The position numbers and the translations under genes are program-made. Under the pieces are notes generated by a model that did not search any database, was not told the DNA's origin, and saw nothing but the letters and a program-made list of their open reading frames with translations. Shown one piece after another: positions 1 to 19,738 of a stretch of DNA of 19,738 bases. The DNA is from Phycisphaerae bacterium (GTDB lineage Bacteria; Planctomycetota; Phycisphaerae; UBA1845; Fen-1342). The stretch is taken from NCBI GenBank assembly GCA_050115495.1, contig JASFQK010000059.1, positions 1 to 19,738 on the forward strand, in the 5' to 3' direction. Numbering within the stretch: position 1 is the stretch's first letter; every line of letters starts with the position of its first letter.

Positions 1-125
1 GCGGACGCTGAATGGCGCGAAGCTTCTGCCGGACGTGATCGCCAGCGTCCGCTTCATCGACGGAGAAAAACCCGAGAAAGCCGCCGCCTGATCACGACGC
101 CATCAACGACTTTTGACAATAGCTC
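1..125 (+). mobile_element. Right end of an IS256-family insertion sequence (transposase C-terminus plus terminal inverted repeat)
   Basis: Frame +2 gives RTLNGAKLLPDVIASVRFIDGEKPEKAAA* (stop 89-91), resembling IS256-type transposase C-termini (WRRLNG...DVI.GV.F.DG). It is followed by ...CAACGACTTTTGACAATAGCTC ending at 125, an IS256-like terminus. The rest of the element lies outside the window. Confidence 0.75.
2..91 (+). CDS. IS256-family transposase, last 29 aa (partial)
   Basis: Translation as above; recognised from the recalled family motif only. Confidence 0.7.
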   Translation, partial: RTLNGAKLLPDVIASVRFIDGEKPEKAAA

Positions 126-731
126 CTTGCCGGCGCGGTAGATGACCAGCCACGGCCCGCCGCCCTCGACGCAGATCTTCTCGTGCGCGGACACCGCGGC
201 GATCAGCGCATCGTTGAACAGCCCGCGGACCACATCCTCGTTCGCCCCGCGCAGCAGGTAGCGCTTCGAAAACTCCGGGTGTTCGGCGAAGTCGACGTCC
301 TGAAAGCCGAACGCCGCCGCCAGCCTGTGCAGAACGTTCTCCGGGCGGAGCTCGAACTGCGGGAGCATGTGCCCCGGCAGGTAGAGAACGATCACCGTCT
401 GCCGGTGAACCTGTGTGCTCTGCCCGCCGCCGGTGGTGTACCTGTACTCGAAGATCCACTCCGGGGCATCCGCTCGGCGGCTCTGGAGCAGGTCGCGGGC
501 CTTGCGGCCGTAACCCTGCCGGAACAGGTGAAACGCCGTGAACTCCTGTTCGAGCACGCCCGGCGCGTCCGGCGCGACGTCGCAACCGAGGTCATCAGCC
601 AGCCGCAGCAAAGCCTCCCGCCGCAGTCGATTCTGCCGGAGAACCACCAGAACAAGGCCGACGATGAGCGCGACAACCACGACGGCGCCGACAACGACGA
701 ACAACGTGATGTCTTGGTCACCTGCGGGCAT
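54..731 (-). CDS. Single-pass membrane hypothetical protein with its C-terminus replaced by IS sequence (possible pseudogene)
   Basis: ATG 731 preferred over GTG 794. N-terminal hydrophobic helix (LFVVVGAVVVVALIVGLVLVVL) followed by basic residues and a soluble domain (FEYRYTTGGG, PQFELRPE, DVDFAEHPEFSKRYLLRG). The last 23 aa (ELLSKVVD...) are read from the IS end. Confidence 0.75.
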   Translation of the reverse strand: MPAGDQDITLFVVVGAVVVVALIVGLVLVVLRQNRLRREALLRLADDLGCDVAPDAPGVLEQEFTAFHLFRQGYGRKARDLLQSRRADAPEWIFEYRYTTGGGQSTQVHRQTVIVLYLPGHMLPQFELRPENVLHRLAAAFGFQDVDFAEHPEFSKRYLLRGANEDVVRGLFNDALIAAVSAHEKICVEGGGPWLVIYRAGKELLSKVVDGVVIRRRLSRVFLRR

Positions 732-817
732 GCCGATAGCGTAGTCCGCTGGCCGGGGTGAGACCAGCGACGCGGCGGTGAGCGGCGCGGGCACGGGCTA
801 ACCTACACATTGGGCGG

Positions 818-853
818 GCGGGGCAGCGGCCCTGAGAAAGGGCGCTGCCCCGC
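818..853 (-). terminator. GC-rich stem-loop downstream of the large secreted-protein gene
   Basis: GCGGGGCAGC-G-GCCCT/GAGAA/AGGGC-GCTGCCCCGC: 15-bp stem with one bulge. No U-tract, so it could be a stabilising hairpin instead. Confidence 0.4.
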
Positions 854-919
854 TGGAGGGGATACGCGGTGCCGCCATGAAGGAGGTCTCGGGACTGCGT
901 TACTGCCCCTGTCGCCGGG

Positions 920-3900
920 CTAGTGGCCGAGCAACAGGTCGACAAAGGGGCTGATGTCGAAGTTGTCCACAGAGCCGTCGCCGTTGATGTCGGCCAGGAC
1001 GAGACTGCAATCCGGATAGGCGGCGGCGTAGTCCTCCGGGTGCAGCAGAGCGAGCAGGAAAGCGCTGATGTCGAAGTTGTTGACCTGATCACTGCAATTC
1101 ACGTCGCCGGCGACGTAGGAACCGAACTCGTCGGCGCCCATGTCGACGATGGCGACGCCGTCGCCGTTGCCGTCCCACAGCCGGTACTGCCCGTCCATAT
1201 CCGTCGTCTGGTCGGGCTCCGGCATGAACGCCGGGTCGCTGGCGTCGACGCAGGGTGAGCCTGAACCAAGGTGATAGTCGTCATTGCCAGGATCGGTGAA
1301 GAACGGATCCTGGTCGATGTTGCCGGTCCCTGCCCAGCCGCCGCAGATGTCGCTGTATGCGACGGTGACCGTTGACCCGTCCAGATTTGCGATCTCGTCG
1401 TCGTTGTTGCCCCAGAAGATGCAATTCACAATGCCAACAGTGCTTGGAGCGCCGGAGGACTGGCAACTCAGGCCAGCTCCTCGACCTGCGGTATTATCGG
1501 ACAGCGTGCAGTTGATCAGTTGCAGGTCACCGGCCTCGGTGGTCACCCCGCCGCCGTCCCACGCCTCGCCGGCCGTGTTATCGTAGAGCTCGCAGTTCAC
1601 GGCTACCACATCGGAATTAACGACTTGCAGCCCACCGCCCCAGTCCGCCGCCGTGTTCTTCGAGATCGTGCAATTGACCAACAAGGCGGGAATCGCGTAG
1701 CCGTGGGCGCCCCAGATGCTGAGGCCACCGCCGTAGTCTGCTGTGGCTTGGTTGCCCGTGATAGTGCAGTTGACATAGGTCGGGACTCCGCCCGCACCAC
1801 CCTGGCCGCCGCCCATTTCGGCCGTGTTGTCCCTGATCACACAATCGATGAAGGTTGGGAAGCCGTCTTCGAGCGCGATCCCTCCACCGTCCACGGCTTG
1901 GTTCTCCGCGATGGTGCAGTTGCTGACGTCTATATAGCCGCGCACAATCATCCCACCACCATACCCGCTCGAATCGATGGTCTCGTTGCCGGTAATGGTG
2001 CAGTTCGTGATGCGTGCGGCGGGTTCGAAGTCAGGGTTGTAATTGGTGCGATTCTCGCGAAGACACATGCCGCCGCCCTGTTCGCCTGTTCTGTTCATGG
2101 TGATTGTGCAGTTTTCAACGAGGAGCCGCAATTCCCCCGGTGGAAACGGAGTGCCGCGCGAGTCGTACCAGTAGAGGGCTCCGCCTCCCGACTCAGCATG
2201 GCAGTTCGTCATGATGCAGTTGGTGATCGTCGCGGAGCTGTCCAGGAAGAAGAAGGCGCCACCGACGGCATAAATGTCGCTGGTTGCGTAGCCGTTCGTG
2301 ATGGTGAAGCCATCCACGACCGATGTCAGTGTCTCGTCGGTGTAGAAGAAGTAGAAGCCGCGGTGGGGGGCTTCGGCGCTGCCCTGGCAGTCGATGATGC
2401 AGGCCTCGGGATTGCCGCTTTCGGAGCGAAGGGTGATCGCCTTACCGTCGAAAGTCAGATCGCGGTTGCCGTCGCCCGTGTACGTGCCGTCGGCGACGAT
2501 GATCTCGTCGTAATCCAGCGCCGCATCGATTGCCGCCTGGATCGTCGCGTACTCGCTGGGCACATGAAGCAGCCTGCACACCACATCCAGCGTGACGAGC
2601 ACCTCACGCGGGGAATTCCCCGCCTGCGGGTCGGCAACCTCCAGCAGGGCCGTGTACCGGCCAATGTCCAGACCGCTGACGTCCACGCTGAGCGTGACCT
2701 CGTCCACCTCCCCGTTCGAGTCGCCGCTCGACGGCTGGACCGTCAACCACGCTGGCTGGCCGGTGATCTCCCAACTCAGGGTACCGCCCCCGCAGTTGCG
2801 GACGCCGAGAGTCTGATCGGATGGGTTACCCTGCCCGTATATAGCGTCGAAGTCCAGCTCGACCGGGCTCAACGCGATCGAGGACGCGGCGAGGTTGAAC
2901 TCGTAGGCACCCATGTCGGTGACCGCGACGGTGTCCCCGTCGCCGTCCAGCGGACGCGGGTTGCCGTCCGAATCTTCCGCCGGCAGCCCCCCGGGAGGGG
3001 TGTCGGTGCCCGTGTCGATGCACGGTGAGCCGGACAGCAGATGCAGGTCGTCGGAGAAGGCAAACAGCGGATCGGCGTCGATGTTCCCAGTGCCGGTGTA
3101 GCCGCCCTCCACATTGCAGTACGTCACGACGGCGTCGCAACCGCTGGTGAAGTCTAACTCTGGGAAATTAACCGGTGATATATCGCCCCAGAAAACGCAG
3201 TTGGTTAGCGTTGGGCTGCCGTCGGTGCCCCTCATACCGCAGCCGTAGAACGCCGTATTCCCGGTGAACGTGCAGTTGGTGAGCGTCGGGCTGCCGCCGT
3301 AGGAGATGCCGACACCGCCCGCCGTGCCGCCGCCCGTATTCCCGATGATCGTGCAGTTGGTGATCATCGGGCTGGCGTCGCGGCAGTAGACGCCGCCGCC
3401 GTGAGCCGCGAAATTTCCGCTGATCGTGCAGTTAGTGATCGACGAGCTGGAGTTGCGGCACTGGACGCCGCCGCCAGAAGCGGAGCCGTCGGCGGTATTC
3501 CCGGTGATGATGCAGTTGGTCAGCGTTGGGCTGCTGGCGTAGCAGAAGACGCCGGCACCACCGACGCCGTCGTCGACGTACCCGTTCGTGATCGTCAGGC
3601 CCTCGACGACCGAGTCCGCGCCTTCACCCGAGTGGAAGTAGAAGCCGCGGCCGGCGCCTTCACAGTCAATGATGCACAGGGCCGGGTTGCCGGAGGCGCT
3701 GCGCACTGTGATCGCCTTGCCGGCGAAGCCCAGGTTCTTGTTTCCGGTTCCGGTGTACGTGCCGTCGGCGATGACGACCTCATCGCCATGAGTGGCTGCA
3801 TCGATCGCGGCCTGAATCGTGGCGTAGTCGGCTGGCACGTGCAGCGTATCGGCGTGCAGTACCATCGGCCCACCCAGCGCGAGCGCGAGCAGCGGCACGA

Positions 3901-3937
3901 CGAGCGTGAGACACTTGTTCGTTGAACCAGCTTTCAT
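920..3937 (-). CDS. Secreted right-handed parallel beta-helix repeat protein (two pectin-lyase-fold modules, BACON-like linker, C-terminal dockerin-like domain), ~1005 aa
   Basis: ATG 3937 with GGAGG RBS and signal peptide (MKAGSTNKCLTLVVPLLALALGGPMVLHA). Two modules start HVP..Y.TIQAAIDAA and end GNID.DP.F...HL.SGSPC.D...DMGA.EF. Many GGG/NCTI.GN repeats. RNCGGGTLSWEITGQPAWLTVQPSSG is BACON-like. GDVNCSDQVNNFDISAF...ADINGDGSVDNFDISPF is dockerin/EF-hand-like. Confidence 0.9.
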   Translation of the reverse strand: MKAGSTNKCLTLVVPLLALALGGPMVLHADTLHVPADYATIQAAIDAATHGDEVVIADGTYTGTGNKNLGFAGKAITVRSASGNPALCIIDCEGAGRGFYFHSGEGADSVVEGLTITNGYVDDGVGGAGVFCYASSPTLTNCIITGNTADGSASGGGVQCRNSSSSITNCTISGNFAAHGGGVYCRDASPMITNCTIIGNTGGGTAGGVGISYGGSPTLTNCTFTGNTAFYGCGMRGTDGSPTLTNCVFWGDISPVNFPELDFTSGCDAVVTYCNVEGGYTGTGNIDADPLFAFSDDLHLLSGSPCIDTGTDTPPGGLPAEDSDGNPRPLDGDGDTVAVTDMGAYEFNLAASSIALSPVELDFDAIYGQGNPSDQTLGVRNCGGGTLSWEITGQPAWLTVQPSSGDSNGEVDEVTLSVDVSGLDIGRYTALLEVADPQAGNSPREVLVTLDVVCRLLHVPSEYATIQAAIDAALDYDEIIVADGTYTGDGNRDLTFDGKAITLRSESGNPEACIIDCQGSAEAPHRGFYFFYTDETLTSVVDGFTITNGYATSDIYAVGGAFFFLDSSATITNCIMTNCHAESGGGALYWYDSRGTPFPPGELRLLVENCTITMNRTGEQGGGMCLRENRTNYNPDFEPAARITNCTITGNETIDSSGYGGGMIVRGYIDVSNCTIAENQAVDGGGIALEDGFPTFIDCVIRDNTAEMGGGQGGAGGVPTYVNCTITGNQATADYGGGLSIWGAHGYAIPALLVNCTISKNTAADWGGGLQVVNSDVVAVNCELYDNTAGEAWDGGGVTTEAGDLQLINCTLSDNTAGRGAGLSCQSSGAPSTVGIVNCIFWGNNDDEIANLDGSTVTVAYSDICGGWAGTGNIDQDPFFTDPGNDDYHLGSGSPCVDASDPAFMPEPDQTTDMDGQYRLWDGNGDGVAIVDMGADEFGSYVAGDVNCSDQVNNFDISAFLLALLHPEDYAAAYPDCSLVLADINGDGSVDNFDISPFVDLLLGH

Positions 3938-4043
3938 TGCGGCGTCCTCCTGTCCTCGCTGTTGAAGAGAAACCCTCGAATACACGCAAAACAGCTCGGT
4001 GAGCCGGCCAATCACGTTTTCTCGTAGAAGCGAGGCTGCATTC

Positions 4044-4072
4044 AACCTATCTTAACGGTCTGAGTATGTCAA
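4044..4072 (-). promoter_or_regulatory. Sigma70-type promoter for the secreted-protein gene
   Basis: Minus strand TTGACA (4072-4067), 17-bp spacer, TAGGTT (4049-4044). Confidence 0.65.
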
Positions 4073-4088
4073 GAGTATTCTCTGAGCA

Positions 4089-4121
4089 ACTGCTAGATTA
4101 CTGCTTAGCCATCGCTAGAGA
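4089..4121. promoter_or_regulatory. Three imperfect 11-bp direct repeats, putative operator
   Basis: ACTGCTAGATT / ACTGCTTAGCC / ATCGCTAGAGA in tandem between the two divergent -35 boxes. Confidence 0.45.
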
Positions 4122-4123
4122 TA

Positions 4124-4152
4124 TTGACAGCCGCCCCGAGGCTCGCTAGCAT
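4124..4152 (+). promoter_or_regulatory. Sigma70-type promoter giving a probable leaderless transcript
   Basis: TTGACA (4124-4129), 17 bp, TAGCAT (4147-4152). The GTG start at 4159 sits at the expected +1, with no SD. Confidence 0.7.
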
Positions 4153-4158
4153 GCGCTG

Positions 4159-5403
4159 GTGATGAAGTCCGAAATCAGTCAAATCGAAGGAGCACCTACC
4201 CGGATCATTGAGGCCAAGATCGACCGCGTCATGAGGGGATTGGCTGAGTCATTATCGGGCGTTCTTCGCGGCCTGCCGGGCAATCCACGGCGTCCGCAGG
4301 CGTTGGCCGAGTTCCTCGACCTGAACAAATCGCTCTCAAGCCGCCTGTGCCGGGCGGTACGGGTTCCCGACCCGTTTGCTGCGGCGCATCTGATGCCGGG
4401 ACCGGAAGCGCTGCGCATGTTGCTGCGGGCCGCGGCAGGGAAGGGCGTCGGGCGGTCGACCATCGTCGCGGCCGAGAAGGCCGTTTCGGCCTTCGAGCAG
4501 CTCATCGAGCACGACGTTGGAAGCCGTGACGGCCTGGAGGCGGTGATCAGTGAGAGCCTGCCGGACGCCCGGAGGAAGTTCGAGCTGGCCAATAAGCAGG
4601 CGATGTTCAAAGCCGCTGCGAACCTCAAGGGCATGATGGCCGAGGTCTACTGGGTTACGTTCCTGGCGCACCCGGGTAAGGACGCCGAGCGCCACGATGT
4701 CGCCGGGCTCTCCGGGTTGCGAGGACTTCGCCGCGTGCGGCCCGGCGCAGCCGTGTTGGTCACCAATCGGGTTATGGCAACAGACTTGGGGGATGAAGCC
4801 TATCTCACGCTTGACGGCGGGCGGATCGATGGTATCGACGGGCTCTTGCTGAAACCGTATTGCTCTTCACCACTACCCGAGTTGGACGCCAAGCAGAAGG
4901 GGAGCTGCTTGTACTACCGCCTCGCGGACCCGGGCTATGGACCCAATTCAGCGGTTGATCTTACGTTTGCTGAACTGTGTCGGCGGAGCATTCACCGGTA
5001 TCGCCCTGCGCAAGGGAAGCGAATATCAGGCACCTGGGCCGAGGTGGAGCACCCGGTGAAGACGTTGGTATTCGATTTCCTGCTGCACCAGGATGTCTGG
5101 CCTGGCTGCGAGCCGGAGCTGCGCATCTACGACACCATCGTGCGCGGTACGGCGGAACCGGAAAACCCCGAACGCGACATAGATCTGTTGGAGCTGGATG
5201 AGTCGATCGAGTTACTGGGCCGCACGGCAGCCAAGTTCCGCGCGGTCGAAATTCCCAATTACCTCGATATGCTTCGTCACGCCTGCGGCAGGCTGGGTTG
5301 GGACGTGGAGCAGTTTCGCGGCTACCGTTGCCGCATCCAGTATCCTTTCTACGGCTCCCAGGTGTGTATGGCGTTCAACCTGCCCGAGTCGCCGCCAAGT
5401 TGA
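4159..5403 (+). CDS. Hypothetical 414-aa protein, probable transcription regulator with N-terminal HTH-like segment
   Basis: Long ORF with its own promoter. PQALAEFLDLNKSLSSRLCRA has an HTH-like pattern; no signal peptide or TM helix; divergent arrangement. C-terminal domain not recognised. Confidence 0.75.
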   Translation: MMKSEISQIEGAPTRIIEAKIDRVMRGLAESLSGVLRGLPGNPRRPQALAEFLDLNKSLSSRLCRAVRVPDPFAAAHLMPGPEALRMLLRAAAGKGVGRSTIVAAEKAVSAFEQLIEHDVGSRDGLEAVISESLPDARRKFELANKQAMFKAAANLKGMMAEVYWVTFLAHPGKDAERHDVAGLSGLRGLRRVRPGAAVLVTNRVMATDLGDEAYLTLDGGRIDGIDGLLLKPYCSSPLPELDAKQKGSCLYYRLADPGYGPNSAVDLTFAELCRRSIHRYRPAQGKRISGTWAEVEHPVKTLVFDFLLHQDVWPGCEPELRIYDTIVRGTAEPENPERDIDLLELDESIELLGRTAAKFRAVEIPNYLDMLRHACGRLGWDVEQFRGYRCRIQYPFYGSQVCMAFNLPESPPS

Positions 5404-5455
5404 GCCGGGCAGGGCTCTGGTGACGTAAGAGAAGGGATTGTGCTTCGGGAATCGA

Positions 5456-5491
5456 CGACCAACATCCCGGCGCGCCGGGATCGGCCGCTAC
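5456..5491 (-). repeat. GTAG-type REP-like hairpin between convergent genes
   Basis: Minus strand GTAGCGGCCG followed by the perfect palindrome ATCCCGGCGCGCCGGGAT (5464-5481). Its first 10 nt match the repeats at 13284 and 16408. Confidence 0.55.
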
Positions 5492-5511
5492 AGGGTGACC
5501 GGACGCCTGCT

Positions 5512-7308
5512 CTAGTCTTCCGGCTCCAGCACCGTCATGAACGCCTTCTGCGGAATGTCAACGCGGCCGATCGTCTTCATGCGCTTCTTGCCCGCCTTCT
5601 GCTTCTCCAGCAGCTTGCGCTTGCGCGTCACGTCGCCACCGTAACACTTCGCCGTCACATCCTTCCGGAACGGCTTGATCGTCTCGGCCGCGATGATCTT
5701 GTGCCCGATCGCCGCCTGGAGCCGAATCTCGAACTGCTGCCGGCCGATCTCCCGGCGGAGGCGAATCAGGAAACGCCGCCCACGGTTTTCGGCCTTCGTC
5801 CGGTGGCAGATCAGGCTGAGCGCGTCGACCGCGGTCGTGTTCACCAGGATGTCCAGCTTGACCAGATCGGACGCGCGATAGCCGGTGACGTGATAGTCCA
5901 TCGTCCCGTAGCCGCGCGTGACGCTCTTCAACTTGTCGTAGAAGTCGTACAGAATCTCGTTGAACGGAAACGCGTACGTCAGCATCACGCGCTGCGGCGA
6001 CAGATACTCCGTCCGCTTGTATTCACCCCGCCGGCTCTCGGCGAGCTGCATGATGTTCCCGATGCACTCCGCCGGCGTGATGATCTGCATCTCGATGATC
6101 GGCTCGCGCAGCTCCTCGATGTGGCTGGCGTCCGGCAGATCGCCGGCCGACTCGACCCGCAGCACCTCACCGCTCCGCAGCAGCACCTCGTACGTCACGC
6201 TCGGCGCCGTCTGCACGACGGCCACGCCGCACTCCCGCTCCACACGCTCCTGGATGATGTCCATGTGCAGCAGACCCAGGAACCCGCAACGGTACCCCGG
6301 CCCGAGCGCGTCCGAATGCTGCGGGCTGAACGAGAACGATGAATCGTTCAGGCTGAGCCGCTCCAGCGCCTCGCGCAGGTTGTCATAATTTTCCCCGCTC
6401 GCCGGATAGAAATCGCAGAACACCATCAGCGCCGGCGGCTTATAGCCCGGCAGCGGCTTGTCCGCCGGGTGCACGGCGTCGGTGATCGTGTCGCCGACGG
6501 TCACGTCCTTCAGCGCCTTGATGCTGGCCACCATGTAGCCCGTCTCGCCGGCGGTGAGCTCCGGACAGGCGGTCATCTTCGGACGGAACTTGCCGAGCTC
6601 GGTGATCAGGTACTGGCGTCCCCGGCCCATAAGCAGGATCTTCTGCCCCTTGCGAATCGTGCCCTGCACGACACGGACATAGCAGATCACACCGCGATAG
6701 TCGTTGTACTCCGAGTCGAAGATGAGCGCCTGGAGCGGCGCCGCCGGATCGCCCGTCGGCGCCGGCAGGTGATCGACGACGGCCTGCACCAGCTCCGCGA
6801 CGCCGTCGCCCGTCTTGGCCGACACGAACTGCACGTTCTCGGCGGAGATGCCCAGCACGTTCTCGATCTCTAGCGCAGCATCTTCAGGGCTGGCCCCGGG
6901 CAGGTCGATCTTGTTGACCACGGGGATGATTTCGAGGTTGTTCTCGACGGCGGCGTAGGCGTTGGCCACCGTCTGAGCCTGCACACCCTGTGTGGCATCG
7001 ACTACGAGCAGCGCCCCGTCGCATGCCGCCAGGGCCCGGTCGACCTCGTAGTGGAAGTCGACATGCCCGGGCGTGTCGATCAGGTTGAACATGTACGCCT
7101 GATCGCCGACCGGCATCTCCAGCGTGACGGCCGAGGCCTTGATCGTGATGCCTCGCTCGCGCTCGAGATCCATATCGTCCAGGATCTGGTCGCGCAGCTC
7201 GCGCTCGGAAATGGCGCCGGAGCGCTGCAACAGCCGATCGGCCAACGTGCTCTTGCCGTGGTCGATGTGGGCGATGATCGAAAAGTTGCGCAGGTACTTC
7301 TGTTCCAT
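5512..7308 (-). CDS. lepA: Translation elongation factor 4 (LepA), 598 aa
   Basis: RNFSIIAHIDHGKSTLADRLL, ERERGITIK, NLIDTPGHVDF, NKID, GFLGLLHMDI, KDVTAKCYGGDVTRKRKLLEKQKAGKKRMK. ATG 7308. Confidence 0.98.
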   Translation of the reverse strand: MEQKYLRNFSIIAHIDHGKSTLADRLLQRSGAISERELRDQILDDMDLERERGITIKASAVTLEMPVGDQAYMFNLIDTPGHVDFHYEVDRALAACDGALLVVDATQGVQAQTVANAYAAVENNLEIIPVVNKIDLPGASPEDAALEIENVLGISAENVQFVSAKTGDGVAELVQAVVDHLPAPTGDPAAPLQALIFDSEYNDYRGVICYVRVVQGTIRKGQKILLMGRGRQYLITELGKFRPKMTACPELTAGETGYMVASIKALKDVTVGDTITDAVHPADKPLPGYKPPALMVFCDFYPASGENYDNLREALERLSLNDSSFSFSPQHSDALGPGYRCGFLGLLHMDIIQERVERECGVAVVQTAPSVTYEVLLRSGEVLRVESAGDLPDASHIEELREPIIEMQIITPAECIGNIMQLAESRRGEYKRTEYLSPQRVMLTYAFPFNEILYDFYDKLKSVTRGYGTMDYHVTGYRASDLVKLDILVNTTAVDALSLICHRTKAENRGRRFLIRLRREIGRQQFEIRLQAAIGHKIIAAETIKPFRKDVTAKCYGGDVTRKRKLLEKQKAGKKRMKTIGRVDIPQKAFMTVLEPED

Positions 7309-7345
7309 ACCACCATATCCAGGAGCCCGTCCCCGGGAGCCCGGC

Positions 7346-7354
7346 ATTATAGCA
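7346..7354 (-). promoter_or_regulatory. Extended -10 promoter of lepA
   Basis: Minus strand TGcTATAAT, a perfect extended -10 about 38 nt upstream of the ATG. Confidence 0.7.
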
Positions 7355-7418
7355 CGCCCGCGACGCCGATCACGCCCGCGCCGCCACGTCCGAATAGTGG
7401 TCCGCCGGGGCGGTGCGG

Positions 7419-7427
7419 TGGTACGAT
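7419..7427 (+). promoter_or_regulatory. Extended -10 promoter of pcm (probably leaderless)
   Basis: TGgTACGAT ending 7 nt before ATG 7435; no SD. Confidence 0.6.
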
Positions 7428-7434
7428 CTGCAAC

Positions 7435-8097
7435 ATGCAGGCCGGCGGCGAGCACGATGAGCGGGCGACGGAGCGCGAGCGCATGGTGCGCGAGCAGCTC
7501 GAACGGCGAGGGATTCGTTCGACCGCCGTGCTCGAAGCGATGCGCCGCATCCCGCGCGAGCGGTTCGTTCTCGCCTCCTACGACGCCGAGGCCTACGCCG
7601 ACTCGGCGCTGGCCGTCGCCTGCGGCCAGACGATTTCGCAGCCGTACATGGTGGCCCGCATGACGGAGCTGCTGACCCTGAAGCCGGCCGACCGCGTGCT
7701 CGAAATCGGCACGGGCACCGGCTACCAGGCGGCGGTGCTGGCTCTGCTCGCCCGCCACGTGTACACGATCGAACGGCACGAGCCGCTCATGCGCGAGGCC
7801 CAGCAGCGTCTGGCCGACCTCGGCCTGACCAACGTGAGCTACCACTGCGGCGACGGCTCCGTCGGGTGGCCGGACGAAACCCCCTTCGACGCCATCATGG
7901 TCACCGCCGGCGCCCCGCAAATTCCAGATCCGCTTTGTGGGCAATTGGCCGATGGCGGCCGGCTCGTCGTGCCCGTCGGCGGACAGACGGAACAAACGCT
8001 CACACTCGTTCGGCGAATGGGTGCAGAACTGTTACAGCAGGAACACCTCCGCTGCCGGTTCGTCCGGCTCATCGGTCAGGCAGGATGGACGTCGTGA
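7435..8097 (+). CDS. pcm: Protein-L-isoaspartate O-methyltransferase, 220 aa
   Basis: RERMVREQL, IPRERFV, AYADSAL, GQTISQPYMVARM, VLEIGTGTGYQAAVLA, GDGSVGWP...PFDAIMVTAGA, QLADGGRLVVPVG, RFVRLIG. Confidence 0.96.
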   Translation: MQAGGEHDERATERERMVREQLERRGIRSTAVLEAMRRIPRERFVLASYDAEAYADSALAVACGQTISQPYMVARMTELLTLKPADRVLEIGTGTGYQAAVLALLARHVYTIERHEPLMREAQQRLADLGLTNVSYHCGDGSVGWPDETPFDAIMVTAGAPQIPDPLCGQLADGGRLVVPVGGQTEQTLTLVRRMGAELLQQEHLRCRFVRLIGQAGWTS

Positions 8098-8107
8098 GCG
8101 GTTTCGG

Positions 8108-8308
8108 CTGCGCGAAACTCCGCAGTACCGGCGGCCAACAAGCCCGACTACCCGTCCCGGCGCATAAATCTGCGAGATTTTCCTCAACAGGTGACGGCCT
8201 CGGGGCCGGTCGAACCGAGGTCGATCGGCGTAAGTGTTTATCGGAAAGCCAGTTAAAGAAAACACCCGCCAACACGTGCCGGCCACGAAACCCGGCACGC
8301 CGTGTGCT
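8108..8308 (+). promoter_or_regulatory. Putative sigma54 promoter with upstream activator sites for the ior operon
   Basis: CGGCACGccgtGTGCT (8293-8308; GG-N10-GC). TGCG-N8-CGCA (8109-8124) and TGCG-N8-CTCA (8171-8186). AT-rich tract at 8231-8265. Confidence 0.6.
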
Positions 8309-8413
8309 CAGCCCAGGAACGCGTCGTTGTGCGTCGCTGGTACGGGGAGTAGGTGGAATCAGCTCCGGGCTGGTGCCGGGGATCGACGGGCGGGAGATCG
8401 GAGAGCGAAGGCG

Positions 8414-10039
8414 ATGAAGACGGAACTGCTGCTCGGCGACGAGGCCCTGGGCTTGGGAGCGCTGCACGCCGGCATCGGCGGGGCGTTTTCGTACCCCGGT
8501 ACGCCCGCGACGGAAATCTTCGAGTTCATCCAGTCCCGCAACCGGGATGGTGCGATCTCGGCCCGGTGGTCGGCGAACGAGAAGGTGGCGTACGAGGAAG
8601 CCCTCGGCATGTCCTACGCCGGCAAGCGGGCCCTCATCTCCATGAAACACGTCGGCCTCAACGTCGCCGCCGACCCATTCATTAACTCCGCTCTCACCGG
8701 CGTGAACGGCGGCATCGTCCTGGCCGTGGCCGACGATCCGGGCATGCACTCCTCTCAGAACGAGCAGGACAGCCGTTACTACGGCGAGTTCGCCCAGATC
8801 CCCGTGATCGAGCCCGCCAACCAGCAGGAATGCTATGACCTGACCCGCCAGGCCTTCGACCTGTCGGAGAAGTTCAACCTGCCCGTGATGATCCGCCTGG
8901 TGACCCGCCTGTCGCACAGCCGCTCGAACGTCCACATCGGCGATGCGGGCAACGCGGCCGAACGGGCCCGCACCCGCCTGCCGCTCCCCGACCCCAACGA
9001 CTGGACGCTCGTGCCGGCGAACGCCCGCCGCCGCTTCCTGCGGCTGCTGGGCATGCAGGGCCAGTTGCGGGAGTGGTCGGACCATTGGCCGCTGAACCCC
9101 CTGACGCTCCGGGGGCCGAAGGGCATCATCGCCTCGGGCATCGCCTACAACTACGCCCGCGAGGCCCTGAGCGACGAAACCGATTATTCGCTCCTGCGGA
9201 TCAGCACCTACCCGGTGCCCGTGGGCCTGATTCGCCAGCTCCTGGCCCACTGCAACGAGGTCTGGATGCTCGAAGAGGGCTATCCGTTCATCGAGACCCG
9301 GCTCAACGGGCTGCTCGGCGTCCCGGGCAAGGCGATTCGCGGGAAGCTCAGCGGCGACCTGCCGCCCTCCGGCGAACTGACCCCCGACATCGTGGCCAGT
9401 GCCCTCGGCGAACTGTACGTCGAGCCGACCGCGGCCCTGGACGACCTGGCCAACCGGCCGCCGGCCCTGTGCCGCGGCTGCCCGCACGCCGACACGTTCA
9501 AGGCCTTGATTGAGGCGACGATCCGCGAGGCCGAGGCGATCCTCTTCAGCGACATCGGCTGCTACACGCTGGGCGTCATGCCGCCGTATAAGGCCGTGCA
9601 CTCCTGTGTGGACATGGGCGCCTCGATCGCCATGGCCCACGGCGCGGCGCAGGCCGGCGTGCACCCGGTGCTCTGCACGATCGGCGACTCGACCTTCACG
9701 CATTCCGGCATGACCCCGCTGCTGGGCGCCATCCGCGCCGACGCGGACATGACCGTGTTCCTGCTGGACAACGCCACCGTGGCCATGACCGGCGGGCAGG
9801 AGACCATGGCGGCGGGTGAGGACCTGATCCGCCTGCTGAAGGGACTCGGCGTCAACGAACAGCACATGCACATCATCGAGCCGTTGGGCAAGTACCACGA
9901 AGAGAACGTCAAGCTGATCTCCCGCGAGCTCAACCACCGCGGGCTGTCGGTGATCGTTGCCCGGCGGGAGTGCATCCAGACGGCGCGGAAGACGGTAGGG
10001 ACGGCCAAGAAGCCCGCGGCGGCTACGGCCGGGGCGTAA
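8414..10039 (+). CDS. iorA: Indolepyruvate/arylpyruvate:ferredoxin oxidoreductase alpha subunit (TPP-dependent), 541 aa
   Basis: LLLGDEA, SYPGTPATEI, WSANEKVAYE, MKHVGLNVAADP, ADDPGMHSSQNEQDSR, RPPALCRGCPH, DIGCYTLG, TPP motif GDSTFTHSG...LDN, VAMTGGQ. ATG 8414 with GGAGAG upstream. Confidence 0.95.
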   Translation: MKTELLLGDEALGLGALHAGIGGAFSYPGTPATEIFEFIQSRNRDGAISARWSANEKVAYEEALGMSYAGKRALISMKHVGLNVAADPFINSALTGVNGGIVLAVADDPGMHSSQNEQDSRYYGEFAQIPVIEPANQQECYDLTRQAFDLSEKFNLPVMIRLVTRLSHSRSNVHIGDAGNAAERARTRLPLPDPNDWTLVPANARRRFLRLLGMQGQLREWSDHWPLNPLTLRGPKGIIASGIAYNYAREALSDETDYSLLRISTYPVPVGLIRQLLAHCNEVWMLEEGYPFIETRLNGLLGVPGKAIRGKLSGDLPPSGELTPDIVASALGELYVEPTAALDDLANRPPALCRGCPHADTFKALIEATIREAEAILFSDIGCYTLGVMPPYKAVHSCVDMGASIAMAHGAAQAGVHPVLCTIGDSTFTHSGMTPLLGAIRADADMTVFLLDNATVAMTGGQETMAAGEDLIRLLKGLGVNEQHMHIIEPLGKYHEENVKLISRELNHRGLSVIVARRECIQTARKTVGTAKKPAAATAGA

Positions 10040-10155
10040 GCGGGTGGCCCGGACGGTGCCGGGTGAATGACGGGGATAATGGTCTGTCGCGCGGCCGTTG
10101 AGACCGGCGGTGCGGCGGACGTGAGAGGCAGTCAGCAAGGCAAGAGGGCAGGCTC

Positions 10156-13100
10156 GTGCAACAAAACCTGATTCTGGCGGGCGTCGGCGGACAGGGAATT
10201 CTCACCATCGCCCGGGCAATATCCACCGCCGCGCTGCGGCGTGACCTGACGGTCAAGCAGGCCGAAGTGCACGGGATGTCACAGCGCGGCGGGGCGGTGC
10301 AGTCTCACCTGCGACTGGCCGACCACGAGCTGCACAGCGACCTGATCCCCCTCGGCCAGGCGGACATCGTTCTGGCGGTCGAGCCGCTGGAGACGCTGCG
10401 CTACGTGCAGTATCTCCGCACCGACGGCGTGATCGTGGCCAGCACCAACGCCGTCGTGAACATCGACAACTACCCGTCGATCGAGCAGGTGCTCGAGCGC
10501 GTCGCCGCTTATCCGCGGCACGTCCTGCTCGATGCCGACGGGCTGGCCCGCAAGGCCGGCTCGGTCCGCTCGGCGAACATCATCGCCTTCGGGGCGGCGT
10601 CGCCGTTCCTCGAGATCGACGCCCAGGAGCTGGAAGACGGCGTCGCCGAGATGTTCTCCCGCAAGGGCCCCGAGGTCGTTGAAGTCAATCGCCGGGCGTT
10701 CCGCATCGGGCGCAACGCGGCGGCGGCCTATCGTGAAGCTCTCTCGCGCGGTCTGTCGTCGCGGGCGGCCCGCGAATGGATCGACCAGATTCCGATCGAG
10801 CAACTGGCTGCGGGCGACGTGCCGGCGGCAACCGTTGAGGCGGACACCGGCAAGGACCGCCTGACCGGCGCCGAGATCCAGGCTTTCGAGCGCTCGCTGG
10901 TGCGTGCGTACGAGGAAGGCCGGCGACAGCTCTACGAGCACGAGGTCTACAAGCTCGTGGAGATCGTCGGGGCAATCTCGCCCCCGCGCTACGTCTTCGT
11001 GCCGCGCGACGGCATGATCTCGGCCGAAGCGCTTCAGGCGTTTCCCGGCGACCGCGTCGTGCTGAAGGTCGTCTCGCCCCAGATCGTCCACAAGACCGAG
11101 GCCAAGGGCATCGTCTTCGCCCCGAAGGACCACAACGTCGTTAAGCGGGAGATCGATCGGCTGGTGGCCGCGCACCGCGAGACGGCCCACGTGGAAGGCG
11201 TGCTGGTCGTCGAGTTCGTCGAGCGGGCCGAGGCCGGCTTCGGCAACGAGCTGTTCGTCGGCGTGCGGGCCACGCGTGAGTTCGGCCCGGTCATCGCCGC
11301 CGGCCTGGGCGGCGTCGACACCGAGTACCTCGCGACGAAGATGAAGCCGGGCATCGCCGTGGCCAAGGCCTGTGCCATGGACACGACCGCCGAGCACTTC
11401 TTCGCTTTGTTCCAGCGGACGGCGGCGTACGACCTTCTCTCGGGACGGACGCGCGGGCATAGCCGCATCGTCTCCGACGGTGAACTGCTGCGCTGCTTCC
11501 GGGCGTTCATCTCGATTGCCCGGCAGTTCTGCGTCGATCGCGGGGCTGAGGGCCCGGACGTGGCCGAGCTCGAGGTGAACCCGTTCGCCTTCCGCCACCA
11601 GCGCATGATCCCGCTCGACGGCCGGGGCCGGCTGGAGACCGCCGCCAAGGGCCGGCCGCCGCGGCCGATCGACAAGGTGCAGCGGATGCTCGAGCCGCGG
11701 GCCGTCGCCGTGCTCGGCGTCTCCAAGAAGTCGAAGACGAATTTCGGCCGGATCATCCTGAACAACATCCAGGCCTGCGGCTGCCCGCCGGAGCACCTGT
11801 ACGTGGTCAAGGAGGATGAGACCGAGATCGACGGCGCGCCCTGCGTGCCCAACGTCGCCGCTCTGCCCGAGGTCGTCGACCTGCTCGTTATCGCGGTGCC
11901 GGCGGCGACCATGCCCGGCGTCGTCGACGAGGTCGTCAAGAGCAAGAAGGTTGGCGCGGCCATCATGATCCCCGGCGGCGTTGGTGAGACCGAAGGCTCG
12001 GAGGAGATTCAGCGGGCGACCCAGGCGGCCATCGACCGCGGGCGCGAGCTGCCCGACGGCGGCCCCGTCTTCCTCGGCCCGAACTGCATGGGCATCCAGT
12101 CGCGGCCCGGCCACTACGACACGTTCTTCATCCCGACGGACAAGCTCGACTCGCGCTGGACCGCACCGGCTCGTCGCGTCGGCCTGGTCTCGCAGAGCGG
12201 TGCGTTCATCATCGCCCGCCTGAGCAACCTGGAGACGCTCGACCCGGCGGTGTCGATTTCGCTGGGCAACCAGATCGACCTGACGCTTGCCGACCTGCTG
12301 GCGGCCGTCGGTACCCGCGACGACATCGACGCCATCGGCGTGTACGCCGAGGGCTTCGCCAATATGGGCGGGCTCGACTTCGTGCGGGCCGTGGCGGACA
12401 TCACCGCCGCCGGCAAGATCGTCGTTTTCTACAAGGCTGGCCGGACTTCCTCGGGCCGCAGTGCGGCGGCCGGGCACACCGCCTCCGTCGCGGGCGACTA
12501 CGACGTCTGCCAGGCGGCCGTCGAGAACGCCGGCGCCATCGTCTGCGAGACGTTCAAGGAGTTCGAGCAGATGCTCGAGCTGGCCACGGCGCTGCACGGC
12601 AAGAAGGTCGCCGGTCGGCGGATCGGCGCCGTCAGCAACGCCGGTTACGAGACGGTCGGCATGGCCGACAACGTCACGGGCGGCCGGCACCAGGTGGACC
12701 TCGCCCCGCTTTCCGACGAGACCCGCGAGCGGCTTGTTCAGTCGCTCACGAAGTACAAGCTCGACAAGCTGGTCAACGCCCGCAACCCGCTGGACATGAC
12801 GCCGATGGCGACGGACGAAGCGTACGCCCAGTGCGCGCAGGTCGTCCTGGACAGCCCGGACGTCGACGCCGTCGTGGCGTCGTTCGTGCCCCTCACGCCA
12901 GCGATGCTGACCACGCCGGACGAGGTGACGAAGTCGGGTTCTGTGGCCGAGCGTTTGGCGAAGCTGTTCGACGCGGCCGGCAAGCCGCTGGTCGTGAGCA
13001 TCGACTCCGGCCCGCGCTATGATGCTCTGGCCCGCGTCATCCGGGCGGCGGGCGTACCCGTCTTCCGCTCGGCGGACCAGGCCATGCAGGTCCTGGGCCG

Positions 13101-13221
13101 TTACCTCTGCCACCGCTCCGCCATCGTCGAGTCCCGCGAGGCCCCGGCCAACAACGCCGCCCCGCCAGGCGCCCCCGCCACCGGCGACCGCCGCGCCCGC
13201 CCGCGTCCGGTCAAGGCATAG
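10156..13221 (+). CDS. Fusion of IOR beta subunit (IorB) and ADP-forming acyl-CoA ligase (ATP-grasp beta, then CoA-binding alpha domains), 1021 aa
   Basis: aa 1-190: ILAGVGGQGIL, AEVHGMSQRGGAVQSHLR, EPLETLRY, NIIAFGA. ATP-grasp: VLKVVSPQIVHKTE, GVLVVEFV, EFGPVIAAGLGG, ELEVNP. CoA-binding/ligase: PRAVAVLGVS, FLGPNCMG, VSQSGA, SLGNQID, KAGRT...AAAGHTASVAG, SNAG, NPLDMT. Confidence 0.92.
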   Translation: MQQNLILAGVGGQGILTIARAISTAALRRDLTVKQAEVHGMSQRGGAVQSHLRLADHELHSDLIPLGQADIVLAVEPLETLRYVQYLRTDGVIVASTNAVVNIDNYPSIEQVLERVAAYPRHVLLDADGLARKAGSVRSANIIAFGAASPFLEIDAQELEDGVAEMFSRKGPEVVEVNRRAFRIGRNAAAAYREALSRGLSSRAAREWIDQIPIEQLAAGDVPAATVEADTGKDRLTGAEIQAFERSLVRAYEEGRRQLYEHEVYKLVEIVGAISPPRYVFVPRDGMISAEALQAFPGDRVVLKVVSPQIVHKTEAKGIVFAPKDHNVVKREIDRLVAAHRETAHVEGVLVVEFVERAEAGFGNELFVGVRATREFGPVIAAGLGGVDTEYLATKMKPGIAVAKACAMDTTAEHFFALFQRTAAYDLLSGRTRGHSRIVSDGELLRCFRAFISIARQFCVDRGAEGPDVAELEVNPFAFRHQRMIPLDGRGRLETAAKGRPPRPIDKVQRMLEPRAVAVLGVSKKSKTNFGRIILNNIQACGCPPEHLYVVKEDETEIDGAPCVPNVAALPEVVDLLVIAVPAATMPGVVDEVVKSKKVGAAIMIPGGVGETEGSEEIQRATQAAIDRGRELPDGGPVFLGPNCMGIQSRPGHYDTFFIPTDKLDSRWTAPARRVGLVSQSGAFIIARLSNLETLDPAVSISLGNQIDLTLADLLAAVGTRDDIDAIGVYAEGFANMGGLDFVRAVADITAAGKIVVFYKAGRTSSGRSAAAGHTASVAGDYDVCQAAVENAGAIVCETFKEFEQMLELATALHGKKVAGRRIGAVSNAGYETVGMADNVTGGRHQVDLAPLSDETRERLVQSLTKYKLDKLVNARNPLDMTPMATDEAYAQCAQVVLDSPDVDAVVASFVPLTPAMLTTPDEVTKSGSVAERLAKLFDAAGKPLVVSIDSGPRYDALARVIRAAGVPVFRSADQAMQVLGRYLCHRSAIVESREAPANNAAPPGAPATGDRRARPRPVKA

Positions 13222-13283
13222 CACCGCGGCAGCAACCTCCACGCTCCGCCCCGGCCACTGTAGCGCCGGCCTCCTGACGTCTT

Positions 13284-13309
13284 GTAGCGGCCGGTCTCCG
13301 TGCCGGCCG
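13284..13309 (+). repeat. GTAG-type REP-like element, family A copy 1
   Basis: GTAGCGGCCGGTCTCCGTGCCGGCCG: GTAG plus CGGCCGG/CCGGCCG stem; identical to 16408-16433. Confidence 0.85.
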
Positions 13310-13383
13310 ACCTCCGCGTCAGCCGTCGATCGCCGTCGACCGGTCGCTTCCGCTCGCGGCTCGGACTGTGGCCTCGGCGGCGC

Positions 13384-13413
13384 GTAGCGTCGGCCACGGG
13401 GGGCCGACGCTAC
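13384..13413. repeat. GTAG-type REP-like palindrome, family B copy 1
   Basis: GTAGCGTCGGCC-ACGGGG-GGCCGACGCTAC, perfect 12-bp arms. 13388-13413 matches 19520-19545 at 25/26. Confidence 0.85.
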
Positions 13414-13420
13414 CACGCCT

Positions 13421-13449
13421 GTGCCACTGGTGGCTTGTCCACCAGTGCC
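13421..13449. repeat. Palindromic repeat, family C copy 1
   Basis: GTGCCACTGGTGGCTTGTCCACCAGTGCC with stem CACTGGTGG/CCACCAGTG; 26/29 identical to 16652-16680. Confidence 0.8.
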
Positions 13450-13474
13450 GAATCCCTTCACCAATCGACGGCCG

Positions 13475-14863
13475 CTACGGCGCCGGCTGCGTCGTCGCCG
13501 CGGGCTGCGTTTCCGTCGCCGGTTGTGACGCAGGTGTCTCCGCCGGCTCTTCGCTCGGCGGATTCAGGATGAAGTCCGCCACCGCCGCCAGCTTCGCCGG
13601 CGACAGCCGAAATGCCGGCATCTGCGGGAACCCCGCCCGCTTCTTGCCGGGAGCCTTCGTCCACTCGATCAACCCTGCAGGATTGCCCGCGTAGAGGCTG
13701 CGCACCTCTTTCAACGGCGGCCCGACCAGCACGCGATCCTCCATATGGCACGCCGCACACACCTCGCGGAAGACGCGCTGCCCCAGCGGCTCCCCCGCGG
13801 CCAGCGTGATGCCCAGGTCAGCCCGAAGCTGCGCCGCCGACGCCAGCCGCCCAAGATCCTCGGCCCGTTGCTCGATGAGCGTGCGGTGGTCCGACAACGC
13901 CCCCTCGCGGTACAGGTGCCGCCCATACCCCATACAGACCACGGTGCCCGTCAGCAGGGCGACGATCGGCACAAACCGCCGCCCGATCCGCTGTTCGGTC
14001 GCCAGAATCTCATGCCATAACAGCACCATCGCCGCAATCGCCAGCGAAATGCCCGTCAGGAAGACCAGCAGCATCATCCAGCCCACGCCGCGCGACGGCA
14101 GCGTGAACAGCAGCACCGGACCCGCGACGAATTGCGCCAGCGTCGCCCAGAACGCCACCGCGTAGAACCCGCGCCGTAGCTCCGCCCGCGTGAACGTCTC
14201 GAACTTCTCTTCGACGGCGTAGCCCTTCCGCGTGAAGTAGATCGCCAGAAACAGCCCCGTCACCGCGATCGACGCCAGGAAGAAGTGGGCATAGCGCGGC
14301 AGCACGTTCGGCAGCGACACCGCCGACATGAACCCGCGCACGTCGAGCCACTTGTCCGGGAACAGCATGAGGTTGATATTCGTCAGGAAGATGAACGGGA
14401 TCAGCAGGAAGAGGATGGTGCCGAACGCCCCGATGGCGATGTGTAGCACCTTGAACTCCGCGAGCTTGTCCCACGAATACTTGTGCGCATACGTGACGAG
14501 AAACGCGGCCGTCACCAGCGGCACGATCATGATCCACACGCTGCCGGTCAGCGCGTTCGCCGAATAGAAGTAGATGGTATAGAGCACGTTGATTGCCAGC
14601 AGCGGCGCCACGCCCAGTACGACGGCCATGCTCTTGTTGACCGTGATCGTCTTCCCGATCTCGCGGGCCAGCCGGTCGAAGTCCGGCCGTTTCAGTCCGG
14701 CGATCTCGCACACGATGGTCAGCAGCGACCCGCCGACCATGAGGTTGATGAACAGGATGTGGGCCAGGAAGCTCAGGACGAGGACGGCCTCACCCAGCAC
14801 GCGGTCCACGGGCAGCGGGAGGGGCAGGTCACTCGGCACGGGAAAGGCGTTTGTCGGATCCAT
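13475..14863 (-). CDS. Multi-pass CydA-like (cytochrome bd subunit I superfamily) membrane protein with C-terminal class I cytochrome c, 462 aa
   Basis: About 9 hydrophobic segments; FLAHILFINLMVGG, RYAHFFLASIA, MGYGRHLYRE. C-terminal GQRVFREVCAACH...VGPPL...FPQMPAF (CxxCH plus distal Met). Confidence 0.8.
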   Translation of the reverse strand: MDPTNAFPVPSDLPLPLPVDRVLGEAVLVLSFLAHILFINLMVGGSLLTIVCEIAGLKRPDFDRLAREIGKTITVNKSMAVVLGVAPLLAINVLYTIYFYSANALTGSVWIMIVPLVTAAFLVTYAHKYSWDKLAEFKVLHIAIGAFGTILFLLIPFIFLTNINLMLFPDKWLDVRGFMSAVSLPNVLPRYAHFFLASIAVTGLFLAIYFTRKGYAVEEKFETFTRAELRRGFYAVAFWATLAQFVAGPVLLFTLPSRGVGWMMLLVFLTGISLAIAAMVLLWHEILATEQRIGRRFVPIVALLTGTVVCMGYGRHLYREGALSDHRTLIEQRAEDLGRLASAAQLRADLGITLAAGEPLGQRVFREVCAACHMEDRVLVGPPLKEVRSLYAGNPAGLIEWTKAPGKKRAGFPQMPAFRLSPAKLAAVADFILNPPSEEPAETPASQPATETQPAATTQPAP

Positions 14864-14917
14864 GAGATGTTTCCGTCAGGGGCCAGCACGGGCGAAAGCG
14901 ACGCGTTTGCAGCGCGG

Positions 14918-16339
14918 CTACCCGCCGCCGGCCGAGGCCTCCTCCGTTTGTGCGACCTGTGCCGTCGGCATCTGCACGCCGGCCTCCTGCGCCCCTTCAA
15001 TGCCCACCGACGCCCCCGGCAACCACAACAGGTACTCCGCCAGCGCCGTCATCTCGTCGTCGGTGCCCGGGAACGGCGGCATGTACGGCCGCGTGTTGTG
15101 CATCGTGCCGATGTAGCTCTTCACGATCGTCACATCCCACGGCGGCGGCCCGTACAGCCGCTCCAGCTTCGCCGTGATCGCGTTCACCCCACGCGTCGTG
15201 TGGCACCGCGTGCACGCGATGCGAAACAGCTCCTGGCCAGCGGCGACGCGGTTCGTATCCGTGATCGTATGCATCGGCACGTACGTCGCCCGCTTCAGCA
15301 GCCCCTGCTCCTTCAGCAGCGCCAATTCGTTCAGCCGCACGCCGTTGGAGTACATGTACCCTTCGATCACCGCCGGCTTGCGGATGAACTCGCGCACCCG
15401 CTCGAAATACCCGAGCTGATAGATGCACAGCACGAACGGCACCAGCAGCGCCACCCGCGGGAACCACCGCGGTGCCAACATTCCCCACAGCATCACGAGC
15501 AGCACGACCACCGCCGACGCCGCAATGACCCACGCCAGCGTCAGGTACCACCCTTCAAACGCCTGCGTCGCCAGCGCCACCGGAATATTCGCCAGCATCC
15601 CCTCCGGTATCACCCGCCAGTACCACGCCGACCCCGCCGCACACACCGGCGTCCACAGCAGCGTCCACACCGCGATGAATCGGATCACCCGGGGCCGAAA
15701 CAGCGTCTCCCGCTTCGTGAAGAAGAACACCAGCAGCAGCATGAACAGCCCCGCCGCGACCATCGCGTACGGCGTGCGGAAGAGCAGTTGCGGCAGGTAG
15801 ATCGGGTTGGCGATGCCGGTCAGCAGGTTCGGCGCCGTCGGCCACGCTCCGGAGTCCATCATGAACCCCAGAATCGCGACGATGATCGCCATCGTCAGCC
15901 AGGACATGACCGTCAGCGCCACGCCGGCGGCCAGGTGCAGCGGCTTCCACCGCCCGACCCAGCGGTGCCACGTCAGGAAGTACAGCAGGATCAGCATCAC
16001 CTCGCAGACGAAGACGATCCACTCGGTGAACCACGCCCAGAAGAACACGCGAATGAGGCTGCCGATGGCGTACGGATTGACCAGCGACGCCGACAGCCAG
16101 ATCCCTACGCCGGTGAGCGCCCCCAGCGACGTCGTGACGATGACGCAAACGAACAGCAGCTTGTAGGCGAGCCGGTCCCATTGCTCCTCCCCGCGTCGCC
16201 AGCCCCACCACTCGATCAGCACGATGAGCGGGGCGGCCCCGACGGCGAGGGCATGGTTGATATACACGTGCAGCACGGCGATCACGCCAATGAGCACCCG
16301 GTTACCGAAGAAATCCAGGTGAAAGACTGGAAAGTCCAT
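14918..16339 (-). CDS. Multi-pass CydA-like membrane protein with C-terminal cytochrome c, 473 aa
   Basis: ATG 16339 (MDFPVFHLD). AVLHVYINHALAVG, GALTGVGIW, WFTEWIVFVCEV, ILGFMMD, ERVREFIRKPAVI (CydA E.GRQPW-like). C-terminal GQELFRIACTRCH...PYMPPFPG. Confidence 0.82.
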   Translation of the reverse strand: MDFPVFHLDFFGNRVLIGVIAVLHVYINHALAVGAAPLIVLIEWWGWRRGEEQWDRLAYKLLFVCVIVTTSLGALTGVGIWLSASLVNPYAIGSLIRVFFWAWFTEWIVFVCEVMLILLYFLTWHRWVGRWKPLHLAAGVALTVMSWLTMAIIVAILGFMMDSGAWPTAPNLLTGIANPIYLPQLLFRTPYAMVAAGLFMLLLVFFFTKRETLFRPRVIRFIAVWTLLWTPVCAAGSAWYWRVIPEGMLANIPVALATQAFEGWYLTLAWVIAASAVVVLLVMLWGMLAPRWFPRVALLVPFVLCIYQLGYFERVREFIRKPAVIEGYMYSNGVRLNELALLKEQGLLKRATYVPMHTITDTNRVAAGQELFRIACTRCHTTRGVNAITAKLERLYGPPPWDVTIVKSYIGTMHNTRPYMPPFPGTDDEMTALAEYLLWLPGASVGIEGAQEAGVQMPTAQVAQTEEASAGGG

Positions 16340-16407
16340 GATTTGACTCAGCCTGCCCGAACGTGGCCCGCACACCCTGCGACGTCAGGTGCCATTGGTG
16401 GCGCCTC

Positions 16408-16433
16408 GTAGCGGCCGGTCTCCGTGCCGGCCG
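16408..16433 (+). repeat. GTAG-type REP-like element, family A copy 2
   Basis: 26/26 identical to 13284-13309, same orientation. Confidence 0.85.
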
Positions 16434-16597
16434 TCGATCACCGAAACGGCATCGTCGACCCACACGGTCTGTCGTCGGCAACTGGCGATGGTCGTCGGCG
16501 GTTGGCGATATCCGTTGGGGGTGGACATCGCCAGTCGGAACCCGCCGGTTGGCATCCGCCAGACCGCGCCGCAGCACCCAGCCCGCAGATGGCGATA

Positions 16598-16626
16598 ATT
16601 CTACGTCACCCGCCCCGCCGGGCCAA
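16598..16626 (-). promoter_or_regulatory. Putative sigma70 promoter of the cytochrome operon
   Basis: Minus strand TTGGCC (16626-16621), 17 bp, TAGAAT (16603-16598); implies a ~250-nt leader. Confidence 0.5.
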
Positions 16627-16651
16627 GGGGGCCTACCGGGCCCCCCGTCGG

Positions 16652-16680
16652 GTGCCACTCGTGGCTCGCCCACCAGTGCC
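16652..16680. repeat. Palindromic repeat, family C copy 2
   Basis: GTGCCACTCGTGGCTCGCCCACCAGTGCC, 26/29 identical to 13421-13449. Confidence 0.75.
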
Positions 16681-16748
16681 TTGGACGGCCCCACGCCTGC
16701 CCCTCAGCGCTTCTCGTGGCGCCGGCATGTCTTCCGCCCGCGTCAGGG

Positions 16749-18098
16749 TCATCCGAGTTCGCTGTTGCACCAGTTGCGATGCGCCTGTCGCGCGATGGCC
16801 ATGCCGGCTGACGCCATTGCCAGCGCGACCGCGATCCACAACGGCAGCCAGCGGGCAAGCTGAGGGTTGATGCCGAACACTGCGCCTGGCACAACGCCGC
16901 AGATGAGCGTGAGCAGAATGATGCCGAACTTGTCGGCGGTGGAGCGAAAGCGCGCCAGCCAGGCGGTCATCCCCAGCACGAGCACGAGCCCACCCGCGGA
17001 GAGGAACAGAAGTGCCAATCCAAGGCTGCCGATCAGCTCGTGAACCCACGTGGCCCCGACCACCACGAAGCCAATCACCAGCGTGACCCAGACCACCAGG
17101 GCGTCCATAGCTGCTGCCAAGCCCAATTCGCGGAAGAACTGCGCTTTGGAACAGGGACGCAAGGATTCCCAGCCCAGACCCGGGCCACGTTCCAGAGCCT
17201 TGACGGCGCATTGAAACGGCCCCAGGGCAGCCATGAGTGAGAAGACGAGGACTGGACCGAACAGCGGTGTCTCGGGCGGGGCCTTCCGTTCGAAGAGGAG
17301 AAGCAGCACGCCCGACATGAAGAGGAACCAAACCGCGAATATCCAGGGGGCCGTCGAGCTGTTGCCCAGTCGCCACAGGCGCACTCGTCGCCAGACATCA
17401 TCGCCGACGAAAGCAGTGAGGTGCTCGAACCTGAAAGCCACGCCGATCTGCTCGCTGTCCTGACTTCGCTGTCGTTGTTCCCGTGCGGTGCCCTCGTCGA
17501 AGAGCCTGGCTCGGTATCGAAAAGACTCTTCGGTGAGCCGAAGCAGTCGCCGGGCCCAGCCACGTATGGCCAGAAGTGCACCGATCAGAAGCAAGACGCC
17601 GCCGACCCCAGCCTCGGCGCGCAGAACCAGTTCGATTGTCGGCACCAATGCATCCGATTTCACCAGGATGAGCCCGGGTAGCCAGGCCACTCGCGGAAAC
17701 GTGTCGCACACCCAGATGGATGCGGCAAAGACTGCAAGCATCCAGGTCGCCGCACCGTAAGGGTTGGCGCCTTGAGTACACAGCCAGGAGAAGAGCAGGA
17801 GCATCACAGGCGCCGCCATGGTTGACCCGACCGCAACGTGAGTTTCCCGGAAGCGCGGCACGACCGTAGCGTGCGGCTTGGCAATCTGCTCTTTCAGGTG
17901 GACCGCCAGGAAGCCGAACCAGACAGCCGCGAGCAGGCCGGTCAGCATGCCCTCCACGGCGAGATAGTGAACCTCCTTCGTCTCTGATGAGGCGGTGATG
18001 CAGAGACACATAAGGAGGCCGAGTAGCAGAACACCCAGCGGAAACAGCGTGATAGGTCGCACGTAGCTGCGCAGCGCGGCACGGTAGGCTCTAAGCAC
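16749..18098 (-). CDS. Polytopic membrane protein, probable ABC transporter permease, 449 aa
   Basis: About 12 hydrophobic segments in two halves separated by a polar loop; GTG start overlaps the ABC ATPase stop. Confidence 0.8.
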   Translation of the reverse strand: MLRAYRAALRSYVRPITLFPLGVLLLGLLMCLCITASSETKEVHYLAVEGMLTGLLAAVWFGFLAVHLKEQIAKPHATVVPRFRETHVAVGSTMAAPVMLLLFSWLCTQGANPYGAATWMLAVFAASIWVCDTFPRVAWLPGLILVKSDALVPTIELVLRAEAGVGGVLLLIGALLAIRGWARRLLRLTEESFRYRARLFDEGTAREQRQRSQDSEQIGVAFRFEHLTAFVGDDVWRRVRLWRLGNSSTAPWIFAVWFLFMSGVLLLLFERKAPPETPLFGPVLVFSLMAALGPFQCAVKALERGPGLGWESLRPCSKAQFFRELGLAAAMDALVVWVTLVIGFVVVGATWVHELIGSLGLALLFLSAGGLVLVLGMTAWLARFRSTADKFGIILLTLICGVVPGAVFGINPQLARWLPLWIAVALAMASAGMAIARQAHRNWCNSELG

Positions 18099-18972
18099 GG
18101 TGCATCTCCAGGAAGATGTCCTCGAGATTCAGGTCCCGCACCTCGACCGTGGCGCTCCATTGCTGCGCGATGTGTTCGAGCAACTCGTCGTTCACGTCGC
18201 GTACACTGACCAGGGCTGAATGTCCGTCCACCTCCCGGCGCAGCATGCCGGGGACCTCCAGGGATAAGGGCAGAGGTGCCGCCGCCGTGATGTGCAGGCG
18301 CTTCACCGAGTCCTTCAGCCGGTCCAGCTCGTCGTGGTACGCGATGGTCCCTTGCTGGAGGATGGCCACACGATCCGCCACACGCTCCAGGTCGGACGTG
18401 ATGTGCGTGGAGAAGAGGATCGTCCGCTCGCGCTCGGCGGTTATCTCCAGGATCGTCGTCAGGAAGTCCCGCCGGGATGAGGGGTCGAGACTGGCCACCG
18501 GCTCGTCGAAGATGATCAGGTCCGGCTCGTGTCCGAGGGCCAGGATGATGGCCAGCTTCTGGCGTTCGCCGACGGATAGGGGGCCGACCTTGGCTTTGAG
18601 GTCGAGGTCCCAGTCGCGGGCGAGCCGCTCGCTCAAGGTGTGGTTCCAGCGCGGGTAGAAGGCGGCGATGTACTTGATGCACTGGCCGACCTTCATCCAC
18701 GAATAGAGCTTCGGTTCCTGCGGCACGTAGCCCAGCCGCTCCTTGGCCGCCGGACTCAGCGTCCACGGATCTTCGCCGAGCAGAGCGATGGTGCCGCCCT
18801 GCACGCGGAGCAGGCCGAGCAGGCACTTGAGCAGTGTGGTTTTGCCGGCGCCGTTCTTGCCGAGCAGGCCGACGACAGATCCACGTGGGATCTCCAGGTC
18901 GACGCCGGTGAGCACCTGCTTTTCCTTGAAACCCTTACGGACGCCCTGCGTCCGGATCACCCAGTCGTTCAT
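18091..18972 (-). CDS. ABC transporter ATP-binding protein (YtrB/ABC-2 type), 293 aa
   Basis: Walker A GKNGAGKTT, Q-loop YVPQE, signature LSVGERQK, Walker B IIFDEP, H-loop FSTH; GGAGG RBS. Confidence 0.96.
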   Translation of the reverse strand: MNDWVIRTQGVRKGFKEKQVLTGVDLEIPRGSVVGLLGKNGAGKTTLLKCLLGLLRVQGGTIALLGEDPWTLSPAAKERLGYVPQEPKLYSWMKVGQCIKYIAAFYPRWNHTLSERLARDWDLDLKAKVGPLSVGERQKLAIILALGHEPDLIIFDEPVASLDPSSRRDFLTTILEITAERERTILFSTHITSDLERVADRVAILQQGTIAYHDELDRLKDSVKRLHITAAAPLPLSLEVPGMLRREVDGHSALVSVRDVNDELLEHIAQQWSATVEVRDLNLEDIFLEMHRA

Positions 18973-19366
18973 GATCGAGCCCCTCCAATAGCGGGTCGAG
19001 TATGGCCTGTACCTGTGCCTTGGTCAGCCGGAGTTGATATGCCCGGGCGATGGTCTGTTCCAATAGCGGCCGCAATTGGGCCTGACGTTCTCTCACGGAT
19101 CCCAGAGCCACCGGCGTTCGGACCCGCATGCCGCGGCCCCGAACCAGCTCGACGACGCCTTGCGCCTCGAGCCGGGAGTAGGCCTTGGAAACGGTCATGG
19201 GGTTGACCTGCAACTGCTCGGCTACCTCGCGCACGGACGGCAGCAAGTCGTCCGGCTGGAGCCGCCCGCTGGCCAGCTCGGCCATGACCTGGTCCATGAG
19301 CTGCCGATAGATCGGCACGCCGGAGGACGGCGCCACGTCGAATCGAAATGAGTCTCGCCGGCGCAT
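18935..19366 (-). CDS. GntR-family (YtrA subfamily) transcriptional regulator, ~143 aa
   Basis: SGVPIYRQLMDQV...GRLQPDDLLPSVREVAEQLQVNPMTVSKAYSRLEAQGVV..VRGRGMRV with a short C-domain. Start ATG 19366 (or GTG 19369). Precedes the ABC genes. Confidence 0.93.
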   Translation of the reverse strand: MRRRDSFRFDVAPSSGVPIYRQLMDQVMAELASGRLQPDDLLPSVREVAEQLQVNPMTVSKAYSRLEAQGVVELVRGRGMRVRTPVALGSVRERQAQLRPLLEQTIARAYQLRLTKAQVQAILDPLLEGLDHERLGDPDAGRP

Positions 19367-19369
19367 CAC

Positions 19370-19407
19370 TGTATTATCAGTATAATACACATGACAGGGC
19401 CCGTCAA
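19370..19407 (-). promoter_or_regulatory. Promoter and YtrA-type operator palindrome
   Basis: TGTATTAT-cagt-ATAATACA (19370-19389), perfect 8-bp arms, overlapping -10 TATACT (19384-19379); -35 TTGACG (19407-19402) at 17 bp. Confidence 0.88.
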
Positions 19408-19519
19408 TGGGCGGGAGTGTTGCTTGGAGCGCTTGGAGGGGCTGCGTCGTCGACGTCCGACATCCTGGCGCGCCGGGTTGGACGGACCAGGGCGCAATTG
19501 GGGCGTTATCGAGCGACGA

Positions 19520-19545
19520 CGTCGGCCGCGGGGGGCCGACGCTAC
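19520..19545 (-). repeat. GTAG-type REP-like element, family B copy 2
   Basis: Minus strand GTAGCGTCGGCCCCCCGCGGCCGACG; 25/26 identical to 13388-13413. Confidence 0.8.
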
Positions 19546-19572
19546 GCGCGGCGAAGGCGATCCTGCTTGGCG

Positions 19573-19708
19573 CCAGGGAGTGAGGCCCCTGGCTTTGTTC
19601 GTTCGCCCTCCGGGCGAGGCACCAACGCACGCCTCTGGGTGGGGGCAACGCGTGCCTTCCTCTTCGCCCGGAGGGCGCACGTTGGTTGCCAGGGACTTCA
19701 GTCCCTGG
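19573..19708. repeat. 136-bp composite inverted repeat (REPIN/MITE-like)
   Basis: 45-nt arms 19573-19617 and 19664-19708 are reverse complements at 35/45. Each arm holds two small hairpins (CCAGGGAC-TTCA-GTCCCTGG type and CGCCCTCCGGGCG). Confidence 0.7.
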
Positions 19709-19738
19709 AGCCGGGAGCCTCACCCACCCCTCTTCTCT

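Follow-up and report, generated by a model that had tools for sequence, protein, structure and literature searches.

A conserved fusion of IorB to an ADP-forming acyl-CoA ligase in Phycisphaerae, with a proposed role in ATP-forming 2-oxoacid oxidation

The window (the whole 19,738-nucleotide stretch of Phycisphaerae DNA that was analyzed) contains a gene in which IorB is joined, in a single reading frame, to an ADP-forming acyl-CoA ligase (ACD) with its beta part before its alpha part. The fusion is conserved and under purifying selection. We give a probability of about 0.55 to the reading that IorA and the IorB-ACD protein form one complex that converts amino-acid-derived 2-oxoacids, probably arylpyruvates, to the acid, CO2, reduced ferredoxin, and ATP.

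Results

Organization of the fusion gene

The initial annotation had described one open reading frame encoding IorB, a linker, an ATP-grasp domain, and CoA-binding and ligase domains, in beta-before-alpha order. The coordinates and the Pfam domains (POR 11–186, ATP-grasp_5 251–490, CoA_binding_2 515–648, and Succ_CoA_lig 673–809) agree with that description, and the ACD order in the Pfam matches is indeed beta before alpha. The features are as follows.

8414..10039, + strand: iorA, short type, 541 aa, POR_N plus TPP_enzyme_C (TIGR03336 positions 2–538 of 595)
10156..13221, + strand: IorB-ACD(beta-alpha) fusion gene, GTG start, 1021 aa, single uninterrupted ORF
10156..10713, + strand: IorB, corresponding to the mobile CoA-binding domain III of OFORs (aa 1–186; PF01558, NF005324)
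10714..10791, + strand: conserved helical extension (aa 187–212; column conservation 0.75, pN/pS 0.26)
10792..10863, + strand: linker of fixed length and variable sequence (aa 213–236; pN/pS 0.73, pLDDT 78–79)
10864..11640, + strand: ACD beta part, ATP-grasp subdomains 3-4 (aa 237–495; Pfam, alignments, and structure superposition)
11089..11091, + strand: His312, equivalent of the nucleotide-site phospho-His (HKT motif; 120/120 homologs)
11686..13116, + strand: ACD alpha part, subdomains 1-2-5 (aa 511–987; Pfam, alignment, and structure superposition)
12475..12477, + strand: His774, equivalent of the swinging-loop phospho-His (GHT motif; 120/120 homologs)

The two histidines lie where they had been placed, are both present in all 120 homologs, and are invariant in a 150-row alignment as well. 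In alignments H312 and H774 pair with H69 and H503 of Nmar_1309 (numbering from the available text of bioRxiv 10.1101/2025.09.22.677778), and H312 pairs with His68 of the Korarchaeum ACD1 beta chain. The IorB part scored 269 bits against NF005324, above the cut-off of 222 for this IOR-beta equivalog, and 143 bits against TIGR03334, below the cut-off of 205.8. The role of domain III in OFORs is treated in the accessible portion of PMC13768988.

The ligase scored far under the curated ACD cut-offs (in bits, 235 against 567 for TIGR02717, 214 against 1200 for NF045494, 190 against 1300 for NF045492, and 159 against 1300 for NF045493). Having missed all of the named ACD equivalog cut-offs, it was placed in a separate subfamily. 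Its active-site signature is its own (F684, R688, [FY]831-E832, and T882-P-M) and is common to the unfused relatives; with these scores and this signature, the substrate cannot be read off.

Integrity of the reading frame

A stop in the linker of orthologs, which the initial annotation had named as a refuting observation, was not found: the best 120 of 1177 matches were all full-length proteins sharing the four-domain architecture. The fusion is one open frame in 13 of 80 GTDB loci and in 17 of 301 genomes of the class. An assembly or frame artifact is ruled out by the full-length homologs and the many single-ORF loci. A contig from run X1 covered positions 8300–13300 with 0 differences; X1 may be the source sample and is thus not independent. 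One database gene call begins at an internal GTG at residue 249 and yields 773 aa. We rejected this start as a gene-calling artifact, because the residue-249 column (L 34, V 19, E 19, and M 3 of 106) is not conserved as a start. Short contigs of RNA run X3, read without a silent-stretch control, were nearly identical to stretches of iorA, iorB, and the ACD alpha part, and a scan for promoters and terminators gave nothing exceeding shuffles. In databases the fusion homologs are named only "indolepyruvate oxidoreductase subunit beta".

IorA, the partner subunit

The iorA gene lies directly upstream of the fusion gene; the ATG at 8414 was chosen as its start because homologs align from there. The protein has the motifs YPGTP (27), GDST (424), CRGC, DIGC, and RECI, which in OFOR structures serve TPP binding and the proximal cluster, and Cys353, Cys356, Cys383, and Cys520 are candidate ligands of the proximal cluster. 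Its match to TIGR03336 ends at model position 538 of 595 and scores 507 bits, below the cut-off of 650.9. We take the absent C-terminal part of the model to be the 2[4Fe-4S] ferredoxin domain (domain V), and no CxxCxxC was found in the tails of related IorA proteins (0/97). The lack of this domain, which the earlier reading overlooked, would mean that a free electron carrier is required.

IorA is adjacent to the fusion in 13/13 fused GTDB loci and in 16 of the 17 fusion loci of the source's own order, the remaining one being on a separate contig. An orthologous IorA is present in all 17 fusion genomes of the order and in 0 of the 28 others, and the trees of IorA and ACD mirror each other. By these comparisons IorA is evidently the co-inherited partner of the fusion.

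Distribution and origins of the fusion

The order was represented by 45 genomes, and the relatives with names are Phycisphaerae. The fusion is present in 17 of the 45 and is kept across the order at 55–100% identity. Unfused iorA-iorB-acd operons, which from sequence were likely ancestral to the fusion, were found at 9 of 80 GTDB loci (L015, L016, L019, L025, L026, L032, L055, L076, and L080), six of which have a C-terminal IorB tail of roughly 55–85 aa; most of 150 representatives are unfused. L098 and L099, which are unfused ligases, nest inside the fused clade, and the same ligase clade occurs without IOR in three genomes (G134, G169, and G148).

A second, Zixibacteria-type fusion family comprises 5 clusters. 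A single origin was rejected by AU tests of one clade for both families, and the linker measured on the same span is 75–77 residues in the main clade versus 25 in the second family. The fusion thus had at least two independent origins in uncultured bacteria; P0151 was not counted as a third, because it is a single sequence and could be an artifact. Two loci of the second family (L118 and L119) have a class I aminotransferase gene two genes upstream of iorA; no close homolog of the L118 enzyme was found in the source genome (22–23% identity). Among 13 fused loci and 10 operon or lone ones, no conserved neighbor other than iorA was found.

The linker and the structure model

In every one of 104 main-clade proteins the span from R186 to E261 measures 75–77 aa; at locus L012 it is about 11 aa longer. 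Within it, aa 213–236 had a pN/pS of 0.73 over 8 close loci. A full-length model made with a deep alignment (pLDDT 92.5, pTM 0.89) has helices at 172–197 and 202–211. In some unfused IorB proteins the C-terminal tail opens with an extension similar to aa 187–212, identified mostly by eye; an HMM gave a weak match (E 0.15) to L019 only. The pTM of 0.89 exceeds the ceiling of 0.71–0.79 expected for an unplaced IorB and implies that in the model IorB would dock in a defined place; a shallow-alignment model had a pTM of 0.52. When IorB (1–220) and ACD (238–987) were supplied as separate chains, the prediction runs gave 0.00, 0.31, and 0.00, against a mark of 0.32. The deep-alignment model superposed on the whole Nmar_1309 chain with a TM of 0.86 and an rmsd of 4.0 Å, and its ACD fold matched 9y43 (TM 0.86) and the alpha chain of 4ybz (TM 0.88).

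Metabolism of the host

The source genome encodes an RnfD-type protein and has 7 [FeFe]-hydrogenase matches; no COX1-family gene or heme-copper oxidase was found in it, and the host looks like a fermenter. A COX1-family gene occurs in 12 of the 17 fusion carriers in the order, most of which are therefore not strictly fermentative. The [FeFe] hydrogenase family occurs in 8/17 fusion genomes versus 2/28 others, a comparison among kin that are not independent. The source genome also encodes three further POR-domain proteins and another ACD, of alpha-beta order, for common substrates. We found in it no acetate kinase and, by a strict regular-expression search, no small ferredoxins. A further decarboxylation step yielding toluene, cresol, or skatole was rejected, no glycyl-radical enzyme having been found there.

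Discussion

Proposed reaction cycle

For the preferred, catabolic reading, for which the IOR-ACS2 pathway in the available part of PMC3942289 is a precedent, we propose the following cycle. TPP on IorA would decarboxylate the 2-oxoacid, and the electrons would leave by way of one proximal [4Fe-4S] cluster for a free ferredoxin or flavodoxin, to be reoxidized by Rnf or the [FeFe] hydrogenases. CoA on domain III (IorB) would accept the acyl group. The ligase, being attached to this domain, would convert acyl-CoA and Pi to acyl-phosphate, then to phospho-His774, phospho-His312, and ATP, releasing CoA close to where it is next used. Through the fusion the stoichiometry would be fixed at 1:1 and CoA recycled over a short range. 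The predicted complex is (IorA)2(IorB-ACD)2, about 335 kDa, with chain masses of 58 and 109 kDa.

A stricter version is possible, although we think it doubtful: CoA would be a captive cofactor, with the ligase on the swinging domain III and the acyl-CoA never mixing with the cell pool, making a single "2-oxoacid:ferredoxin oxidoreductase (ATP-forming)". If true, this would be the first built-in product channeling in the OFOR family, invented at least twice.

Alternative explanations

Several observations count against the catabolic reading. Most carriers have a COX1-family gene, the ligase falls far under the ACD cut-offs and has a signature of its own, and the source genome has no close homolog of the L118 aminotransferase. 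The source genome, which is 92% complete, has no prephenate dehydratase (pheA) by family search; Nmar_1309, the closest solved ligase, forms acyl-CoA in vivo (available text of bioRxiv 10.1101/2025.09.22.677778); and the ligase clade persists without IOR, while main-clade fusions lack a conserved aminotransferase neighbor. In one alternative, which we regard as somewhat improbable, the ligase would use ATP to activate environmental phenylacetate, 4-hydroxyphenylacetate, or indole-3-acetate, the fusion would pass the thioester to domain III, and IOR, using low-potential ferredoxin, would reductively carboxylate it to an arylpyruvate for Phe, Tyr, or Trp. The syntenic site agrees with a loss of pheA (pilT and trxB are adjacent in the source genome, where G269 has pilT-pheA-trxB), while aroC, tyrA, and trpA are kept, and no PaaK was found above the cut-off. 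Reverse IOR has been proposed in methanogens and possibly Bacteroides (accessible portion of PMC13285125), and the short form of IorA encoded in the window matches that of Bacteroidota, at about 50% identity. Against such salvage, prephenate dehydratase is kept in 11/17 carriers and 21/28 non-carriers, so that its loss is not enriched in carriers (6/17 versus 7/28, Fisher p 0.51), and TrpA is kept in 15/17; no association between the fusion and auxotrophy was found across the order. Moreover, the anabolic argument, as set out in the same portion of PMC13285125, rests on an AMP-forming ligase of the kind seen at L079 (iorA-iorB-paaK-ACT-aminotransferase), whereas the ligase here is of the reversible ADP-forming type.

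It is unlikely that the catabolic chemistry acts instead on other or broader 2-oxoacids (branched-chain, methionine-derived, or others), with "indolepyruvate" merely a family label. No IOR was found among the solved-structure matches for IorA, which is also under its TIGR03336 cut-off, the ligase subfamily is uncharacterized, and specificity does not strictly follow OFOR clade (the VOR-like HpdDEFG takes arylpyruvates). However, IorB passes the IOR-beta equivalog cut-off, three other POR-domain oxidoreductases are present in the genome, and the Bacteroides IOR is linked to conversion of Phe to phenylacetate, with a neighboring ligase that takes arylacetates (both literature points from the available sections of PMC13285125).

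That the fusion is a tolerated stop-codon loss, kinetically neutral, with two enzymes working independently through the bulk CoA pool, fits the widespread unfused operons, the ligases freed again within the fused clade, the fast-evolving central linker, and the low pTM of the shallow-alignment model, but is very improbable given retention across the order with a fixed span, at least two origins, and a deep-alignment pTM above the ceiling for an unplaced IorB.

Significance and comparison with known systems

The fusion gives a system of two expressible genes in which one can ask whether OFORs pass acyl-CoA straight to the next enzyme. It also offers a way to approach the substrate of a large uncharacterized beta-alpha ACD subfamily, as well as the direction in which the short-IorA clade, which includes gut Bacteroidota, operates: fermentation or salvage of aromatic amino acids. 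Because databases give these proteins only the IOR-beta name, Phycisphaerae-type annotations miss a possible route of substrate-level phosphorylation and what may be a source of arylacetates where oxygen is absent.

The initial annotation knew of no characterized example. For the fusion itself this agrees with a literature search covering few subscription journals, in which no paper describing an IorB-ACD fusion was found. The statement does not extend to IOR-ACD coupling, which is known, since the Pyrococcus furiosus operon and bacterial IOR-ACD neighborhoods are in print (available parts of PMC3942289 and PMC13285125), as are ACDs of the beta-alpha order.

In P. furiosus, IOR (IorAB) and ACS2 (PF0532 alpha, PF1837 beta) carry out the same two consecutive reactions as proposed here. 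According to the accessible part of PMC3942289, ACS2 uses phenylacetyl-CoA and indoleacetyl-CoA, and PF0532 shares an operon with the IOR genes. ACS2 has separate alpha and beta chains, whereas here beta and alpha are joined to each other and to IorB, and IorA, unlike that of P. furiosus, stops short of the C-terminal portion of TIGR03336. Nmar_1309 has the same subdomain order (3-4-1-2-5) and is the best sequence and fold match, but it is 23% identical, has no IorB and a different active-site signature, and serves CO2 fixation in the acyl-CoA-forming direction, as described in the available text of bioRxiv 10.1101/2025.09.22.677778.

Bacteroidota-type short IorAB proteins likewise have an IorA without the ferredoxin motif, and their IorB is about 50–56% identical; the ligase beside iorAB in some of these genomes is the separate, AMP-forming PaaK, in contrast to the fused, ADP-forming enzyme here. 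The Peptostreptococcales have IOR/VOR clusters with Pta-Ack or an ADP-forming ligase, in which oxidoreductase genes lie beside PF13607 ligases, one of them active on phenylacetate, hydroxyphenylacetate, and indoleacetate; in the sections available of PMC13285125 these ligases are gene neighbors and not fusions. The unfused iorA-iorB-acd(beta-alpha) operons, for which we found no characterization in the literature, share gene order and ligase subfamily with the fusion and differ from it in the stop between iorB and acd.

The fusion protein and its partner

An uninterrupted reading frame joining IorB of an indolepyruvate-type (IOR) 2-oxoacid:ferredoxin oxidoreductase (OFOR) to an ADP-forming acyl-CoA ligase (ACD) had been proposed in the initial annotation, and analysis of the frame and its Pfam domains bore this out.

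8414-10039: iorA, 541 aa, upstream of the fusion; its TIGR03336 match covers only positions 2-538 of 595
10156-13221, + strand: IorB-ACD fusion, single open frame of 1021 aa; POR (residues 11-186), ATP-grasp_5 (251-490), CoA_binding_2 (515-648), Succ_CoA_lig (673-809)

The N-terminal part passed the IorB equivalog model NF005324 (269 bits; cut-off 222), and the ligase part scored under every curated ACD cut-off. The two catalytic histidines lay where they had been placed, His312 and His774 aligning with H69 and H503 of Nmar_1309, the closest solved ligase; these are its nucleotide-site and swinging-loop histidines, respectively, in the accessible part of that report (bioRxiv 10.1101/2025.09.22.677778). 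His312 also aligned with position 68 of the Korarchaeum ACD1 beta chain.

IorB corresponds to OFOR domain III, the CoA-binding domain that shifts by ~7 Å upon binding, and OFORs without domain V have a single FeS cluster (both from the available text of PMC13768988). None of 97 related IorA proteins had a ferredoxin motif in the C-terminal tail, so a free electron carrier would be required.

Distribution

The homologue search scored 8000 candidates and gave 1177 matches. All four domains were present in each of the best 120 of these (93-100% query coverage, 60-100% identity), as were both histidines (120/120). The fusion thus belongs to a family of full-length fused homologues, and an artefactual fusion was rejected.

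Among 80 GTDB loci retained out of 595, the fusion was one frame in 13, with iorA directly ahead in each; by name, 11 of these belong to Planctomycetota (several of them to Phycisphaerae), and the remaining two are a Myxococcales and a delta proteobacterium. The complete fusion occurred in 17 of 301 genomes of the class, all of them from the window's order (45 genomes), and in 2 of 251 genomes of a separate phylum sample, own genome counted. Orthologous IorA (59-76% identity) was present in 17/17 fusion genomes of the order versus 0/28 others; four of those 28 had only a distant IorA (~40%). Over eight close loci, uncorrected pN/pS proportions were 0.25 for IorB, 0.26 for helix 187-212, 0.73 for 213-236, 0.28 for ATP-grasp and 0.35 for alpha.

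Origin of the fusion

Unfused iorA-iorB-acd (beta-alpha) operons were found at 9 of the 80 loci, in Myxococcota, Acidobacteriota, Aminicenantota, Bdellovibrionota and in records labelled Eubacteriales. A single locus had a lone beta-alpha ACD, and 57, mainly from Bacteroidota, had IorB without one. In six of the nine operons IorB carries a C-terminal tail, the first helix of which resembles fusion residues 187-212 by eye; homology of these helices is weakly suggested, because the linker HMM reached only E = 0.15, in a single protein.

In the ACD tree (43 rows, after omission of three loci that were duplicates or truncated), the 28 fusions formed one clade with SH-aLRT 100. Nested within it were two IOR-less ligases, L098 and L099; since no IorA orthologue was found in their genomes, we read them as probable secondary losses. 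The IorA tree (52 rows) gave the same fusion clade and subgroups. Solitary ligases without iorAB, within or near the fused clade, occur at L098, L099, L100 and L014, the first adjoining a transposase-like ORF.

Two fusions with shorter linkers, P0143 (941 aa) and P0151 (951 aa), fell amid unfused ligases among 150 representatives at 50% identity. AU tests (28 rows, LG+G4, quick search) rejected three groupings, P0143 with the main, Phycisphaerae-type clade (p = 1e-53), P0151 with that clade (p = 4e-114) and P0143 with P0151 (p = 2e-6), ruling out a single origin. The P0143 cluster comprises 10 members, of which one is named Zixibacteria, and shares its architecture with four further clusters at 70-72%; the next matches are unfused ligases at 45%. 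At loci L118 and L119 iorA lies upstream of the fusion, and two genes beyond iorA there is a class I aminotransferase. P0151 is a singleton, so we count at least two origins.

Linker and predicted structure

The span from R186 to E261 was 75-77 residues in 104/104 main-clade proteins (alignment A2); in the two fusions outside that clade it was 25 and 55. Locus L012 exceeds the other loci by ~11 residues. A structure model built with 20 sequences reached pLDDT 72.6 and pTM 0.52; one built with 150 reached pLDDT 92.5 (linker 78-79) and pTM 0.89, and superposed on the entire Nmar_1309 chain with TM 0.86 and rmsd 4.0 Å. Because pTM would be limited to ~0.71-0.79 with residues 1-236 unplaced, arithmetic on the confidence score suggests that the model puts IorB at a defined site on the ligase, although in a dimeric enzyme modelled as a single chain inter-chain contacts may appear intra-chain. 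Strict channelling of acyl-CoA is doubtful.

Direction and substrate

We favor, at a probability of about 55%, a catabolic complex in which the fusion and IorA would convert 2-oxoacids to acids plus ATP with local recycling of CoA. An RnfD-type gene, seven [FeFe]-hydrogenase matches, a second ACD of alpha-beta type and three further POR-domain genes are present in the own genome (92% complete), in which neither a COX1-family gene nor acetate kinase was found. This gene content points to a fermenter gaining ATP through ACDs. In the order as a whole, 8/17 carriers versus 2/28 non-carriers had the [FeFe] hydrogenase family, these genomes being kin and not independent; a COX1-family gene, however, occurred in 12/17 carriers.

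Anabolic arylacetate salvage is a minority alternative. The own genome keeps aroC, tyrA and trpA and gave no PDT match at all, which counts against a purely catabolic reading: its phenylalanine must derive from uptake, another dehydratase, or the IOR-ligase complex in reverse. Across the order the fusion did not track auxotrophy, because TrpA was present in 15/17 carriers and PDT in 11/17 carriers versus 21/28 non-carriers (Fisher p = 0.51, kin not being independent). In the own genome pilT and trxB are adjacent (G000:C45:38816-41146); in a relative, G269, pheA (chorismate mutase-prephenate dehydratase) lies between them (L110:1358-5103).

The ligase has its own subfamily signature (F684, R688, [FY]831-E832, T882-P883-M884), common to unfused relatives and differing from the solved enzymes, so the presumed aromatic specificity is drawn solely from the IOR partner. 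A different substrate range for the catabolic complex is unlikely, and an inert fusion is quite improbable.

Neighboring genes and other loci

4159-5403, + strand: 414-aa ORF, no Pfam match; at least nine paralogues in the genome (36-47% identity)
13475-16375, - strand: two membrane proteins, both single-copy and both with a cytochrome c domain at the C-terminus

The 414-aa ORF is divergent from a beta-helix/BACON/dockerin-like gene (920-4045). The cytochrome c genes are convergent with the fusion and showed no conservation next to other fusions. The stretches at 13275-13310, 13388-13450 and 16399-16433 belong to an abundant family of short repeats, REP-like by appearance; two intergenic repeat queries gave 280 and 158 blastn matches across the own genome.

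A second domain-III fusion in the own genome (G000:C9:46363-48912; L117:3364-5913, - strand) joins a PorC/gamma subunit to a GltD-like NAD(P)-binding flavoprotein (NF009410, 507 bits; cut-off 516), with PorA- and PorB-like genes downstream; it is possibly a 2-oxoacid:NAD(P) oxidoreductase. In a Melioribacter record (L070:6318-10698) iorAB precedes an alpha-beta-order ACD, so that here IOR has been paired independently with another type of ACD. One ORF in an Ignavibacteriaceae record (L057:7386-8594) appears to join the C-terminal part of IorA to IorB; a frameshift or an alternative split may account for it.

Comparison with known systems

In Pyrococcus furiosus, ACS2 takes phenylacetyl- and indoleacetyl-CoA, and an operon joins its alpha gene to the IOR genes (PMC3942289, available part). 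The accessible text of PMC13285125 places many Peptostreptococcales IOR/VOR genes near PF13607 ligases, one of which is active on arylacetates, and describes a Bacteroides IOR with a possible biosynthetic role that adjoins an AMP-forming ligase. Genome papers likewise apply the scheme of fermentation through IOR plus ACD (PMC5817080, as far as accessible). The initial annotation knew of no characterised example of the fusion, and our search agreed: no description of an IorB-ACD fusion was found in the main texts of the accessible literature. Nmar_1309 provides a solved structure with the beta-alpha order of the fusion's ligase (accessible part of bioRxiv 10.1101/2025.09.22.677778; structure 9y43). 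The chemistry and the IOR-ACD gene linkage are thus already known; apparently new relative to the literature searched are the covalent joining, its repeated origin, the fixed linker and the pairing with a ferredoxin-less IorA.
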